From: Candidatus Latescibacterota bacterium
GTDB lineage: Bacteria > Latescibacterota > UBA2968 > UBA8231
Direction: 5' to 3'
DNA length: 64,000 bases
NCBI GenBank assembly: GCA_965248355.1
Contig: OZ252098.1
Location: 2,016,001 to 2,080,000, forward strand
Shown: piece after piece, positions 1 to 64,000 of the stretch
How the letters are laid out: each line of letters starts with the position of its first letter
Position numbering within the stretch: position 1 is the stretch's first letter
Made by a program: the position numbers and the translations under genes
The notes under the pieces: generated by a model
Database searches by the model: none
What the model saw: the letters and a program-made list of their open reading frames with translations, nothing else
Told to the model about the DNA's origin: nothing

Positions 1-96
1 GATCAGCCATCGTCAGAGAACGCGCCCGAACCCACAGCGGGGCCGGGCGATCCTGCTATCTTAGCCGATCCACCCCGATCCGTCCCAGGAGACCTC

Positions 97-1329
97 ATGC
101 GCTTTGACCTGTTGTTGAGCGGCGGGCACGTCATCGACCCGGCCAACGGCATCGACGAAGGCCGCGACGTGGCCATCGCCGGGGGCCGCGTCGCCGCCGT
201 GGACACCCTCATCCCGCCCGCCCAGGCGGCTCGCGTGATCGACGTGAAGGGCCTCTTCGTCACCCCCGGCCTGGTGGACATCCACGTCCACCTCTACGCC
301 ACCGCCGGCAACCCCCAGGGATGGGCCGGCGACAACAGCGTCCTGCCCGACGGCTTCAGCTTCCGCGCCGGCACGACGACCATGGTCGACACCGGATCGG
401 CCGGGTACCGCAACCTCCCCGACTTCCGCAACCGGGTCCTCGACCGCTTCCAGACGCGCACCTACGCCCTGGTGAACATCGTCGGCCTGGGCATGACCAT
501 GATGTCGGCGGAGCAGAACGTCTTCGACATGGATCCGGAGGCCTGCGCCGGCGTGGCCCGGGAGCACGAGGACGTGGTGGTGGGCCTGAAGTGCGCCCAC
601 TACATCCCCCCCGACTGGACCCAGGTGGACCGCGTCCTGCAGGCCGGCGAGCAGGCGGACCTGCCGGTCATGGTCGACTTCGGGTTCTTCAAGAGGGAGC
701 GGCCGTACTACGAGCTGGTGGGACGCAAGCTGCGCCCCGGGGACATCTCCACCCACATGTACCGCGGTCCCGTGCCCTGCGTCGACGCCGACGGCCGGCT
801 GCTCCCCTACCTGCCCGCCGCCCGCGAGCGGGGCGTGCGCTTCGACGTCGGCCACGGCGCCGGCAGCTTCTGCTTCCGCAACGCCATCCCCAGCGTGGAG
901 CAGGGCTTCTGGCCGGACTCGATCTCCACCGACCTGCACCGCAGCAGCATGAACATGGGCATGCTCGACATGCCGACGACGATGTCGAAGTTCCTCGTCA
1001 TGGGCATGCCCCTGGCCGACGTGGTGCGGCTGTCGACGGTGGAGCCGGCCCGCGTCATCGGCCGCCCGGAGCACGGCACCCTGGCCGTGGGCGCCGCCGC
1101 CGACGTGGCCGTGCTGAGGCTGGACCAGGGGCGCTACGGGTACATGGATTCCTTCGACGGCCGGCTCACGGCGGACCGGCGCCTGTCCTGCGAGCTGACC
1201 CTCAAGGACGGCGAGGTCGTCTGGGACTGGAACGCCCGCTCCGGCACCGATTACCGGGAGCTGCCGCCGACCTGCGGCGTCCGCGACCAGGAAGAGCTGG
1301 TGATGCCCCCCGCCGGCCCGGCCTGCTAG
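97..1329 (+). CDS. Amidohydrolase/dihydroorotase-like metallohydrolase (deacetylase family)
   Basis: 410 aa; PGLVDIHVH metal motif, GTTTMVDTGSAG, DVGHGAGSF, ISTDLH; GGAG SD upstream. Confidence 0.85.
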   Translation: MRFDLLLSGGHVIDPANGIDEGRDVAIAGGRVAAVDTLIPPAQAARVIDVKGLFVTPGLVDIHVHLYATAGNPQGWAGDNSVLPDGFSFRAGTTTMVDTGSAGYRNLPDFRNRVLDRFQTRTYALVNIVGLGMTMMSAEQNVFDMDPEACAGVAREHEDVVVGLKCAHYIPPDWTQVDRVLQAGEQADLPVMVDFGFFKRERPYYELVGRKLRPGDISTHMYRGPVPCVDADGRLLPYLPAARERGVRFDVGHGAGSFCFRNAIPSVEQGFWPDSISTDLHRSSMNMGMLDMPTTMSKFLVMGMPLADVVRLSTVEPARVIGRPEHGTLAVGAAADVAVLRLDQGRYGYMDSFDGRLTADRRLSCELTLKDGEVVWDWNARSGTDYRELPPTCGVRDQEELVMPPAGPAC

Positions 1330-1333
1330 GGGC

Positions 1334-2191
1334 GTGTCCGGCCACCTCCTCGGCGCCCACGTGTCGATCGCCGGCGGTCTGCACCGGGCCTTCGACCGGG
1401 CCCTGCAGGCCACCTGCGACGCCATGCAGGTCTTCAACAAGGCGAACCACCAGTGGGCGGCGCGCGACCTCGAAGCCGGAGAGCTGGAGCTCTGGTTCGA
1501 GGCGATGATGGAGACGGGCATCCAGGCGGCCTGCTCGCACAACAGCTACCTGATCAACCTGGCGACGCCGGATGCGGAGCTGCGGGAGAAGTCCTACCGG
1601 TCCTTCCGGGACGAGGTGGAGCGCTGCCACGTGCTCGGCATCCCCCACCTCGTCTTCCATCCGGGCGCCCACATGGGCTCCGGCGTCGACGCGGGAGTGA
1701 CACGGATCGCAGCCGGCTGCAACCGCCTCTTCGACGAGTGGCCGGGCAGCGACGTCGTCCTCTGCCTGGAGACCACCGCCGGCACCGGCAGCCACCTCGG
1801 CGCCCGCTTCGAGGAGCTGGCCGCGATCATCGACCAGGTGGAGAACCAGGCGATGATGGGCGTGTGCCTGGACACCTGCCACGTCTTCGCCGCGGGCTAC
1901 GACCTGGCCGGCGCCGACGGCTACGCCGGCACCATGCGGCGCTTCACGGAGACCATCGGCCTGGAGAGGCTCAAGGTCCTGCACGTGAACGACAGCAAGA
2001 CCCCCCTGGGGTCGCGGCGGGACCGCCACGAGCACATCGGCGCCGGGTGCATCGGCCCCGAGGGGTTCCGCAACCTCCTCGCCGACCCGCGGCTGCGCGA
2101 GGTGCCCATGATCCTGGAGACGCCGAAGGGGCCGGATTTGGCCGAGGACGTGATCAACCTCGAGACCCTGCGGCGCCTGGCGGGAGAGTGA
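1334..2191 (+). CDS. nfo: Endonuclease IV (AP endonuclease)
   Basis: LGAHVSIAGG, HNSYLINLA, FHPG, LETTAG, CLDTCH, HVNDSK, DRHEHIG, ILETPK motifs. Confidence 0.95.
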   Translation: MSGHLLGAHVSIAGGLHRAFDRALQATCDAMQVFNKANHQWAARDLEAGELELWFEAMMETGIQAACSHNSYLINLATPDAELREKSYRSFRDEVERCHVLGIPHLVFHPGAHMGSGVDAGVTRIAAGCNRLFDEWPGSDVVLCLETTAGTGSHLGARFEELAAIIDQVENQAMMGVCLDTCHVFAAGYDLAGADGYAGTMRRFTETIGLERLKVLHVNDSKTPLGSRRDRHEHIGAGCIGPEGFRNLLADPRLREVPMILETPKGPDLAEDVINLETLRRLAGE

Positions 2192-2203
2192 TCCCCTCGA
2201 AGA

Positions 2204-2240
2204 ACGGAGGCCCCGGACCGCCGCGGCCCGGGGCCTCCGT
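2204..2240. terminator. 13-bp GC stem-loop between convergent nfo and sigma factor genes
   Basis: ACGGAGGCCCCGG (2204-2216) / CCGGGGCCTCCGT (2228-2240); no clear U-tract. Confidence 0.55.
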
Positions 2241-2264
2241 CGAGAAGCCGTTCCGGGAAGGGCT

Positions 2265-3107
2265 TCAGTCCGCGATCTGCTCGAGGAACTGGTAGCGCTC
2301 GGGATCCCGCAGGCGGCTCAGGGCGCGCTCCTTCAACTGGCGCACGCGTTCCCGCGTGAGCCCCATGGACCCGCCGACCTGCTCCAGGGTCAGGGGCTCC
2401 TCGCCGTCGAGCCCGTAGTAGCAGCGCACGATGTAGCGCTCGCGGTCGTCGAGGGTGGCCAGCACGCCCTGGATCTGGGCCCGGGAGTCCTGCTCGGAGA
2501 CCGAATCGTCGGGCAGGCCGTTGGACTCGTCGGGGATGGTGCTCAGCAGGTTGCGGTCGTCGCCTTCCTCGAAGGTGCGGTCGAGGGAGGCCTCGGGCTT
2601 CGCCTTCAACATCGTCTCCAGCACCTCCGCCTCGGCCACGCCCAGCCTCTCGGCGATCTCGGCCACCGTCACGTCTCGTTGGTCGCCCCCGAGATGGTGG
2701 GTCGCCCTGGAGATGTCGCGCATCATGTTCTGGCGGGTCACGGGCACCCGCACGGTGCGCGTCTGGTCCGTGAGGGTCTGCATGATCGACTGGCGGATCC
2801 ACCAGACGGCGTAGGAGATGAACTTGAATCCGCGCTCGCCGTCGAAGCGGTCGGCCGCCTTCATCAGGCCCATGTTGCCGGCGCTGACCAGCTCGGCCAT
2901 GGTCAGACCCCGGTTCTGGTACTGGCGGGCCACGTCGACGACGAAGCGCAGGTTGGCCTGCACCAGCTCGTCCCGGGCTTCCATGTCCCCCCGGGTGATG
3001 CGCTCGGCCAGCTCGACCTCGCGCTCGCGCGACAGGGGCCGGGAGTCCTCGATGTCGTGGAAGTATCGACGGAGGATCTCGGCGTCCTCGTCGGTGTGGA
3101 TGACCAT
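2265..3107 (-). CDS. RNA polymerase sigma factor, RpoD/SigA family (short, no region 1.1)
   Basis: ANLRFVV, GFKFISYAVWWIRQ, TLEQVG..MGLTRERVRQLK; start MVIHTDED at 3107 with GAGGAG SD. Confidence 0.92.
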   Translation of the reverse strand: MVIHTDEDAEILRRYFHDIEDSRPLSREREVELAERITRGDMEARDELVQANLRFVVDVARQYQNRGLTMAELVSAGNMGLMKAADRFDGERGFKFISYAVWWIRQSIMQTLTDQTRTVRVPVTRQNMMRDISRATHHLGGDQRDVTVAEIAERLGVAEAEVLETMLKAKPEASLDRTFEEGDDRNLLSTIPDESNGLPDDSVSEQDSRAQIQGVLATLDDRERYIVRCYYGLDGEEPLTLEQVGGSMGLTRERVRQLKERALSRLRDPERYQFLEQIAD

Positions 3108-3247
3108 AGGGCTCCTCGTGGATGCAAGGGGACGGTCGGCCCCCGGGATTCGATAGAACATCCACATCCGCGGTGATTTCGCAACCGCCGGGCAGATCCG
3201 GCCTCCCACGCTTGCAGGCGGGGGAGGCGGTCCAACGCGGGCGCCGG

Positions 3248-4414
3248 TCAGGCGCGGCCGAGACGGCGGTCCTCGACCTGCAGCCACTCCTGGTAGGGGC
3301 GGGGCCTCTCCGCCGGCTCGTCGAGGCCGGCCGCCTCCCGCCAGGCCACCAGCGGGTGGCCCCGGTCGGCCTGGGGCAGCTCGACCTCCCGGCGGTGGGC
3401 ACCGGACTCGAAGATGCCCATGAGGATCTCCATCACGTGGCGGCCCTCGACGCCGCTGCACTCGTGGTCGCGGCCTTCGTCCAGGGCGCGCACGTACTCG
3501 TCGGCGTAGTTGTAGTCGGCCTCCGTGGACGGGCCCTCCGGGTCGTAGTGGTCGGGGAGGATGTTGTCCAAGCGCTGCCACTCGACGCCGGAGCCGGGGA
3601 CATCGTGCGGCGTCGGCAGCAGCCAGGCCGTGCGCATGTTCCAGAACAGGCGGCCTTCCTGGCCGTACACCTCCAGGCAGTACCCGGTGGAGTCGACCAC
3701 GGGGAAGCGGTGCTGCACGAGGACGCCGGTGACGCCGTGTCCCTCGCAGGGATCGAAGCGCAGATTGGCGGTCACGTGCTCGCCGGCCACGATGCCCATC
3801 CCCGAGGCGGCCGGGACCACGTCCTCGGGAGTGACGGGGCGTCCCCCCGTCAGCGCCGTGGCCTGCACGCCCCGGCAGTGACCGGCGAGGCCGATCATGT
3901 TGTTGAGCATGTGGGTGCCGATGTTCATCAGGCCGTACCCGGCGTAGTAGCCCTTGCAGCTGCCCAGGAGGAACCGGGGCGTGCCGATGGCGCCCTCGTC
4001 GAAGGCCTTCTTCAACGCCCGCATGGCCCCCCCGGTGCGCCCCTGGTGATGGACGGCGATGCGCACCCCTTTCCGGGCGGCCAGATCGATGACCCGGTCG
4101 GCCTCGTCCAGGGCCTGGCACATGGGCTTCTCCACGTCGATGGAGACCCCGTGCTCGAGCACGCCCATGGACAGCGGGTAGTGGAACTCCGTGCCCGTGG
4201 GGATGGCCACGATGTCCGGGGACTCCTGCTCGATCATGCGGTGGTAGTCGTCGTAACGCGCCGCCACGCTCAGCTCCGCGCCGAGCTCCTCGAGCCGCTC
4301 CGGCACGAGGTCGCAGAGGGCCACGACCTCGGTACGAGGATGCTGGAAATAGGCGCGTCCCGCCGCTCCGCCGCGGCCGCGGCACCCGAGGATGGCTACC
4401 CGGTAGGTCTTCAT
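3248..4414 (-). CDS. Gfo/Idh/MocA family oxidoreductase
   Basis: VAILGCRGRG Rossmann start, VEKPM, NIGTH motifs. Confidence 0.88.
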   Translation of the reverse strand: MKTYRVAILGCRGRGGAAGRAYFQHPRTEVVALCDLVPERLEELGAELSVAARYDDYHRMIEQESPDIVAIPTGTEFHYPLSMGVLEHGVSIDVEKPMCQALDEADRVIDLAARKGVRIAVHHQGRTGGAMRALKKAFDEGAIGTPRFLLGSCKGYYAGYGLMNIGTHMLNNMIGLAGHCRGVQATALTGGRPVTPEDVVPAASGMGIVAGEHVTANLRFDPCEGHGVTGVLVQHRFPVVDSTGYCLEVYGQEGRLFWNMRTAWLLPTPHDVPGSGVEWQRLDNILPDHYDPEGPSTEADYNYADEYVRALDEGRDHECSGVEGRHVMEILMGIFESGAHRREVELPQADRGHPLVAWREAAGLDEPAERPRPYQEWLQVEDRRLGRA

Positions 4415-4460
4415 GCTGTTCCCTTTCAACGACTGGGCGATCGCGGATGGACCGCCTGCG

Positions 4461-5201
4461 TTACGAGTCGAGGTCGTTCAGCTGGGCGCGGCGCCAGTAG
4501 GTCTTCAACTTGGACCGCACCCATTCGAGGGGCGTCAGAGTCAGCGCGTTGTAACCGCCCCAGGTCCAGCGCAGCGGCCACGAGCGGCGACGAATGAGGG
4601 GGCGGATGAGCTTCTCCCGCTCCCGGGTGACCAGAGGCAGGCGGTGGCTCAGCCGCGAGAGGGCGTGCTCGTAGGCGCCGGTGACGAGGTTGCGGGCGTG
4701 GCGGATCAGCTTCTCGGGCTGCATCACCGTCACCCGCGGGCAGAGCATGCCGCTTTCGCGCCGGACGAAGCGGCGGATCCACTCCTCCGGCACCTCGCCC
4801 CCGTGACGCTGCGCGGCTTCGCGGATCGTGTCGGGATTCATCACCGCATAGGTCCGGCAGATCAGCGGCCTCACCGCGTAAATCGTGCAGCCGCGGTCCG
4901 GCCCCAGGAAGGGGCAGCGCCGGGGCCGCTCCTCGGTGAAGGTCAGCAGCTCCCTCTGCCGTTCCTCGGGGAAGGTGGAGCGGACGTGATCGACGATATG
5001 GGCGTATTCCGCCCGGTAGAGGGGGAACATCGTCGCGTAGCCCTCCTCCATCTCCTCCTCGGTCAGCTCGCAGCACTCCCCGGAGTTGGCGCAGCAGGTG
5101 GAGGGCACCTGCTCGTAGAGAGCCTCGAGCTCCCTGGCAAGGGAATCGAGCTGCTCGCGGGAGAGGGCCTCCGTGGCCGGAGGAGGGGCCGATGCGCTCA
5201 T
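4461..5201 (-). CDS. YkgJ-like cysteine-cluster (putative Fe-S/Zn) protein
   Basis: CCANSGECC ... CPFL ... CTIYAVRPLICRTY pattern; start uncertain. Confidence 0.75.
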   Translation of the reverse strand: MSASAPPPATEALSREQLDSLARELEALYEQVPSTCCANSGECCELTEEEMEEGYATMFPLYRAEYAHIVDHVRSTFPEERQRELLTFTEERPRRCPFLGPDRGCTIYAVRPLICRTYAVMNPDTIREAAQRHGGEVPEEWIRRFVRRESGMLCPRVTVMQPEKLIRHARNLVTGAYEHALSRLSHRLPLVTREREKLIRPLIRRRSWPLRWTWGGYNALTLTPLEWVRSKLKTYWRRAQLNDLDS

Positions 5202-5265
5202 GTCGAGAAGATGTCTCAAGGGCGGAGCGGGGGCAAACCACCCCGGGCGGGAGCGCCGGCGCCGG

Positions 5266-5735
5266 TCACCGCCGGGGAATCCCCAGTTCTTCACACAGCA
5301 GCTGCTGCGCCCCCGCCCGGATGAGCCGCTCGCTCTCCGGGGCGATCATCCGGACGCTCGGGTAGACCTTGCAGGCCTGGTCGATCTCGTAGCCGCCACG
5401 CTCGTACTCGTCGGCCGTGGGCACGTACCCGATGCAGCCGTTGGCATAGCCGCAGAGCATCAGGGGCGCCCCGCACTCGCGCTCCAGGTCGAGCTGGTAA
5501 CGGACGAAGATCTCCCCCTCCATCCCCAGCAGGACGAGGGGGCCGAGCCGCAGGCCGTGTCTCGAAGGCCTGCGTCCCTGCGGGGCGGTCCAGGCCGGCC
5601 TCGTCGAGCCACTGCCGCGCCCAGAGGATCGTGGACGCCCGTGGCGCCCGAGCGGCGCCCCCAGTAGCCGCCCATGTGGATCCCGGCCGGCGGCGTGATA
5701 TCCTCCCGCGCCCAGCCGGCGCACAGCCCGGTCAT
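5266..5735 (-). pseudogene. Internally deleted, frameshifted neutral-ceramidase-like hydrolase gene
   Basis: N-terminus [26 protein letters not shown] and C-terminus GEIF..GYANGCIGYVPT.DEY.RGGYE lie in different frames with the central part missing. Confidence 0.7.
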
Positions 5736-6142
5736 CGCTCACGCTCCCAGCCGGATGGCAGCAGGATCAGGTCGACGCCGTCCGCCGCGGCGTCGTGCAG
5801 GGCCCGCAGATCCTCACTCCGCAACCGGATCGAAGGTGGACGGACGGGCCTCCAGACCTCGGCCGCGTACAACAGCAGTCCTTCGGAGAACAGCAGGGCG
5901 GCTTCTTTCGTGCCCTCGGAGACGAGGTAGTGCTCCCAGTCGAAGGACCCGGGTTCGATCCGGGCGAAGGGATCGGCCCGGCGATGGCGGCGCAGCCTGG
6001 CCGTCAGCCGCTGCCGAAGGGGGGTGCCCACGTCGACGGAGTCGGAGATGACGGGGCACTGGCGCAGAACGGCGGCGCCGTGCTGCAGCCGCAGCTGTCT
6101 CGCCGATCCGTCGAGGAGGAGGTAGGGGCGGTCCGCCTCCAT
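5732..6142 (-). CDS. Degenerate L,D-transpeptidase-like protein; signal-peptide-like in-frame extension to about 6280 lacks a canonical start
   Basis: PYLLLD..RQLRL and [16 protein letters not shown] parallel the neighbouring YkuD protein; catalytic HxxxC absent. Confidence 0.55.
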
Positions 6143-6296
6143 CAGTTGCAGCCAGCCCCTGAGCGCCCCGTTGATGCGGCCGAGGTCTTCGGAAGCCTGG
6201 ACGCGGCCAGCGGGGTTCCAACCGAGGACGGCTGCCGCCGCCAGGACGGCGACGAGGCCGGATCCGGACCCCCAGCGGTCCCCGCGGAGGGGCGGT

Positions 6297-6929
6297 TCAG
6301 AAAGCGTAGACCGGCCAGCCGGTCTGCACGCGCTCGAAGAGATAGCTCAGATCCTCGTCGCCCACGCGGACGCATCCGTGGGTGATGTTCCTGCCCAGAT
6401 TCGTCTCGTACAGCGTCCCGTGGATCATGTAATCGGGAAGGAAGTAGAGGGCGTAGCGGCCGAGAACTCCTCGCTGGAATCGGCGGCGGTCCTCGGCGAA
6501 GATCGGCACCTCCTCTTCCGACTCCAGGAAATGCCACGAGGGCCTCGTCCACAGCGGATCCTCGACCTTGCGCAGCACCCGGAAGCGGCCCGTGGGAGTG
6601 GCGAAGACCCACTTGTGCCAGGACTTTCGCCCCTCGAAGCGCCGGGCCGCACCGGTGGAGCACACCGCCCGGTGCTCCACCTGGTGGTCGGTGTCCCGCA
6701 CCAGGAGCAGATTGGCGCGCGTGTCGATTATCACGTAGGGCGTGGACATCCGGCCCTGGGAGGCCACGCGGGAAAGGAGGCTGCGATGCTCCCGGATCAG
6801 CCCGGCGGGCGATTCCCCTGTCCCGCCGAGAGCACCCCCGGTGGCACTCTCGGCCAAGGCGCGGCCCTGGAAGGCCGCCAGGACGACGAGGATCAACTCC
6901 AGGAGGGGGGTTCTGGCCTGAGGGGGCAT
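6297..6929 (-). CDS. L,D-transpeptidase (YkuD/ErfK family), secreted
   Basis: ATPTGRF, YMIHGT ... THGCVRV catalytic motif; N-terminal signal peptide. Confidence 0.92.
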   Translation of the reverse strand: MPPQARTPLLELILVVLAAFQGRALAESATGGALGGTGESPAGLIREHRSLLSRVASQGRMSTPYVIIDTRANLLLVRDTDHQVEHRAVCSTGAARRFEGRKSWHKWVFATPTGRFRVLRKVEDPLWTRPSWHFLESEEEVPIFAEDRRRFQRGVLGRYALYFLPDYMIHGTLYETNLGRNITHGCVRVGDEDLSYLFERVQTGWPVYAF

Positions 6930-6933
6930 CCGC

Positions 6934-6975
6934 AAAAAAAAGGACGGCCGAAGAGGATCACCCTCTCCGGCCGTC
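6934..6975 (-). terminator. Rho-independent terminator between lipoprotein and L,D-transpeptidase genes
   Basis: Minus strand GACGGCCGGAGAGG-GTGAT-CCTCTTCGGCCGTC followed by C and T8. Confidence 0.85.
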
Positions 6976-7028
6976 GAGTTGCAGGGCACTCGACCCGAAG
7001 TCGAGGATCCCGGTGCGGCCTGGCTGGA

Positions 7029-7679
7029 CTACATGCCCATGCCGCGTTCGTACCAGGGCGTTCGCTCCTCGACCAGCTGGTGATACCGAGCCACGGCCTG
7101 GTCGATGCCCTCGCTGACGGCTTCGACCTTGCTCTTGGCGTCTCCGGCCTTGGAGGTGGCCATTTCGAAGTCCTCGCCGGAGACCGCGGCCCTCGCCGCG
7201 CCCAGGTCGGCGTCGGCGGCGTCGAGATCGGCGCCCAACTGCTCGATATCGGCCTCGGTCCCCTTGCCGGCCGGGGCCCCTTCCAGGCTGGCACGGACGC
7301 CCTGGATGGCCATGGAAGCGTCGGCGATGGCGGACTCGGCGTCCGCCATGGCTTGAGCCTTGGCGGCCTCGGCCGAGGAACGGGCCATGTCGGCCTTGGA
7401 CTTGGCGGAAGCGATCTGGGGGACCACCGATTCCCAGTCCTTGAACAGCATCTTCTCCGCCTCTGCGTCGAAGGCGGTCTTCGCGTCGTCGTAGGCCGAC
7501 TGGGCAGCGGACAGATCGCTGCCGGCGTACTTCCGGGCATCGGCGGCGTCAGCCGCGTCGAGGGCGGCCTTGGCGGCGTCGAGATCGGCCTGGGGCGGCT
7601 CACCCCCGCAGCCGATGAGGGCGACGACGGCGAACAGGCCCGCAGCCCGCAGGGTGAGAGACCGTGCTGCCCGCATCAT
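7029..7679 (-). CDS. Ala-rich helical lipoprotein (DUF4398-like repeats)
   Basis: Lipobox LIGC; PPQADLDAAKAALDAA..ADARKYA..DL..AQ.AY pattern; heptad-rich. Confidence 0.75.
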   Translation of the reverse strand: MMRAARSLTLRAAGLFAVVALIGCGGEPPQADLDAAKAALDAADAADARKYAGSDLSAAQSAYDDAKTAFDAEAEKMLFKDWESVVPQIASAKSKADMARSSAEAAKAQAMADAESAIADASMAIQGVRASLEGAPAGKGTEADIEQLGADLDAADADLGAARAAVSGEDFEMATSKAGDAKSKVEAVSEGIDQAVARYHQLVEERTPWYERGMGM

Positions 7680-7732
7680 GATAGCCTCCAGACCGTTTCG
7701 TTGCATGAGAGTTGTCGTAACTGACGGTCGGG

Positions 7733-7762
7733 AAACTACATATAGGCTCCCGCGATTGTCAA
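7733..7762 (-). promoter_or_regulatory. Sigma70-type promoter for the lipoprotein gene
   Basis: Minus strand TTGACA-N18-TAGTTT in an AT-richer intergenic stretch. Confidence 0.55.
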
Positions 7763-7783
7763 GCCAAAAGCCGGAACCGTCGT

Positions 7784-8068
7784 CTAGCCGTCGGTCGGCG
7801 TCGAGGCCATCCGTTGCCGGCCTCCCTCCACCTCGGATTCGGGTCGTTTTGGGCGCTCGCCAGCGGGCTCCGGGCGGGCCGAATCCTCCTGGCGTCTCTT
7901 CGCCAACTCCCTGCGGGCGGCTTCCATGCGGTCTCGAAGCTGCTCGCCCGAGCTTCGGGCACTCTCCAGTCGCGGCTCCAGGGCTCGGCGGTAGCGCAAG
8001 TAGTCGACGACGACCTGCGCGGCGATGAACAGACAGCCCACCGCGAGCAAGGCGGTTACCCATTCCAT
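7784..8068 (-). CDS. Small membrane-anchored coiled-coil hypothetical protein
   Basis: N-terminal TM helix followed by charged helix, 94 aa. Confidence 0.55.
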   Translation of the reverse strand: MEWVTALLAVGCLFIAAQVVVDYLRYRRALEPRLESARSSGEQLRDRMEAARRELAKRRQEDSARPEPAGERPKRPESEVEGGRQRMASTPTDG

Positions 8069-8072
8069 CGGT

Positions 8073-8288
8073 TTACCGGTCCTCCCACGCGTCGATCACC
8101 TCCGGCTCGCCGCCATCCTCGTCTTCACCCCCGTCATCACCCTCGTCGTACACCCAGCCGCAGGACCGGCACAGGGGACCTTCCCCCCTGGGAGAGCCGC
8201 ACTCCGGGCATCGCGCCTGCCGTGGAACCAGGTAGTAGACGACGACGACCACGATGAGAAGGGCGGCGAAGGCGGCTGAGACCAGCAC
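8073..8288 (-). CDS. Small membrane protein with zinc ribbon and acidic tail
   Basis: TM segment, CPEC-x9-CRSC, D/E-rich C-terminus; start uncertain. Confidence 0.6.
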   Translation of the reverse strand: MLVSAAFAALLIVVVVVYYLVPRQARCPECGSPRGEGPLCRSCGWVYDEGDDGGEDEDGGEPEVIDAWEDR

Positions 8289-8404
8289 GACGCGGGAATC
8301 ACTATTGGGTAGAGGCGGTCGGCCGCCGTCTCCGGGGAGGCGGGGACGGTCCGGCGGCGCGGAGGGATCCGGGATTTGACGGGAAGAACGGGGCGGGGGC
8401 GGTA

Positions 8405-8434
8405 AATATACCCGCGCGGCCCTCGGAGCGTCAA
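8405..8434 (-). promoter_or_regulatory. Sigma70-type promoter
   Basis: Minus strand TTGACG-N18-TATATT. Confidence 0.6.
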
Positions 8435-8468
8435 GCAGCAGACCGCCGCGGCCCCCGCAAGAGGCGTC

Positions 8469-9320
8469 TCAGGAGCGCCGACGACGACTGACTCTGCGGA
8501 TCTCGCGGCGCCGCCGCCAGCGGCTGGGCTTGAGACGCTGGCTGCGCCCCAGGGGGACCAGGATGGCGCCCTCCCGGGCCAGCTCCTCGAGGACATCGTT
8601 GAGCAGGTCGGGACGGTTTGTGGCCACGCCCTGCACCCCCATCTGGACCACGTCCCGCAGGACCACCTCCTCGTCCACGGTCCAGGTCCAGACCGTCAGT
8701 CCGCGCTTGCGCACCTCCTCGAAGAAGGCGGGGGTCAGCGTCGCGTGCCAGATGTTGAGGATGTTGGCGCCCAGGGAGAGGACCTCGCGGACCATGCGCC
8801 GGGCCCGCATCCGGGAGGGAGAGGTGGGCAGGTTGCCCACAAGCAGAGCCGTGGGAGCGGCCGGATCGATCGCCTTCACCCGCCGGAGGGTCTCGGAGGA
8901 AAACGACTGGATGACGACCTGGTCCGCCACGACCAGATCGTCCACGACGCGCAGGACCGCCTCGGCCAGGTGGTCGGCCTTGATCTCGATCACCACCAGG
9001 GCCCGGCGCCGCATCAGGTCGAGGACCTCGGCCAGGATCGGCACCTTCTGGCCGACGAACTCCGGGCCGAACCAGCCGCCGGCATCCGCCTCGCGGACCT
9101 GCTCCAGGGACATCTCGTGCACCGGCCCCTCGCGGTCGGTGGTGCGGTCCAGGAGCGGATCGTGGAACACGACGAGGGCGCCGTCTCGGGTGGAGCGCAC
9201 GTCGAGCTCCACGGCGTCCACCCCGACCTGGATGGCGCGCTCGAAGGCGGCCAGCGTGTTCTCCGGAGCCAGACCGGCGCCCGAGGCCCCGCGGTGGGCG
9301 ATGCGCACGGGATGAATCAT
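8469..9320 (-). CDS. Glycerophosphodiester phosphodiesterase
   Basis: IAHRG, APENTLAAF, VELDV, VVFHD, IEIK, WTVD motifs. Confidence 0.93.
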   Translation of the reverse strand: MIHPVRIAHRGASGAGLAPENTLAAFERAIQVGVDAVELDVRSTRDGALVVFHDPLLDRTTDREGPVHEMSLEQVREADAGGWFGPEFVGQKVPILAEVLDLMRRRALVVIEIKADHLAEAVLRVVDDLVVADQVVIQSFSSETLRRVKAIDPAAPTALLVGNLPTSPSRMRARRMVREVLSLGANILNIWHATLTPAFFEEVRKRGLTVWTWTVDEEVVLRDVVQMGVQGVATNRPDLLNDVLEELAREGAILVPLGRSQRLKPSRWRRRREIRRVSRRRRS

Positions 9321-9342
9321 CGCGCTCCCGGCCGGCCCCGGC

Positions 9343-10557
9343 CTAGGCGCCGAACTTGGCCAGGCGCCCGGCGTGGGCCAGGGCCAGAGCCATCAGTTCG
9401 GTGGACGGGATCCGTCCGAGGCTGCCGCCGGCGCAGCCCCGTTCGGTCATGCGGGTCCCGGCGACCGGGAACCCCGGCTCGCTGAGGATCAGGGTCGGCA
9501 CCGGGTGCCAGCTGTGGCGGCCCATGCGCGAGGGAGTCGAGTGGTCGCCGGTGACAACCAGGACCTCGGGCTCCAGGTCGAGAAGGCGGGGCAGGTGCCC
9601 GTCGACCTCCTCCAGCAGGGCCACCTTGCCATCGAAGTCGCCGTCCTCGCCGGCGCTGTCCGTCCTCTTGCTGTGGATGTAGTAAAAGTCCTCGGGCCCC
9701 GTCCGCCACCGCGCCGTCAGCAGGTCGAGCTGGGCGTCGAGCTGCCTGTCGCAGTCGGGTGTGTCCATGCCCACGGCGCGAGCGAGGCCGCGGTACATGG
9801 GGTAGCCTGCGAGGCCCACCGGATCGAGGCCGTAGACCTCCTGCATCGAAGGCAGCTCGGGGTACCGGCCGAAGCCCCGGATCAGCACCATGTTGGCCGG
9901 GCTCTGGCCGGCCAGGAACTCCCCGGCCCGGGCGACAAAGGAATCGGCCACCTCGACCATGCGCTCGTCCTCGCGGGAGGCCGCCCGCAGCGGCAGCGGC
10001 GCTCTCCCGGTCACCTGGGGGTCCGAGTCGCTGACCCCGTCGGAGAGCCCCTCACCGCGGAACAGGACCGCGGCCCGGTACTCCATCTCCGGGGCCACGG
10101 TCACCTCGACGCCGGGGATGTCGACCCCGGCGAGCAGGGCGCACAGCCGCCGGCAGGTCTCGGTGGGGATCCGCCCCGCCCGCCGGTCGGTGACCGCTCC
10201 GCTGGCGTCGACGGTGCAGAAGTTCAGGCGAGCCGCCACGTCTCCCGGACGGAAGTCGAGGCCCAGACCGAGGCAGGACAGGGCGCCGCGGCCGATCCTC
10301 CTGACCCACGGGTCGTACCCGAACAGGGCCAGGTGCGCCGGTCCGCTGCCCGGCGTGAACCCGGCGCCCAGAGGCGAATGGAGACCGCAGCTGGCGCGCC
10401 CGCACAACCGGTCGAGGTTGGGCAGCGAGGCGGTCTCCAGCTCGCTCAGGCCGGTCTCGGGGTGGGGCAGACCGCCGAGGCCGTCGACGACCAGCAGGAC
10501 GATGCGCGCCCCGGAGCCGGTCACGAACAGCTCCCGGGTGAGATCGGAGCTGATCAC
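9343..10557 (-). CDS. apgM: 2,3-bisphosphoglycerate-independent phosphoglycerate mutase (ApgM type)
   Basis: VDGLGG, TPGSGPAHLALFGYDP, TDRRAGRI, TGDHSTP, HSWHPVP; GTG start overlapping recJ stop. Confidence 0.92.
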   Translation of the reverse strand: MISSDLTRELFVTGSGARIVLLVVDGLGGLPHPETGLSELETASLPNLDRLCGRASCGLHSPLGAGFTPGSGPAHLALFGYDPWVRRIGRGALSCLGLGLDFRPGDVAARLNFCTVDASGAVTDRRAGRIPTETCRRLCALLAGVDIPGVEVTVAPEMEYRAAVLFRGEGLSDGVSDSDPQVTGRAPLPLRAASREDERMVEVADSFVARAGEFLAGQSPANMVLIRGFGRYPELPSMQEVYGLDPVGLAGYPMYRGLARAVGMDTPDCDRQLDAQLDLLTARWRTGPEDFYYIHSKRTDSAGEDGDFDGKVALLEEVDGHLPRLLDLEPEVLVVTGDHSTPSRMGRHSWHPVPTLILSEPGFPVAGTRMTERGCAGGSLGRIPSTELMALALAHAGRLAKFGA

Positions 10558-12290
10558 GGGGTCTCCGCGTCGAGCGCCGCCGAAGCCACACCCTCGGCCG
10601 GGCCGCCGGAGAGCTCGCACCCGGCCGCCGAAGCCATGTCGCGGATCACCATCTGCACCGTGCCCATCCCGTTGAAGGTGTCCTCCGACAGCTCGTAGGC
10701 CACGTCCAGGCGTTGCCCCGCTTCCAGGTCGCCGGCCAGGGACCCATGGCGCCACCACACGCCCGGCCGCACGCCTTCCGCCTTGAAGGCCACCTTGAGG
10801 TGCTCTCCCTCCTTGCCGACGCGGCTCCTGCTGTCCAGCTCGAGATCCCGCGTCAGGAACAGGGGCACCGGGTTTCCCTGGCCGAAGGGCTCCAGGCGGC
10901 GCAGGATTTCGACCGTGGCCATGTCGATGTCCGACGCCCGCAACTCCAGGTCGACGTCGAGATGGGCCTCGAGATCCGCCGGCGTCAGCTCGGCGCCGGC
11001 ATGATCGATCAGGCTCGCCCGGAACTCCTCGAAGGCCTCGGCGGGCAGGGAGAACCCGGCGGCGCCGGCGTGGCCCCCGTAGGTCGTCAGGAAGCGCGAG
11101 CAGTGGCGCAGGCCGTCGTTCATGTCGTAGGGGGGGATGCTGCGCGCCGATCCGACGTAGAGTCCGTTGCGCTGCACGTCGGTGAGGACCACGGCGGGCC
11201 TGTAGAACGTCTCCGCCAGGTTGCTGGCGATCAGGCCGATGACGCCGAGGTCCCACTCCTCGCCGAGGACGCAGAGCAGGCGCTCGCGCTCGAGCTGGTC
11301 CTCGGAGACCAGGGACCGGGCCTCCCTGACCCCCTCCTTCTGCAGTTGCTGCCGCCGGAGGTTGAGCTCGTTGAGCTGCCCGGCCAGCAGGCGGCCCTTC
11401 TCGTGGTCCTCGGCGCGCAGCAGGTCGAGAGCCAGGTCCGGCTTCTTCAGGCGGCCGGCGACGTTCAGGCGGGGGCCCAGGTAGAAGGCCAGGGCGGTGC
11501 TGTCGACCCGCCCGCGGGGGCAGCGGGCGGCGATGCGCAGTTCCTGCAGGCCGGGCCGGGCGCTGCGCTCGATGGCCTTGAGACCGTGGCGCACGAGCAC
11601 CCGGTTCTCGCCGAGGAGGGGGACCATGTCGGCCACCGTTCCGAGGGCGACGAGGTCGAGCAGATCGTTCAGGTAGCGGCGGCGCTCGCCGGACTCGAGA
11701 AGGGACTCGCTCAGTCGCTGTACGACCTTGAAGGTCACACCCACGCCGGCCAGACCCTTGAAGGGGTAGCCGCAGTCCCGGCGGTTGGGGTTGATGATGC
11801 TGTGCGCCGGCGGCAGCTCCTCGTTCTGCCGGTGGTGGTCGATGACGACCACGTCCAGGCCTTCGTCCCGGGCCAGCTCCAGGGCCTCGAAGGCGGAGAT
11901 GCCGTTGTCCACGGTCACCACGAGGTCGGCGCCGAGGCCCAGGGCCTTCTGCACCCCGGGCGGCTTCAGGCCGTAGCCGTCGGTGCGGCGGTCCGGGAGC
12001 AGGGCGTGGACCCTCGCGTTCACCCGCTCGAGGAAGTCGAGGAGCAGGGCCGTGCTGCTGATGCCGTCCACGTCGTAGTCCCCGTAGACGACGATCGTCT
12101 CGTCGCGGCGCGCGGCGCGCTCGATGCGCTCGGCGCCGCGGTCCAGGTCGGTGAGCAGCTCCGGACGGTGCAGCCCTTCCGGGCCCACGTCGAGATCGGC
12201 GAGGCGCAGCCCGCGGCTGGCGAGGAGGACATCGAGCAGGGCGCCGTATTCCCCCTCGTGGGCCAGACGCCACACCGGGTAGGTACGCAA
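10554..12290 (-). CDS. recJ: Single-stranded DNA exonuclease RecJ
   Basis: YGDYDVDG, TVDNG, IDHH, LGTVADMVPL, PRLN.AGRL, GSARS, GGHAGAAG. Confidence 0.96.
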   Translation of the reverse strand: MRTYPVWRLAHEGEYGALLDVLLASRGLRLADLDVGPEGLHRPELLTDLDRGAERIERAARRDETIVVYGDYDVDGISSTALLLDFLERVNARVHALLPDRRTDGYGLKPPGVQKALGLGADLVVTVDNGISAFEALELARDEGLDVVVIDHHRQNEELPPAHSIINPNRRDCGYPFKGLAGVGVTFKVVQRLSESLLESGERRRYLNDLLDLVALGTVADMVPLLGENRVLVRHGLKAIERSARPGLQELRIAARCPRGRVDSTALAFYLGPRLNVAGRLKKPDLALDLLRAEDHEKGRLLAGQLNELNLRRQQLQKEGVREARSLVSEDQLERERLLCVLGEEWDLGVIGLIASNLAETFYRPAVVLTDVQRNGLYVGSARSIPPYDMNDGLRHCSRFLTTYGGHAGAAGFSLPAEAFEEFRASLIDHAGAELTPADLEAHLDVDLELRASDIDMATVEILRRLEPFGQGNPVPLFLTRDLELDSRSRVGKEGEHLKVAFKAEGVRPGVWWRHGSLAGDLEAGQRLDVAYELSEDTFNGMGTVQMVIRDMASAAGCELSGGPAEGVASAALDAETP

Positions 12291-12365
12291 GATGACTTCT
12301 GCGGTCGGGTCGGGAGGTAGAGAGCCCGTGACACCACGGACGCCCTCTGGGGGGGAGAGTTGGCC

Positions 12366-12393
12366 AATATAGCCGGGGCCCCGACTTGGTCAA
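12366..12393 (-). promoter_or_regulatory. Sigma70-type promoter upstream of recJ
   Basis: Minus strand TTGACC-N16-TATATT. Confidence 0.55.
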
Positions 12394-12472
12394 GGTCCCC
12401 CTTGCGCCCCCCGGAGGCTTTGCCGCATCCGACCCCGGCTCTACCTTTGGCCGGGGTGACGGCCCTTTCGAG

Positions 12473-13816
12473 ATGATGAAGACGGACCCGGCCCGGGCCG
12501 AGGCGTTGCGCCTTCTGGACGAGGTCGAGGCAGGCCGCCGGCTCGCCCCCCTCCTCGAGAGCCTGGCGGGCCCCTTCGACGGGCGTGACCGCCGTTTCGT
12601 CCGCCAGCTCGCGGCGGGGGTACTGCAGTGGCGGGGCCGCCTCGACTGGATCCTGACGGCTTTCTCGAACCGTCCCCTCGACACCCTCTCCCCCGGAGTC
12701 CGCCAGATCCTGCGCCTCGGCGCCTATCAACTGCTATGGCTGGATCGGGTTCCCCCGGCCGCCGCCGTGAACACCGCCGTCGACCTGGCCCGCCAGCGCG
12801 GCCACCCGGGCTCGGCCGGCTTCGTGAACGCCGTCCTGAGGCGGGTGTCGGCGGAGGGCGCCCGCGTGGCCTACCCGAACCCCACCGACGATCCGGAGAA
12901 GTACCTGTCCGTGTACCATTCTCACCCGCGCTGGCTCGTGGGCCGCTGGCTGGCGCGCTGGGGACCGGCCCGCACCGAGGCCATGCTGCAGGCCAACAAC
13001 GAGCCGCCGCCGCTCTTCGTGCGTCCCGACCCGCGGTACGGGAGCGCCCACCGGCTCGTCGAGTCCCTGCCGGAGAGCCTGGGCGCCGCGGTCGTGGAAC
13101 TCCGCCCGGAGGCCTGCGAGCTCCGGCGGCCCGAGGGCTTCTTCGACTCGGAAGCCTTTCTCGAGGGGCGCTGCTTCGTGCAGGACCTCAACGCCGGACT
13201 GGCCGTGGAGCTGCTGGCGCCGCGGCCCGGGGATCGCGTCCTGGACGCCTGCGCCGCCCCTGGGGGCAAGGCCGTGCAACTCGCCCTCGCCGTCGACCCC
13301 GGCCGAGTCGCGGCGGGAGACCTGTCCCGGAGCCGTCTGCGGCGTCTGCGCGAGAACGCCGGCCGCCTGCGGCTGGGGGGGATTCGGGCCTTCGTCGGCG
13401 ACGCCGCCGCCGGAGCCCACCCGGAGGGCGTCTTCGATCGGGTCCTGGTGGACGCGCCCTGCAGCGGCACCGGCGTCCTGCGGCGTCAGCCGGAGGCGCG
13501 CTGGCGCAAGTCGGAGTCCGACCTGGCGCGGCAATCACACCGGCAGTCGGCCATTCTCGAGTCGGCCTTCCAGGCCCTGAGGCCCGGAGGCCGGCTCGTG
13601 TACAGCACCTGCTCCCTCGAGGACGAGGAGAACGACGCCGTCGTCGACCGCCTGCTGGCCCGCAGGGCCGACGCCCGCCTCGAGCCGGCCTCACAGCGGT
13701 TCCCCGGAGTGCCCTGGGCGGCGCGCACCGTTCAGACGCTTCCCGGCCGGGAGCCCGGGGACGGCGCCTTCGCCGCCCTGATCCGGAAGCTGGGCTCCCC
13801 GGGAAGGGTCCCGTGA
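12473..13816 (+). CDS. rsmB: 16S rRNA m5C967 methyltransferase RsmB/Sun
   Basis: NusB-like N-terminus (LRLGAYQL, FVNAVLR), LDACAAPGGK, DAPCSGTG, YSTCS. Confidence 0.93.
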   Translation: MMKTDPARAEALRLLDEVEAGRRLAPLLESLAGPFDGRDRRFVRQLAAGVLQWRGRLDWILTAFSNRPLDTLSPGVRQILRLGAYQLLWLDRVPPAAAVNTAVDLARQRGHPGSAGFVNAVLRRVSAEGARVAYPNPTDDPEKYLSVYHSHPRWLVGRWLARWGPARTEAMLQANNEPPPLFVRPDPRYGSAHRLVESLPESLGAAVVELRPEACELRRPEGFFDSEAFLEGRCFVQDLNAGLAVELLAPRPGDRVLDACAAPGGKAVQLALAVDPGRVAAGDLSRSRLRRLRENAGRLRLGGIRAFVGDAAAGAHPEGVFDRVLVDAPCSGTGVLRRQPEARWRKSESDLARQSHRQSAILESAFQALRPGGRLVYSTCSLEDEENDAVVDRLLARRADARLEPASQRFPGVPWAARTVQTLPGREPGDGAFAALIRKLGSPGRVP

Positions 13817-14544
13817 AGCCGCTCCTGCGCACCCTGGGGACGGGCGCGGCCGTGGCCGGCGGGACCGCGTTCCTGTTCCTGGTAGCCCTCGATCACCTGA
13901 TCATGCCGCAGATCGTCCAGGTGCCCATGGTCACCGTGCCCGACGTGCGCGGCCGGACCGCGGAGGAGGCCCGCCGGCGCGTGGCCGGCGAGGGACTGCG
14001 TCTGGCCCTGCGGGACAGCGTGTTCTCGGAATCGGCGGCCATCGGCCGGATCGTGGACCAGGCGCCGCGGACCGGCGAGCGGATCAAGCGGGCCCGGCGG
14101 GTCTTCGTCGACGTCAGCCGAGGTCCGCGGCTCTACCCGGTGCCCGACGTCACGGGCGGCAGCGAACGGGAGGCGGGCCTGAAGATCCAGGGCGGCCAGT
14201 TGAGACCCGGCCCCGTCGAGTACGCCTCGTCCAGCAACTTTCCGGAAGGAGTGGTCATCCGGCAGCGCCCCGCCGCCGGCGAGCGCGTGGCCCGCGGATC
14301 GGTCGTGCATCTGGTGGTCAGCAGCGGCTCCCCCTCCTCCCCCAAGCGCGTCCCCGATCTGGTGGGCCTGTCGATCGCGGTCGTCGGGGACAGCCTGCGC
14401 AAGTACGAGATGACCCTCGGCGCCGTCCGTGAGCGAGCCGACCCGCTTCCGGCCGGTCAGGTGCTGTCCCAGACGCCCGAAAGAGGCGCCCGCGTCCCCC
14501 GCCACACGGCCGTCGAGGTGGTCGTGAGCGCCCAGCCCCCATGA
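13813..14544 (+). CDS. PASTA domain-containing protein (3 PASTA repeats)
   Basis: TM anchor then VPDVRG, VPDVTG, VPDLVG repeats with VI.Q.P..G; typical rsmB-PASTA-rpe context. Confidence 0.88.
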   Translation: MKPLLRTLGTGAAVAGGTAFLFLVALDHLIMPQIVQVPMVTVPDVRGRTAEEARRRVAGEGLRLALRDSVFSESAAIGRIVDQAPRTGERIKRARRVFVDVSRGPRLYPVPDVTGGSEREAGLKIQGGQLRPGPVEYASSSNFPEGVVIRQRPAAGERVARGSVVHLVVSSGSPSSPKRVPDLVGLSIAVVGDSLRKYEMTLGAVRERADPLPAGQVLSQTPERGARVPRHTAVEVVVSAQPP

Positions 14545-15200
14545 GCGGAATCTCCGTCGCCCCCTCTCTTCTGGCCGCCGACTTCGCGCGCCTCGAGACC
14601 GAGATCGAGCGTGTGGAGGCGGCCGGCGCCGACTTCCTGCACCTGGACATCATGGACGGGCACTTCGTCCCCAACCTCAGCTACGGCATTCCCGTGGTGG
14701 AGGCCGTGCGCCGGTGCACGCGCCTGCGCCTGGACACCCACCTGATGCTCTCCGACCCCGGCGCCTACCTGGAGGCCTTCGCCCGGGCCGGGGCCGACTC
14801 CCTCACCGTGCACGTGGAGATCGACGCCGATCCCGCCCGGCTGCTGGCCGAGATCGGCCGCCTCGGTCTCGGCCGGGGGCTGGCCGTCAACCCCGGCACG
14901 CCCGTGGACCCTCTGCTGCCGCACCTGGAGAGCCTGGACCTGATCCTCGTCATGTCCGTGGAGCCCGGCTTCGGCGGCCAGTCCTTCTTGCCCGGGGTGC
15001 TCGACAAGGTGCGCGCCTTGCGCGGGATCCTGGCCGGGCGCGGCCTGGAGGTGCCCATCGAGATCGACGGCGGCGTCGGTCCCGGCAACGCGGCCGACTG
15101 CCGCCGGGCGGGGGCCTCCTGGCTGGTGGCCGGGTCGTCCGTCTTCGGCGCTGCGGACCCGGCCGAGGCCATCCGCCGGATCCGCGGAGACGAGCGCTGA
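14541..15200 (+). CDS. rpe: Ribulose-phosphate 3-epimerase
   Basis: APSLLAADF, HLDIMDGHFVPNL, MSVEPGFGGQ, EIDGG. Confidence 0.97.
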   Translation: MSGISVAPSLLAADFARLETEIERVEAAGADFLHLDIMDGHFVPNLSYGIPVVEAVRRCTRLRLDTHLMLSDPGAYLEAFARAGADSLTVHVEIDADPARLLAEIGRLGLGRGLAVNPGTPVDPLLPHLESLDLILVMSVEPGFGGQSFLPGVLDKVRALRGILAGRGLEVPIEIDGGVGPGNAADCRRAGASWLVAGSSVFGAADPAEAIRRIRGDER

Positions 15201-15246
15201 GCGACCCCCCTCTCCCGACCGGGCGACCCCGGCGGGAGCCGGGCCC

Positions 15247-16656
15247 TCAGGGGCGAGAGACCCGTGGGGTCGGCTCGCCCGCGGCAGGTTGCTCCCGCGG
15301 CTCCAACCGCATGGGCATGAGCAGGGCGCTGTGCCGGCCGTCCCGCACGTCGAAGTGGAGGGCCGGGAGGGCGCCGGTCCCGGGGCGGATCCGGATCTCA
15401 TCGCCGGCCTCGGCCAGGGCCGCCACGACCGTCTTCAGCAGATCGTGGTTGACCCCCACACGAAAGCGATCGGCCGCCGCAGGCGCCACCCGGACCGGGC
15501 AGGCCACCGCGTGGGTCCATTCAGGCTCCTCTGCATCCAGGTTCGGCGCGTCTTCCTCGACGCGGGAGAATCCCTGGTCCCGGCTCGTGCGCAGCGTGAG
15601 CCGGCTCTCCGTGCCCGACAGGCGTATCTCCACGAGGGGGTTGTAGATCCATCCCGGGCTCTCGACCCGGTGCCGGGGACTCAGGTACGGCTCGATCCCT
15701 TCCACGCACGCCATCAGCTCTGCGGCCTCCGCGACCACCGAGACGGATCCGGGCGGGTGAAGGCCCACGGCCTCCTCGTAGCGCAAGTAGGGGCCGGGGT
15801 GGATGGGGAACGTCGTGCTGACGCCGTCCCGCGTCTTCAGGGTGGCCTCCTCCTCGTCGATCACCAGTGTGGCTCCCTCCGCCTCCGGGACCGCCTCGGA
15901 GGCCACCGACTCCAGGACCACCGGGGCGGCCAGGGAGGCCAGACCCCGACTCGACCAGCTCAGAAGGCGTGCGCCGTCGCAGGCAACCATGCGGCCCCCC
16001 GCGTCCAGGCAGACGCACCGCAGGATGCGCCGGTGATCCCTGCCCTGAAAGCGGGCCAGGTGACGCAATCCGGTCAGGTCGGCGGCGGTCAGTTCGTAGC
16101 TCTGCGAGAAGCTTGACTCCGGCATGGCGATGATCTCCTTGTGCAGTCGTGATCGGGCTTTCTGCAGACGGCTGCGGACCGTCTCCGTCCTCAGGTCGAG
16201 CAGCAGGGCCGTCTGACGGTAGGAGTAGCCCTTCAGGTAGTGGTGGACGATCACGTCCCGGTGGGCGTCGCCGAGCCGCCCCAGGGCCTCTCGCAGGAGG
16301 CTGCGGATGCGCTTCTCCTCCCGTCCGTGCACCGGGGCCGCCGCCGACTCCACTTCGAACCGCTCGAGCAGGTCGAGTTGTGCGAGCCGGCGCCGATGCC
16401 ACATGCGCACGTGGTTGTCGGCGATCGACCGCAGCCAGGCGGGGAAGCGGCCGGGACTCCGCAACGTGGCCATCCCCTCCCAGGCCGCCAGGAAGACCTC
16501 CTGCAGCAGGTCCTCGGCCGTATCCCGGGAACCGAGCCTCGACGAGATCCGCGCCAGCAGCCAGCCCGCGTGCCCCTCCACCAGACGGCCGAAGACTTCG
16601 GCGTCTCCCGAGGTGGCCGCGGTCACCTGGTCCTTCTCATCCCGGTCCATGATCAC
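15247..16656 (-). CDS. ECF sigma-70 factor fused to a C-terminal beta-sliding-clamp-like (DnaN domains II-III) region
   Basis: Sigma2 AEDLLQEVF..AW and FPAWLRSIA, sigma4 YSYRQTA...TVRSRLQKAR; extension with MVACDGARL, GPYLRY, VGVNHDLL, LLMPMRL. Confidence 0.8.
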   Translation of the reverse strand: MIMDRDEKDQVTAATSGDAEVFGRLVEGHAGWLLARISSRLGSRDTAEDLLQEVFLAAWEGMATLRSPGRFPAWLRSIADNHVRMWHRRRLAQLDLLERFEVESAAAPVHGREEKRIRSLLREALGRLGDAHRDVIVHHYLKGYSYRQTALLLDLRTETVRSRLQKARSRLHKEIIAMPESSFSQSYELTAADLTGLRHLARFQGRDHRRILRCVCLDAGGRMVACDGARLLSWSSRGLASLAAPVVLESVASEAVPEAEGATLVIDEEEATLKTRDGVSTTFPIHPGPYLRYEEAVGLHPPGSVSVVAEAAELMACVEGIEPYLSPRHRVESPGWIYNPLVEIRLSGTESRLTLRTSRDQGFSRVEEDAPNLDAEEPEWTHAVACPVRVAPAAADRFRVGVNHDLLKTVVAALAEAGDEIRIRPGTGALPALHFDVRDGRHSALLMPMRLEPREQPAAGEPTPRVSRP

Positions 16657-16800
16657 CCTGACAGTTGCGCGCCGGGCCTGGAGGTATCCCGGCCCCGGCG
16701 GGAATATCTCCGCCGGGCGCCCTCCGTGGCGGAACCGCCCCCCGCAGACTATATTTACTCCTTTTGCGGCAAGGGGTTACGGGCTCGGAGGCCCGCCGGT

Positions 16801-18147
16801 TTGTTCGAGAGACTGACAGAGCGTTTCGACGACGTCTTCCGCCAGTTGCGCGGTCAGGGCCGCATCACCGAGAAGGCCCTCGACCAGTCACTGCGCGAGA
16901 TCCGACGCGCCCTGCTCGAGGCCGACGTCAACTTCAAGGTGGCCAGGAGCTTCCTCGGGCGGGTCCGCGAACGGGCCCTCGGGCGCGAGGTCCTGCGCAG
17001 CCTGAGCCCGGGGCAGCAGGTCATCAAGGTCGTCCACGAGGAGCTCATCGCCCTCCTCGGCGGCACCGCGGCGCCCCTGGAGCTGGGGCCGCAGCCGCCG
17101 ACGGCGGTGCTCCTCGTCGGTCTGCAGGGCTGCGGCAAGACCACGGTGGCCGCCAAGCTGGCCCGTCACTTCAAGGAGCGCGGACGCCTCCCCTACCTGG
17201 TGGCGGCCGACACCTACCGGCCCGCCGCCGTCGAGCAGCTGCGCACTCTGGGGGCCGGCATCGAGGTCGGCGTCTTCGGCCCCGGCGAGGCCGGCTCCGA
17301 CGATCCCGTCGAGATCTGCCGCCTCGGAGTGGAGCAGGCGCGCCTGCGCAACCGCAGCATGGTCCTGCTCGACACCGCCGGCCGCCTGAGCATCGACGAG
17401 GAGATGATGGCCGAGCTGTCGGCCATCCGCGAGGCCGTACGGCCCCACGAGACCCTGTTCGTCGCCGACGCCATGCTCGGCCAGGACGCGGTGGAGACGG
17501 CGAGCCGCTTCCACGAGCGCATTCCCTTTCAGGGCGTGGTGTTGACCAAGATGGACTCCGACGCCCGCGGCGGCGCCGCCCTGTCGATCCGCGAGACCAC
17601 GGGCCAGCCGATCCGCTACGTCGGCACCGGGGAAACCCTCGAAGGGCTGGAGCCCTTCCATCCGGATCGCGTCGCCTCCCGCATCCTGGGGATGGGCGAC
17701 GTGCTGTCCCTGGTGGAGAAGGCGGAGCAGAGCATCGGCAGGGAGCAGGCCGCGGCCATGGAGGAGAAGCTGCGCAAGGAGTCCTTCACCTTCGAGGACT
17801 TCCAGCAGCAGTTGCGGGCGGTGCGCGACATGGGCCCGGTCGACCAGCTCCTGGGCCTGATCCCGGGTGCCGGCAAGACCCTGAAGGGAGCGAGCGTCGA
17901 CGACGGCGCCTTCAGCCAGACCGAGGCGATCATCAACTCCATGACCCTTCAGGAGCGCCGCCGTCCACAGATCCTCAACGGCAGCCGGCGGCGGCGGATC
18001 GCCCGCGGCAGCGGCACCTCGATCCAGGACGTGAACCGTCTCCTCAAGCAGTTCCACGCCATGCAGAAGATGTTGCGCCAGATGAGCCGGCCCGGACGCA
18101 AGGGACGGGGACGGATGTCCCTGCCCCTGTCCCTGCCGGGTACCTGA
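16801..18147 (+). CDS. ffh: Signal recognition particle protein
   Basis: TTG start MFERLTERF; ALLEADV, GLQGCGKTT, DTAGR, TKMDSDARGG, ILGMGD, IINSMT. Confidence 0.97.
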   Translation: MFERLTERFDDVFRQLRGQGRITEKALDQSLREIRRALLEADVNFKVARSFLGRVRERALGREVLRSLSPGQQVIKVVHEELIALLGGTAAPLELGPQPPTAVLLVGLQGCGKTTVAAKLARHFKERGRLPYLVAADTYRPAAVEQLRTLGAGIEVGVFGPGEAGSDDPVEICRLGVEQARLRNRSMVLLDTAGRLSIDEEMMAELSAIREAVRPHETLFVADAMLGQDAVETASRFHERIPFQGVVLTKMDSDARGGAALSIRETTGQPIRYVGTGETLEGLEPFHPDRVASRILGMGDVLSLVEKAEQSIGREQAAAMEEKLRKESFTFEDFQQQLRAVRDMGPVDQLLGLIPGAGKTLKGASVDDGAFSQTEAIINSMTLQERRRPQILNGSRRRRIARGSGTSIQDVNRLLKQFHAMQKMLRQMSRPGRKGRGRMSLPLSLPGT

Positions 18148-18188
18148 ACCCGCCGGATTTCCCCCACCTAGCCAGGAGCCATCGCCAC

Positions 18189-18593
18189 TTGGTCAAGCTT
18201 CGCCTCAAGCGAATGGGACGCAGGAAGCGCCCCTTCTACCGAATTGTCGCCATGACCGACAACCTGCCCGGTACCGGGCACGCCCTGCAGGAACTGGGCA
18301 CCTACGACCCCGTGCACGCGCGCTTCGAGGTCGACGAGGAGGCCGCCCTCGGCTGGCTGAACAAGGGCGCCCAGATGACGCCCACCGTCCACGATCTGCT
18401 GCGCAGCAAGGGCATCCTCGCCCGCTGGCGCGGCTTCGAGGGAGTGGAGCGCGAGGGCGCGCTGACCACCGACAAGCCCAATCGCCGCAAGAAACTCGGC
18501 GCCACGGCGGCCATCCCGGTGGAGAAAGAGGACGTCCCGGAGGGGTCGCCAGAGGCCGTGACGGATGAGGGCGAGGGGTCCGGGGAGGGATAG
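18189..18593 (+). CDS. rpsP: 30S ribosomal protein S16 with C-terminal extension
   Basis: TTG start MVKLRLKRMGRRKRPFYRIVA, LGTYDP, WLNKGAQMT. Confidence 0.95.
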   Translation: MVKLRLKRMGRRKRPFYRIVAMTDNLPGTGHALQELGTYDPVHARFEVDEEAALGWLNKGAQMTPTVHDLLRSKGILARWRGFEGVEREGALTTDKPNRRKKLGATAAIPVEKEDVPEGSPEAVTDEGEGSGEG

Positions 18594-19134
18594 GGCCACG
18601 GACGGATCGGAGCCCGGCCGTGTCGCCGTCGGCTTCGCGGGGCGCGCCAAGGGGGTGCGCGGCGAGGTCGTCGTGGAACCCCTCACCTGGAACCCGGACC
18701 GGTTCGACGGGCTGCGCACCGTGCGGCTCGAGCGCAAGGGACAGGCGGACCTCGAGTTGCGCATCGAGAGGTGGCGCCCGGACCGCGGGGGGTTGCTGAT
18801 GAAGTTCGCCGGCGTCGACACCCCCGAGCAGGTGCGGGACGGCATCACGGGCGGATACCTGACGATTCCCAGGGATCGGGTCGCCCCGCCTCCCGATGGC
18901 CGCTACTTCGTCTTCGACGTGGTCGGCTGCCGGGTCTGGGATGACCTCGGCCGTCGTCTCGGCGAGGTGACCGAGGTGCTGCAGATGCCGGCCAGCGATG
19001 TCTTCGCGGTCCGGCTCGAGGACGGAGGCCAGTTCCTGCTGCCGGCGGTCCGCGATTTCGTGACCCGCATCGACGTGGACCACCGGCGGATCGAGGTTCA
19101 GGGCGTCGAGGAGCTGCTGGCGCCGGGAGGATGA
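18565..19134 (+). CDS. rimM: Ribosome maturation factor RimM
   Basis: GVRGEV, YFVFDVVGC, PASDV, LLPAV; position in rpsP-rimM-trmD-rplS operon. Confidence 0.9.
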   Translation: MRARGPGRDRATDGSEPGRVAVGFAGRAKGVRGEVVVEPLTWNPDRFDGLRTVRLERKGQADLELRIERWRPDRGGLLMKFAGVDTPEQVRDGITGGYLTIPRDRVAPPPDGRYFVFDVVGCRVWDDLGRRLGEVTEVLQMPASDVFAVRLEDGGQFLLPAVRDFVTRIDVDHRRIEVQGVEELLAPGG

Positions 19135-19135
19135 G

Positions 19136-19909
19136 GTGAGGATCGACGTGGTGACCCTGTTTCCGGGGTTCTTCACCCAGCCCCTGGAAACCAGCATCCT
19201 GGGACGGGCGGTGGCCGGCGGACACCTGGAGGTCGCCGTGCACGACCTGCGGTCCTGGGCCACCGGCCGTCACCGCACCGTGGACGACGCGCCTTTCGGC
19301 GGAGGCGGCGGCATGCTGATCAAGCCCGAGCCCGTGGCCGCCTGCTGGGAGGACCTGCAGCTGGACCGCGGCCTGAGCATCTACCTCACCGCCGACGGCG
19401 AGCCCCTCGACCAGCAGCTGGCGGCGGAGCTGTCCCTGGAGCAGCACCTGGTGCTGCTCTGCGGCCACTACAAGGGGGTGGACGAACGCCTGCGCCAGCG
19501 CTTCATCGACCGCGAGCTGTCGATCGGCGACTACGTGCTCACCGGCGGGGAGCCGGCGGCCCTCGTGGTGATCGATGCCGTGACCCGGTTGCTGCCCGGT
19601 GTCCTCGGCGACTTCAGCTCGGCCATGGCCGACTCGTTCCACGACGGGCTGCTCGACTGTCCGTGGTACACGAGGCCCGCCGAGTTCGACGGCCAGCGCG
19701 TGCCCGAGGAGCTTCTCCGCGGGGACCACGGGCAGGTCGAGGCCTGGCGCCGCCGGCAGGCGCTTCGCCGCACCTTCGAGCGCCGCCCGGACCTGCTGCC
19801 GGCCGCGGACCTGGACGAGAGGGAGCTGCGGCTGGTCGAGGACTGGTCGAAAGAGCGAGAGGCCGGCAACGGCCGGCCCGAATCAACACTGGACAGAGAA
19901 AGGGTCTGA
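19136..19909 (+). CDS. trmD: tRNA (guanine-N1)-methyltransferase
   Basis: DVVTLFP, VDDAPFGGGGGM, LCGHYKGVDER, SIGDYVLTGGE, YTRP. Confidence 0.97.
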   Translation: MRIDVVTLFPGFFTQPLETSILGRAVAGGHLEVAVHDLRSWATGRHRTVDDAPFGGGGGMLIKPEPVAACWEDLQLDRGLSIYLTADGEPLDQQLAAELSLEQHLVLLCGHYKGVDERLRQRFIDRELSIGDYVLTGGEPAALVVIDAVTRLLPGVLGDFSSAMADSFHDGLLDCPWYTRPAEFDGQRVPEELLRGDHGQVEAWRRRQALRRTFERRPDLLPAADLDERELRLVEDWSKEREAGNGRPESTLDRERV

Positions 19910-20257
19910 ATGGACACTGGTATCCTGCGGGAGATCACCGCCGATCAGCTGCGCACCGATCTGCCGGAATTCCTGGCCGGGGACTCGCTGCGCATCCACG
20001 TGCGAGTCATCGAGGGAGAGAAGGAGCGCATCCAGGTCTTCGAGGGGGACGTCATCCAACGCAAGGGCAGCGGCATCCACGAGACCTTCACCGTGCGCAA
20101 GGTGAGCCAGGGCGTGGCCGTGGAGCGGATCTTTCCCCTCCACTCACCGCGCATCCTGAGGATCGAGCGCCTGCGGCGGGGCCGGGTGCGCCGGGCGCGC
20201 CTGTTCTACCTGCGCAACCGCAAGGGGCGCTCGGCCCGCATCCGGGAGAAGCGGTGA
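19910..20257 (+). CDS. rplS: 50S ribosomal protein L19
   Basis: [40 protein letters not shown]. Confidence 0.97.
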
Positions 20258-20268
20258 AGGAGAGCCCG

Positions 20269-20526
20269 GTGTCCACCCCGCCCGCCCTGCCCTTCACCCG
20301 CAAGAACTGGATCCTCTTTCTCGTGGGGCTGGGCACCATCGCCCTCGGCTACGTGCTGCTCCGGATCCCGCCGGTCGACGGACCCCTGTCCCTCACCGTG
20401 GCCCCCCTCCTGCTGGTCGCCGGCTACTGTGTGATCCTGCCGGCGGCGATCCTGGTCAGGGACCGCGGTCCCGGCCGGGAGAACGCGGATGGGGAGGCCG
20501 CCGAGGCCGGGGAGCCGCGCCCATGA
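20269..20526 (+). CDS. Small two-TM membrane protein (DUF3098-like)
   Basis: PFTRKNWILFLVGL...LSLTVAPLLLVAGY; AAGGAG SD before GTG. Confidence 0.7.
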   Translation: MSTPPALPFTRKNWILFLVGLGTIALGYVLLRIPPVDGPLSLTVAPLLLVAGYCVILPAAILVRDRGPGRENADGEAAEAGEPRP

Positions 20527-21347
20527 CCGCAACCGCCCTCCCCCACCCGGCCGACCTCTACAGCGGCGACCGCGTCGCCCGTCCGGTGGAGAGCCTGGAA
20601 TCCGTCGGCGGCGCCGGGCGTTCCTTCTTCCACGACCACGGATACCTGGCCATTCGCCGGGCCGTCTCCCGGGAGCGGGTCCGGGCGGCGTCGGCCGCGG
20701 TGGACGACCTGATCGACGGGGTCGATCCCGGATTCCGCGGCGTCCAGTTCGAGGCCGGCGGCGGCCGGCAACTGCCGCCGCGGCAGCGCCGGCGGCGGGT
20801 GCGCAAGCTGATGAGCTTCGTCGACTACCATCCGGCGCTGAAGGAGTTGAGCGAGGACCCGGCCCTTCTGAGCCTGGTCAGCGGCCTCATGGATGGCGAG
20901 ACACCGCAGATGTTCCAGGACATGGCCCTGCTCAAGCCTCCGGGGGGCCGGGAGAAACCCTGGCACCAGGACATGGCCTACTTCAACCTGCCGCTGCACA
21001 CCCCCGTCGTCGGTCTCTGGATCGCCCTCGACGAGGCGACCGTGGCCAACGGCGCCCTGCACGTCATCCCCGGCTCGCACCGCGAGGGTCCGAGCGATCA
21101 CTTCAACCGGCGCGACTGGCAGATCTGCGACACCGACGTGGCCACCGGCCGGGATCTGGTCGTGCCTCTGCCCCCGGGGGGCGCCCTCCTGTGGCACGGC
21201 CTGACCCACCACGGCAGTCCCGTCAACCACTCCCGCCGCCGCCGCCGGGCGTTGCAGTTCCACTACCGCCCCGCCTCGGCCGAAGAGACCACCGCCAAAG
21301 AGCGCATGCATGTCTTCGGCGGCGAGGTGCGCGGCGCCGAGTGCTGA
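20523..21347 (+). CDS. Phytanoyl-CoA dioxygenase family (2OG-Fe(II)) protein
   Basis: KPWHQD, WIALD, NGALHVIPGSH, HHGS..N.S...RR. Confidence 0.92.
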   Translation: MTATALPHPADLYSGDRVARPVESLESVGGAGRSFFHDHGYLAIRRAVSRERVRAASAAVDDLIDGVDPGFRGVQFEAGGGRQLPPRQRRRRVRKLMSFVDYHPALKELSEDPALLSLVSGLMDGETPQMFQDMALLKPPGGREKPWHQDMAYFNLPLHTPVVGLWIALDEATVANGALHVIPGSHREGPSDHFNRRDWQICDTDVATGRDLVVPLPPGGALLWHGLTHHGSPVNHSRRRRRALQFHYRPASAEETTAKERMHVFGGEVRGAEC

Positions 21348-21414
21348 GCGGCAGCCTGGGGCGTACGGTGGCCTTCCTCGAGCGGCTCCCGGCGCCGCCG
21401 TCGGCGCGCCGAAC

Positions 21415-22920
21415 TCAGTCGCCGCCCGGACCGGCCGCAGCGGCTTCGGAGGTGGTCAGCAGGTCGAGCTGGTTCTCGGCCGCGGCGTCGGTCGACTCGC
21501 AGCCGGCGAAGGGGTGGCCGCCGCCGATGCAGTAGGTGCACAACTGCCCGGACCCGATGCCGAGGTGCTCGAAGGCCCGCATCATTCCCCGGGTGGAGAT
21601 GTAGACCACCGGCAGGCCCATCTTCTCGCTGATCTCCCGGGGCCCCCGTCCGCGGGCGATGAACTCCTCGCCCGCCGGAGGCGTGGGCGGCATGTCCACG
21701 CCGAACATGCAACCCCGCGGCACGCCGTCGCCGGGGATGATGCCGATGGGCGGGGTGTACGACGCCACATAGGCCTTCTTCACGCCCAGGTCGTCGTAGA
21801 GCAGGTTGCGGGCGCGGAGCAGGTTGTTGCCCCGCACGATGCTGTCGTCGATCAGCAGCACCGTCCGGCCCGACAGCCGCGGACCCAGCCCGGGCAGCAG
21901 ATGCAGGTTGTCATCGATCGACTGCTTGCGGTCCCGGGCGGTCGATCCCTGGAAGGCCCGCTCGCCGCGCATCTTGTAGAACACGGGCATGAAGGGCAGG
22001 CCGCGGATCTGGGCGTACGAGCGCGCCGCCACCTCCGGGCACCGCGGCAGGAAGGTGACCACGTCCACGTCGGACGGGCTGAACTCCTCCGCCAGGATCT
22101 GCCCCAGTCTCTCGCGGACCTGGCGGGCGGCGACGTGATTGATGATGGAGTCCACGTCGGAGATGTAGTTCCACTCGAAGAAGCAATGACTCGGCCGCGG
22201 ATCGACGAGGCTCTCCTTGGAGTACTCGCCCTCCGGCGTCAGGTAGTAGACCGACCCCGGGGCGAGATCCTCGATGTACTCGCCGCCGTTCTTCCGGAAG
22301 GCGATGTCCTCGGAGGCCACGCCGTACTTGCCGTCCTTCCAGCCGAGCACTCCCGGCTTGATCCCCGTGCGGTCGCGCAGCACGATCACGTCCCGCTTGC
22401 GCCAGTCGGCGATGGCCATCGTGTAGGCCCCCGGCACGCGGCGCAGAAAGGCCTGCTCGCCGTCGCGGCGGTAGAGGTAGAGGAGGGCCTCCGTGTCGCA
22501 GGTCGACTTCACCCGGGAGAGGTCGATACCGTCCAGGTAGCCGAAGTCTACCTGGCCGTTGTGGACGGCGGCCATCTGGCAGTCGCGGAACAGGATGTGG
22601 TTGCCGCGGTTCTCGACCTGCCCCCCGAGCACGTGCGGGTGGGCGTCGTCGAGGATCTCTTCCTTGCGGCCCTGGGTGGCGTAGCGCACGTGGGCCATGT
22701 AGGTGTGGTAGCTGGGGCTGGGGAAGATCTTGTGCAGGTCGGTGACGTCGAAGCGGTCCACGCCCCCGGCCCACTTGATGACGTCGATGCGGCCTTCGCC
22801 CACGGCGGCGATACCGGCCCCCTCGCGGCCCCGGTGCTGCAGGGATCGGATGAAGGAGTAGGCGTCGTGGAGGGTGTGGGCGACGCAGAATCCGCAGTTG
22901 TGGCGGATGGCGTCTTCCAT
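21415..22920 (-). CDS. purF: Amidophosphoribosyltransferase (divergent, Fe-S type)
   Basis: Short propeptide then CGF, LQHRG, AHVRYAT, VHNG, CFFE, IDDSIVRG, CMFGVD, CTYC. Confidence 0.85.
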   Translation of the reverse strand: MEDAIRHNCGFCVAHTLHDAYSFIRSLQHRGREGAGIAAVGEGRIDVIKWAGGVDRFDVTDLHKIFPSPSYHTYMAHVRYATQGRKEEILDDAHPHVLGGQVENRGNHILFRDCQMAAVHNGQVDFGYLDGIDLSRVKSTCDTEALLYLYRRDGEQAFLRRVPGAYTMAIADWRKRDVIVLRDRTGIKPGVLGWKDGKYGVASEDIAFRKNGGEYIEDLAPGSVYYLTPEGEYSKESLVDPRPSHCFFEWNYISDVDSIINHVAARQVRERLGQILAEEFSPSDVDVVTFLPRCPEVAARSYAQIRGLPFMPVFYKMRGERAFQGSTARDRKQSIDDNLHLLPGLGPRLSGRTVLLIDDSIVRGNNLLRARNLLYDDLGVKKAYVASYTPPIGIIPGDGVPRGCMFGVDMPPTPPAGEEFIARGRGPREISEKMGLPVVYISTRGMMRAFEHLGIGSGQLCTYCIGGGHPFAGCESTDAAAENQLDLLTTSEAAAAGPGGD

Positions 22921-23033
22921 CGAGCTAGCGCACCGGCCCGGATGCGCGGCTCAGGCCCGGGCCGCCGTACCTGTCAGCTGTCGTCATCAAGTCTCCACCC
23001 CTCGTCACGGTTCGCCGCCGAGAATATATGGCT

Positions 23034-23867
23034 TCATGGCCACCGGGTCTCGAAGGCGTCCCCGCCCTGCCCGTGGACCAGGTCCCCGTAGGCGCGCCAT
23101 CCGGCGATTTCCGCCTCGGTGGCCGCAGGGGCCCGAAGGGCGGCGAGGTTGGCCCGCAGATCGGCCACGGGGCCCGTCGACGTGAGCGCCACCTGAACGG
23201 CGTCGTGCTCCAGGGCGAAGCGGTAGCAGTCGGCGGCCGAGGGAACGGGTCCGGACCACCGGGGGTGGCCGGCCAGCAGCCCGCCCCAGCGCGTGCAGGT
23301 GAAGGCGACGACGGGGATGCGCCGCGCCAGGGCCGCGGGCAGCACGGCTTCCTCCGCCCCCCGGTGGGCCATGTTGTAGCGGTGCATGAGCACGTCGATG
23401 CGGCCGCTCTCGAGGAGGCGCCGCGCCAGGGGCCGGTTGTGCGCGGTGCCGCCTACGTAGCGGATGCGGCCCTCCGCCTTCCACCTGTGCAGCAGGCCGA
23501 CGACGCCGTCGTCGGCGAGCAGCCGGTCCAGGTCGTCTCCGGGATGGACGTACTCGGCGAAGAACAGGTCGACGGGATCCGCCGACAGACGCCCCTCCAC
23601 CTCTGAAAGATAGTCCTCCACCTCCGCGGGGTCCCGGCTCTCGGAGCCGGTGGCCCGGAAGACGTCCTTCCTGCGGCCGAGGGGTGCCAGGCCGTCCACC
23701 AGGCCGGTGAAGCCGAGGTTGTAGAAGAAGAACAGGTTGACCCCGGCCTCGAGGGCGGCCGGCACACAGCGAGGGTCCGTGCTCGGGTGGCCCGCCAGTC
23801 CAAGGCGGGAAGCGGGGCTGCCGTCCTCGCAGCGCAGGGGCCGGGCCGTCCCGGCGGGCGCCGTCAG
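23034..23867 (-). CDS. Aldo/keto reductase family protein
   Basis: SRLGL, ALEAGVNLF, KAEGRIRYVG..AH, MHRYN; in-frame coding extends upstream of GTG 23765, possible CTG start at 23867. Confidence 0.8.
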   Translation of the reverse strand: MTAPAGTARPLRCEDGSPASRLGLAGHPSTDPRCVPAALEAGVNLFFFYNLGFTGLVDGLAPLGRRKDVFRATGSESRDPAEVEDYLSEVEGRLSADPVDLFFAEYVHPGDDLDRLLADDGVVGLLHRWKAEGRIRYVGGTAHNRPLARRLLESGRIDVLMHRYNMAHRGAEEAVLPAALARRIPVVAFTCTRWGGLLAGHPRWSGPVPSAADCYRFALEHDAVQVALTSTGPVADLRANLAALRAPAATEAEIAGWRAYGDLVHGQGGDAFETRWP

Positions 23868-23892
23868 GGCTCCGCCACCCGGGCAAGGGTCG

Positions 23893-24231
23893 TCAGATCG
23901 CCGATTCGCCGGTCTCCCCGGTGCGGATGCGGACCACCTCGTCGACGGAGAGCACGAAGATCTTGCCGTCGCCGATGTGTCCCGTGCTGGCCGCTTCCTT
24001 CACCGCGTCCATGGACCGCTGGGCGATCGAGTCGGCGACGACCACGTCGATCTGCAGTTTGGGCGTGAAGTCGATGTTGTACTCGGAGCCGCGGTAGATC
24101 TCCTTGTGGCCCTTCTGCCGCCCGAATCCCTTCACCTCGCTCACCGTCATGCCCATCACGCCCAGATCGCTCAGGGCTTCCTTGACCCTCTCGAGCGCGT
24201 TGGGCCGAACGATGCATTTCAGCAGCTTCAT
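23893..24231 (-). CDS. glnK: P-II nitrogen regulatory protein
   Basis: 112 aa; GFGRQKG, T-loop EIYRGSEY, TGHIGDGKIFV, RIRTGE; adjacent to amtB. Confidence 0.95.
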   Translation of the reverse strand: MKLLKCIVRPNALERVKEALSDLGVMGMTVSEVKGFGRQKGHKEIYRGSEYNIDFTPKLQIDVVVADSIAQRSMDAVKEAASTGHIGDGKIFVLSVDEVVRIRTGETGESAI

Positions 24232-24271
24232 GGCCTCCCTCCCTCCTTCCGGCGGTAAGACGGTGAACCCT

Positions 24272-25645
24272 TCAGACCTCCGAATAGTAGCCCTGCTCGT
24301 TGTGCAGGGAGATGTCCAGACCGCGGTCCTCCTCTTCCTCCTCGACGCGCAGGCCGATGACGGCATCGATGGCCTTGAGGATGACGAAGGACAGAACGGC
24401 GCAGTAGATGGTGGTGACGAGCACGCCCACGATCTGCGCCCATACCTGGCTGCCCATGGTGTGGGTCAGGCCGGCGGCGGTGCGGCCGAAGCCCTGGCCT
24501 CCGAGGGACTCGGCGGCGAAGACGCCCGTGAGAACGGCGCCGGCCATGCCGCCGATGCCGTGCACGCCGAAGACGTCGAGGGAGTCGTCGTAGCCGAGCC
24601 GCTGCTTCAGGCTGGTGGCGCCCCAGAAACACAGCACCCCGGCGGCGGCGCCGATGGCGATGGCGCCCAGGGGGCCGACGCTGCCCGAGGCCGGTGTGAT
24701 GGCCACCATGCCTCCCACCGCCCCGGTGACGATGCCGAGCACGCTCGCCTTGCCGTGCTTGATCCACTCCACCACCATCCACGCAACGGCGGCCGTGGCC
24801 GTGGCCACCTGGGTGACGAGCATGGCCATGCCCGCCACGCCGTCGGCGGCCAGGGCCGAACCGGCGTTGAAGCCGAACCAGCCGACCCACAGCATGGAGG
24901 CGCCGATAACGGTGATCACCAGGCTGTGGGGTGGGATGAGGGTGTCCGGATGGCCGCGCCGCCTGCCGATGACCACTGCGGCCACCAGAGCGGCGACGCC
25001 GGCGTTGATGTGGACCACGGTGCCGCCGGCGAAGTCGATGATGCCCCGGTCCCAGAAGAAGGCCCCGTCGCCGCTCCAGGTCATGTGGCAGATCGGCGCG
25101 TAGACCACGGTCGACCAGACCGCCATGAACAGCAGCATGGCCGAGAACTTCATGCGCTCGGCGAAGGCGCCGACGATCAGGGCCGGAGTGATGATGGCGA
25201 AGGTCAGCTGAAAGGTGACGAAGACCGTCTCGGGCACCGTGCCGGTGAGGGAGTCGATGCCGACGCCGCGCAGGAAGGCCTTGTCGAGGCCGCCCAGGAA
25301 GGAGGCGGCGTTGATGACCCCGGCCTCCATCCCCGAGGTGTCGAAGGCCAGGCTGTAGCCCCAGACCACCCAGATCAGGGTCACCACCGCGGCCAGCGTG
25401 AAGCACTGCATCAGCACCGAGAGCACGTTCTTCGTGCGCACCAGGCCGCCGTAGAACAGGGCCAGTCCGGGGATCGTCATGGAAAGCACGAGGGCCGTGG
25501 AGGTCAGCATCCAGGCCGTGTCTCCGGAGTCGAGGCCGTCCGCCCGGGCCGCCGCGGGGACCAGGAGCCAGGCGAGCGCGGCGCTCCAGAGGACCACCTG
25601 GCGGCGGCCTCGATGCCCGGCCTGCGATGAGGGATTTCCTGCCAT
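24272..25645 (-). CDS. amtB: Ammonium transporter
   Basis: DTAWML, PGLALFYGG, DFAGGTVVHINAG, GWFGFNAGS, DDSLDVFGVHG (twin His intact). Confidence 0.97.
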   Translation of the reverse strand: MAGNPSSQAGHRGRRQVVLWSAALAWLLVPAAARADGLDSGDTAWMLTSTALVLSMTIPGLALFYGGLVRTKNVLSVLMQCFTLAAVVTLIWVVWGYSLAFDTSGMEAGVINAASFLGGLDKAFLRGVGIDSLTGTVPETVFVTFQLTFAIITPALIVGAFAERMKFSAMLLFMAVWSTVVYAPICHMTWSGDGAFFWDRGIIDFAGGTVVHINAGVAALVAAVVIGRRRGHPDTLIPPHSLVITVIGASMLWVGWFGFNAGSALAADGVAGMAMLVTQVATATAAVAWMVVEWIKHGKASVLGIVTGAVGGMVAITPASGSVGPLGAIAIGAAAGVLCFWGATSLKQRLGYDDSLDVFGVHGIGGMAGAVLTGVFAAESLGGQGFGRTAAGLTHTMGSQVWAQIVGVLVTTIYCAVLSFVILKAIDAVIGLRVEEEEEDRGLDISLHNEQGYYSEV

Positions 25646-25681
25646 GGTGCCCTTTCCGTTGGGTGCGATGGTGATTGTTCC

Positions 25682-27430
25682 CTACTCGTACAGCTCCACG
25701 GCCGTCTCGCCGCGGGCGAAGCGCTGCGCCGTGGCCGCCGCCGACTGGCTGCCGATCTGCCGGCGCGTGTCCGCCGCCCAGCGCGACAGCCCGACGAGCA
25801 GCTGGTTGCGGGCCGGGTGGCCGGCGCAGCGCTCCCACTCGTCGAAGACCGTGCGCAGGGTGTGCAGCAGGTTCCAGCCGTTGTCGTCGTTCAGGATGGC
25901 CCGGCCCAGCTCGCGCAGCAGGCGGTCGCCGTCGTGGCCGGCGCCCAGGTATTCCCGCGTCATGCGGCCGATGCGCCGCACCTGGATCGACTCGATGGCC
26001 TCCACGATGCGCTCCAGGGCGGCGTCCTCCTCCCCGGGGGCGGCTTCGGGACCGTCGGCCGCCTCCGCCTCGCCGAGCCGGCGCTGCGGGATGTTCAGCC
26101 AGCGGTCGTCGAAGAACTGCCAGGCCGCGTGGTACAGGGCCCGCCGCGCCGCTCCCGCCCCGGCGCGGCGGTTGACGGTGCGCACCGCCGAGGCCAGCGA
26201 CATCTCCCAGGCCAGGCCCCCCCACCCCGGGCTCATGCCCACGGGGGTGCGGGCCATGCGGTCGGCGGCGAGCATGACCATCGACGTGGCCAACTGCTCG
26301 ACGCCGGCCCCCTCCTTCAGGGCCCGGGTCACCGCGTCGAAGGCGGTGCGCACGTTGCCGCTCACCAGTCCCTCGACGAAGGCGGCCTCGTCGTAGTCGC
26401 CGGCGGCCTCGTCCGGGTCGTCGGGGATCGGCGTCTCCACGAACATCTCCATGGCCTCGCGCAGCAGGTCGCCGGGCACGCCCCGGCCGCGGCCGAGCAT
26501 CTTCGCCGCCGTGTTGCACACCAGCTCCTCGCCGATCTCCCAGCCGAACTCGTCGAGCAGCTCGATGAGGTAGCCCAGGTTCCTCAGGTTGTCGCGCATC
26601 CCGATGAAGTGGGGGGCCACGGCGCACTCGAAGAGCAGCGGCGTGATGTCCTCGTCGTGGCCGCCCTGGCCGCGGAGGGTGAGCAGGCACTTCTCGATCC
26701 CCTCCCACATCTTGTCCTCGGAGAAGTAGCGCACCCAGCCGGCGAGCTTGTCGTAGGGCACCGCCCCTTCGGAGGAGACCGGCGGCAGGGCCCGGGGCGG
26801 CGGCCGGTCGCCGGCGCGCCCCGAGGCGGCCGTGGCGGCCATCATCAGGGGGATGAGCCGCTCCTCCGGCTCGTAGCGCCGGGCCACGGCGAGGCCATTG
26901 ACGAACTGGGCCACCTCGTTGCCCGCCTCGCGGGCGTCGAGCTGGGTCGCCGCGTAGCGCCCCATGTGGCGCACGAGTCTCTCCAGGGTCTCGCGCTCGG
27001 AGACGCCGCGGGCCAGCAGGATGGCGATCGCCTTGGACAGGGTCCAGCTGTCGCCGTTGTTCAGGCCCTCCTCCAGCAGCAGGAAGTGGGCGTCGTCGCG
27101 CCTGGAGCCGCCGCTCTTGACGTTGACGTGGATCTCGCCGCCGCGCACCTCGACGGGATAGGTGTCCAGGTCGTCGCAGCCGCCGGTGAAGCAGCCGCCG
27201 CCGCCCAGGTCGTAGCTGTATCCGTGCCAGTCGCAGGTGAGCACGCCGTTGCGCACGATGCCGCGGGTGAGGGGGTAGCCCATGTGCGGACACTGGTTGT
27301 CGGTGGCGTAGTACCGGCCCTGGTGCTGGAAGAGGGCCACGCTGCGGCCCTCGACGCGGACCGCCTTCGGCCGCCCCTCGTCCACCTCATCCACGGAAGC
27401 AACCCTCGTGAAGTCTCCATTCGTGCTCAT
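25682..27430 (-). CDS. Rieske [2Fe-2S] domain fused to large helical domain of unknown function (paralog B)
   Basis: DNQCPHMGYPL..CDWHG Rieske motifs in first ~100 aa; ~480 aa helical C-terminus. Confidence 0.85.
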   Translation of the reverse strand: MSTNGDFTRVASVDEVDEGRPKAVRVEGRSVALFQHQGRYYATDNQCPHMGYPLTRGIVRNGVLTCDWHGYSYDLGGGGCFTGGCDDLDTYPVEVRGGEIHVNVKSGGSRRDDAHFLLLEEGLNNGDSWTLSKAIAILLARGVSERETLERLVRHMGRYAATQLDAREAGNEVAQFVNGLAVARRYEPEERLIPLMMAATAASGRAGDRPPPRALPPVSSEGAVPYDKLAGWVRYFSEDKMWEGIEKCLLTLRGQGGHDEDITPLLFECAVAPHFIGMRDNLRNLGYLIELLDEFGWEIGEELVCNTAAKMLGRGRGVPGDLLREAMEMFVETPIPDDPDEAAGDYDEAAFVEGLVSGNVRTAFDAVTRALKEGAGVEQLATSMVMLAADRMARTPVGMSPGWGGLAWEMSLASAVRTVNRRAGAGAARRALYHAAWQFFDDRWLNIPQRRLGEAEAADGPEAAPGEEDAALERIVEAIESIQVRRIGRMTREYLGAGHDGDRLLRELGRAILNDDNGWNLLHTLRTVFDEWERCAGHPARNQLLVGLSRWAADTRRQIGSQSAAATAQRFARGETAVELYE

Positions 27431-29211
27431 GGCTGCGTCGGCTCCTCGTCGGCGAATACGTCGATGGTGGTGAGCCCCTCGGCGAAGCGCAGGGCCGTGG
27501 TCGTGGCGGCGCCACTGGCCTTGCTGGTGCGCACGTCGGTGGCGTACCTCGCCAGACCGGCCACCAGCTGGACCGCGGCCGGGTGCCCGGCGCCGAGGGC
27601 GGCGTCGGAGCCCCGGGTGCGGGCGAACTCGTCGACCACCGTGCACAGCGTCGGCAGCAGCCGGGCGCCGGTGTCGTTCCACAGGATGAGCACCCCCAGC
27701 CGGTGCAGCAGGAGATCGGCGTCGAAGCCGGCGGCCAGGTAGGCGGCGGCGCTCTCGCCGGCGGCGTGAACGTCGAGGGTCTGCACCCCCCTGGCCACCT
27801 CCTCGACGCCCTCCGCGGCCGAGGAGACCGCCAGCGGCGCGGCCTCCGGGGGAGGGGAGAGGGGCCGGGCGGGGATGTTGAGCCAGCGGTCGGCAAACAG
27901 ATGCCAGGCCGCGTGGAACAGCCCCATGGCGGCGACCCGGGGACCGCCGATGCGCAGCGCCGTGCGCAGCGACCGGGCCAGGTCGAGCTCCAGGGTGAGG
28001 CAGTTCCAGCCGGCGTCGACGTTGACCGGCGTGCGCGCCATGCGGTCGGCGGCCACCAGCAGGAAGGTGGTGATCAGGCGCTCGAGGGAGACCCCGGACC
28101 GCAGCACCCGGGCCAGGGAATCGAAGGACCGCTCCAGGTCGCCGCTCAGCAGGTCGGCGGCCAGGGCGTCCTCGTCGAACTCGAGCCCGTCCCCCGGCGA
28201 GTCGGACGCCTGGTCGATGACGCCGCCGAGGTCGCGCATCTTGCGGATGGCGTCGCGGCGGAACAGCTCCGGCTCGCCGCGGCCCTGGCCCACGGTGCGG
28301 GACCCGAGGTTGAGGACCAGCTCCGACGACGCGTCCCAGCCGAAGCGGTCCACGACCTCGGCCAGGCAGGCCAGGGTGACGAGGTTCTCGCCGAAGCCGA
28401 GGAACCCCGGCTGCGCGGCGCACTCGAAGAGCAGCGGCAGGATGCGCCCCGTGTCGCCGCGGGAGCGGGCCGTGAACAGGCAGCGCTCGATGCGGTTGGC
28501 CTGGCCGTTGCGCGAGAACACGCGCACCCAGTCGTCGATGCGCTCCCCGGTGACCGGCTCGGGCAGGGGCACCACCTGCAGCCTCGACGCCGCCCCCCCG
28601 GAAGCCGCGGTGGCCGCCGTGGCCAGACAGGCGAGGTGGTCGGCGCCCTCGTAGCGGTCGGCCACCGCCAGGCCGCCCACCAGCCGCGCCAGGTCGGCGC
28701 CCGCCTCGGAGCCGCCCGAGCTGGCCACGCGCCGGCCGAAGTGCCGCAGCACCACGGCGACGATCTCCTCCCGCGGCACCCCGCCCCGCGACAGCAGGGC
28801 CAGGGCCTTGGAGATCGTCCAGCGGTCGCCGTGCAGAAGCCCCTCGCGCAGCAGCTCGAGATGCACCTCCTTGCGCCGGTATCCCTCCTCCTCCACCTGG
28901 ATCCACACCTGGCCGCCGGCGCGGACCTCCACCGGAAAGACGGCCAGGTCGTCGCACATGTTGTTGAAGCAGCCGCCGGCCTCCAGGTCGAAGCGGCGGC
29001 CGTGCCAGTCGCAGGTGAGCACGCCGTTGCGAACGACCCCGCGCGTGAGGGGGTAGCCCATGTGGGGGCACTGGTTGTCCGTGGCGTAGATGCGCCCCCC
29101 CTCGTTGAAGAGGGCCACGCTGCGCCCCTCCTCGCCGAGGCGCACCGCCCTGGCCTGGCCGGGAGCGATCTCCCCCACCGCGGCCACCTGCATCCAGCCG
29201 TTCTCCGTCAT
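27427..29211 (-). CDS. Rieske [2Fe-2S] domain fused to large helical domain of unknown function (paralog A)
   Basis: Same DNQCPHMGYPL..CDWHG motifs; colinear with paralog B (AADRMARTPV); 4-bp overlap. Confidence 0.85.
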   Translation of the reverse strand: MTENGWMQVAAVGEIAPGQARAVRLGEEGRSVALFNEGGRIYATDNQCPHMGYPLTRGVVRNGVLTCDWHGRRFDLEAGGCFNNMCDDLAVFPVEVRAGGQVWIQVEEEGYRRKEVHLELLREGLLHGDRWTISKALALLSRGGVPREEIVAVVLRHFGRRVASSGGSEAGADLARLVGGLAVADRYEGADHLACLATAATAASGGAASRLQVVPLPEPVTGERIDDWVRVFSRNGQANRIERCLFTARSRGDTGRILPLLFECAAQPGFLGFGENLVTLACLAEVVDRFGWDASSELVLNLGSRTVGQGRGEPELFRRDAIRKMRDLGGVIDQASDSPGDGLEFDEDALAADLLSGDLERSFDSLARVLRSGVSLERLITTFLLVAADRMARTPVNVDAGWNCLTLELDLARSLRTALRIGGPRVAAMGLFHAAWHLFADRWLNIPARPLSPPPEAAPLAVSSAAEGVEEVARGVQTLDVHAAGESAAAYLAAGFDADLLLHRLGVLILWNDTGARLLPTLCTVVDEFARTRGSDAALGAGHPAAVQLVAGLARYATDVRTSKASGAATTTALRFAEGLTTIDVFADEEPTQP

Positions 29212-29234
29212 TCTCTTCCTCTCCTCTTCTCCGG

Positions 29235-32042
29235 TCAGTGGGCGTCCAGCCAGGTCTCGCCGGTGCCCATTTCCACCACGATGGGAACGTCCATGGGAAT
29301 CGCTTCCTTCATCTCCCGGGCCACGACCTCCCGCACCTCCTCCTCCTCGTCGCGGTAGAGGTCGAAGAGCAGCTCGTCGTGCACCTGCAACAGCATCCTC
29401 GTCTTCCAGCCTCGCTCCACCTGCTGATGGTGGATGGCCACCATGGCGCGCTTGATCATGTCCGCCGCCGTGCCCTGGATCGGCGAGTTGATGGCGTTGC
29501 GCTCGGCGGCGGCGCGCACGGGCCGGTTGCGCGAGTGGATGTCCTTGAGATAGCGGCGGCGGCCGAGGAGGGTCTCCACGTACCCGTGCTCGCGGCAGAA
29601 CTCGATCGTCTCGTCCATGTAGCGGCGCACGCCGGGGTACTCGTCGAAGTACTGCTCGATGAACTGCTGCCCCAGCTTGCGCGGCAGGCCCAGCCGCTCG
29701 GACAGGCCGAAGGCGGAGATGCCGTAGATGATGCCGAAGTTCACCGTCTTCGCCTGGCGCCGCATCTCGTCGTCGACCATCTCCGGGGGCACCCCCCAGA
29801 TGCGCGAGGCCGTCACCGCGTGGATGTCCTCCCGCTCGCGGAAGGCCCGGTTCATGCGCTCGTCGCCGCAGATCTGGGCGATGATGCGCAGCTCGATCTG
29901 CGAGTAGTCGGCGGCCAGCAGGGTGTACTCCGGCCCGCCCGGCACGAAGGCCTTGCGGATCTCGCGCCCCTGCTCGGTGCGGATGGGGATGTTCTGGAGA
30001 TTCGGGCCGCTCGACTGCATGCGGCCGGTGGCGGCCACGGCCTGCTCGTAGTGGGTGTGGACGCGTCCGGTGCCGGGGAAGATCGCCCCCGGCAGCATGT
30101 CGAGGTAGGTCGACTTCAGCTTGGTGCACAGCCGGTGCTCGAGGATCCTGGCGGCGATCTCGTGCTCGTGGGAGAGGCGCGTGAGCACCATCTCGTCGGT
30201 CTTGTACTGCTTCGACTTCGAGGTGCGGCGGGCGTTGGGATCGAGCTGCAGCTTCTCGAAGAGGATGTTGCCGAGCTGCTGGGGCGAGTTGAGGTTGAAG
30301 GGCTCGCCCGCCAGCTCCTCGATGCGCCGCGCCGAGGACTCGATACGGGCCGCCAATTCGTCGGAGATCGTCTTGAGGATGGCGGGATCGACGCGGATGC
30401 CGGCGTGCTCCATGGCCGCCAGCACCGGGATCAGCGGCGCCTCGGCCTCCTCGTAGACCCGTTTCTGCCCCGACTCATCCAGCATGGGCTCCAGCTTGCG
30501 GCTCAGCTGCAGGGCCACGTCGGCGTCCTCCACGGCGTACGCGGTGAGCTCCTCGAGGGGCACGTCGCGCATGCTGCGCTGATCTTCGCCGCGCTCGCCG
30601 ATCAGGTCGGTGATGGGCACCGGCTTGTACCCGAGCAGAGCCTGCGACAGGTAGTCGAGAGAGCGGCGCAGGTCGGGCACGGCGAGGAAGGCGGCCACCA
30701 TGGTGTCGAAGAGATGGCCCCGGACCTCGATGCCGTGCCAGCGCAGGGCCACCAGGTCGAACTTGAGGTTGTGGCCGATCTTGGCCACCGACGGATCCTC
30801 GAGAACGGACCGCAGCTCCTCGAGGACGGCGCGGCCTTCCTCCTCGTCCTGCGGGAAGGGGACGTAGGCGCCCGCATGAGGGGTGTGGCTCACCGCCAGG
30901 CCGAGCAGCTCGCAGGTGCGCGGGTTGAGGCTCGTGGTCTCCAGATCGAGGGCGAAGGCGCCGGCCTGCCGCAGCTCGGCGATCAGGGCGGCGCGGCCGG
31001 CGGTGTCCTCGACGGTCCGGTAGTCGTGGTCCACGTCGGCGATGGAGCGGACCTCGTGGGGCTCCTCGACGCCGGCCATCATCCGCTGCACGCCGGCCTC
31101 GAAGTCGTCGCCGAAGAGGCGCTTGCCGAGAGCGTTGAACTCCAGCTCCGAGAACAGGCCGGTGAGGACCCTGTCGTCGGCGGGGCCCCGCTTGAGAGCC
31201 TCGATCTCCAGCTCCAAGGGCACCTCGGTCTCGATGGTCACCAGCCGCTTGGAGAGCAGGGCCTGGTCGGCGTGCTCCTGCAGGACCTGGCGGCGCTTGC
31301 CCTTGATCTCCTGCACGCGGTCGAGGAGCTGCTCCACGGTGCCGAAGTCGGCCACCAGCTTCTGGGCCGTCTTCTCGCCGATACCGGGCACGCCGGGCAC
31401 GTTGTCGATGGCGTCGCCCATGAGCCCGAAGAGGTCGGGGATCTGCTCGACGCGCTCGATCTTCCACTTGGCCCGCACCTCCTCCTCGCCCAGCAGCTCC
31501 GGGGGCCGGCCGGAACGGCCCGGGCGGTAGAGCAGGGTCCGGGGCGAGACGAGCTGGGCGAAGTCCTTGTCGGGGGTGACCATGTAGGTCGTCATGCCCG
31601 CCGTCTCGGCGCGGCGCGCCAGGGTCCCGATGACGTCGTCGGCCTCCCAGCCGTCGACGCGCACCACGGGGATGTTGAACCCCTCGAGGACGCGGAAGAC
31701 GTAGGGCATGGCCGTGCCCAGATCCTCGGGCATGCTCTCCCGCTGGGCCTTGTACTCGGCGAACTCCTCGTGCCGGTAGGTGGGCTCGCCGGTGTCGAAG
31801 ACGGCCGCCAGGTGGGTGGGCTCGAAGCGCTCCAGAAGCTCCAGCAGGGTGTTGGTGAAGACTAAGGGCGCCGAGGTGTTCATCCCCCGGGAGTTGGTCA
31901 CCGGGTTGTTGATGAGCGCGAAGTGGGCGCGGTAGGCCAGGGCGAGACCGTCGAGGAGGCAGAGCACCTTGCGGTCCTCGAGGTCGAGCTCGCCCGTGCG
32001 GCCGAGGGCACGGTTGGCGGCGTCGGTGGGAGCGGTCGTCAT
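29235..32042 (-). CDS. polA: DNA polymerase I
   Basis: 5'-exo (EADDVIGT, TPDKD), 3'-exo (DLET, HNLKFD, YAVED), pol motifs DYSQIELR, KTVNFGIIYG, QVHDE. Confidence 0.98.
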   Translation of the reverse strand: MTTAPTDAANRALGRTGELDLEDRKVLCLLDGLALAYRAHFALINNPVTNSRGMNTSAPLVFTNTLLELLERFEPTHLAAVFDTGEPTYRHEEFAEYKAQRESMPEDLGTAMPYVFRVLEGFNIPVVRVDGWEADDVIGTLARRAETAGMTTYMVTPDKDFAQLVSPRTLLYRPGRSGRPPELLGEEEVRAKWKIERVEQIPDLFGLMGDAIDNVPGVPGIGEKTAQKLVADFGTVEQLLDRVQEIKGKRRQVLQEHADQALLSKRLVTIETEVPLELEIEALKRGPADDRVLTGLFSELEFNALGKRLFGDDFEAGVQRMMAGVEEPHEVRSIADVDHDYRTVEDTAGRAALIAELRQAGAFALDLETTSLNPRTCELLGLAVSHTPHAGAYVPFPQDEEEGRAVLEELRSVLEDPSVAKIGHNLKFDLVALRWHGIEVRGHLFDTMVAAFLAVPDLRRSLDYLSQALLGYKPVPITDLIGERGEDQRSMRDVPLEELTAYAVEDADVALQLSRKLEPMLDESGQKRVYEEAEAPLIPVLAAMEHAGIRVDPAILKTISDELAARIESSARRIEELAGEPFNLNSPQQLGNILFEKLQLDPNARRTSKSKQYKTDEMVLTRLSHEHEIAARILEHRLCTKLKSTYLDMLPGAIFPGTGRVHTHYEQAVAATGRMQSSGPNLQNIPIRTEQGREIRKAFVPGGPEYTLLAADYSQIELRIIAQICGDERMNRAFREREDIHAVTASRIWGVPPEMVDDEMRRQAKTVNFGIIYGISAFGLSERLGLPRKLGQQFIEQYFDEYPGVRRYMDETIEFCREHGYVETLLGRRRYLKDIHSRNRPVRAAAERNAINSPIQGTAADMIKRAMVAIHHQQVERGWKTRMLLQVHDELLFDLYRDEEEEVREVVAREMKEAIPMDVPIVVEMGTGETWLDAH

Positions 32043-32125
32043 GGAAACGCACCAACCTAACGGGCCCCGGAGACCTCATCAAGCGTCTTGCCGCCCGCCG
32101 GGAGGGCCCCTTGGTTTGCCGCCCC

Positions 32126-32989
32126 ATGAGAAAGAGACCCCCCGATCCCACCGCCCTCGGCCGCGCCTTCCGCCGGCGCCTGCGCCGCGCCGGCGCCGGG
32201 GGGCCGCCGGTCCTCGGCTGCATGGTCTCCGAGTACCTGCGGCCCTCGCTGGCCACGCTGCTGGCCGAGGCCGGGTACGACTTCGTCTTCGTCGAGACCG
32301 AGCACGCCTTCCTGCAGACCCCGGAGCTGGCCGGCTTCGTGCACGCCGCCCGCGGCCTCGGCCTGCCGGCCATCGCCAAGACCGGCCTCGACCGCGGCGA
32401 GGTGACCCGCCTCCTCGATGCCGGTCTGTGCGGCCTGCAGCTGCCGCGCACCGAGTCGCCCGAGCAGCTCGCCGAGCTGGCCGAGTACGCCCTCTTTCCG
32501 CCGAAGGGCTCCCGCGCCGGGGCCCCGGGATACGTCAACACCGACTACCGCGTCCCCGAGGACCACGGCGCCTGGCTGCGGCGGGCCAACCAGTCCATCA
32601 GTCTCGTGGCCCACATCGAGACGGCCGAGGGCTTGCGCAACGCCGCCGCCATCGCCGCCAGCCCCCACGTGGAGGTGGTCTACGTGGGCCCCTGCGACTT
32701 CTCCATCGCCATGGGACGTCCCGGCGACTACGACCACCCCGACGTGACCGGCCCCATGAGACGCATCCTGCGGTCGTGCCGCGAGCGCGCCCTCTGCTTC
32801 GGGACCACGGCCTCGGGTCCGGCGGCGGCCCGGGACTGGATCCGCCGCGGCGCCGGGTTCTTCGAGATGAGCAGCGAGCTGGAGCTGTTGGCGCGGGCGG
32901 CGCGGGCCGAGGTGGAGGCCTACGGGGGAAGCCTGATCTCCTCTCCCGGATCGAGCAACAGACGAGAAAACCCCTTCGCCATTCGGTAA
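32126..32989 (+). CDS. HpcH/HpaI aldolase family protein
   Basis: GYDFVFVETEH, FPPKGSR, HIET.EG..N, VGPCDFS. Confidence 0.88.
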   Translation: MRKRPPDPTALGRAFRRRLRRAGAGGPPVLGCMVSEYLRPSLATLLAEAGYDFVFVETEHAFLQTPELAGFVHAARGLGLPAIAKTGLDRGEVTRLLDAGLCGLQLPRTESPEQLAELAEYALFPPKGSRAGAPGYVNTDYRVPEDHGAWLRRANQSISLVAHIETAEGLRNAAAIAASPHVEVVYVGPCDFSIAMGRPGDYDHPDVTGPMRRILRSCRERALCFGTTASGPAAARDWIRRGAGFFEMSSELELLARAARAEVEAYGGSLISSPGSSNRRENPFAIR

Positions 32990-33158
32990 GGGCCAGCAGA
33001 CGAGACCCCGCCCTTGGTGCCGCGAGGCAACGATGCGGGAGGACAACTGGTTCTCCGGCACCATCAGCGGACGTCGCCGGATCAGCAAGACAGCGCTCGT
33101 CAGCAGACAACGCTCGCCGACGACAAGCCGGGCCGCGACGTGCTGCTCGTCAAGTGAA

Positions 33159-34643
33159 TCAGTATTGGCGATCTACGCTTCGTCCAGGAAATGGCCCCGG
33201 CGTGTAGCTGAATAGATCACCGGTTCCCCCCGGCAAACGGATCGTCAGTGCGCCCCCGATCACTTCGACGGTCTCGACGTTGCCGCTGAGGCGGTTCAGG
33301 CGATAGAGCTTGCTCACCTGGGGTTTGAACCTGACAGTGAAGGTCAGCTCGAAGTCTTCCGCGGTGCCGCCCTTGTCGTGCCAAAGGTTGGTCAGCATGA
33401 AGTAGCGCTCTCCTCGATCATCGGTGAAAAACCCCAGCAGGCCATCCTTGTATTCACCGGGCGATTCGACTACCACATCGGTGATTTGATGATCGTTGCC
33501 TGCACCGTAGGACCAGGCTGTGGCCCCCCTTGGGGTCGGGTTGGCCACACGCGAGGAGCCTTCGTCGTGCTGGCCCTTCACAAAGCGCACATCGGTGCTG
33601 GTGAGAAAGCGAAGTGCCGTACCGAGATTTGCCACCTCGATATTGGCTTGGGCCGCATGGTGATACAGGCGATTCGGCTGACCGTTTGTTTCAATGAGAC
33701 CGCGCTCAAATGCAATGTCGTAAGTGAAATAGGCGATGCCCGTGTAGCCATAGGTCAACGGTGTGAAGAGCTGGAATCGAATGTCTGATTCACTGGGCAG
33801 GCGTCGATGCCATCCGTTGTGTGTTTCGAATGACTGGATGAAGAGCCAGTAGGGCATGCCCTGTTCTTGGGCCTCGTGTCGGACGACTTCCAGCACGTTG
33901 AAATAGCTCTCTGAATGGACCCAGCCGTCCACGTCTTCCAGGTCGCCGAGCGGGTAGACATCCACCATCAGGACATCGGGATCGATGATGGCGGCGAAGT
34001 CGTCGATGTATCGCTCGTAATCGGGTCCGAGCAGCATCTCGCCTTCGGGCCTGGCATTGCAGTAGGCGAGCGCTTCGGGGTGGAGCTGCCGCAGCCATTT
34101 GAGCATGTGCCGGGTGTACCGCATGTAGGTGGAGAGCACGGCCTCGTCATTCACGAGCCATCCGATGCATCCCGGATTGCTGATCAGGTTCCGGATGTAA
34201 GCACGGTTTTCTTCACTGTCCAGTTCACCCAGCGCTTCGCGCAGCGACTGTTCGTTGGAGTCTTCGCGGTTGGTCTGCTCGTCGCCCCAACGTTCGAGGT
34301 TGACATGGTAGGGCAGTCGGTTCGCAGATGCGATGGGCAGTATCTCGTCGAATGTGCTCGGCTCCCACGCGAGGAGTGCGCTCATGTTGGCTTCGCGGTA
34401 CTGATCAGCATCAAAGGGCTTGGGTGTCATCCGGGTCAGCCCCATGATGGTGAAGGGATGGCTGCGCACCCAGCGATGCCCGCGATGCATCGTGGGCGGG
34501 CCGGCCGGTGAGAGCGTTTCCGAGGTGAATCCGCGCGGTGATTGGTGCCGGTTGCCGCTCACGGCTTGGCCGCAGGCCATCGACATGCCCAACAAAGAGC
34601 ATCCCATCAGACCGTGAAGCACGATATGCGATTTCCCACGCAT
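33159..34643 (-). CDS. Hypothetical exported (lipo)protein, possible glycoside-hydrolase-like TIM barrel; lower GC
   Basis: Signal/lipobox-like SMAC; GWLVNDEA, DVLMVDVYP, PYWLFIQ, GIAYFTY, LPGGTGDLF; AT-richer codon usage. Confidence 0.65.
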   Translation of the reverse strand: MRGKSHIVLHGLMGCSLLGMSMACGQAVSGNRHQSPRGFTSETLSPAGPPTMHRGHRWVRSHPFTIMGLTRMTPKPFDADQYREANMSALLAWEPSTFDEILPIASANRLPYHVNLERWGDEQTNREDSNEQSLREALGELDSEENRAYIRNLISNPGCIGWLVNDEAVLSTYMRYTRHMLKWLRQLHPEALAYCNARPEGEMLLGPDYERYIDDFAAIIDPDVLMVDVYPLGDLEDVDGWVHSESYFNVLEVVRHEAQEQGMPYWLFIQSFETHNGWHRRLPSESDIRFQLFTPLTYGYTGIAYFTYDIAFERGLIETNGQPNRLYHHAAQANIEVANLGTALRFLTSTDVRFVKGQHDEGSSRVANPTPRGATAWSYGAGNDHQITDVVVESPGEYKDGLLGFFTDDRGERYFMLTNLWHDKGGTAEDFELTFTVRFKPQVSKLYRLNRLSGNVETVEVIGGALTIRLPGGTGDLFSYTPGPFPGRSVDRQY

Positions 34644-34716
34644 GCGATCTTCCTTTCAGGGAGGGCTGCCCAGCCCACCGGGCCATCATTTTGATGTCTT
34701 AGGGGCTGCGCAGAAA

Positions 34717-34848
34717 TCAGTCGGATTGTCCCGAGGTTGCATGAGACCTGCGGAGCTTGGAGCCGCGGGCATCGTCCGAGAACGTCGGAGCCGCTACGAA
34801 TTCTTCCAGGAGCAGCAGGTCCACGTCACGCTCTGAAACCCCGGGCAT
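34717..34848 (-). pseudogene. Truncated gene start resembling PD-(D/E)XK nuclease-family proteins
   Basis: GAGG SD then MPGVSERDVDLLLLEEF, only 43 aa before stop. Confidence 0.35.
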
Positions 34849-34911
34849 GTCGACCTCTTCGAGACCCTGGTGGAATCGCCCGATCTTACGCGATCGCTGT
34901 ATCGTTCAGCC

Positions 34912-35925
34912 CTACCCCATCCCCTGCCACTGGAAGATGACGCCGAGCATGCCCTTCTCCCGGCGGTAGATCATCTCGTAGGCCTCGGCCATGCGCGCAT
35001 ACGGCAGCCGGTGGGTGATCAGCCGGCTCGGCGCCAGGCCGCGTTTCATCAGGGACAGCGTGTGCTCGCAGGCGCGCACCGCGTCGAAGCGGTCGCCCTC
35101 GGCCGCCGGGAAGAGATAGCCGCCGCGCCCCGAGACGGCCACGAGGGCGATCCCCTTGTTGTAGAACCGCTCCATGCCCACGGGGTTGAAGTCGAGGGGC
35201 TCCTCGCCCCGGCCCGGCAGGGCGACGACGGAGACGCGGCCGTTGTCGCGCACCACATCGCAGGCCGTGCGCCAGGCCGGCCAGGGGTTGGCGGTGAGGA
35301 TCACCAGGTCGATGCCGGCGCCGCCGGTGAACTCGTCGAGGCGCGCCTCCAGGTCCGGATCGTCGGACAGCCAGGCTGCCTCGGCCCCCATGTCGGTCGC
35401 CATGCGCAGGCGGGCCGGGTGGTTGCCCAGACCGACGACCCGCGCCCCGAAGAACGGACCGAGGGCCACCGCCCCCAGGCCGAGCACGCCGAGGCCGACG
35501 ACGGCCACGTTCTCCCCCGGCGTGAACCAGGCCTTGCGGTAGCAGTGGGAGCTCAGGGTGTAGAGGTGGGCCCACACGGCGTCCTCCGGGTCGACGCCCT
35601 CGGGCACGCGAACGACGCTGGCGGCCTCGTCGACGACGTACTCCGACTGGTGCGGGGCCCGCGTCACCACCCGGTCCCCTACTTGGATGCGCGTCACCTC
35701 GGAACCGGCGGCGCGCACCACCCCCAGGTTGCTGTCCCCGACCCAGCGCGGGTAGTCGGGCGCCCCGGGCACGCGCTCGGCGCCCTCGTAGTTGCCGCGG
35801 TCGGTGCCGATCTTCAGCGCCGAGATCTCGGTCTCCACGTGGATCTGCGTGGGTCCGAGGTCCGTATCCAGAGGCTGCTCCTCGATGCGCAGGTCCCGGG
35901 GACCGTGCAGCACGGCGATCTTCAT
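34912..35925 (-). CDS. Medium-chain (zinc-binding type) dehydrogenase
   Basis: GroES-like N-terminus, VAVVGLGVLG Rossmann, LITHRLP. Confidence 0.85.
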   Translation of the reverse strand: MKIAVLHGPRDLRIEEQPLDTDLGPTQIHVETEISALKIGTDRGNYEGAERVPGAPDYPRWVGDSNLGVVRAAGSEVTRIQVGDRVVTRAPHQSEYVVDEAASVVRVPEGVDPEDAVWAHLYTLSSHCYRKAWFTPGENVAVVGLGVLGLGAVALGPFFGARVVGLGNHPARLRMATDMGAEAAWLSDDPDLEARLDEFTGGAGIDLVILTANPWPAWRTACDVVRDNGRVSVVALPGRGEEPLDFNPVGMERFYNKGIALVAVSGRGGYLFPAAEGDRFDAVRACEHTLSLMKRGLAPSRLITHRLPYARMAEAYEMIYRREKGMLGVIFQWQGMG

Positions 35926-35956
35926 GTGTCGTGACTCCCTGTTCGAGGCCAGCGGC

Positions 35957-37084
35957 TCAGCGCGGATCCCCCGTCCGCCACCGGTGCTTCTCCACGCCCT
36001 CCATGTCCAGCTCCACCCCGAGGCCCGGCCGCCGGGGCACCACGATGCGCCCCTCCACCACCTGCAGGGGCTCGTCGATGACCTCGTCGCGCCAGTCGAT
36101 GCCGGTGACGAACTCCATGGGCGCGGCGTTGGGGATCGACAACATCACGTGGGCCGCCGCCAGGATGCCCACGGGCCCCTTGGTGTTGTGGAAGGAGATG
36201 GGCACGTGGAAGGTGTCGGCCATGGCGGCGATCTTCCTCGCCTCGGTGATGCCGCCCGAGTACATCAGGTCGGGCTGGGCGATGTCGATGCCCTCCATTT
36301 CCAGGAGCCGGCGGAACTGGCTCTTGGTGTTGAGCCGCTCCGAGCCCATGACCGGGATCGAGATCTCCCGGCGGATCTTCGGGTACGCCGTCAGGTCGTC
36401 GGGCGCCACCGGGTCCTCGTAGGCGAACAGGTCCAGGTGCTCGAGGCGCCGGGCCAGGCGGATCGAGTTGGCCACGGTGAAGCGGCCGTGGCAGTCGATG
36501 AAGAGCTTCACGTCGGGGCCCACGGCCTCGCGCACGGCCTCGAAGTGGGCGGCCGTCTCCTCCGGGTGGCCGTCGTCGAGGTAGGTGTCCCAGTCGAGGC
36601 CGGCGGCGTCCCGCCAGCAGGCGCCTCCCTTGAGCGCGAAATACCCCTCTTCCTGCTTGGCCCTGGCCATCTCCGCCGCCGCCTCCGGGGTGGCGCCGCC
36701 GAAGTGGGTGTACACGTCCACCGCCTCGCGGAAGGCCCCGCCGAGCAGCTCGTACACGGGCAGACCCGCCACCTTGCCCTTGATGTCCCACAGGGCGATG
36801 TCGATGCCGGCCATGGCGCTCATCCACACGGGGCCGGCCATGCGCCAGATGCCGCTCACCGAGGAGCGGCGGTAGATGTGGTGCCACAGGTACTCGATGC
36901 GCGCCGGGTCGTGGCCGACCAGCTCCTGCTTCAGGTGGTCCACGGCGGCGCAGACCACGGGCTCCTTTTGGGAGTAGGTGGCCTCGCCCAGCCCGGTGAC
37001 CCCCTCGTCGGTGTGGACCCGCACGATCGTCCACTTGCGGCCCGGGGAGTCGATCATCAGGGTGTCGATGTCGGTGATCTTCAT
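35957..37084 (-). CDS. Mandelate racemase/muconate lactonizing enzyme family (galactonate-dehydratase-like)
   Basis: VHTDEGVTGLGE, GIDIALWDIKGK..GLPVYELLGG, DCHG, YEDP, SER, QPD, FHN. Confidence 0.92.
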   Translation of the reverse strand: MKITDIDTLMIDSPGRKWTIVRVHTDEGVTGLGEATYSQKEPVVCAAVDHLKQELVGHDPARIEYLWHHIYRRSSVSGIWRMAGPVWMSAMAGIDIALWDIKGKVAGLPVYELLGGAFREAVDVYTHFGGATPEAAAEMARAKQEEGYFALKGGACWRDAAGLDWDTYLDDGHPEETAAHFEAVREAVGPDVKLFIDCHGRFTVANSIRLARRLEHLDLFAYEDPVAPDDLTAYPKIRREISIPVMGSERLNTKSQFRRLLEMEGIDIAQPDLMYSGGITEARKIAAMADTFHVPISFHNTKGPVGILAAAHVMLSIPNAAPMEFVTGIDWRDEVIDEPLQVVEGRIVVPRRPGLGVELDMEGVEKHRWRTGDPR

Positions 37085-37782
37085 CGCAGGGCCTCGCAGG
37101 CGTCGACGAACTCCGCCGAGGTGGTGGTGTAGCCGATGAGATGCTCGAAGTTGCGCAGCACGATCTTGTTGAGCCAGCCGCCCTCGGGGATCGACTCGTC
37201 GATGGTGTCGGGGAACTCGATCTCGGCGCCGTTGGAGGCGTCCCGCAGCAGCACGACCCGGTAGTTGCGGCCCACGGCCTCGGCGCAGGTGTAGTGCATG
37301 CAGGCGCGGCGGCTGTAGCCGACGACGATGAGGGTGCGCGTGCCCCAGCTGCGCAGGTGCTGGTCGAGGAAGGTGTCGTGGAAGCCGCTCCAGATCCACT
37401 TGGGGAAGTTCGGCTCGCCCTCGCGCGGAGCCACGCAGTCCAGGTAGCGCGGCGCGAAGCCGGGGCCCATCTCCCGCCACGGCTGGAGCCCGTCGCGGCC
37501 CTCGCCGTACTTGGTCTTGCCCCAGAACTCGCCGACGATGTTGCCGGGGTCGGCGACCAGGCGCAGGTCGTTGTGCACGTAGGCGACGCGCAGACCCACG
37601 CCCCGGGCCGCCTCCAGGGCCGGGGCGATGCGGTTCTCGGTGACCGGGTTGGGCGAGGTGCCGTCCACGTCGACGAGCAGGAAGGTGCACTCGGCCAGCG
37701 GCAGGGACAGGGTCTCGTACCCGTAGTCGTAGCCGCCGGGGAAGTCCTTGTAATAGCGGACGGGGATGTCGATGGCGGCCAC
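37081..37782 (-). CDS. Isochorismatase/cysteine hydrolase family protein
   Basis: LLVD, PK..WSGFHDT.LD..LR, GY...AC..YT, YRVVLLRDA. Confidence 0.82.
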   Translation of the reverse strand: MAAIDIPVRYYKDFPGGYDYGYETLSLPLAECTFLLVDVDGTSPNPVTENRIAPALEAARGVGLRVAYVHNDLRLVADPGNIVGEFWGKTKYGEGRDGLQPWREMGPGFAPRYLDCVAPREGEPNFPKWIWSGFHDTFLDQHLRSWGTRTLIVVGYSRRACMHYTCAEAVGRNYRVVLLRDASNGAEIEFPDTIDESIPEGGWLNKIVLRNFEHLIGYTTTSAEFVDACEALR

Positions 37783-37977
37783 GGGTCGCCTCCGGTCGGG
37801 TCAGGGCCGCCTACACTAGCGGCCTCCCGGTCCGGCGGCAACACTTCCGGCTGCCGGCCCGGGACCGGCCCCCCCGGCTTGCCACGCCGCCCGGAGGGCC
37901 GTTACGTGGCGGTCTGGCCGTCGACCGGCGGCCTCGGCGCCGCTCTCCCGGCGCCTCCCCCAACCATCGCCCGGAGA

Positions 37978-40413
37978 ATGTCGATCGTGCCCCTGGTCAT
38001 GAGTGACGAAGAGTTGCTGAACGCCCTCGACCCGGACCACCCCGGCCTGGAGGCGGTCCGGCAGGCCCGCGCGGCCGGGGACCCGGGCGCCGCGAGGACG
38101 GAGCTGGTGCGCTGGTTCCGCCGGCGCGGCGACGGCGGCTCCGGTCCCCACGGAGGATCCGAAGATCAGCCCGAGGCCGTCTCGGAACGCGGCGAGGAGC
38201 TGTGCCGGGATCTCTCCGGCCGCGACTGGCTCTCGGTGCCCCACCCGGAGGAAATCCCCGAGCGCCTGCACAGCACCCAGGTCATGGGGCTCAACGACCA
38301 CGGCGAGTTCGCCGCCCTGGCGCAGGAGTACGCGGATACGGGCAACCACCGCTACGCCCGCGAGTGCGTGGCCCGCATGCTGGAGTGGATCGAGGCCAAC
38401 GGGCCGCTGCCGGATCGCCCTCCCACCGGCCCCACCGGCGCCTACTGGCGCACCATCTTCTACACCCTCCCCCGCACCGCCAACTGGACCCGCTGCCTGG
38501 AGCTGCTGCGCCACTGTCCGGCCGTGACCGAGGAGGAGCTGATCACGCTGGTCAAGGTGATCCTCCATCACCTGCGCTACGCCGCCGGCAACCAGGTGCC
38601 GGGCATGCCCAACATGATCGCCCATCTCCACGAGCAGCTCATCGGCCTCGGGGAGCAGTGGCCGGAGTTCGCCGAGTCACGCGGCTGGACCCGAACCGGG
38701 CTGGAGGGGCTCCGGGCCCTGCTGGACGACTACTTCTACCCGGACGGCGCCTACATCGAGCTGTGCTACTTCGCCCACGAGAGCTTCACCCGCGTCCTGC
38801 AGCGGGGCGAGCGGGGCGAGATCGAGCTGCCGCCGGGGTTCCGCGAGAAGGTGGACGGCATCTTCGACTTCCCCGCCTACATGGTGAAGCCCAACGGCAG
38901 CTATCCCTCGGTCAACGACAACTACTCCGCCCAGGATGCCGAGAACCTCCCCGAGAGGCGCGGCGGACTGATCGAGCTCGGCGTGGAGATCACGGGGCGG
39001 CCCGACCTGCGCTACATCGAGTCCTTCGGCGCCGATGGCACACCCCCGCCTTGGACCTCTCGCCCCTTCCCTTACGCCGGGTTCTACGTGATGCGCTCCG
39101 ACTGGTCCGCCGAGGCCCGCTACCTGGTCTTCGACGGCGGCCGCAGCGCCGGCGGACACAACCACGTGGACAAGCTCAGCTTCGAGCTCTACGCCTACGG
39201 CAACACCCTGGTCACCGACAGCGGTTGCGCGGGGCCCTGGGCCTCGGCCTGGCGCAGCGAGTACTTCGTCGGCCCGGCGGGCCACAACACGATCATGGTC
39301 GACGGCCGCGGCCAGGTGGCCGGCCTCCCCCTCTTCGAGATCCCCTCCCTCCGCGGGCGCACATCGTGGCGCCAGATCGCCCCCGAGCCGCTGCCCAACA
39401 CCTGGGTGAGCGGCCGCCGTTTCGACTACGCCGGCAGCCGCTACGAGGACGGATACGCCACCTACGGCTCGGAGCAGAGCCGGCGGCGCGGATTCGCCTA
39501 CGAGAGCAAGCGCGTCGACAGCGACGAGCGCATGCAGCCCTGGACGCGGAGCCAGGGCGGCGACCTGCAGGTGCCGCCCCACAAGCGCGTGTTCGTCGAC
39601 CACGACCGCCGGATCCTGTTCGTCAAGCCCGACTACTGGATCCTCTCCGACCGGCTCCTCGGCAGGGGCCGGCACAAGGCCGAATCGATGTTCCACTTCC
39701 AGGCGTCGGCCACGGCCCGCGTCGAGCCCGGGGACGGCTCGGTGCGCACCGTGAACGGCCGGGCCGGCCTGGTCATCCTGCCCGCCCCGGGGCCGGAACT
39801 GGAGGCGCGCATCGTCAAGGGTCAGGAGGATCCCCTGCAGGGGTGGGTGCCGGCCGGCTGGGGCCAGCACCGTCCATCGCCGGCGGCCATCTACTCGGTG
39901 GAGGAAGAGCTGCCTCTCGCCGTGGACATGGTGCTCTATCCCCACCCCGGGGACAGGGCCCCGGCGGTGGCGGTGGAGCGGCTGCAGGTGGAGGAAGAGG
40001 GGGAGCCGGTCCCGACCTGGCAGGCGTCCGCCCTGTGCGTGCACGTCGACGACCGGCGGGACTGGTTCCTCGCCTCCCACGAGCGCCGCGCCCTGCGCAT
40101 CGCCGGACCGCTGGTGAGCGACGGCGACCTCGCGCTGGTGCGCTGCGACGGGGAGGGGCGTCCTTCGCAGCTATCTCTGATCAACGGCAGCTACGTCAGC
40201 CTGGAGGGCCGCCTCCTCGTGGCCGCCGAGGAGACCTTCCCGCGCCTGGAACTGTCCTGGGAGGACGAGGCGCTGAGGGTGGATGCCGACCACCCGGTGG
40301 GGGCGGACGTGTGGGCGGGAGGCGCGCGGCGGGTGGTCATCGGCGAGGGGGAGGCGCGGGCCGTTCAGCCGGCGGATGATCGAATCGCGATCTTCGAGGA
40401 CTGGCTGGATTGA
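37978..40413 (+). CDS. Heparinase II/III family polysaccharide lyase-like protein
   Basis: Helical N-domain (YPDGAYIE), FPYAGFYVMRSDW, GGHNHVDKLSFELYAYG, GHNTIMVDG, GQEDPLQGWV. Confidence 0.88.
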   Translation: MSIVPLVMSDEELLNALDPDHPGLEAVRQARAAGDPGAARTELVRWFRRRGDGGSGPHGGSEDQPEAVSERGEELCRDLSGRDWLSVPHPEEIPERLHSTQVMGLNDHGEFAALAQEYADTGNHRYARECVARMLEWIEANGPLPDRPPTGPTGAYWRTIFYTLPRTANWTRCLELLRHCPAVTEEELITLVKVILHHLRYAAGNQVPGMPNMIAHLHEQLIGLGEQWPEFAESRGWTRTGLEGLRALLDDYFYPDGAYIELCYFAHESFTRVLQRGERGEIELPPGFREKVDGIFDFPAYMVKPNGSYPSVNDNYSAQDAENLPERRGGLIELGVEITGRPDLRYIESFGADGTPPPWTSRPFPYAGFYVMRSDWSAEARYLVFDGGRSAGGHNHVDKLSFELYAYGNTLVTDSGCAGPWASAWRSEYFVGPAGHNTIMVDGRGQVAGLPLFEIPSLRGRTSWRQIAPEPLPNTWVSGRRFDYAGSRYEDGYATYGSEQSRRRGFAYESKRVDSDERMQPWTRSQGGDLQVPPHKRVFVDHDRRILFVKPDYWILSDRLLGRGRHKAESMFHFQASATARVEPGDGSVRTVNGRAGLVILPAPGPELEARIVKGQEDPLQGWVPAGWGQHRPSPAAIYSVEEELPLAVDMVLYPHPGDRAPAVAVERLQVEEEGEPVPTWQASALCVHVDDRRDWFLASHERRALRIAGPLVSDGDLALVRCDGEGRPSQLSLINGSYVSLEGRLLVAAEETFPRLELSWEDEALRVDADHPVGADVWAGGARRVVIGEGEARAVQPADDRIAIFEDWLD

Positions 40414-40591
40414 GGAGTAGGGAGATGCCCCTTTCGCAGAAAGAGAGCTGGATTCTTCGTCCGAAGGAAAGAGAAGTGAAGGGTCCAAAACCAATTCGTT
40501 AATCCAAACTATTGGGTCAATGCCGCCATGGAATGCGCAACATTACACTCCAAAACAACCGCACTCGACGATGGTTCGGGTGCAATCTCCT

Positions 40592-40987
40592 TCATTCGAC
40601 AAAGGGCTCCCACAAGTTGACTTGGTACTCGCTTCCATCGGGCCTCTGCCTCGTTCCGTGGACCAAGACCCACGTCTTCCCGAACTCGGTATCAAGTAGA
40701 AAGGTGTGACGAGCTGCCAGCCCAGAAGTGAAAATCTGATAGCGCGGTTTCGATGGCCTGAAGATTATCGGGAGGTCCATGATCTCCATGGGTTCCCAAG
40801 CATTTCTGTCGTCCGGAGTCTTGACAAGCTGAGATACCTGTCCTGTGAAACGGTCCAGTCGAAATGTCCACTTTGCTGCCAACTGCGACTGAACGATCTC
40901 AAATCTGGCGCTCGTCGGAGGCGTCGTGCTTCGATGAGGAGATACCTGTTGCGAGCTCGCTAGATGAGGCGAAAAAAAGGATAACAA
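40592..40987 (-). CDS. Hypothetical secreted protein with internal repeat, low GC
   Basis: RFEIVQSQLAAKWTFRLDRFTGQV / RYQIFTSGLAARHTFLLDTEFGKT duplicated motif; start region ambiguous. Confidence 0.6.
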   Translation of the reverse strand: MLSFFSPHLASSQQVSPHRSTTPPTSARFEIVQSQLAAKWTFRLDRFTGQVSQLVKTPDDRNAWEPMEIMDLPIIFRPSKPRYQIFTSGLAARHTFLLDTEFGKTWVLVHGTRQRPDGSEYQVNLWEPFVE

Positions 40988-41131
40988 CTAAAGAAAGCGC
41001 GGAATCTCATGGTCACAGTCCTCTCGTTCGATGCTTCAAGTCTTGGCAATGTGTCCTACGCTGGAGCTACCCCCGTACGGTGGAGGGTTAAGTGCTTTCG
41101 GCAGGTACGGCCGATTGAGGCCGTTGTAAAG

Positions 41132-41811
41132 TGGTGGTCCCCTGCACAGAGCCTGGGTGGAGTACGGGGTTCCGGTCTCGCGCCACGGCTGGGTGCGAGA
41201 GACCGGGTGAGCGGGTGGACACCGGCTCGCCCCGGGGGGGGCCCCGGGGGGGCCAGGGAAGGCACGGGAGCGGCGGCTTCACGGCGATTCGGCCGCATCA
41301 GGCGACCCGGCGTTCGAAGTTCATTCATCGGCGATTCGTAGTTGAGGGCCGAGTGACGGCGATGAGACGGTTGTACCAAGCCTCGATGTAGTCGAAGATC
41401 TCCCGGCGGGCGACCTCATGGGTCGGGAAGCAGCGGCGGTCGAGCAGCTCACACTCGAGGGTGGCGAGGAAGTTCTCACACAGCGCATTGTCGTAGCCGT
41501 CGCCGACCGAGCCCGCCGACGGCCGCACCCCGGCCTCCCGACAACGGCGCCCGAAGGCCAGCGACGAATACTGATACCCCCTGGTCCGAGTGATGGATCA
41601 CCCCCTCCGGACGACGTTTGCCAGAGCGCCATGTCCAACGCCTGCACGACCAGCTCCGTACGCAGGTGAGAGGCCATGGCCCAACCCACGACGCGTCGGC
41701 TCCAGGCGTCCAGGACCACGGCCAGATACAGAAATCCGGACCACGTCGGCACGGAGGACATCCTCCTTTCACCCAAAATATCGGGATGTCCACCAAATGG
41801 GGGGAACTCCA
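41132..41811 (-). mobile_element. Internally deleted IS3-family element (non-autonomous remnant)
   Basis: Left end TGGAGTTCCCCCCATTTGGTGGACA at 41811; frameshifted integrase core FLYLAVVLDAWSRRVVGWAM, HHSDQG, YDNALCE, YIEAWYN, HSALNYESP; probable right end TGGTGGTCCCC at 41132. Confidence 0.85.
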
Positions 41812-42190
41812 CCCCCGTGCACCGCCTCGACCGCGGACGAAGCTGGTCGCCGTGACCGTCATGATGACCGTCGCTCTCGGCTCCCGCGGCCTGGCGCCGG
41901 TCTGCGCCTTCGGCCTCTTCGTCCTCTTCGCCGCGGGGCTGTCCCGGCTGCCGCCGGCGCTGCTGGCGCGCAACTTGCGGTCCTTCCTGTGGCTGCTTGT
42001 GATCACCGCCCCTCCACGCCTTCAACACGCCGGGCGAGCCGCTGTGGCGCGTGCCCTGGCTCGACCTGCAGACCACGCGCGAAGGACTGCAGTCCGCGGC
42101 CCTCTTCACCCTGCGGCTGGCGACGGTGGTGACCGCCGCGGCGCTGCTCACGCTCACCACCTCGCCCCTGGAGCTGACCGACGGCCTGGA
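41812..42190 (+). repeat. Diverged partial copy of ecfT 5' region (about 43236-43617), frameshifted
   Basis: Direct sequence comparison; small deletions near 41832 and 42010. Confidence 0.92.
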
Positions 42191-42191
42191 G

Positions 42192-42361
42192 CTGGAACTG
42201 TCCTGGGAGGGGGATACGCTACAGGTGGACGCCGGCCACCCGGTGGGGGCGGACCTGTGGGCCGGCGGCACCCGGCGGGTGATCGTCGGGGAGGGGGAGA
42301 CGATGGCCATTCGGCCGGTGGATGATCGAATCGGGATCTTCGAGGACTGGCTGGACTGAGG
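42192..42361 (+). repeat. Diverged copy of the heparinase-like gene 3' end (about 40246-40415)
   Basis: LELSWEGDTLQVDAGHPVG..IFEDWLD vs LELSWEDEALRVDADHPVG..IFEDWLD, 40/55 aa identical, same stop position. Confidence 0.92.
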
Positions 42362-42429
42362 GTGCTCAATCGGCGGGCGGGCATGGTGAAGCGTCCACCT
42401 CCCCTGCCGAGGCTTACCTGCCGCCGTTG

Positions 42430-42461
42430 TGATATTGCATATTATGTCATATCGTATATGA
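42430..42461 (+). promoter_or_regulatory. AT-rich promoter/operator with two palindromes upstream of TA operon
   Basis: TGATAT-TGC-ATATTA and TCATAT-CGT-ATATGA directly before ATG 42466. Confidence 0.6.
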
Positions 42462-42465
42462 TACT

Positions 42466-42888
42466 ATGCGTTTGGCCTTGGACACCAATGTCGTCGTCGC
42501 GGGTCTGCGCAGCCCGACCGGAGCCTCGGCCGCCCTGATCGATCGAGCCCTGAGCCGGCAGTTCGAGTTGGTACTCTCGGTGGCGCTTGCACTCGAATAC
42601 GAGGCCGTATGCCAAGACCCGGGCCAACGCATCGTTTCGGGCCTCAGCGAGGCCGAGGTAGCAATGATCATCTCCGCGCTCTGCGCGGTCGCGGACCCCG
42701 TACAGACGCGGTTTCTGTGGCGTCCGCAACTCAGCGATCCGGCCGACGAGATGGTGCTCGAAGCCGCCATCAACGGCAAGGCAGATGCCTTGATCACCTT
42801 CAACCGAAGAGACTTCGGCGATGCCCCGGGACGCTTCGGGATTGCCCTGCTATCGCCCCAACAGGCTTTGAGGAGAACATCGGAATGA
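42466..42888 (+). CDS. PIN-domain toxin (putative TA toxin component)
   Basis: LDTNVVVAGL, LEYE, DPADEMVLEAA, ITFN.RDF. Confidence 0.9.
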   Translation: MRLALDTNVVVAGLRSPTGASAALIDRALSRQFELVLSVALALEYEAVCQDPGQRIVSGLSEAEVAMIISALCAVADPVQTRFLWRPQLSDPADEMVLEAAINGKADALITFNRRDFGDAPGRFGIALLSPQQALRRTSE

Positions 42889-43148
42889 GCAAAGGAAACA
42901 GCACTTACCTGTTGCGGCTGCCCGCCTCCCTGAAGGCAGCGGTCGCGGATATCAGCAAGGAAGACGGCACGAGCATCAATCAGTTCGTCACCACGGCCGT
43001 CGCCGAAAAGGTCGCTGCCATGAAGACCGCGGAGTTCTTCACCGCACGCGGCGTCGAGGCCGACATCGAGGCGGCACGCCGACTGCTGCGACGTAACGGG
43101 GGCCAGCCACCGGAGCCTGATGATGCCATGGACATGCAAACAGCTTGA
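42885..43148 (+). CDS. Ribbon-helix-helix (HicB-like) antitoxin
   Basis: YLLRLPASLK....S.EDGTSINQFV..AVAEK; ATGA overlap with toxin. Confidence 0.85.
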   Translation: MSKGNSTYLLRLPASLKAAVADISKEDGTSINQFVTTAVAEKVAAMKTAEFFTARGVEADIEAARRLLRRNGGQPPEPDDAMDMQTA

Positions 43149-43186
43149 GTGATCCCGCACTGACCTCGCCCCACCCACCCTGACCC

Positions 43187-43990
43187 GTGCCGCTCCTCGG
43201 CAACATCGCCCTCGGCCGGTACGTCGCCGGCGACTCCCCTCTGCACCGCCTCGACCCGCGCACCAAGCTGGTCACCATCGCCGCGATGATGACCGTCGCT
43301 CTCGGCTCCCGCGGGCTGGCGCCGGTCTGCGCCTTCGGCCTCTTCGTCCTCTTCGCCGCCGGGATGTCCCGGCTGCCGCCGGCGCTGCTGGCGCGCAACC
43401 TGCGGTCCTTCCTGTGGCTGCTGGTGATCACCGCCCTCCTCCACGCCTTCAACACCCCGGGGCAGCCGCTGTGGCGCGTGCCCTGGCTCGACCTGCAGAC
43501 AACGCGCGAAGGACTGCAGTCGGCGGCCCTCTTCACCCTGCGGCTGGCGACGGTGGTGACCGCCGCGGCGCTGCTCACGCTCACCACCTCTCCCCTGGAG
43601 CTGACCGATGGCCTGGAACGGCTGCTGCGGCCGCTGCGCCGGCTGCGGGTCCCGTCCCACGAGCTGGCCATGACGATCTCCATCGCCCTGCGCTTCATCC
43701 CGGTCCTGGCCGAGGAGGCCGAGCGCCTGCAGAAGGCGCAGATGGCCCGCGGCGCCGAGTTCAGCGGCGGTCCGGTGCGCCGCGCCCGCAAGCTCGTGCC
43801 CCTGCTGCTGCCGCTGTTCGTGTCGGCCTTCGCCCGGGCCGACCGCCTGGCCGTGGCCATGGAGGCCCGCGGCTACCGCGGCGAGGGCCGCACCAGCTAC
43901 CGGGAGCTGCGCCTGGGCCGCCTCGACGCCGCCGCAGCGCTGTTGTCGGTGGGGGCGGCCGGGGTCATCCTGTTGGCGGGCCGGCTGTGA
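43187..43990 (+). CDS. ecfT: Energy-coupling factor transporter transmembrane component T
   Basis: LGRY..GDSPLHRLDPRTK, LTLTTSP, IALRFIP, AQMARG, AMEARGY. Confidence 0.93.
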   Translation: MPLLGNIALGRYVAGDSPLHRLDPRTKLVTIAAMMTVALGSRGLAPVCAFGLFVLFAAGMSRLPPALLARNLRSFLWLLVITALLHAFNTPGQPLWRVPWLDLQTTREGLQSAALFTLRLATVVTAAALLTLTTSPLELTDGLERLLRPLRRLRVPSHELAMTISIALRFIPVLAEEAERLQKAQMARGAEFSGGPVRRARKLVPLLLPLFVSAFARADRLAVAMEARGYRGEGRTSYRELRLGRLDAAAALLSVGAAGVILLAGRL

Positions 43991-44793
43991 GCCAGGCCTC
44001 TCCCGGGCGGCGAACCCTGCGTCTGGACCTGGAATACGACGGCTCCGGCTTCGTGGGCTGGCAGGCCCAGGCCCGGGGACGGACCGTGCAGGGGACGCTG
44101 GAGACGGCCCTGCGCACCCTGCTGCGGGAGGAGGTCACGCCGGTGGGCTCGGGCCGCACCGACGCCGGCACCCATGCCCTCGGCCAGGTGGCCCATGCCC
44201 ACGTCCGGTCCTCCATGGAGGCCGGCCGCATCCACCGGGGGCTGAACGCCCTGCTGCCCGAGGACGTGGCCGTCCTCCAGGTGCGGGACGTGGCCGCCGG
44301 CTTCCACGCCCGCTACAGCGCCCTGGCCAAGCGCTACCGCTACCGCATCGACACGGTGCGCCGCGCCCTGGGCCGGAACGCCGTGTGGACGCTGCCGCGG
44401 CATCTCGACCTGGAACCGATGGCCGCGGCGGCGGCGGGCCTGAGAGGCGCCCTCGACTTCCGTGCCTTCTGCAAGGCCGACCCGCCGCCGGCGAGCTACA
44501 GCTGCCGGATCGACGCCGCCGAGTGGCGCCGGGCAGGGACCTGCTGGACCTTCGAGATCGAGGCCGACCGCTTCCTGCGCCACATGGTGCGGGCCCTCGT
44601 GGGCACCCTGGTCGAGGTCGGCCAGGGGCGGCTCGGCCCGCCGCAGTTCCTGAACCTGCTCCAGGGCGCCGACCGCGCCCTCGCCGGCGCCACCGCCCCG
44701 GCCCGGGGTCTGTGCCTGCTGCGCGTGCGCTACCCGGAGGAGCTGGGCGGCGCCTCCGGCCCCGAGCCCCTTGAGACCCCCCCGGCTCTTTAG
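43987..44793 (+). CDS. truA: tRNA pseudouridine(38-40) synthase
   Basis: EYDGSGFVGWQ, SGRTDAGTHA.GQVA, FHARYSA, FLRHMVR, TAPARGL. Confidence 0.96.
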   Translation: MSQASPGRRTLRLDLEYDGSGFVGWQAQARGRTVQGTLETALRTLLREEVTPVGSGRTDAGTHALGQVAHAHVRSSMEAGRIHRGLNALLPEDVAVLQVRDVAAGFHARYSALAKRYRYRIDTVRRALGRNAVWTLPRHLDLEPMAAAAAGLRGALDFRAFCKADPPPASYSCRIDAAEWRRAGTCWTFEIEADRFLRHMVRALVGTLVEVGQGRLGPPQFLNLLQGADRALAGATAPARGLCLLRVRYPEELGGASGPEPLETPPAL

Positions 44794-44812
44794 CAGGTTA
44801 GTCACAGCCCCC

Positions 44813-45916
<1,104 letters not shown>

Positions 45917-46552
45917 ATGGCCCGTGAGGGGATCCCCTTCGTGGCCGCCGGCCTGCTGCTGAGCGCGGCCTGCTGGTACGCCCGGCAATGGAATCCCGCC
46001 CTGGCCTTCGGGTCGGCGGTCTTCGGTCTCGCCGCGGCTTTCATGGTGTTCTTCTTCCGGGATCCGCGCCGGCGGGCGCCTGGGCAGCCCGGCGCCGTCG
46101 TCTCCGCCGCCGACGGCCGGGTGGTCTCCGTCGCGCAGCTGGCGCACGACGAGTACCTCGAGGGGCCGGCCACGCGCATCAGCGTCTTCCTGTCGGTCTT
46201 CAACGTGCACGTGAACCGCGTCCCCCACGAGGGCGAGGTCGACTTCGTCGACCGGCGCTCCGGGCGCTACCGGGTCGCCTACGCCGAGCAGGCCTCCGAG
46301 GACAACGAGCAGAGCGTGATCGGGATCCGCAGCGGAGACCACCGGCTCGTGGTCAAGCAGATCGTGGGCATCCTCGCCCGCCGCATCGCCTGCCGCCTGG
46401 TGCCCGGCCAGCAGGTGCGCAGGGGGGAGCGTTTCGGCCTGATCCGCTTCGGCTCGAGGGTCGACCTCATCCTCCCGGAGTCCGCCCGGATCCAGGTCTC
46501 GGTGGGCGACCGGGTACGGGGCGGCGAAACCGTCATGGGAATCCTCGCGTGA
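45917..46552 (+). CDS. psd: Phosphatidylserine decarboxylase proenzyme
   Basis: FFRDP, SAADG, FLSVFNVHVNR, RFGSRVD cleavage motif. Confidence 0.95.
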   Translation: MAREGIPFVAAGLLLSAACWYARQWNPALAFGSAVFGLAAAFMVFFFRDPRRRAPGQPGAVVSAADGRVVSVAQLAHDEYLEGPATRISVFLSVFNVHVNRVPHEGEVDFVDRRSGRYRVAYAEQASEDNEQSVIGIRSGDHRLVVKQIVGILARRIACRLVPGQQVRRGERFGLIRFGSRVDLILPESARIQVSVGDRVRGGETVMGILA

Positions 46553-47262
46553 TCAACCTCGGCCTCATTCCCAACCTGTTCACCGTGGGCAACCTGTTCT
46601 GCGGCTTCCTGGCGTTGCGCTACATCGTCGAGGGGAACTACGTGCCCGCCGCCTGGCTGATCGTGCTCGCCAGCGCCCTCGACAACATGGACGGACGCCT
46701 CGCCCGCTACATGGGCCGGGATTCGCGGTTCGGCATCGAGTTCGACTCCCTCGCCGATGTGTGCACCTTCGGCGTCGTCCCCGCCTTCATGCTCTATCAC
46801 AGCCTCGTGCCCACCGGGTGGGGGGCCGCCCTGGCTTCGGTCTTCCTTCTGTGCGGCGCCCTGCGCCTGGCGCGCTTCAACGTCATGAGCCAGGACAGCG
46901 GCAAGGGCGATTCCTTCACCGGGCTGCCGATCCCCTCCGCCGCCATCGCCCTGAGCCAGTACATCGTGTTCACCGAGCACTCCTGGGCGACGGCCCACGC
47001 CGCCCACCTCGGCGTGGTCCTCACCTTGGGCCTGGCCACCCTGATGATCAGCCGCCTCGAGTACGACGCCATGCCCAGCTTCCGATCGGGCGGGCTCCGC
47101 GACCGCTGCAAGCAGGTCTTCCTCGTCGTCGCCGTGGCCCTCGTCGTCCATCCGGCCACCTCGAAGGACTTCTTCTTTCCCCTCGCGCTGATCTACCTGC
47201 TCTCCGGGCTCTACCGCTGGGTCGCCGGTCTGTTCAGCGACGAGGTGACGCAGCACGCCTGA
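46549..47262 (+). CDS. pssA: CDP-diacylglycerol--serine O-phosphatidyltransferase
   Basis: PNLFT.GN, DNMDGRLAR...SRFG.EFDSLAD, LRLARFN, FTGLP.P. Confidence 0.93.
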   Translation: MINLGLIPNLFTVGNLFCGFLALRYIVEGNYVPAAWLIVLASALDNMDGRLARYMGRDSRFGIEFDSLADVCTFGVVPAFMLYHSLVPTGWGAALASVFLLCGALRLARFNVMSQDSGKGDSFTGLPIPSAAIALSQYIVFTEHSWATAHAAHLGVVLTLGLATLMISRLEYDAMPSFRSGGLRDRCKQVFLVVAVALVVHPATSKDFFFPLALIYLLSGLYRWVAGLFSDEVTQHA

Positions 47263-47277
47263 AAGGGAAAGCGGCCG

Positions 47278-47559
47278 ATGCTCAGAGACAAGCCGGTCAG
47301 TCACCTCGCTCTCATCCTTCTGATCAGCGCCATCAGCGGGAGCGTCCTCGGCGAGTCCCTGCGCCTCATCCTGCGGTTCGTCGCCGGCGAGAGCAGCATC
47401 GTGGAGCGGGCCCTGCTGGATTTCTTCCGCTACGAGATCGGACCCCACCGCCTCGATCTGATCATCCTCTCCTTCCAGTTCGAGCTGGGCCTGAGCTTCA
47501 ACGTCATCACCTTGCTCGGCATCTTCGCGGGCTGGTACTACTTCAAGTATTCCTACTGA
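47278..47559 (+). CDS. Small membrane protein (DUF4321-like)
   Basis: GSVLGE...LDLIILSFQF.LGLSFN..TLLG pattern. Confidence 0.65.
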   Translation: MLRDKPVSHLALILLISAISGSVLGESLRLILRFVAGESSIVERALLDFFRYEIGPHRLDLIILSFQFELGLSFNVITLLGIFAGWYYFKYSY

Positions 47560-47578
47560 AATCCCTGGAGAACCGATC

Positions 47579-47875
47579 ATGTTTCCGAGTCACTGGGAAT
47601 TGCTGATCATCTTCCTCGTGGTCCTGCTCTTGTTCGGGGCCAAGCGCATCCCGGAGATGGCCCGGGGCCTGGGCAAGGGAATCCGCGAGTTCCGCGGCGC
47701 CGTGAAGGACGTGCAGGACGAGGTCGAGACCGCGGGCCGGGGCGAAACCCCGAACCGCATTGCGTCCCCCCCCTCCGGCCAGGTGGCCCGGGAGACCGGC
47801 GCCGCGCCGGACCAGGCCGCCCCTCCCTCCGACGAGCAGGGCGCCTCTCCGGCGCGGGAAGAGGCCCGCAGCTGA
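47579..47875 (+). CDS. tatA: Twin-arginine translocase TatA
   Basis: [33 protein letters not shown]. Confidence 0.95.
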
Positions 47876-49314
47876 GTCTCGCCGAGCTCACCGCCCACGA
47901 GGCGCTGGACCGGCTCGAATCCGGCGAGCTCACCTCCACGGAGCTGACGCGCAGCGTCCTCGACCGGGTCGAGTCCCGCGAGCCCGAGGTCAACGCCTAC
48001 ATCAGCGTCGACGCCGACGGCGCTCTGGACCGGGCCGCCGACGTCGACCGGCGGCGGAGAGCCGGACAGCCCGTGGGCGCCCTGGCGGGGGTGCCGCTGG
48101 CCGTCAAGGACGTCCTTTGCGTCCGCGGCGGGCCGACCACCTGCGGTTCGGCGATTCTGCGCGGCTACGTCGCCCCCTACGACGCCACCGCCGTGGACCT
48201 CGTGCGGCGGGCCGATGCCGTCCTCGTGGGCAAGACCAACATGGACGAGTTCGCCATGGGCTCTTCCACCGAGAGCTCCGCCTTCGGACCCACCCGGAAC
48301 CCCGTCGATCCCGGCCGGGTGCCGGGCGGATCGAGCGGCGGCTCGGCCGCCGCCGTGGCCGCCCACGAGACCGTCCTCGCCCTCGGATCCGACACGGGCG
48401 GCTCGGTGCGCCAGCCGGCGGCCTATTGCGGCGTCGTCGGGCTCAAGCCCACCTACGGCCGCGTCTCCCGCTACGGGCTGGTGGCCTACGCCTCCTCCCT
48501 CGATCAGATCGGCCCGCTGGCCAAGGACGTGGAGGACGCGGCCCTCCTGCTGGGCGTCATCGCCGGCCACGACCCGAGGGACGCGACGTCCGTGGACCGG
48601 GCCGTGCCCGACTACCGGACGAAACTCATGGCGGGGGTCGGGGGTCTCAGGATCGGTTGGGCCAGGGAGTTCTATGCCCGGGGTCTCGACGAGGAGATCC
48701 GGGCCGCCGCCGAGACCGCGGCCCGGCGGCTGGCCGGGGCGGGCGGCGAAATCGTCGACGTCTCCCTGTCGGTGGCCGGCCACCCGGACTACTGTGTGAG
48801 CTGCTACTACGTGATCGCCATGGCCGAGGCCTCGGCCAACCTGTCGCGCTTCGACGGCGTGCGCTACGGGTTCCGGGCCGAGGAGCCCCGCGACCTGCAG
48901 GATCTGTACCGCCGCACCCGGAGCCAGGGTTTCGGCGCGGAGGTGCAGCGGAGGATCATGATCGGCGCCTACGTCCTCAGCGCGGGCTACTACGACGCCT
49001 ACTACCTCAAGGCCCAGAAGGTCCGTACCCTCATCCGGCGCGACTTCGAGCGCGCCTTCGAGAGCTGTGACCTGCTGCTGTCGCCGGTGGCTCCGACCAC
49101 GGCCTTCCGCCTCGGCGAGCAGCTCGACGACCCGCTGCAGATGTACCTCAACGACATCTACACCACATCCGTGAACCTGGCCGGCCTGCCCGGCATCTCG
49201 GTGCCCGTGGCCCGGTCGGCCGACGGGCTGCCGATCGGCGTCCAGCTGATGGCCCGCCCCTTCGAGGAGGCGACGCTGCTGCGGGGCGCCTACGTCCTCG
49301 AGCAGGCCGCCTGA
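47872..49314 (+). CDS. gatA: Asp/Glu-tRNA amidotransferase subunit A
   Basis: [48 protein letters not shown]; conserved N-terminus extends to a CTG at 47872. Confidence 0.95.
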
Positions 49315-49330
49315 CCCCCCGGAGTCCGCC

Positions 49331-50251
49331 ATGTCCTCCACCGCCCTCCGCCTCGCCCTGCTGACGGGGCTCTCCGTGAGCCCGGCCTGGGCCATCAACG
49401 ACAACGCCGGAACCGCCGGGTTCAGCTTCCTCAAGATCGGCGTCGGAGCGAGGGCCGCCGCCCTGGGCGGCTCCTTCACCGCCGTCCGCGGCGATCTCGA
49501 GGCGGCCGCCTGGAACCCGGCCGGCGTCTTTGACGTGGGCGCCCGGTCGGCGGCTGTCTCCCTGACCCGGTACGTCATCGACACCCAGGCCGGTTTTCTC
49601 GCCGTGGCCCTGCCGTCGGGGCCCCGGATGTGGGCGCTGAGCACCAACTACGTCAGCTACGGGGAGATGACGGAGACCGACGCGGACGGGCAGGACCTGG
49701 GCACCTTCGGCGCCTTTGACATGGCCACCGCGGTGACGGCGGCCCAGAAGGTCTGGAAGGACCGTCTCACCCTGGGGGCCAGCGCCAAGTGGATCTACTC
49801 CAGCATCCACGACTACACCTCCGACGCCTACGCCGTCGACCTCGGCGTTCTGGTCCGGGGGCCGGTTTCGGGCATGACCATCGGCGGCTCCCTGTCCAAC
49901 CTGGGCTCGGTGCGCAGCGGCTTCACCGACGGCTACGAGGACGCCCTGCCGGTCCTGATGCGGGCCGGGGTCACCCATCACCCCGCCCACTTCCCCATCC
50001 CTCTCATGCTCTCCGTCGACTTCACCGTGCCCAACGACAACGATCCCTACGTCACCTTCGGGGCGGAGCTGAAGCTGGCCGGGGGTCTCTACCTGCGGCC
50101 GGGCTACAGCCTCCGGCAGGAGGACGACGAGGCTCTCGGCCTCTCCACGGGCGGCGGTCTGGAGATGAAGAACCTGCGGATCGACTACGCCTACTCCTCC
50201 CTGCCCGCCCTCGGCGGTATCCACCGCCTCAGTCTCAGGGGCCGGATCTAG
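49331..50251 (+). CDS. PorV/PorQ family outer-membrane beta-barrel
   Basis: Signal peptide, GTAGFSFLKIGVGARAAALG...WNPAG, IDYAY, alternating beta strands. Confidence 0.82.
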   Translation: MSSTALRLALLTGLSVSPAWAINDNAGTAGFSFLKIGVGARAAALGGSFTAVRGDLEAAAWNPAGVFDVGARSAAVSLTRYVIDTQAGFLAVALPSGPRMWALSTNYVSYGEMTETDADGQDLGTFGAFDMATAVTAAQKVWKDRLTLGASAKWIYSSIHDYTSDAYAVDLGVLVRGPVSGMTIGGSLSNLGSVRSGFTDGYEDALPVLMRAGVTHHPAHFPIPLMLSVDFTVPNDNDPYVTFGAELKLAGGLYLRPGYSLRQEDDEALGLSTGGGLEMKNLRIDYAYSSLPALGGIHRLSLRGRI

Positions 50252-50289
50252 GCGTCGAGAGCCCCGGAGGAAGCCCTCCGGGTCGTGCG

Positions 50290-51012
50290 TCAGGGTCCCT
50301 CCTCGGCGCGGCCCGTCATCGGCACGAAGCGCACCGGCAACAGGCGCTCGAGGGTGGTCCCCTCCTCGCCCCGGGTGATGCGGACCAGCTCCTGGTACCT
50401 CTCTCCCACCGGCATCACCAGGCGGCCCCCCGGGGCGAGCTGCTCCACGAGCCTGGGGGGCACGTGGCCGGGGGCCGCCGTGACCATGATCCCGTCGAAG
50501 GGGGCGTGCTCCGGCCACCCGAAATACCCGTCCCCGGCGCGCACGTGCACGTTGTCGTACCCCAGGCCGGCGAGCCGCTCCCCGGCGCTCTCGGCGAGCT
50601 CGGGCAGGATCTCGATGGTGTAGACCTCGGCGGCGAGCAGGGAGAGGACCGCCGCCTGGTACCCGGAGCCGGTGCCGATCTCGAGGACGCGGTCCCCTTC
50701 TTCCACACCGAGGGCCTGGGTCATGTAGGCCACGATGTAGGGCTGGGAGATCGTCTGCCGCAGGCCGATGGACAGCGGGTGGTCGGCATAGGCCCGGACG
50801 CGCTCGGCCTCGGGGACGAAGAGGTGCCGGGGCACCTGCCCCATGACGGCGAGCACCCCCTCGTCGGTGATGTCGCGGCCCCGGAGCTGGGTGCGCACCA
50901 TCTCCCGGCGCGGCCCCTCCCAGGCGTCGGCGGAGACCCCCGGCGCGCCCGGGTCGGGGCGGCAGGCGAGCAGCACCGCCGCCAGAAGGATCCGCCCGGA
51001 GGCCCCTCGCAC
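50290..51012 (-). CDS. pcm: Protein-L-isoaspartate O-methyltransferase with lipoprotein-like leader
   Basis: VPRHLFV, AYAD, QTISQPY, LEIGTGSGYQAA, GDGY.GW, VRFVPM. Confidence 0.95.
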   Translation of the reverse strand: MRGASGRILLAAVLLACRPDPGAPGVSADAWEGPRREMVRTQLRGRDITDEGVLAVMGQVPRHLFVPEAERVRAYADHPLSIGLRQTISQPYIVAYMTQALGVEEGDRVLEIGTGSGYQAAVLSLLAAEVYTIEILPELAESAGERLAGLGYDNVHVRAGDGYFGWPEHAPFDGIMVTAAPGHVPPRLVEQLAPGGRLVMPVGERYQELVRITRGEEGTTLERLLPVRFVPMTGRAEEGP

Positions 51013-51029
51013 GGCTCCCACGGCGAGGG

Positions 51030-51479
51030 TCAGCTCTCGTAGGCCTCCCGGAAGGCCTTCAGGGTCTCCCGGAGGGCGGCGGGGTGGGCCAGGTCCGTCG
51101 TCTGCTTGCTCTTCATGGCGTGGACCAGCAGCTTGTGCAGCCGCGCGAGCTGGTCGCGGTAGGCCTCGACCGCCGCCGAGTCGCTCTCGTCCGGCAGCTT
51201 GATGCGCTGGGCGAGGAAGTACTGGGTCACCGTCTCCCGGATGCGGTCGGCGTGGCTCTCCTTGTTCATCACCCAGCGGGCGATCTGGTTGGCGTTGGCG
51301 CCGGGGTCGGCGGACAGCTCGGTGATCTGCCGCATCGACTTCTCCACGGTGCGGATGTCCTCGTCGAGGGACGCGAACCGCAGGTCGTCTCCGTAGATGC
51401 CGCAGGGGATCTCGCAATGGCCGAAGGCGCCGGCGGCGCTGACGCAGAGGGTTGCACACAGGATCGCTAGCCTGGACAT
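51030..51479 (-). CDS. sodN: Nickel superoxide dismutase with signal-peptide-like leader
   Basis: Ni-hook HCEIPCGIY after MSRLAILCATLCVSAAGAFG; NQIARWV.NKE.HA; AGGAG SD. Confidence 0.9.
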   Translation of the reverse strand: MSRLAILCATLCVSAAGAFGHCEIPCGIYGDDLRFASLDEDIRTVEKSMRQITELSADPGANANQIARWVMNKESHADRIRETVTQYFLAQRIKLPDESDSAAVEAYRDQLARLHKLLVHAMKSKQTTDLAHPAALRETLKAFREAYES

Positions 51480-52419
51480 GATTCGTTCTCCTCTCTTGTC
51501 ATGGGGTCCCGCAATCTTACCCGCCCTCCTGCTGCTCTGCAACCACGGTTGCGGACCCATGGCGCAATGGCGGGGGGGCAGCGATGAACTCTACGTGAGC
51601 CGCGTGCTCCTGGCCCCGGGCGTGTTCACGTCCGGCATCGAGGGTCCGGTCTGCGACCGCGCCGGCAACCTCTACGCCGTCAACTTCGGCCGCCGGGGCA
51701 CCATCGGCCTGGTGACCCCCGCCGGCGAGGCGAGCCTGTTCCTGGAGCTTCCGCCGGGCAGCACGGGCAACGGCCTGCGTTTCGACCCCCGGGGGCGGCT
51801 GCTCATCGCCGACTACACCGGCCACCAGGTGCTCCGCGTCGACATGGGGACGCGCGCCGTCGAGGTCCTGGCCCACGAGCCGGGCTTCCACCAGCCCAAC
51901 GACCTGGCCGTCACCGCCGGGGGCGTGATCTTCGCCAGCGATCCGGACTGGCGCGAGTCCACGGGCCGGGTGTGGCGCGTCGACCCCGGCGGCGCCGTGA
52001 CCCTGCTGGCGCGGATGGGCACGACGAACGGCATCGAGGTCGGCCCCGGCGAGCGCACCCTGTACGTGAACGAGTCCGTGCAGCGCAGCGTGTGGGCCTT
52101 CGACCTGGAGGCGGACGGGACCCTGGGCGGCAAGCGCCTGCTCATCCGCTTTGCCGACCACGGCCTGGACGGCATGCGCTGCGACGTGGCCGGCAACCTC
52201 TACGTCACCCGCTACGGCAAGGGCACGGTCGCCAGGATCTCGCCGGAGGGGGAGCTGCTACGGGAGGTGGAGCTCACCGGGGCCAGGCCGAGCAACCTCG
52301 CCTTCGGAGGCCCCGACGGCCGGACCTGCTACGTCACCCTGCAGGACCAGGGCAACGTCGAGGTCTTCCGCGTCGAGGAGCCGGGCCGCGCCTGGCGGCT
52401 GGCTCGGCGGCGGCCATGA
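51478..52419 (+). CDS. SMP-30/gluconolactonase family protein
   Basis: IEGP, GNGL, QPNDL, TNGI, DGMRCD..GNLY, SNLAFGG; start 51478 or 51559. Confidence 0.9.
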   Translation: MIRSPLLSWGPAILPALLLLCNHGCGPMAQWRGGSDELYVSRVLLAPGVFTSGIEGPVCDRAGNLYAVNFGRRGTIGLVTPAGEASLFLELPPGSTGNGLRFDPRGRLLIADYTGHQVLRVDMGTRAVEVLAHEPGFHQPNDLAVTAGGVIFASDPDWRESTGRVWRVDPGGAVTLLARMGTTNGIEVGPGERTLYVNESVQRSVWAFDLEADGTLGGKRLLIRFADHGLDGMRCDVAGNLYVTRYGKGTVARISPEGELLREVELTGARPSNLAFGGPDGRTCYVTLQDQGNVEVFRVEEPGRAWRLARRRP

Positions 52420-52451
52420 AAAAAGCCCGCTTCCAGGGGCTGGAAGGGGCT
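52419..52451 (-). terminator. Rho-independent terminator downstream of DUF151 gene
   Basis: Minus strand AGCCCCTTCCAG-CCC-CTGGAAGCGGGCT followed by T run. Confidence 0.75.
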
Positions 52452-52479
52452 CTCGGGCCGGGGATCGGTGGCGGTGTGC

Positions 52480-53172
52480 TCAGTCGCCGGAGCCCTGCTC
52501 GAGCTCGATGATCTGGTCGCGGAGGCGAGCCGCTTCCTCGTAGGCTTCTTCGGCCACCAGGCGGCCGAGCTGGGCCTTGAGGGCGTCGAGCTCGGTGGGC
52601 GCCTCGACCGGCGCGGGCCCCGGGGAGGCGCCGCCGTCCCCTTCGAGAGCCTGCGATGCCGGGGCGGGCTCCTCCTCCACCGCCTCCTCGGCGGCCGGCT
52701 GCTCGGCGCCGGACAGCTCTTCCAGTTCGTCGATGTTGAGCACGCTCAACTGCCGGCCCGCCTCCTCCATCACCTCGGGGCTCATGAAGATGGGGATGTT
52801 CATGAGGGTGGTCAGGATCATGCCGTCGCTGGGGCGGCAGTCGAGGTAGAAGACCTCGTCCTGGGTCTGGATCAGCAGGTAGGCGTGGAAGGTCTCGTCC
52901 TTCAGAGTGTGGATGACGAGCTGGTGGACCTTGCCCTTCACCTTGTCCAGCAGGTTCTGCAGCAGGTTGTGGGTCAGGGGGCGGGGAAAGGAGACCTGCT
53001 GCATGGCCATCACCAGGTAGCGGCCCTCGGGACAGCCGATGGAGATGGGGACGAAGCGGCCTTCCTCTCCCTTCAGAACGACGATGAGGGACTCCGGCGG
53101 CGTCACATCGGGGACCGAATAGATGCGCCAGATCTGAACGGGGATGAGGTGGTCGTTTTTTGTCTTCTTCAT
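52480..53172 (-). CDS. Bifunctional nuclease family (DUF151) protein with C-terminal UvrB/C motif
   Basis: PISIG..E, RPLTHNL, DCRPSDG, EEAYEEAARLRDQI. Confidence 0.88.
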   Translation of the reverse strand: MKKTKNDHLIPVQIWRIYSVPDVTPPESLIVVLKGEEGRFVPISIGCPEGRYLVMAMQQVSFPRPLTHNLLQNLLDKVKGKVHQLVIHTLKDETFHAYLLIQTQDEVFYLDCRPSDGMILTTLMNIPIFMSPEVMEEAGRQLSVLNIDELEELSGAEQPAAEEAVEEEPAPASQALEGDGGASPGPAPVEAPTELDALKAQLGRLVAEEAYEEAARLRDQIIELEQGSGD

Positions 53173-53208
53173 CGGAAAGGGCACGCCGTCTCCGCGGCGG
53201 CGGCAACA

Positions 53209-53236
53209 AATATACCCGATGAAGGAGGAGAATCAA
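53209..53236 (-). promoter_or_regulatory. Sigma70-type promoter
   Basis: Minus strand TTGATT-N16-TATATT. Confidence 0.55.
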
Positions 53237-53256
53237 GCATCGAGAGGCCCGGTCCT

Positions 53257-53973
53257 TTACATGAGGCCGCGCTCCTTCAGGCTGAGGAAATCGCTCTCGC
53301 TGAAGATGATGTGATCGAGGATGTCGATGCCCATGATGCCTCCGGCCTCGACCAGTCGCCGGGTGAGCTCGATGTCCTCCTTGCTCGGCGTCACATCCCC
53401 GGATGGATGGTTGTGGGCGAGGATGATGCTGGCCGCCGCCCTCGTCACCGCCACCTGGAAGACCTCGCGCGGGTGGACGATGGACGCCGACAGGGACCCG
53501 ATGGAGATCACCTCCTTGTGGACCACCTGGTTGCGGGCGTTGAGATAGAGGCACAGGAAGTGCTCTCGCCGCTGGCCCTTCAGCTCCGTCAGCAGGGGCA
53601 GGGTATCGGTCGGGCAGGAGACGATGGGCTGCACGCCCAGACCCTTGTGCAGGCCCCTCCGGGCCAGCTCGAAGGCGGCCACCAGGACCCCCGCCTTGAC
53701 CCGGCCGATCCCCTTCAGCCGGCGCAGCTCCAAGGCCTCCATGGCGACGATCTCCTCGACGCCGTGCCGGTCGCAGATGGCGCTGGCCACCTCCAGCACG
53801 CCGCGCCCCCGGTACCCGGTGCCGAGGACCACGGCCATCAGCTCGTGGTCCCTGAGGCCCTCCGGACCGCAGCGGTCCAGGCGCTCGCGCGGCAGGTCCT
53901 CGGGATGCGCGTCCTGGCCGTTGGCGCCGTCGACGGGCGCGCCGCACGGGTCCTGCGCATACAGCTCTGACAT
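53257..53973 (-). CDS. radC: RadC family (JAB/MPN domain) protein
   Basis: PRERL...G...L.DHEL, KGIG.VKA, VHPREVF, AHNHPSGD..PS..D, LDHII. Confidence 0.95.
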   Translation of the reverse strand: MSELYAQDPCGAPVDGANGQDAHPEDLPRERLDRCGPEGLRDHELMAVVLGTGYRGRGVLEVASAICDRHGVEEIVAMEALELRRLKGIGRVKAGVLVAAFELARRGLHKGLGVQPIVSCPTDTLPLLTELKGQRREHFLCLYLNARNQVVHKEVISIGSLSASIVHPREVFQVAVTRAAASIILAHNHPSGDVTPSKEDIELTRRLVEAGGIMGIDILDHIIFSESDFLSLKERGLM

Positions 53974-54164
53974 TGGTCCCCTCCTGTAGCGGCGGTACGT
54001 GCACGGAACCACCCGGTCCTGTGTCCTGAGGAACACGCCCCGGGGCCGGCGGACCTCTCCCGCGCCGACCCCGGCCGTCATGGCAAGCACAGGCCGTGCC
54101 ACCTTCTCCGTCGATCCGGCCCCTCACCGGTCCCGCTCCCCGGGGCGGGCCTATATTCCACCCG

Positions 54165-56699
54165 ATGACCTTCCCGCCCTCTCTCTCCCGCCGGCTCGGG
54201 GGAACCTGGCCCCCGGCCCTCCTGACCGGCGGCCTGCTGGCCCTCGCCTTCCCCTGCCATCCGCAGAACCCGGCCGCCTTGGCCTACGGCCCGGGCTGGG
54301 CCTGGATCGCCCTGGCGCCGCTGCTCCACGCCCTCGCCGGCCGGCCGCGCGCGGCCGAGGCCTTCCGGCCGGGATGGCTGGCGGGCTTCGTCTTCTACCT
54401 GGCGAGTCTCTACTGGGTGGCCCACACCCGGGGCGGCGGCCCGGCGGTGGTGGCCGGCACCGGCCTGATGGCCGTCTACCTGGCCCTGTTCACCGGTCTC
54501 TTCGCCGTGGCCCAGCGGAGCCTGTGCCGCCGTTTCGGATCTCCCGGACTGCTCGCCGCCCCGGTCCTGTGGACGACCATGGAGTACCTGCAGTCGGTGG
54601 GCGAGCTCGGCTTCCCCTGGCTCCTCCTGGGCCACAGCCAGGCCCGGCTCCCCGCCCTCGTCCAGTACGCCGAGCACACCGGCGTCTTCGGCGTCTCCTT
54701 CGCCGTGGTCCTCGCCAACGCCCTTCTGGCCCTGGCCCTGGCCTCCGGGGGCCGGGACCGCACCCGGGCCCTGGCGGCCGCCGCCGCGGTCCCCGCGCTC
54801 ACGGCGCTGCACGGGCTCCTCGTCCTCGGCGCCGCCGACGGACCGGGCCTGCGGGTCGCCGTCGTGCAGAACAACCTCGGCCTGGAGAAGTGGCGGCCGG
54901 GGGGGCTCCAGGCCAGCTTCGCCTCCCTGGACTCCCTCAGCCGCCGGGCGGAGCGGCCGGGGCTGATCGTCTGGCCGGAGACCGCCCTTCCCTGCAACCT
55001 CGACCGGCGCCCCGACTGCCGGCGGCGGATGCAGGATCTGGCCGATACCCTCCAGACGCCGATCCTCACCGGCGCCCCCGGCACCGACGCCGGCACGGGC
55101 GAGCCCCTCAACGCCGCCTTCCTGTTCTCCCCCGGCCGGGAGGAGGTGCCGGCCTACGCCAAGATGCACCTCGTGCCCTTCGGGGAGCGCACGCCCCTGC
55201 GCGACAGCCTTCCCCAGCTGCGCCGCATCGACTGGACGGCCCTGACGGGGGACCTGGCGCCGGCCGAGTTCGCCCGCGGCCGGCGGCGCACCCTGTTCAC
55301 CGCCGGCCCGGACTCGGCCCGCTTCGCCGTCCTCATCTGCTTCGAGTCGGTCTTCCCCGACTTCGTGCGCCGCTCGGTGCGGGAGGGCGCCGACTTCCTC
55401 GTCAACATCACCAACGACTCGTGGTTCGGGCCCACGGCGGGCCCCTATCAGCACGCCGATCTGGCCGTGCTGCGGGCCGTGGAGAACCGCGTCGCCATCG
55501 CCCGCTGCGCCACCAGCGGCGTCTCCCTGTTCATCGACCGCTACGGGCGCACCCGCGAGCGCACCGAGCTCGGCAGCGTCGACGTCCGCACCGGGGAGGT
55601 GGGCCTGGGCGGCCCCCCGACCTTGTACACCCGCTTCGGCGACTGGTTCGCCGCGGCCAACCTGATGGTCGCCGTCCTGCTCGTGGCCGGGGCCTGGTGG
55701 ACGGGGCGGAGGCGCCTGGTGGGCCGCCCGGCGGCCGGTGCGGAGGCCGGGGATGAGCCGGACATGGCCGGGGCAGCCGCCGGCGGCGACGGTCCGGACG
55801 GAGGAGAAGAGCCGGACGGGCCCCCCGCGCGGGGGGAGATGCCCTTCCTCGACCATCTCGAGGAGCTGCGCTGGCGCATCCTCAAGGCCCTGGGCGCCAT
55901 CGTCGCCGGCACCTGCCTGTGCTTCCTCTTCGTGGAGCCCCTCCTCGGCCTGCTGGTGCAGCCGTACGAGGAGGCCGTCCTCAGCCTGAAGGAGCAGGGC
56001 TCGCCGGGGGTCGTGGAGACGGTCCGCGGCTGGCTGACGGATCTGCGCGGCGTCGAGGTGGAGGAGCCGCACGTCGAGGACGCCACCGAGCCGGCCGTGC
56101 CCTACGGCAGCCAGCTGCAGTCCCTGCGGGTGATGACCTGGTTCTTCGTCTACCTGCAGGTCTCCCTCCTCGGCGGGTTCATCCTCGCCCTGCCCGTCGT
56201 GTTCTACCAGTTCTGGCGGTTCGTCGCCCCCGGTCTGCTGAGCACGGAGAGACGCCTCTTCGTGCCGCTCATGGCCATGAGCATCGGCTGCTTCGCCGCC
56301 GGCGCCGCCGTGGCCCACAGCGTCGTGCTGCCCATCGGGCTGCGGTTCTTCCTCAGCCTCGAGCCGAAGGACATGACCTCGCAGTGGGCGGTGGACGAGT
56401 ACATCGGCTTCGTGCTGCGGCTCCTCTTCGGCTTCGGCCTGGTCTTCGAGATGCCCGTGGTGAGCCTGTTCCTGGCCCGCCTCGGGCTGATCACGGCCGC
56501 CACCCTGCGGCGCGTGCGGCGCTACGCCGTGGTCGCCGTGTTCCTGGTGGCCGCCGTGTTCACGCCGCCGGACCCGCTCTCGCAGGTGATGATGGCCCTG
56601 CCCCTGATGGTCCTCTACGAGATCAGCATCTGGGTGGCGCACCTGGCCGGCCGCCGGACGGAGGAGCCCGAGGGCGGGGAGGAGCCCGGCGCCGCTTGA
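54165..56699 (+). CDS. lnt-tatC: In-frame fusion of apolipoprotein N-acyltransferase (Lnt) and TatC
   Basis: Lnt triad WPE, KMHLVPFGE, ICFES, ITNDSWF; then EMPFLDHLEELR, YQFWRFVAPGL, FEMP, TPPDPLSQ with no intervening stop. Confidence 0.85.
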   Translation: MTFPPSLSRRLGGTWPPALLTGGLLALAFPCHPQNPAALAYGPGWAWIALAPLLHALAGRPRAAEAFRPGWLAGFVFYLASLYWVAHTRGGGPAVVAGTGLMAVYLALFTGLFAVAQRSLCRRFGSPGLLAAPVLWTTMEYLQSVGELGFPWLLLGHSQARLPALVQYAEHTGVFGVSFAVVLANALLALALASGGRDRTRALAAAAAVPALTALHGLLVLGAADGPGLRVAVVQNNLGLEKWRPGGLQASFASLDSLSRRAERPGLIVWPETALPCNLDRRPDCRRRMQDLADTLQTPILTGAPGTDAGTGEPLNAAFLFSPGREEVPAYAKMHLVPFGERTPLRDSLPQLRRIDWTALTGDLAPAEFARGRRRTLFTAGPDSARFAVLICFESVFPDFVRRSVREGADFLVNITNDSWFGPTAGPYQHADLAVLRAVENRVAIARCATSGVSLFIDRYGRTRERTELGSVDVRTGEVGLGGPPTLYTRFGDWFAAANLMVAVLLVAGAWWTGRRRLVGRPAAGAEAGDEPDMAGAAAGGDGPDGGEEPDGPPARGEMPFLDHLEELRWRILKALGAIVAGTCLCFLFVEPLLGLLVQPYEEAVLSLKEQGSPGVVETVRGWLTDLRGVEVEEPHVEDATEPAVPYGSQLQSLRVMTWFFVYLQVSLLGGFILALPVVFYQFWRFVAPGLLSTERRLFVPLMAMSIGCFAAGAAVAHSVVLPIGLRFFLSLEPKDMTSQWAVDEYIGFVLRLLFGFGLVFEMPVVSLFLARLGLITAATLRRVRRYAVVAVFLVAAVFTPPDPLSQVMMALPLMVLYEISIWVAHLAGRRTEEPEGGEEPGAA

Positions 56700-56804
56700 C
56701 CGGTGAGGGTCCTGAGACGCCCGCTGCCGTCCCGCCTTGCTCGACGCCCGCCGCGGGGGCCCCGTATATTCCCGCCCCCTTTCCGACCTCCCAAGGAGAG
56801 CCCC

Positions 56805-57602
56805 ATGGCCAAGGAAACCACCCGCGTCGGCCTGATCGGCTACGGTCAGATCGGCTCCGCCGTGCGCGACATGATCGACGCCGACGGCGGCAACGGCATG
56901 GAGATCGTCTTCATCCACGACCAGGACCCCTCCCGGCTGCAGGACCTGCCCGGCGGCCTGGCCCTTCAGGACCTGTCCCGCTTCGAGGAGCGCGGCCCCG
57001 ACCTGGTGGTGGAGATGGCCCATCCCGCCGTGACCCGGGCCTGGGGCTCGAAGATCCTCGAGAAGACCGACTACATGTTCATCTCGGTGACGGCCCTGGC
57101 CGACCGGGAGATCGAGGCGGCCATCGAGGAAGCCACGGCCCGGCACGGCACCCGCGCCTTCGTGCCCCACGGCGGCGTCGTCGGCATGGACGCCCTGCTC
57201 GAGAACCGCGACGTGTGGGAGAGCGTGGACGTGATCATGAAGAAGCCGCCGAAGAACGTGGACTGCGCCGCCGTCGGCCTCGACCCCGAGAGCATCACCG
57301 AGGAGACCTGCCTCTACGACGGCCCCACGCGCGGCATCTGCCCCAAGTTCCCCCGCAACGTCAACACCCACGCCGCCATCGCCTACGCCGGCATCGGCTT
57401 CGACCGCACCCACTCGGTGCTGCTGGTGAACCCGGAGTGGGACACGGCCGTCGTCGCCATCCACGCCCGTGGCCCGGGGCTGGAGCTGAACGTGGAGCGC
57501 ACCGAGGGCATCATCGGCGTCACCGGGGCCAGCACCCCGGCCTCGATCTACAACACCGTGCAGATGATCGGCTCCACCGGCCCGGGCATCCACCTGAGAT
57601 AG
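56805..57602 (+). CDS. L-aspartate dehydrogenase-like protein (DUF108)
   Basis: GLIGYGQIG, PHGGVVGMD, KKPP, FPRNVN; AAGGAG SD. Confidence 0.8.
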   Translation: MAKETTRVGLIGYGQIGSAVRDMIDADGGNGMEIVFIHDQDPSRLQDLPGGLALQDLSRFEERGPDLVVEMAHPAVTRAWGSKILEKTDYMFISVTALADREIEAAIEEATARHGTRAFVPHGGVVGMDALLENRDVWESVDVIMKKPPKNVDCAAVGLDPESITEETCLYDGPTRGICPKFPRNVNTHAAIAYAGIGFDRTHSVLLVNPEWDTAVVAIHARGPGLELNVERTEGIIGVTGASTPASIYNTVQMIGSTGPGIHLR

Positions 57603-57609
57603 CCGTCCG

Positions 57610-58794
57610 GTGAAACCGTACGCCGCCGGCCCGGCCCGGATCCCGCGCTCCGGGATCCGCGAGATCATGGACCTGGCCTGGGCGACGCCGGGGGTCATCC
57701 ACCTCGAGGTGGGCCAGCCCGACTTCGACACGCCGGACCACATCGTCGAGGCCGCCTGCCGCGCCGCCCGCGAGGGCCACACGCGCTACGTGCCGAACGC
57801 GGGGATCGACCCTCTGCGCGCCGCCGCCGCCCGCTACGTGGAGGGCCGCACGGGCGTGCCCACCACGCCGGAGCACATCGTCGTCACCCAGGGCGCCGTC
57901 CTCAGCGTCGCCACCGCCCTCCTCTCCCTCCTCGACCCCGGCGACGAGGTGCTGCTGCCCGACCCGGGGTGGCCGAACTACGCCATGGCCGCGCCCCTGT
58001 TCCACGGCCGCTCCGTGTTCTACGAACTGCGGCCGGAGCGCCGCTTCCTGCCCGACCCGGAGCAGGTGGAGTCGCTGATCACGCCGCGCACGAAGCTGCT
58101 GCTGCTGTGCAGCCCGTCCAATCCCACGGGACAGGTCCACGGCCGCGAGCTGACCGAGGCCCTGATGGAGGTGGCCCGCCGCCACGATTTGTGGGTGCTG
58201 GCCGACGAGATCTACTCGGAGATCGTCTTCGACGGCGCCGATCACGTGAGCTGCGCCTCCCACGACCCGGACGAGCGCGTGATCCTGGTCACCGGCATGT
58301 CCAAGAGCTACGCCATGACCGGGTTCCGGGTCGGCTTCACGCGGGCCCGGCCGGACTACATCGAGATGGCCAGCAAGCTGCAGGAGCCCCTCGTCTCGTG
58401 CGGCGTCGCCTTCGCCCAGATGGCGGCGGTGGAGGCCCTGGAGGGTCCCCAGGACTGCGTCCGCCAGATGCGCGGCGCCTACCAGCGGCGCCGCGACCTG
58501 GCTTTGGAGATGCTGCGCGAGCACGGCCTCTACCGCTACACCCCGGGCGGCGCCTTCTACCTGCTCGTGGACATCTCCGCCGCCGGCATGGCCTCGCGGG
58601 ACTTCTGCCTGGAGCTGATCGAGCGCCACAAGGTGGCCGTGGCCCCGGGCCGCACCTTCGGCCGGGTGTGCGCCGACCACGTGCGCATCTCCATCGCCTC
58701 GCCGGAGGAGAACATCCGCGAGGGGGTGACGCGCATCTGCCGCATGATCCACGAGAAGGCCGGCCGCGCCGCCCCGGCGGCAGCCGGCGGTTGA
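57610..58794 (+). CDS. Class I/II PLP-dependent aminotransferase (AspC-like)
   Basis: GQPDFDTP, SPSNPTG, DEIY, SKSYAMTGFRVG, GAFY. Confidence 0.94.
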   Translation: MKPYAAGPARIPRSGIREIMDLAWATPGVIHLEVGQPDFDTPDHIVEAACRAAREGHTRYVPNAGIDPLRAAAARYVEGRTGVPTTPEHIVVTQGAVLSVATALLSLLDPGDEVLLPDPGWPNYAMAAPLFHGRSVFYELRPERRFLPDPEQVESLITPRTKLLLLCSPSNPTGQVHGRELTEALMEVARRHDLWVLADEIYSEIVFDGADHVSCASHDPDERVILVTGMSKSYAMTGFRVGFTRARPDYIEMASKLQEPLVSCGVAFAQMAAVEALEGPQDCVRQMRGAYQRRRDLALEMLREHGLYRYTPGGAFYLLVDISAAGMASRDFCLELIERHKVAVAPGRTFGRVCADHVRISIASPEENIREGVTRICRMIHEKAGRAAPAAAGG

Positions 58795-58804
58795 GCGGTC
58801 CGGC

Positions 58805-59887
58805 CTAGAGGTAGCGCTCCAGGTCGGGATCTCCGCCGAGGCGGTCTACGATCTCCCGCACGCGCTGAGCCTGGTCCCTGCGGCAGACGAGCAGGGCGTC
58901 CTCGGTGTCGACGACGACGAGATCCTCCACCCCCACCAGGGCGACCAGCTTCTCCGCCCCCCCGCGGACGATGAGGTTGCGCCCGTCGATGGCCAGGACC
59001 CGGCCGCGCAGCAGGTTGCCCTCTTCGTCGGCCTCCATCACGTCGGCCAGGGCCGCCCAGCTGCCCACGTCCCCCCAGTTCAGCTCTCCCTCGAGGGCCG
59101 CCACGCACGCCGCCGGCTCGATGATGGCGTGGTCCACGGCGATGGACGGCATGGCCGGGTACTCGCGCTCCGCCGCCGCCTGCCAGTCGCCCGAGGCCGC
59201 GGCCTCCGCGATCGGCTGCAGGCGCTCGTGGATGTCGGGGGCGTGGCGCGCGAAGAGATCGAGGACGGTGCGCGCCTTCCAGACGAACATGTTGGTGTTC
59301 CACAGGTAGCGGCCGCTCCCGGTGTACTGACGGGCGCGCTCCAGGTCCGGCTTCTCGGTGAACTCGGTCACTCGCCAGACCGGGTCCTCGCCCACCCGGC
59401 ACAGCTCCCCCCCCTTGCCGACGTAGCCGTAGCCGGTCTCCGGCCGCGTGGGCCGCACGCCGATGAGGTAGAGATACTCCGGGTGGTCGTCGGCGGCGCC
59501 GACCGCCGCCGACAGCAGGCGCCGGAACTCGCCGGGGCGGCCGATGTAGTGGTCGGAGCCGAGGCTGGCCACGGTGCATCCCGGCCAGCGGGCCTCCAGC
59601 AGGGCGCATTCGAGGGCCACCGCCGGCCCCGTGTTGCGCAGGGCGGGCTCGACGATCAGGTGGCCCTCGGGCAGGACGGGGAGCTGCGCGCGCACCAGAC
59701 CGACCATCTCCGGGCCGGTGGAGACGAAGACGTCGGCGGGGCCCGCCATGGGGGCGATGCGCGAGTACGTGTCCTGCAGCATCGTGCCCTCACCGGCCAG
59801 GGCCTGGAACTGCTTCGGCCGCCCCTTGCGGCTGTAGGGCCAGAGGCGGGTGCCGATCCCGCCGGCGCGGATGACCACCTTCAGCAT
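58805..59887 (-). CDS. manC: Mannose-1-phosphate guanylyltransferase
   Basis: AGGIGTRLWPYSR...PKQF, EPALRNT, PETGYGY, FTEKP, WGDVGSW. Confidence 0.92.
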   Translation of the reverse strand: MLKVVIRAGGIGTRLWPYSRKGRPKQFQALAGEGTMLQDTYSRIAPMAGPADVFVSTGPEMVGLVRAQLPVLPEGHLIVEPALRNTGPAVALECALLEARWPGCTVASLGSDHYIGRPGEFRRLLSAAVGAADDHPEYLYLIGVRPTRPETGYGYVGKGGELCRVGEDPVWRVTEFTEKPDLERARQYTGSGRYLWNTNMFVWKARTVLDLFARHAPDIHERLQPIAEAAASGDWQAAAEREYPAMPSIAVDHAIIEPAACVAALEGELNWGDVGSWAALADVMEADEEGNLLRGRVLAIDGRNLIVRGGAEKLVALVGVEDLVVVDTEDALLVCRRDQAQRVREIVDRLGGDPDLERYL

Positions 59888-60840
59888 ACCGGCTCCGCCA
59901 CCAGGTACTGCAGGGATGGATCCGCCGGCACCAGGGCGACCTGGCGTGCCGCCGGCACCAGGGCCGAGTCGCCGGCGGCCAGGTCTACCTCTCCGAGCCG
60001 CGCCGCTCCGGCGACGACGGTGACGGCGGCGAAGACCTCCGAGCCCAGGAGGCGCTCACCATCGCCGAACAGTGTCAGGCGGAAGGCGCCGGCCTCCACC
60101 AGGACCTCGCCGCACGGGCCGGGCCGGGGCGCAGCCCGGGGCTCGGAGGCCTCCGCCTCGAAGTCGATCACCTCCATCGCCCGCTCGAGATGCAATTCGC
60201 GCGGTTGGCCGTCGAGCCCGGGGCGGCCGTAGTCGTACAGGCGGAAGGTGAGGTCGCTGGCCTGCTGCACCTCGTAGACCATCACCCCGCGGCCGAGGGC
60301 GTGGACCGTGCCGGCCGGCAGCAGCACCACGTCGGCGGCCTCCACCGGGCGGTAGCGAACGGCCTCCTCGGCGCGCCCGGCGGCCAGCGCCTGTTCCAGG
60401 CGGCGGCGGTCCACTCCCTCACGCAGACCGAGGACGATCCCCCCGGAGTCCAGGACGTACCAGGCCTCGGTCTTGCCGAAGGCGCCCAGGCCCTCGCGGC
60501 GGGCGTACCCGTCGTCGGGGTGGACCTGGATCGACAGGTCCTCGGCGGCGTCGATGAGCTTGATCAGCAGGGGGAACTCGCCGCCGTAGCGCGCGCGCAC
60601 CGGCGCTCCCACGAGGGCCTCTCCGAACTCCTCCGCCAGGCCGGCGAGGCCCCGCCCGGCCAGCGGTCCCGAGCGCACGACGCTCTCGGCCCCCGGCAGG
60701 GCGGAGACCTCGAGGGACTCCCCCACCGGGGCCCCCGGGGGCAGGTCCTTGCCGAAGCGCTCGCCGAGGCGGCGGCCGCCCCAGACGGTGGGGCGCAGGT
60801 GCGGCTCCAGAGGGAGGATGTCGGGAAGGGATCCGGGCAC
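59881..60840 (-). CDS. manA: Mannose-6-phosphate isomerase, class I
   Basis: VWGG, FPLLIKLIDA..DLSIQVHP, GKTEAW, AGTVHA, EVQQASD.T.RLYD; start uncertain (ORF open to 60948). Confidence 0.92.
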   Translation of the reverse strand: MPGSLPDILPLEPHLRPTVWGGRRLGERFGKDLPPGAPVGESLEVSALPGAESVVRSGPLAGRGLAGLAEEFGEALVGAPVRARYGGEFPLLIKLIDAAEDLSIQVHPDDGYARREGLGAFGKTEAWYVLDSGGIVLGLREGVDRRRLEQALAAGRAEEAVRYRPVEAADVVLLPAGTVHALGRGVMVYEVQQASDLTFRLYDYGRPGLDGQPRELHLERAMEVIDFEAEASEPRAAPRPGPCGEVLVEAGAFRLTLFGDGERLLGSEVFAAVTVVAGAARLGEVDLAAGDSALVPAARQVALVPADPSLQYLVAEPVC

Positions 60841-60980
60841 GGGTTGACTCGCGGAGAAACCTACGCCGGGCCTCTTGCGGTGGACAGAAGGCGAGCCCGC
60901 CGGTTGAGTGGGTTCCGGGGGTGGACTATCCTCCAAGTCCCGCTCCATCCACGACGCCCAAAACCCCGGGAGAGATTCCG

Positions 60981-61919
60981 ATGGTCGACGCCCCGCGCCC
61001 GCTGACCAACCCCTTCGCCCTTTCCGACGACGACGGCTACACCTGGGTGAAGGGAAACCTTCACAGCCACACCACCAACTCCGACGGCCGCGTCGGGCCC
61101 CAGGAGCGGCTCGACGGGTACGTGGGAGAGGGCTACGACTTCCTCTGCCTCTCCGACCACCACAAGATCACGCGCACCGATTCCGTGGACGCGCCCGGCG
61201 ACTTCGTCCTGATCCAGGGGGCCGAGCTGCATCCGGCCAACCCCTTCGGCGGCCAGGTCCACCACTTCCTCTGCCTCAACATCCACGAGGACATGGACTC
61301 ACGGGCCATGCCGCCCCAGCACGTCATCGACACCTGCAACGAGCAGGGAGGCCAGGTCTGGCTCGCCCATCCCTACTGGAGCTCGGTGAACATCCTGCGC
61401 GACACCCTGCCCCTGAGCGGGTTCGCCGGCGTCGAGGTCTTCAACAGCACCTGCCGCCGCCACGGCCGCGGCGAGTCCGGCCCCCACTGGGACGACTGGA
61501 TGGCCCAGGAGGACCGACTCTATCCGTGCCTGGGCAACGACGACTCCCACCAGGCCCCGGAGGCCCGCCACGACACCTACCAGGGCTGGACCATGGCCCG
61601 CGTCCGGGAGCGCACCCCGGCGGCCGTGCTCCAGGCCCTGGCCAGCGCCGCTTCCTACGCGTCCAACGGCCCGGCGATCCACGCCATCGAGCTGCGCCGC
61701 AGCGGCGAGGAGGTCGAGGCCCGCGTGCGCTGCTCGGAGGCCCGCCGCGTGACCGCCGTCCACGACGTGGTCGGCAAGGAGTACCACGAGCACGGCGACA
61801 TCTTCGAGGAGGCCGTCTTCCCCCTGCGCCCCAAGGCCCGCTGGGTGCGCTTCGAGGTCATGGGGCCGGAGGGGGACAAGGCCTGGTCGAACCCGTTCGA
61901 CTTGGGGGCGGTGGAGTAG
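60981..61919 (+). CDS. PHP-family metallohydrolase (CehA/McbA-like)
   Basis: KGNLHSHTTNSDG, LSDHH, LAHP, VEVFN, NDDSH, AWSNP. Confidence 0.85.
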   Translation: MVDAPRPLTNPFALSDDDGYTWVKGNLHSHTTNSDGRVGPQERLDGYVGEGYDFLCLSDHHKITRTDSVDAPGDFVLIQGAELHPANPFGGQVHHFLCLNIHEDMDSRAMPPQHVIDTCNEQGGQVWLAHPYWSSVNILRDTLPLSGFAGVEVFNSTCRRHGRGESGPHWDDWMAQEDRLYPCLGNDDSHQAPEARHDTYQGWTMARVRERTPAAVLQALASAASYASNGPAIHAIELRRSGEEVEARVRCSEARRVTAVHDVVGKEYHEHGDIFEEAVFPLRPKARWVRFEVMGPEGDKAWSNPFDLGAVE

Positions 61920-61947
61920 GCGGCCTGATCTGTCCGGCCAGTCTCTT

Positions 61948-62157
61948 ATGCCAGACTACACCGCGGTCATCAAGAATGAAGGGGAGTGGTGGATCGGGTG
62001 GATCGAAGAGATCCCCGGGGTGAACTGCCAGGAACGCACCCACCAGGAACTCTTGGAGACCTTGCGAGTGACCCTTCGAGAAGCCCTGGAATTCAACCGC
62101 CAGGAGGCCAAGTCGGCTGCCGGTCCCGATTACGTGGAAGAGCAGATCGCCTTGTGA
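61948..62157 (+). CDS. hicB: HicB-family antitoxin (short form)
   Basis: YTAVIK.EGEWWIGWIEEIPGVNCQE.T..ELL. Confidence 0.88.
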   Translation: MPDYTAVIKNEGEWWIGWIEEIPGVNCQERTHQELLETLRVTLREALEFNRQEAKSAAGPDYVEEQIAL

Positions 62158-62185
62158 ATGCGTCGTTCGTTTGATTGGCAGCGCT

Positions 62186-62362
62186 TCATCCTGAGGCCGT
62201 CGGGTGTGAAATCCGAACTCGTCCACCGCGTATTGTTATCACGGCCCGCTCTTTCAGCGCTTGATGGTGATGGTCGATGACTGCTTCAACCAGTTCGATC
62301 CGCTGTGGCACTCGAGCGTCAGGCAGGAGTATCAATCCGGCGTGGACAACTCGGCGCAGGTA
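62186..62362 (-). pseudogene. C-terminal remnant of DUF5615 PIN-like toxin
   Basis: YLRRVVHAGLILLPD...ALKERAVITIRGGRVRIS without start or N-terminal catalytic half, downstream of DUF433 gene. Confidence 0.6.
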
Positions 62363-62610
62363 GGTCCTCCGACCGAGACCGGCGCCAGGGTGTCGCCAGC
62401 TATCACTGTGTGTGCGTAGGCGATGCAGGCGCGGATGTCTTCCAGTTCCAGCCCAGAGTAGTCGTCCAGGAGTTCCTCCTGTGTGGCTCCCTGGCTCAGC
62501 AGGCTCAGTATCAGCTCCACAGATATCCGCATGTCCCGCACGATGGGCTTGCCGCCGAATACTTCGGGACGGGCTGTTATGCGGTTCAGAAGTTCATCCC
62601 TGGTCGTCAT
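62332..62610 (-). CDS. DUF433 domain antitoxin
   Basis: RITARPEVFGGKPIVRDMRISVE.IL..L..G.T.EELL.DY..LE.EDIRAC..YA. Confidence 0.9.
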   Translation of the reverse strand: MTTRDELLNRITARPEVFGGKPIVRDMRISVELILSLLSQGATQEELLDDYSGLELEDIRACIAYAHTVIAGDTLAPVSVGGPTCAELSTPD

Positions 62611-62722
62611 ATCTTCCCTCCGTTCATGGGTGGTCGGCTATCGAAGATAGGAGAAGGAGCGTCGGATGGCAGGTCGGAGGTCTCGCGGCCGTGACCGGCC
62701 CGCCGACCGGAGCCACGCGTTG

Positions 62723-64000
62723 CTACCAGGGCACCGAGTACGACGGGTCCTTGGCGAACCGCTCCATCCCCAGGTCGAGGCGGATACCCGCCCCCGGCGC
62801 CAGCCCGAGGGTGAACTGCCGGTCCTGCACCTCCACCACCCGATCCCCTAACTGCCCCTGGACCACCTCCCGGAACTGCTCCTCGTGCGTCTGGCCGGCG
62901 GCGGCCTCTTCGGCGCTCAGAGGACGGCGCTGCTGCCAGGAAGCACTGGTGAAACGGTGCTCGCCGAAAACGCCGGCCTGCACCACCATCTCCCGCGGCT
63001 CGGTGGCGCTGAGGTTCACCAGCTGCACCACGACGCGGTCCTCCTCGAGGACCTCCACCAGGGCGGCGACGTCGCGCGGCAGTCCGGGACGGCGGCGCCG
63101 GCAGTCGAAGTAGCGCAGCCGCGCCATTTGCAGGCCGCCGTTGTAGAGGTATAGCGGTCCGCCCATGGTCAGCTGCAGCAGCCCCTCCACGGTGATGGGG
63201 TTGCGCGCCTGGAGGTACCAGTCCCCGTAGGTCGCCGGGTCCTGCCGGTCGTCGCGCATGAAGGCCAGCCGCTGGTGCACCTGGGCGTGGTTGTGGCGCA
63301 GGATGTCGACCGGGAACCCGGGATACTCCCCCCGCAGCCATGAGAGCCAGGCGGCCTCGTGGCCGGCGCCGTGCTTGGAGCCGTGGGAGCGGATGCGGCG
63401 CCAGTCCTCGGACTCGTGGTTGCGCTGCTCCACGAGCCGGTCCGCGTCGGCGGCGTCCATCGTCATCTGCCAGATGTGCGTCATCGGGGCGGCCTGCATG
63501 GGCGCGAACCCGTCCCATCCCTTGTCGTGGTAGTGATGGGGGGCGTACAGGGTGGAGCCGCGCCTCTCCCCCTTCTCCATGAGCAGGTCGATCTGCGAGC
63601 GCGGGAACTCCATGTAACCGGGGTCGCGGCACATGAGAGCCGCGTTCTCGGCCGCAGCGGTCACCGCGTCGGCCATCAGGTGCCAGCCGTGGGGCCAGGT
63701 CCAGCCGTAGTAGCCTCCCCACCACTTGCCGTCGATGTACTCCCCGATCCTCCCCGACAGGCCGACGTTGTCGGGAAGGATGCCGCCGTTCTCCCGGGTG
63801 CGCTCCATCCAGCTTTCGGTGTACTCCACCACCCAGTCGCGGTACTTCGCCTCGCCCCCGAAGAGGTAGGCGTTGGTGACCAAAGTGGTGGCGCCGAGGT
63901 TGGTGGCCACGTCGCCGCGGCCCATGCGCTCGACGAGGGTGCGCCCCATCAACTCCTCCATGCCCGGCTTCCGGAGGTCCTCGACCGAGTCGATGCCGGG
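62723..64000 (-). CDS. Conserved hypothetical protein, partial (5' end outside window); possible (alpha/alpha)-barrel carbohydrate-active enzyme
   Basis: Long ORF with host-like codon usage; NGGILPDNVG, WWGGYYGW, RYFD..RRRPGLP, QAGVFGEH. Confidence 0.7.
   Translation of the reverse strand, partial: PGIDSVEDLRKPGMEELMGRTLVERMGRGDVATNLGATTLVTNAYLFGGEAKYRDWVVEYTESWMERTRENGGILPDNVGLSGRIGEYIDGKWWGGYYGWTWPHGWHLMADAVTAAAENAALMCRDPGYMEFPRSQIDLLMEKGERRGSTLYAPHHYHDKGWDGFAPMQAAPMTHIWQMTMDAADADRLVEQRNHESEDWRRIRSHGSKHGAGHEAAWLSWLRGEYPGFPVDILRHNHAQVHQRLAFMRDDRQDPATYGDWYLQARNPITVEGLLQLTMGGPLYLYNGGLQMARLRYFDCRRRRPGLPRDVAALVEVLEEDRVVVQLVNLSATEPREMVVQAGVFGEHRFTSASWQQRRPLSAEEAAAGQTHEEQFREVVQGQLGDRVVEVQDRQFTLGLAPGAGIRLDLGMERFAKDPSYSVPW

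Follow-up and report, generated by a model that had tools for sequence, protein, structure and literature searches.

A beta-clamp-derived two-domain module fused to an ECF sigma factor in Latescibacterota

ECF sigma factors rank among the main signal-transduction devices of bacteria; of their classes, the one with fused extensions is understood least. Sliding clamps are known partners of transcription in phage T4, where the gp45 clamp works with gp55 and gp33 in clamp-coupled transcription. Proteins built of two clamp-fold domains are also familiar. PCNA is a trimeric ring of two-domain clamp protomers, while in the herpesvirus proteins UL42 and UL44 a single protomer of two clamp-fold domains closes no ring, binds DNA by a basic face, and binds a polymerase tail.

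In phage Mu, MuC is reported to couple transcription to the host beta clamp (PMC12867686). The fused extensions named in the accessible parts of PMC7826278 and PMC8999054 are SnoaL-like in ECF41/56, made of TPRs in ECF42, Cys-rich in ECF238, and WD40-like in ECF57. The word "clamp" is absent from the main texts of PMC7826278, PMC8999054, and PMC7671368 and from one supplement file of PMC7826278. A preliminary description of the locus studied here, made from its sequence, knew of no characterized sigma-clamp fusion, and our literature search likewise found no published example.

Gene architecture and reality of the fusion

The gene lies in a 64,000-nucleotide stretch of DNA that was analyzed as a whole (the window), and its features are collected in Table 1. 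The open reading frame begins with GTG and encodes a protein of 469 amino acids (aa). Homologues start at an ATG two codons downstream, position 16650, which by this comparison is likely the true start. The preliminary description had recognized a complete ECF sigma-2/sigma-4 core in this frame, and the model searches confirmed it. Pfam matched region 2 (E 2.3e-13, 50.2 bits, cut-off 24) and region 4 (E 5.3e-10, 39.2 bits, cut-off 25.7), and NCBIfam TIGR02937 matched the protein at 82 bits (cut-off 42.9). Within residues 1 to 177, Pfam returned region 2 and region 4 only, with no match for sigma regions 1.1 and 3. A family profile compared with solved ECF sigmas gave an E value of 3e-30. From these profile matches, we assign the N-terminal part to the ECF (group 4) sigma-70 family.

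Table 1. Features of the sigma-module gene (positions in the window)
Feature	Position	Strand	Remarks
Two-block motif GGATAC[CT]T-N13-GCAAC	16664..16689	(-)	Candidate autoregulated ECF-type promoter
Whole gene, ECF sigma plus DnaN II+III-like module	15247..16656	(-)	469 codons plus stop
Sigma region 2	16387..16584	(-)	Residues 25-90, Sigma70_r2 PF04542
Linker signature Q93-L97 (QLDLL)	16366..16380	(-)	Start of the sigma2-sigma4 linker
Sigma region 4	16144..16299	(-)	Residues 120-171, Sigma70_r4_2 PF08281
Module domain A, homologous to DnaN domain II	15751..16104	(-)	Residues 185-302
Module domain B, homologous to DnaN domain III	15301..15750	(-)	Residues 303-452
Invariant patch H329, Y338, G362, W380	15517-15675	(-)	In domain B
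Unconserved C-terminal tail	15250..15300	(-)	Residues 453-469, pLDDT <50, missing in many relatives

The protein shares several properties with the fused-extension ECF sigmas, as these are portrayed in the accessible parts of PMC7826278 and PMC8999054. A minimal sigma-2/sigma-4 core is followed by a C-terminal extension well above 50 aa (here about 290 aa, kept fused to the core among relatives), the sigma2-sigma4 linker bears a group-specific signature, autoregulation is probable, and a cognate anti-sigma gene is missing nearby. The last point had been remarked on in the preliminary description and is borne out on a wider basis: no anti-sigma gene stands beside the gene among its window neighbors (rpe, convergent; ffh, divergent; also PASTA, rsmB, and recJ), and no anti-sigma domain was matched in the loci of six relatives with varied neighbors. 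Unlike the extension types named in those sources, the one found here is a two-domain module derived from the beta clamp. Only about 7 residues, conserved among relatives, link sigma-4 to the first strand of the module.

The sigma-clamp fusion is real. It was found in 65 of the 168 genomes of the phylum, all from one class, as open frames of 370 to 510 aa, and also in a Handelsmanbacteria record. Eighteen of the 22 near-length relatives, down to 38% identity, bear the sigma part, and they lie on different contigs. Many of the fusion-bearing genomes are closed chromosomes, and the fusion persists across variable gene contexts. We weighed the possibility that an assembly or frame error had joined two genes, or that the gene is a decaying pseudogene, and consider it negligible. 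Degenerate copies do exist in some genomes: one locus (L026) combines an in-frame stop with a truncated module, others hold remnants (L027, G119/G142), and P0021 and P0091 are split on one contig. Against an artefact stand the single open frame in so many genomes, with closed chromosomes and variable contexts among them, and the conserved sigma-4/module linker together with contigs of two other studies that span the sigma/module junction. For the window copy, the open frames and the junction-spanning assemblies refute an artefact, and the assembly error that the preliminary description had named as a danger to its reading was not found, since independent contigs cross the junction.

Relatives of 267 to 288 aa were considered as possible stand-alone modules and rejected. 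Their contigs measure only about 1 to 3.3 kb, and three of the five that were looked up fall in a 90% cluster with members of 433 to 466 aa; for these reasons, we regard most of them as cut gene calls. A metagenome scan for stand-alone forms yielded four loci, two of which contain relatives (L071 and L072). In L072, the sigma-plus-module gene is broken and another sigma gene is present. The match at L074 is part of a 387-aa frame, probably a genuine DnaN. Longer fused forms of the module were not returned by profile search, which is weak evidence.

Homology of the module to the beta clamp

The roughly 275 aa that follow the sigma core are homologous to domains II and III of the beta clamp (DnaN), a relationship supported at the fold and profile level. 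Single-sequence searches did not detect it. The C-terminal 292 aa alone matched no Pfam model at an E of ≤10, so that PF00712, PF02767, and PF02768 were all missing above cut-off for the window module, and no PDB chain by phmmer. The module as a single sequence had no match in NCBIfam or PADLOC either, and BLASTP against the DnaN of the same genome aligned short pieces only, with E values of 0.13 or worse. Because the C-terminal part matched nothing in Pfam or, by phmmer, in the PDB, the resemblances to DnaN motifs listed in the preliminary description lie below single-sequence detection. Across 32 family representatives, PF02768 gave weak matches in nine, and only P0063 (28.0 bits) exceeded the 27-bit cut-off.

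At the profile level, the resemblances hold. A 37-row family profile matched solved beta clamps with E values of 1e-17 to 4e-10, pairing profile positions 187 to 322 with residues 125 to 268 of the E. coli clamp and positions 400 to 454 with its C-terminal end. Using hhalign, the family aligned with the DnaN of its own genome over residues 120 to 385 (probability, 93.4%; E 2.5e-7). The preliminary description had read about 290 aa as following DnaN motifs in order, and HMMER reproduced all four of its motif pairings column for column. The AF2 model of the module (pLDDT 83) takes up a processivity-clamp fold. Its residues 3 to 275 aligned to residues 120 to 366 of E. coli beta only (Z 18.7 to 22.6; rmsd 2.4 to 3.1 Å), which agrees with the early impression that domain I is absent. 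This structural alignment covers 225 to 235 residues at an identity of 11 to 17%. The ESM Atlas leads for the module, all below 0.9, were small clusters named "putative DNA polymerase III subunit beta."

The module is distinct from the replicative clamp of the same organism. The true dnaN of the genome is located elsewhere and adjoins recF. The module is like DnaN in the fold of domains II and III, in profile homology (E down to 1e-17), and in most of the residues of the peptide pocket. Unlike DnaN, which has three clamp domains, it has two, without domain I or the second helix of domain II, and it is fused to a sigma factor encoded outside the dnaA-dnaN-recF setting.

Several features needed for a ring are lost. 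At the place of the second, basic helix of domain II (about residues 197 to 208 in E. coli), the family has a shorter acidic loop that contains proline, and the AF2 model shows a one-turn helix only. The remaining helices of the module carry net charges of 0, -3, and -1, and the whole module ranges from -8 to -24, so that the positively charged helices lining the DNA channel of DnaN have no equivalent. In the comparison with DnaN, the domain III segment with I272/L273 and E298/E304 is met only by unaligned insert states, and family-specific RHP...Y.P...RD.G[FY] motifs take its place. With domain I missing as well, the head-to-tail dimer interface of DnaN (I78/F106 with I272/L273) is not found. 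Lacking domain I, one of the basic inner helices, and any ring interface that could be mapped, the module is unlikely to form a DNA-encircling ring.

The preliminary description had also suggested a PCNA-style oligomer tethering the sigma to DNA, and these results speak against it. In such an arrangement, three two-domain protomers would form a closed ring of six domains around DNA and tether three sigma cores, as a covalent counterpart of the clamp-coupled late transcription of T4. A two-domain protomer does fit a trimeric ring geometrically, and the conserved patch discussed below is at the edge that would face the next protomer. However, the acidic, proline-containing loop in place of the basic helix, the negative net charge, the interface residues that cannot be aligned with those of DnaN, and the short tie from sigma-4 to the first module strand, which would crowd that edge, together make this a very improbable arrangement. 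A three-copy complex prediction (module residues 1 to 276, alignment A4) gave a score of 0.12 and a mark of 0.42, which is no answer either way.

Transcription in T4 and Mu likewise pairs a clamp-fold protein with a promoter-specificity factor. In those phages, however, a complete DNA-loaded ring binds the short tail of a separate factor, while here a half-clamp that is probably unable to form a ring is covalently attached to the sigma, the predicted targets are envelope genes, and the C-terminal tail is unconserved, in contrast to the terminal tail by which gp55 reaches a separate ring clamp. The module resembles UL42 and UL44 in its two clamp-fold domains and differs from them in being acidic and attached to a sigma.

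The peptide pocket, the linker motif, and a family-specific patch

The peptide pocket of the E. coli clamp was defined by 18 residues taken from the accessible part of PMC11139829. The E. coli residue is kept in at least half of the 37 family rows at 12 of these 18 positions, whereas among the 171 remaining aligned positions this holds for 20 (Fisher p 7e-7; mean share, 0.61 versus 0.17). The enrichment is partly circular in that the pocket is the best-conserved part of DnaN and helps to anchor the alignment. The most constant positions are G174 and P363 (35/37 rows each), M362 and N320 (33/37 each), and R152 (30/37), while H175, R246, and V344 vary. The window protein retains R152, L155, G174, R176, L177, N320, M362, P363, M364, and R365 (E. 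coli numbering). In its own numbering, domain A contains the pocket-wall residues R209, L212, C226, G228, R230, and L231 and the GPYLRY segment, and domain B contributes N403, L445, M447, P448, M449, and R450. Judged by these residues, the interdomain peptide pocket of the clamp is preserved in the module.

We favor, at about an even chance, a protein in which an ECF sigma has gained a new clamp-derived C-terminal extension, regulatory or partner binding, that is predicted to bind a short peptide motif. This keeps the suggestion of the preliminary description that the clamp fold serves as a sensor or regulatory module. The module would derive from a duplicated beta sliding clamp that was reduced to domains II and III and would no longer function as a DNA-encircling clamp. 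Selection may have retained the hydrophobic interdomain pocket, along with a patch that is specific to the family and lies at the free edge of the half resembling domain III. The pocket would bind a short linear motif like those of clamp-binding proteins, contributed either by a separate partner protein or by the protein's own linker. Binding of the motif would decide if sigma-2 and sigma-4 are able to engage RNA polymerase and would thereby replace a separate anti-sigma factor, in analogy to the fused extensions of ECF41, ECF42, and ECF238 sigmas. If the extension is clamp-derived and its pocket intact, the sensory folds of the fused-extension ECF sigmas would gain a new member, and the protein would show that the protein-docking pocket of the clamp can be reused outside replication. 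A sigma with a built-in half-clamp points to an undescribed mode of switching sigma factors on and off.

The candidate internal ligand is QLDLL, at residues 93 to 97, which conforms to the published clamp-binding consensus Q-phi-x-[L/M]-[F/L]. All sigma-bearing rows of the wide alignment show a Q-phi-x-hydrophobic signature, and 13 of 18 close relatives match the published form. Among distant members, a canonical five- or six-residue clamp-binding motif occurs in two rows only (P0062 and P0080). We rejected the idea that the linker motif is unique to the sigma-module protein: of 13 further ECF-like ORFs in this genome, 3 also carry Q at this position, and many show [R/Q]-phi-x-phi there. In the full-length AF2 model (pTM 0.65), the motif (pLDDT about 51) continues the sigma-2.4 helix and is not confidently docked, and the linker that follows has a pLDDT below 50.

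The same pocket could make the protein a replisome-coupled or target-mimic sensor that shares the ligands of the real clamp, with occupancy displacing QLDLL and releasing the sigma. We think this unlikely, as we do the corresponding ligands, namely, the clamp-binding motifs of polymerases and repair proteins or natural products of the griselimycin type. The gene would then encode a one-component sensor made from a copy of the drug or partner target, much as BlaR1 relies on a domain of the penicillin-binding type. The residues in contact with clamp-binding motifs and with ligands of the griselimycin class are largely retained, ligand-bound clamps are among the best Foldseek matches of the module, the linker motif of the close family agrees with the published consensus, and the ABC-2 permeases among the predicted targets could be an export response. 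On the other side, distant members are without a canonical motif, the AF2 model does not dock it with confidence, and H175, which bridges two subsites in E. coli, is histidine in 12 of 37 rows only. Moreover, the examined loci offer no producer or resistance context, and the predicted targets include no replication or repair genes. A link to replication likewise has no counterpart among these targets, which are envelope proteins.

Less probable again is the specific case in which the resting pocket holds the protein's own QLDLL and locks the sigma, until competitors for the clamp pocket free it to direct ABC-2 exporters and envelope proteins. Such competitors could be antibiotics of the griselimycin/mycoplanecin type or an excess of clamp-binding proteins. 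If this were true, regulation of a sigma by an intramolecular clamp-binding motif would be seen here for the first time, as would a sensor made from a copy of the replication clamp. More generally, a pocket that still binds clamp ligands would link transcription in this family to the replisome or to clamp-targeting antibiotics, and one that does not would exemplify the redirection of a hub pocket toward a new partner.

Another part of the module is conserved in the family and absent from DnaN. Four residues of domain B, H329, Y338, G362, and W380 (H152, Y161, G185, and W203 in module numbering), are invariant in 22 module sequences whose mean column identity is 44%. The patch that they form, with its RHP and RD-G-Y/F motifs, could be a scaffold or docking surface for sigma-2, RNA polymerase, or another partner, leaving the old pocket mainly to join the two domains. 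This is a possibility we rate as rather low, although above that of a pocket sharing the clamp's ligands. In its favor stand this invariance and the position of the patch, which by sequence order and secondary structure falls at the site of the dimer interface of DnaN domain III (I272/L273, E298/E304), an edge that here has no domain I opposite. The placement, however, is taken from the order of the sequence and not from coordinates, and docking through the patch gives no reason for the retention of the exposed equivalents of R152, N320, and R365 in 25 to 33 of 37 rows. A peptide-binding pocket remains the reading that we prefer.

Predicted promoter and regulon

A two-block motif lies directly upstream of the gene. 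It ends 7 bases before the GTG and 13 bases before the ATG, which implies a very short leader or none at all. Of 27 related loci, 24 have the motif ahead of the sigma start, irrespective of which genes adjoin, and we infer that it is a promoter used by the sigma-module protein itself. RNA runs gave no usable evidence on transcription or the transcript start of the gene, as only contigs of relatives or chimeric contigs covered it. Sponge metagenome RNA runs contain small shares of the window.

Under the favored mechanism, the active sigma would probably transcribe its own gene and a few envelope genes from promoters of the GGATAC-N16-CAAC type. The targets would encode a secreted protein of the DUF5916/CBM9 type and a LamG protein together with ABC-2 transporter permeases. 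DUF5916/CBM9 proteins are thereby flagged as members of a defined regulon. The pocket offers a concrete site for mutation and, taken together with the predicted promoter, would allow the regulation to be studied in a heterologous host, though the organisms are uncultured.

The prediction of an envelope regulon is based on few sites. In its own genome, the strict pattern had three matches, compared with none for a reversed control, and the two matches away from the sigma gene precede a DUF5916/CBM9 gene and LamG plus ABC-2 genes. In other genomes, strict-pattern matches lay mostly in coding regions, at a rate equal to that of the reversed control, and sites were retained there only if they had the spacing and flanks of the sigma gene's own promoter. 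In a genome of another genus (G148), a near-copy of the sigma promoter stands ahead of a DUF5916/CBM9 gene, and in G007 a motif site precedes an ABC-2 permease homologue.

Architecture, fold, and distribution of the fusion

The protein encoded by the sigma/half-clamp gene scored 82 bits with TIGR02937, the ECF superfamily model (cut-off, 42.9), and Pfam matched no sigma regions in it beyond r2 and r4. Taken alone, its C-terminal 292 residues had no match in Pfam (E ≤ 10), PDB (phmmer), NCBIfam, or PADLOC. The window copy is a monocistronic gene that faces rpe (convergent) and points away from ffh (divergent); PASTA, rsmB, and recJ are further neighbors, and, as had been noted earlier, no anti-sigma gene is adjacent. 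An anti-sigma domain was likewise absent among the neighbors examined in six relatives' loci. The four closest loci (L002, L003, L004, and L007) are the only ones to retain the window gene order, and neighbors differ in the others.

The preliminary description had read DnaN motifs in the extension, and these matches gain significance when relatives are included. We searched every PDB sequence with a profile built from a 37-row family alignment (A3). The first half retrieved ECF sigmas and the second half bacterial beta clamps, with E values from 1e-17 (7rzm_A) down to about 4e-10; positions 187 to 322 paired with E. coli clamp residues 125 to 268, and positions 400 to 454 with the clamp's C-terminal end. 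Using hhalign, the close family matched the DnaN of the same genome with 93.4% probability (E 2.5e-7, 229 columns, DnaN residues 120 to 385). A module-only HMM, run over the 20,082 six-frame ORFs of at least 120 aa in this genome, found only the sigma/half-clamp gene (3.6e-92) and the true DnaN (5.5e-15), whose 386-aa gene sits immediately upstream of recF at a distance of 1.7 Mb. The same HMM recovered annotated three-domain DnaNs from a 5.8-billion-protein collection (E 5e-12 to 5e-9).

The AF2 model of the module (mean pLDDT 83.1, pTM 0.83) was compared with known structures. PDB ranks 1 to 50 among the Foldseek matches listed were all bacterial beta clamps, with E values from 1.7e-12 and TM scores of 0.59 to 0.65 on the query. 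A second structural aligner gave Z scores of 18.7 to 22.6 and rmsd values of 2.4 to 3.1 Å over 225 to 235 residues. Residues 3 to 275 of the model always fell within domains II and III of the clamp, corresponding to E. coli residues 120 to 366. Pfam, profile, hhalign, and structural comparisons thus bear out the earlier proposal of an ECF core with a DnaN II+III-like extension that adopts a processivity-clamp fold and lacks domain I.

An assembly or frame error joining two separate genes is a negligible explanation of the fusion, being contradicted by homologues, by its recurrence across genomes, and by contigs from two other studies that bridge the sigma/module junction. Sigma domains were present in 18 of 22 near-length relatives, with at least 73% module coverage, identity down to 38%, and different contigs. 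When 1.84 billion representatives were searched exhaustively with phmmer, 62 matched at E ≤ 1e-3; Pfam analysis of 32 of these identified 19 as sigma bearing, 12 without sigma domains, and 1 (P0083) as an unrelated repeat protein. Within the phylum, 65 of 168 genomes had a strong, essentially full-length match (E ≤ 5e-56; one partial, one with an in-frame TAG), all in open frames of 370 to 510 aa and one per genome. All 65 belong to one class (families f1 to f4; 132 genomes scored), and the 36 genomes of other classes yielded DnaN-level matches only and no fusion. Of 10 genomes in the window's genus, 5 carry the fusion. Remnants persist in two further genomes. Named records label the fusion-bearing genomes as Latescibacterota or Gemmatimonadota MAGs; a distant family member is a Handelsmanbacteria protein whose only annotations are "hypothetical" and "sigma factor." We also searched for longer proteins related to the module and found none. 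The sigma/half-clamp combination is a real, conserved sigma architecture, although some lineages can dispense with the gene.

Short sigma-less relatives were considered as stand-alone modules and rejected, being mostly cut gene calls: the five looked up lie on contigs of about 1 to 3.3 kb, and three cluster at 90% with members of 433 to 466 aa. Two proteins, each on a contig of about 2 kb, may represent genuine non-sigma architectures. P0046 (324 aa) carries the module behind a TFIIB-type zinc ribbon, and P0072 (348 aa) carries it ahead of a SEC-C metal-binding motif.

The architecture is apparently undescribed. In agreement with the preliminary description, which knew of no characterized sigma-clamp fusion, full-text literature searching found none of this kind among the papers listed. 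Neither the ECF reclassification (PMC7826278) nor a noncanonical ECF review (PMC8999054) nor an ECF evolution paper (PMC7671368) uses the word "clamp" anywhere in its main text, and part of the PMC7826278 supplement, the rest of which may bear on the point, likewise has 0 occurrences.

Coordinates of the sigma/half-clamp gene, its features, and related loci
Feature	Location	Strand	Remarks
Sigma/half-clamp ORF	window 15247..16656	(-)	469 residues
Start used in relatives	window 16650		ATG two codons in
Sigma70_r2	residues 25-90		Pfam E 2.3e-13
QLDLL segment	residues 93-97		directly after sigma region 2.4
Sigma70_r4_2	residues 120-171		Pfam E 5.3e-10
Promoter-like two-block motif	window 16664-16689		upstream of the sigma/half-clamp start
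Strain variant	window 16673		17-base insertion inside the promoter-like motif
High-depth stretch	window 16909-16975		summed contig depth very high in all four runs (up to 940), many loose ends
TPR-fused ECF sigma	L006:3661-5361	(-)	567 aa
TPR-fused ECF sigma	L006:7290-9191	(+)	634 aa
Other ECF-like ORFs of the window's genome (G000)	C1:3040758-3041900, 5203795-5205165, 3938330-3939700, 5259520-5261655		381-712 aa
DUF5916/CBM9 frame, genome G148	L085:1505-3844	(-)	779 aa
Pentapeptide-repeat ECF sigma, genome G148	L085:557-1489	(+)	310 aa
Two genes downstream of the sigma gene	L009:7202-8871, L015:7759-9421		290 aa and about 267 aa; in the relatives at about 54% identity
Decayed or split copies	L026:5482-6534; L027; G119:C1:5377352-5377600; G142:C1:2563684-2563875; P0021 with P0091		

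One decayed copy has an in-frame stop in sigma-2 and a module cut after about 60 to 85 residues by the neighboring gene; in one split copy, a single 635-kb contig carries a separate gene call for each half. The high depth at 16909-16975 reflects an ffh stretch conserved among many organisms and is not a locus feature.

Peptide pocket and loss of ring features

The best-supported reading by our ranking, to which we give even odds, treats the module as a regulatory extension of a kind new to ECF C termini, clamp derived and ring incompetent. A short linear motif, supplied in cis or in trans, would dock in the preserved pocket, and this binding would set sigma activity. Such a protein would functionally resemble ECF41-, ECF42-, and ECF238-type sigmas with fused extensions, and every class feature tested was found. 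The pocket is a concrete, testable site.

Part of a review (PMC11139829) supplied 18 E. coli clamp pocket residues (subsites I and II), which we mapped onto the 37 rows through HMMER alignments with E. coli dnaN. The E. coli residue predominates at R152 (30/37), L155 (27/37, others hydrophobic), G174 (35/37), R176 (27/37), L177 (27/37), V247 (25/37), N320 (33/37), M362 (33/37), and P363 (35/37). Substitutions occur at T172 (T 28, C 7, S 2), Y323 (Y 21, F 8, L 7), M364 (M 13, L 11, V 7), and R365 (R 25, K 3; 8 rows end earlier). Position 242 has V in 21 rows and P in 15 (P in E. coli, V in the genome's own DnaN), position 360 has L in 25 and V in 7 (V in E. coli), and H175, R246, and V344 are variable. 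Half or more of the rows kept the E. coli residue at 12 of 18 pocket positions versus 20 of 171 other aligned positions (mean share of rows, 0.61 versus 0.17; Fisher p 7e-7), a test that is partly circular because pocket residues are also the most conserved ones of DnaN itself and help anchor the alignment.

The ring features are lost. Domain I is missing, and with it half of the dimer interface; no alignment was obtained for the stretch of domain III that contains I272/L273 and E298/E304; and in domain II the second helix, which is basic in DnaN (E. coli about 197 to 208), has become a shorter acidic, proline-containing loop, with a one-turn helix at its site in the AF2 model. The remaining module helices have net charges of 0, -3, and -1, and the module as a whole ranges from -8 to -24 in 22 of 22 sequences. 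The module is not a DnaN in the functional sense, since it lacks three defining features: a ring interface, a basic channel, and the full set of three domains. The earlier suggestion of a PCNA-style oligomer tethering a sigma to DNA is not supported, given the unaligned interface segment, the missing basic helix, and the net charges of the remaining helices, and we consider a PCNA-like ring highly improbable.

Four family-specific residues, H152, Y161, G185, and W203 (module numbering), are invariant within RHP, Y.P, and RD.G[FY] motifs. Judging from their order along the chain, they may sit on the free edge of the half that resembles domain III, where the interface was lost. A scaffold acting through this patch is a rather unlikely alternative to the pocket-based regulatory extension.

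A candidate ligand in cis for that extension is the linker segment QLDLL, which fits the clamp-binding motif Q-phi-x-[L/M][F/L] given in part of the same review (PMC11139829). Q93 and L97 are invariant in 18 of 18 close relatives, 13 of which fit the motif, and in the wide alignment all sigma-bearing rows show Q-phi-x-hydrophobic at the linker position. Among the more distant rows, only two (P0062 and P0080) have the full five- or six-residue motif; Q stands at the equivalent position in 3 of 13 other ECF-like ORFs of the genome, and many of the 13 show [R/Q]-phi-x-phi; and the full-length AF2 model (pLDDT 78, pTM 0.65) renders the segment as a helix continuation, with pLDDT of about 51 there and below 50 in the following linker. 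Because the distant rows, the other ECF ORFs, and the AF2 model speak against a pocket ligand, we regard occupancy of the pocket by QLDLL as no more than a hypothesis.

Predicted promoter and regulon

In 24 of 27 related loci, the motif GGATAC[CT]T-N13/14-GCAAC directly precedes the start codon, regardless of neighbors; the exceptions are one mismatch, one variant, and one locus without upstream sequence. Its distance of 7 to 13 bases from the start codon would imply a very short leader. The strict pattern had 3 matches in the 5.5-Mb genome versus 0 for a reversed-pattern control, with about 0.5 expected by our own estimate from base composition. The other two sites have an identical 13-base spacer and similar flanks. 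One precedes a gene for an 857-aa DUF5916/CBM9 protein, and the other precedes a LamG/pentaxin gene, after which come two ABC-2 permease genes and an M14-like gene.

Related sites were seen in other genomes. In G148, from another genus, a near-copy of the sigma promoter and first sigma codons precedes a frame encoding sigma-N-terminus-like residues, a signal-peptide-like stretch, and a DUF5916/CBM9 body; a copying event appears to have placed the promoter and first few codons ahead of this gene. Those relatives from genus g18 that were examined have protein identities of about 54%. In G007, an ABC-2 permease homologue is preceded by a second site with own-promoter spacing. Other pattern matches in relatives were discarded, as they lie inside coding regions at about the control rate. 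The DUF5916/CBM9 and ABC-2 sites in these three genomes suggest that the regulon is likely envelope related, as is usual for ECF sigmas. A target mimic or replisome-linked sensor is decidedly unlikely; replication or repair genes were absent among the predicted targets.

Several loci had further features. In G148, the pentapeptide-repeat ECF sigma adjoins the DUF5916/CBM9 gene. The 290-aa downstream gene is CBM9-like in L009, its L015 copy has no Pfam match, and no strict promoter motif precedes the downstream genes in either locus. The promoter insertion, carried by a strain variant in another study's contig (run X6), repeats the complement of the GGATACC block. In L006, TPR-fused ECF sigmas flank the sigma/half-clamp gene on both sides, forming a cluster of three extension-bearing sigma genes. 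From their length, the long ECF-like ORFs of the window's genome probably also carry extensions, of other kinds.
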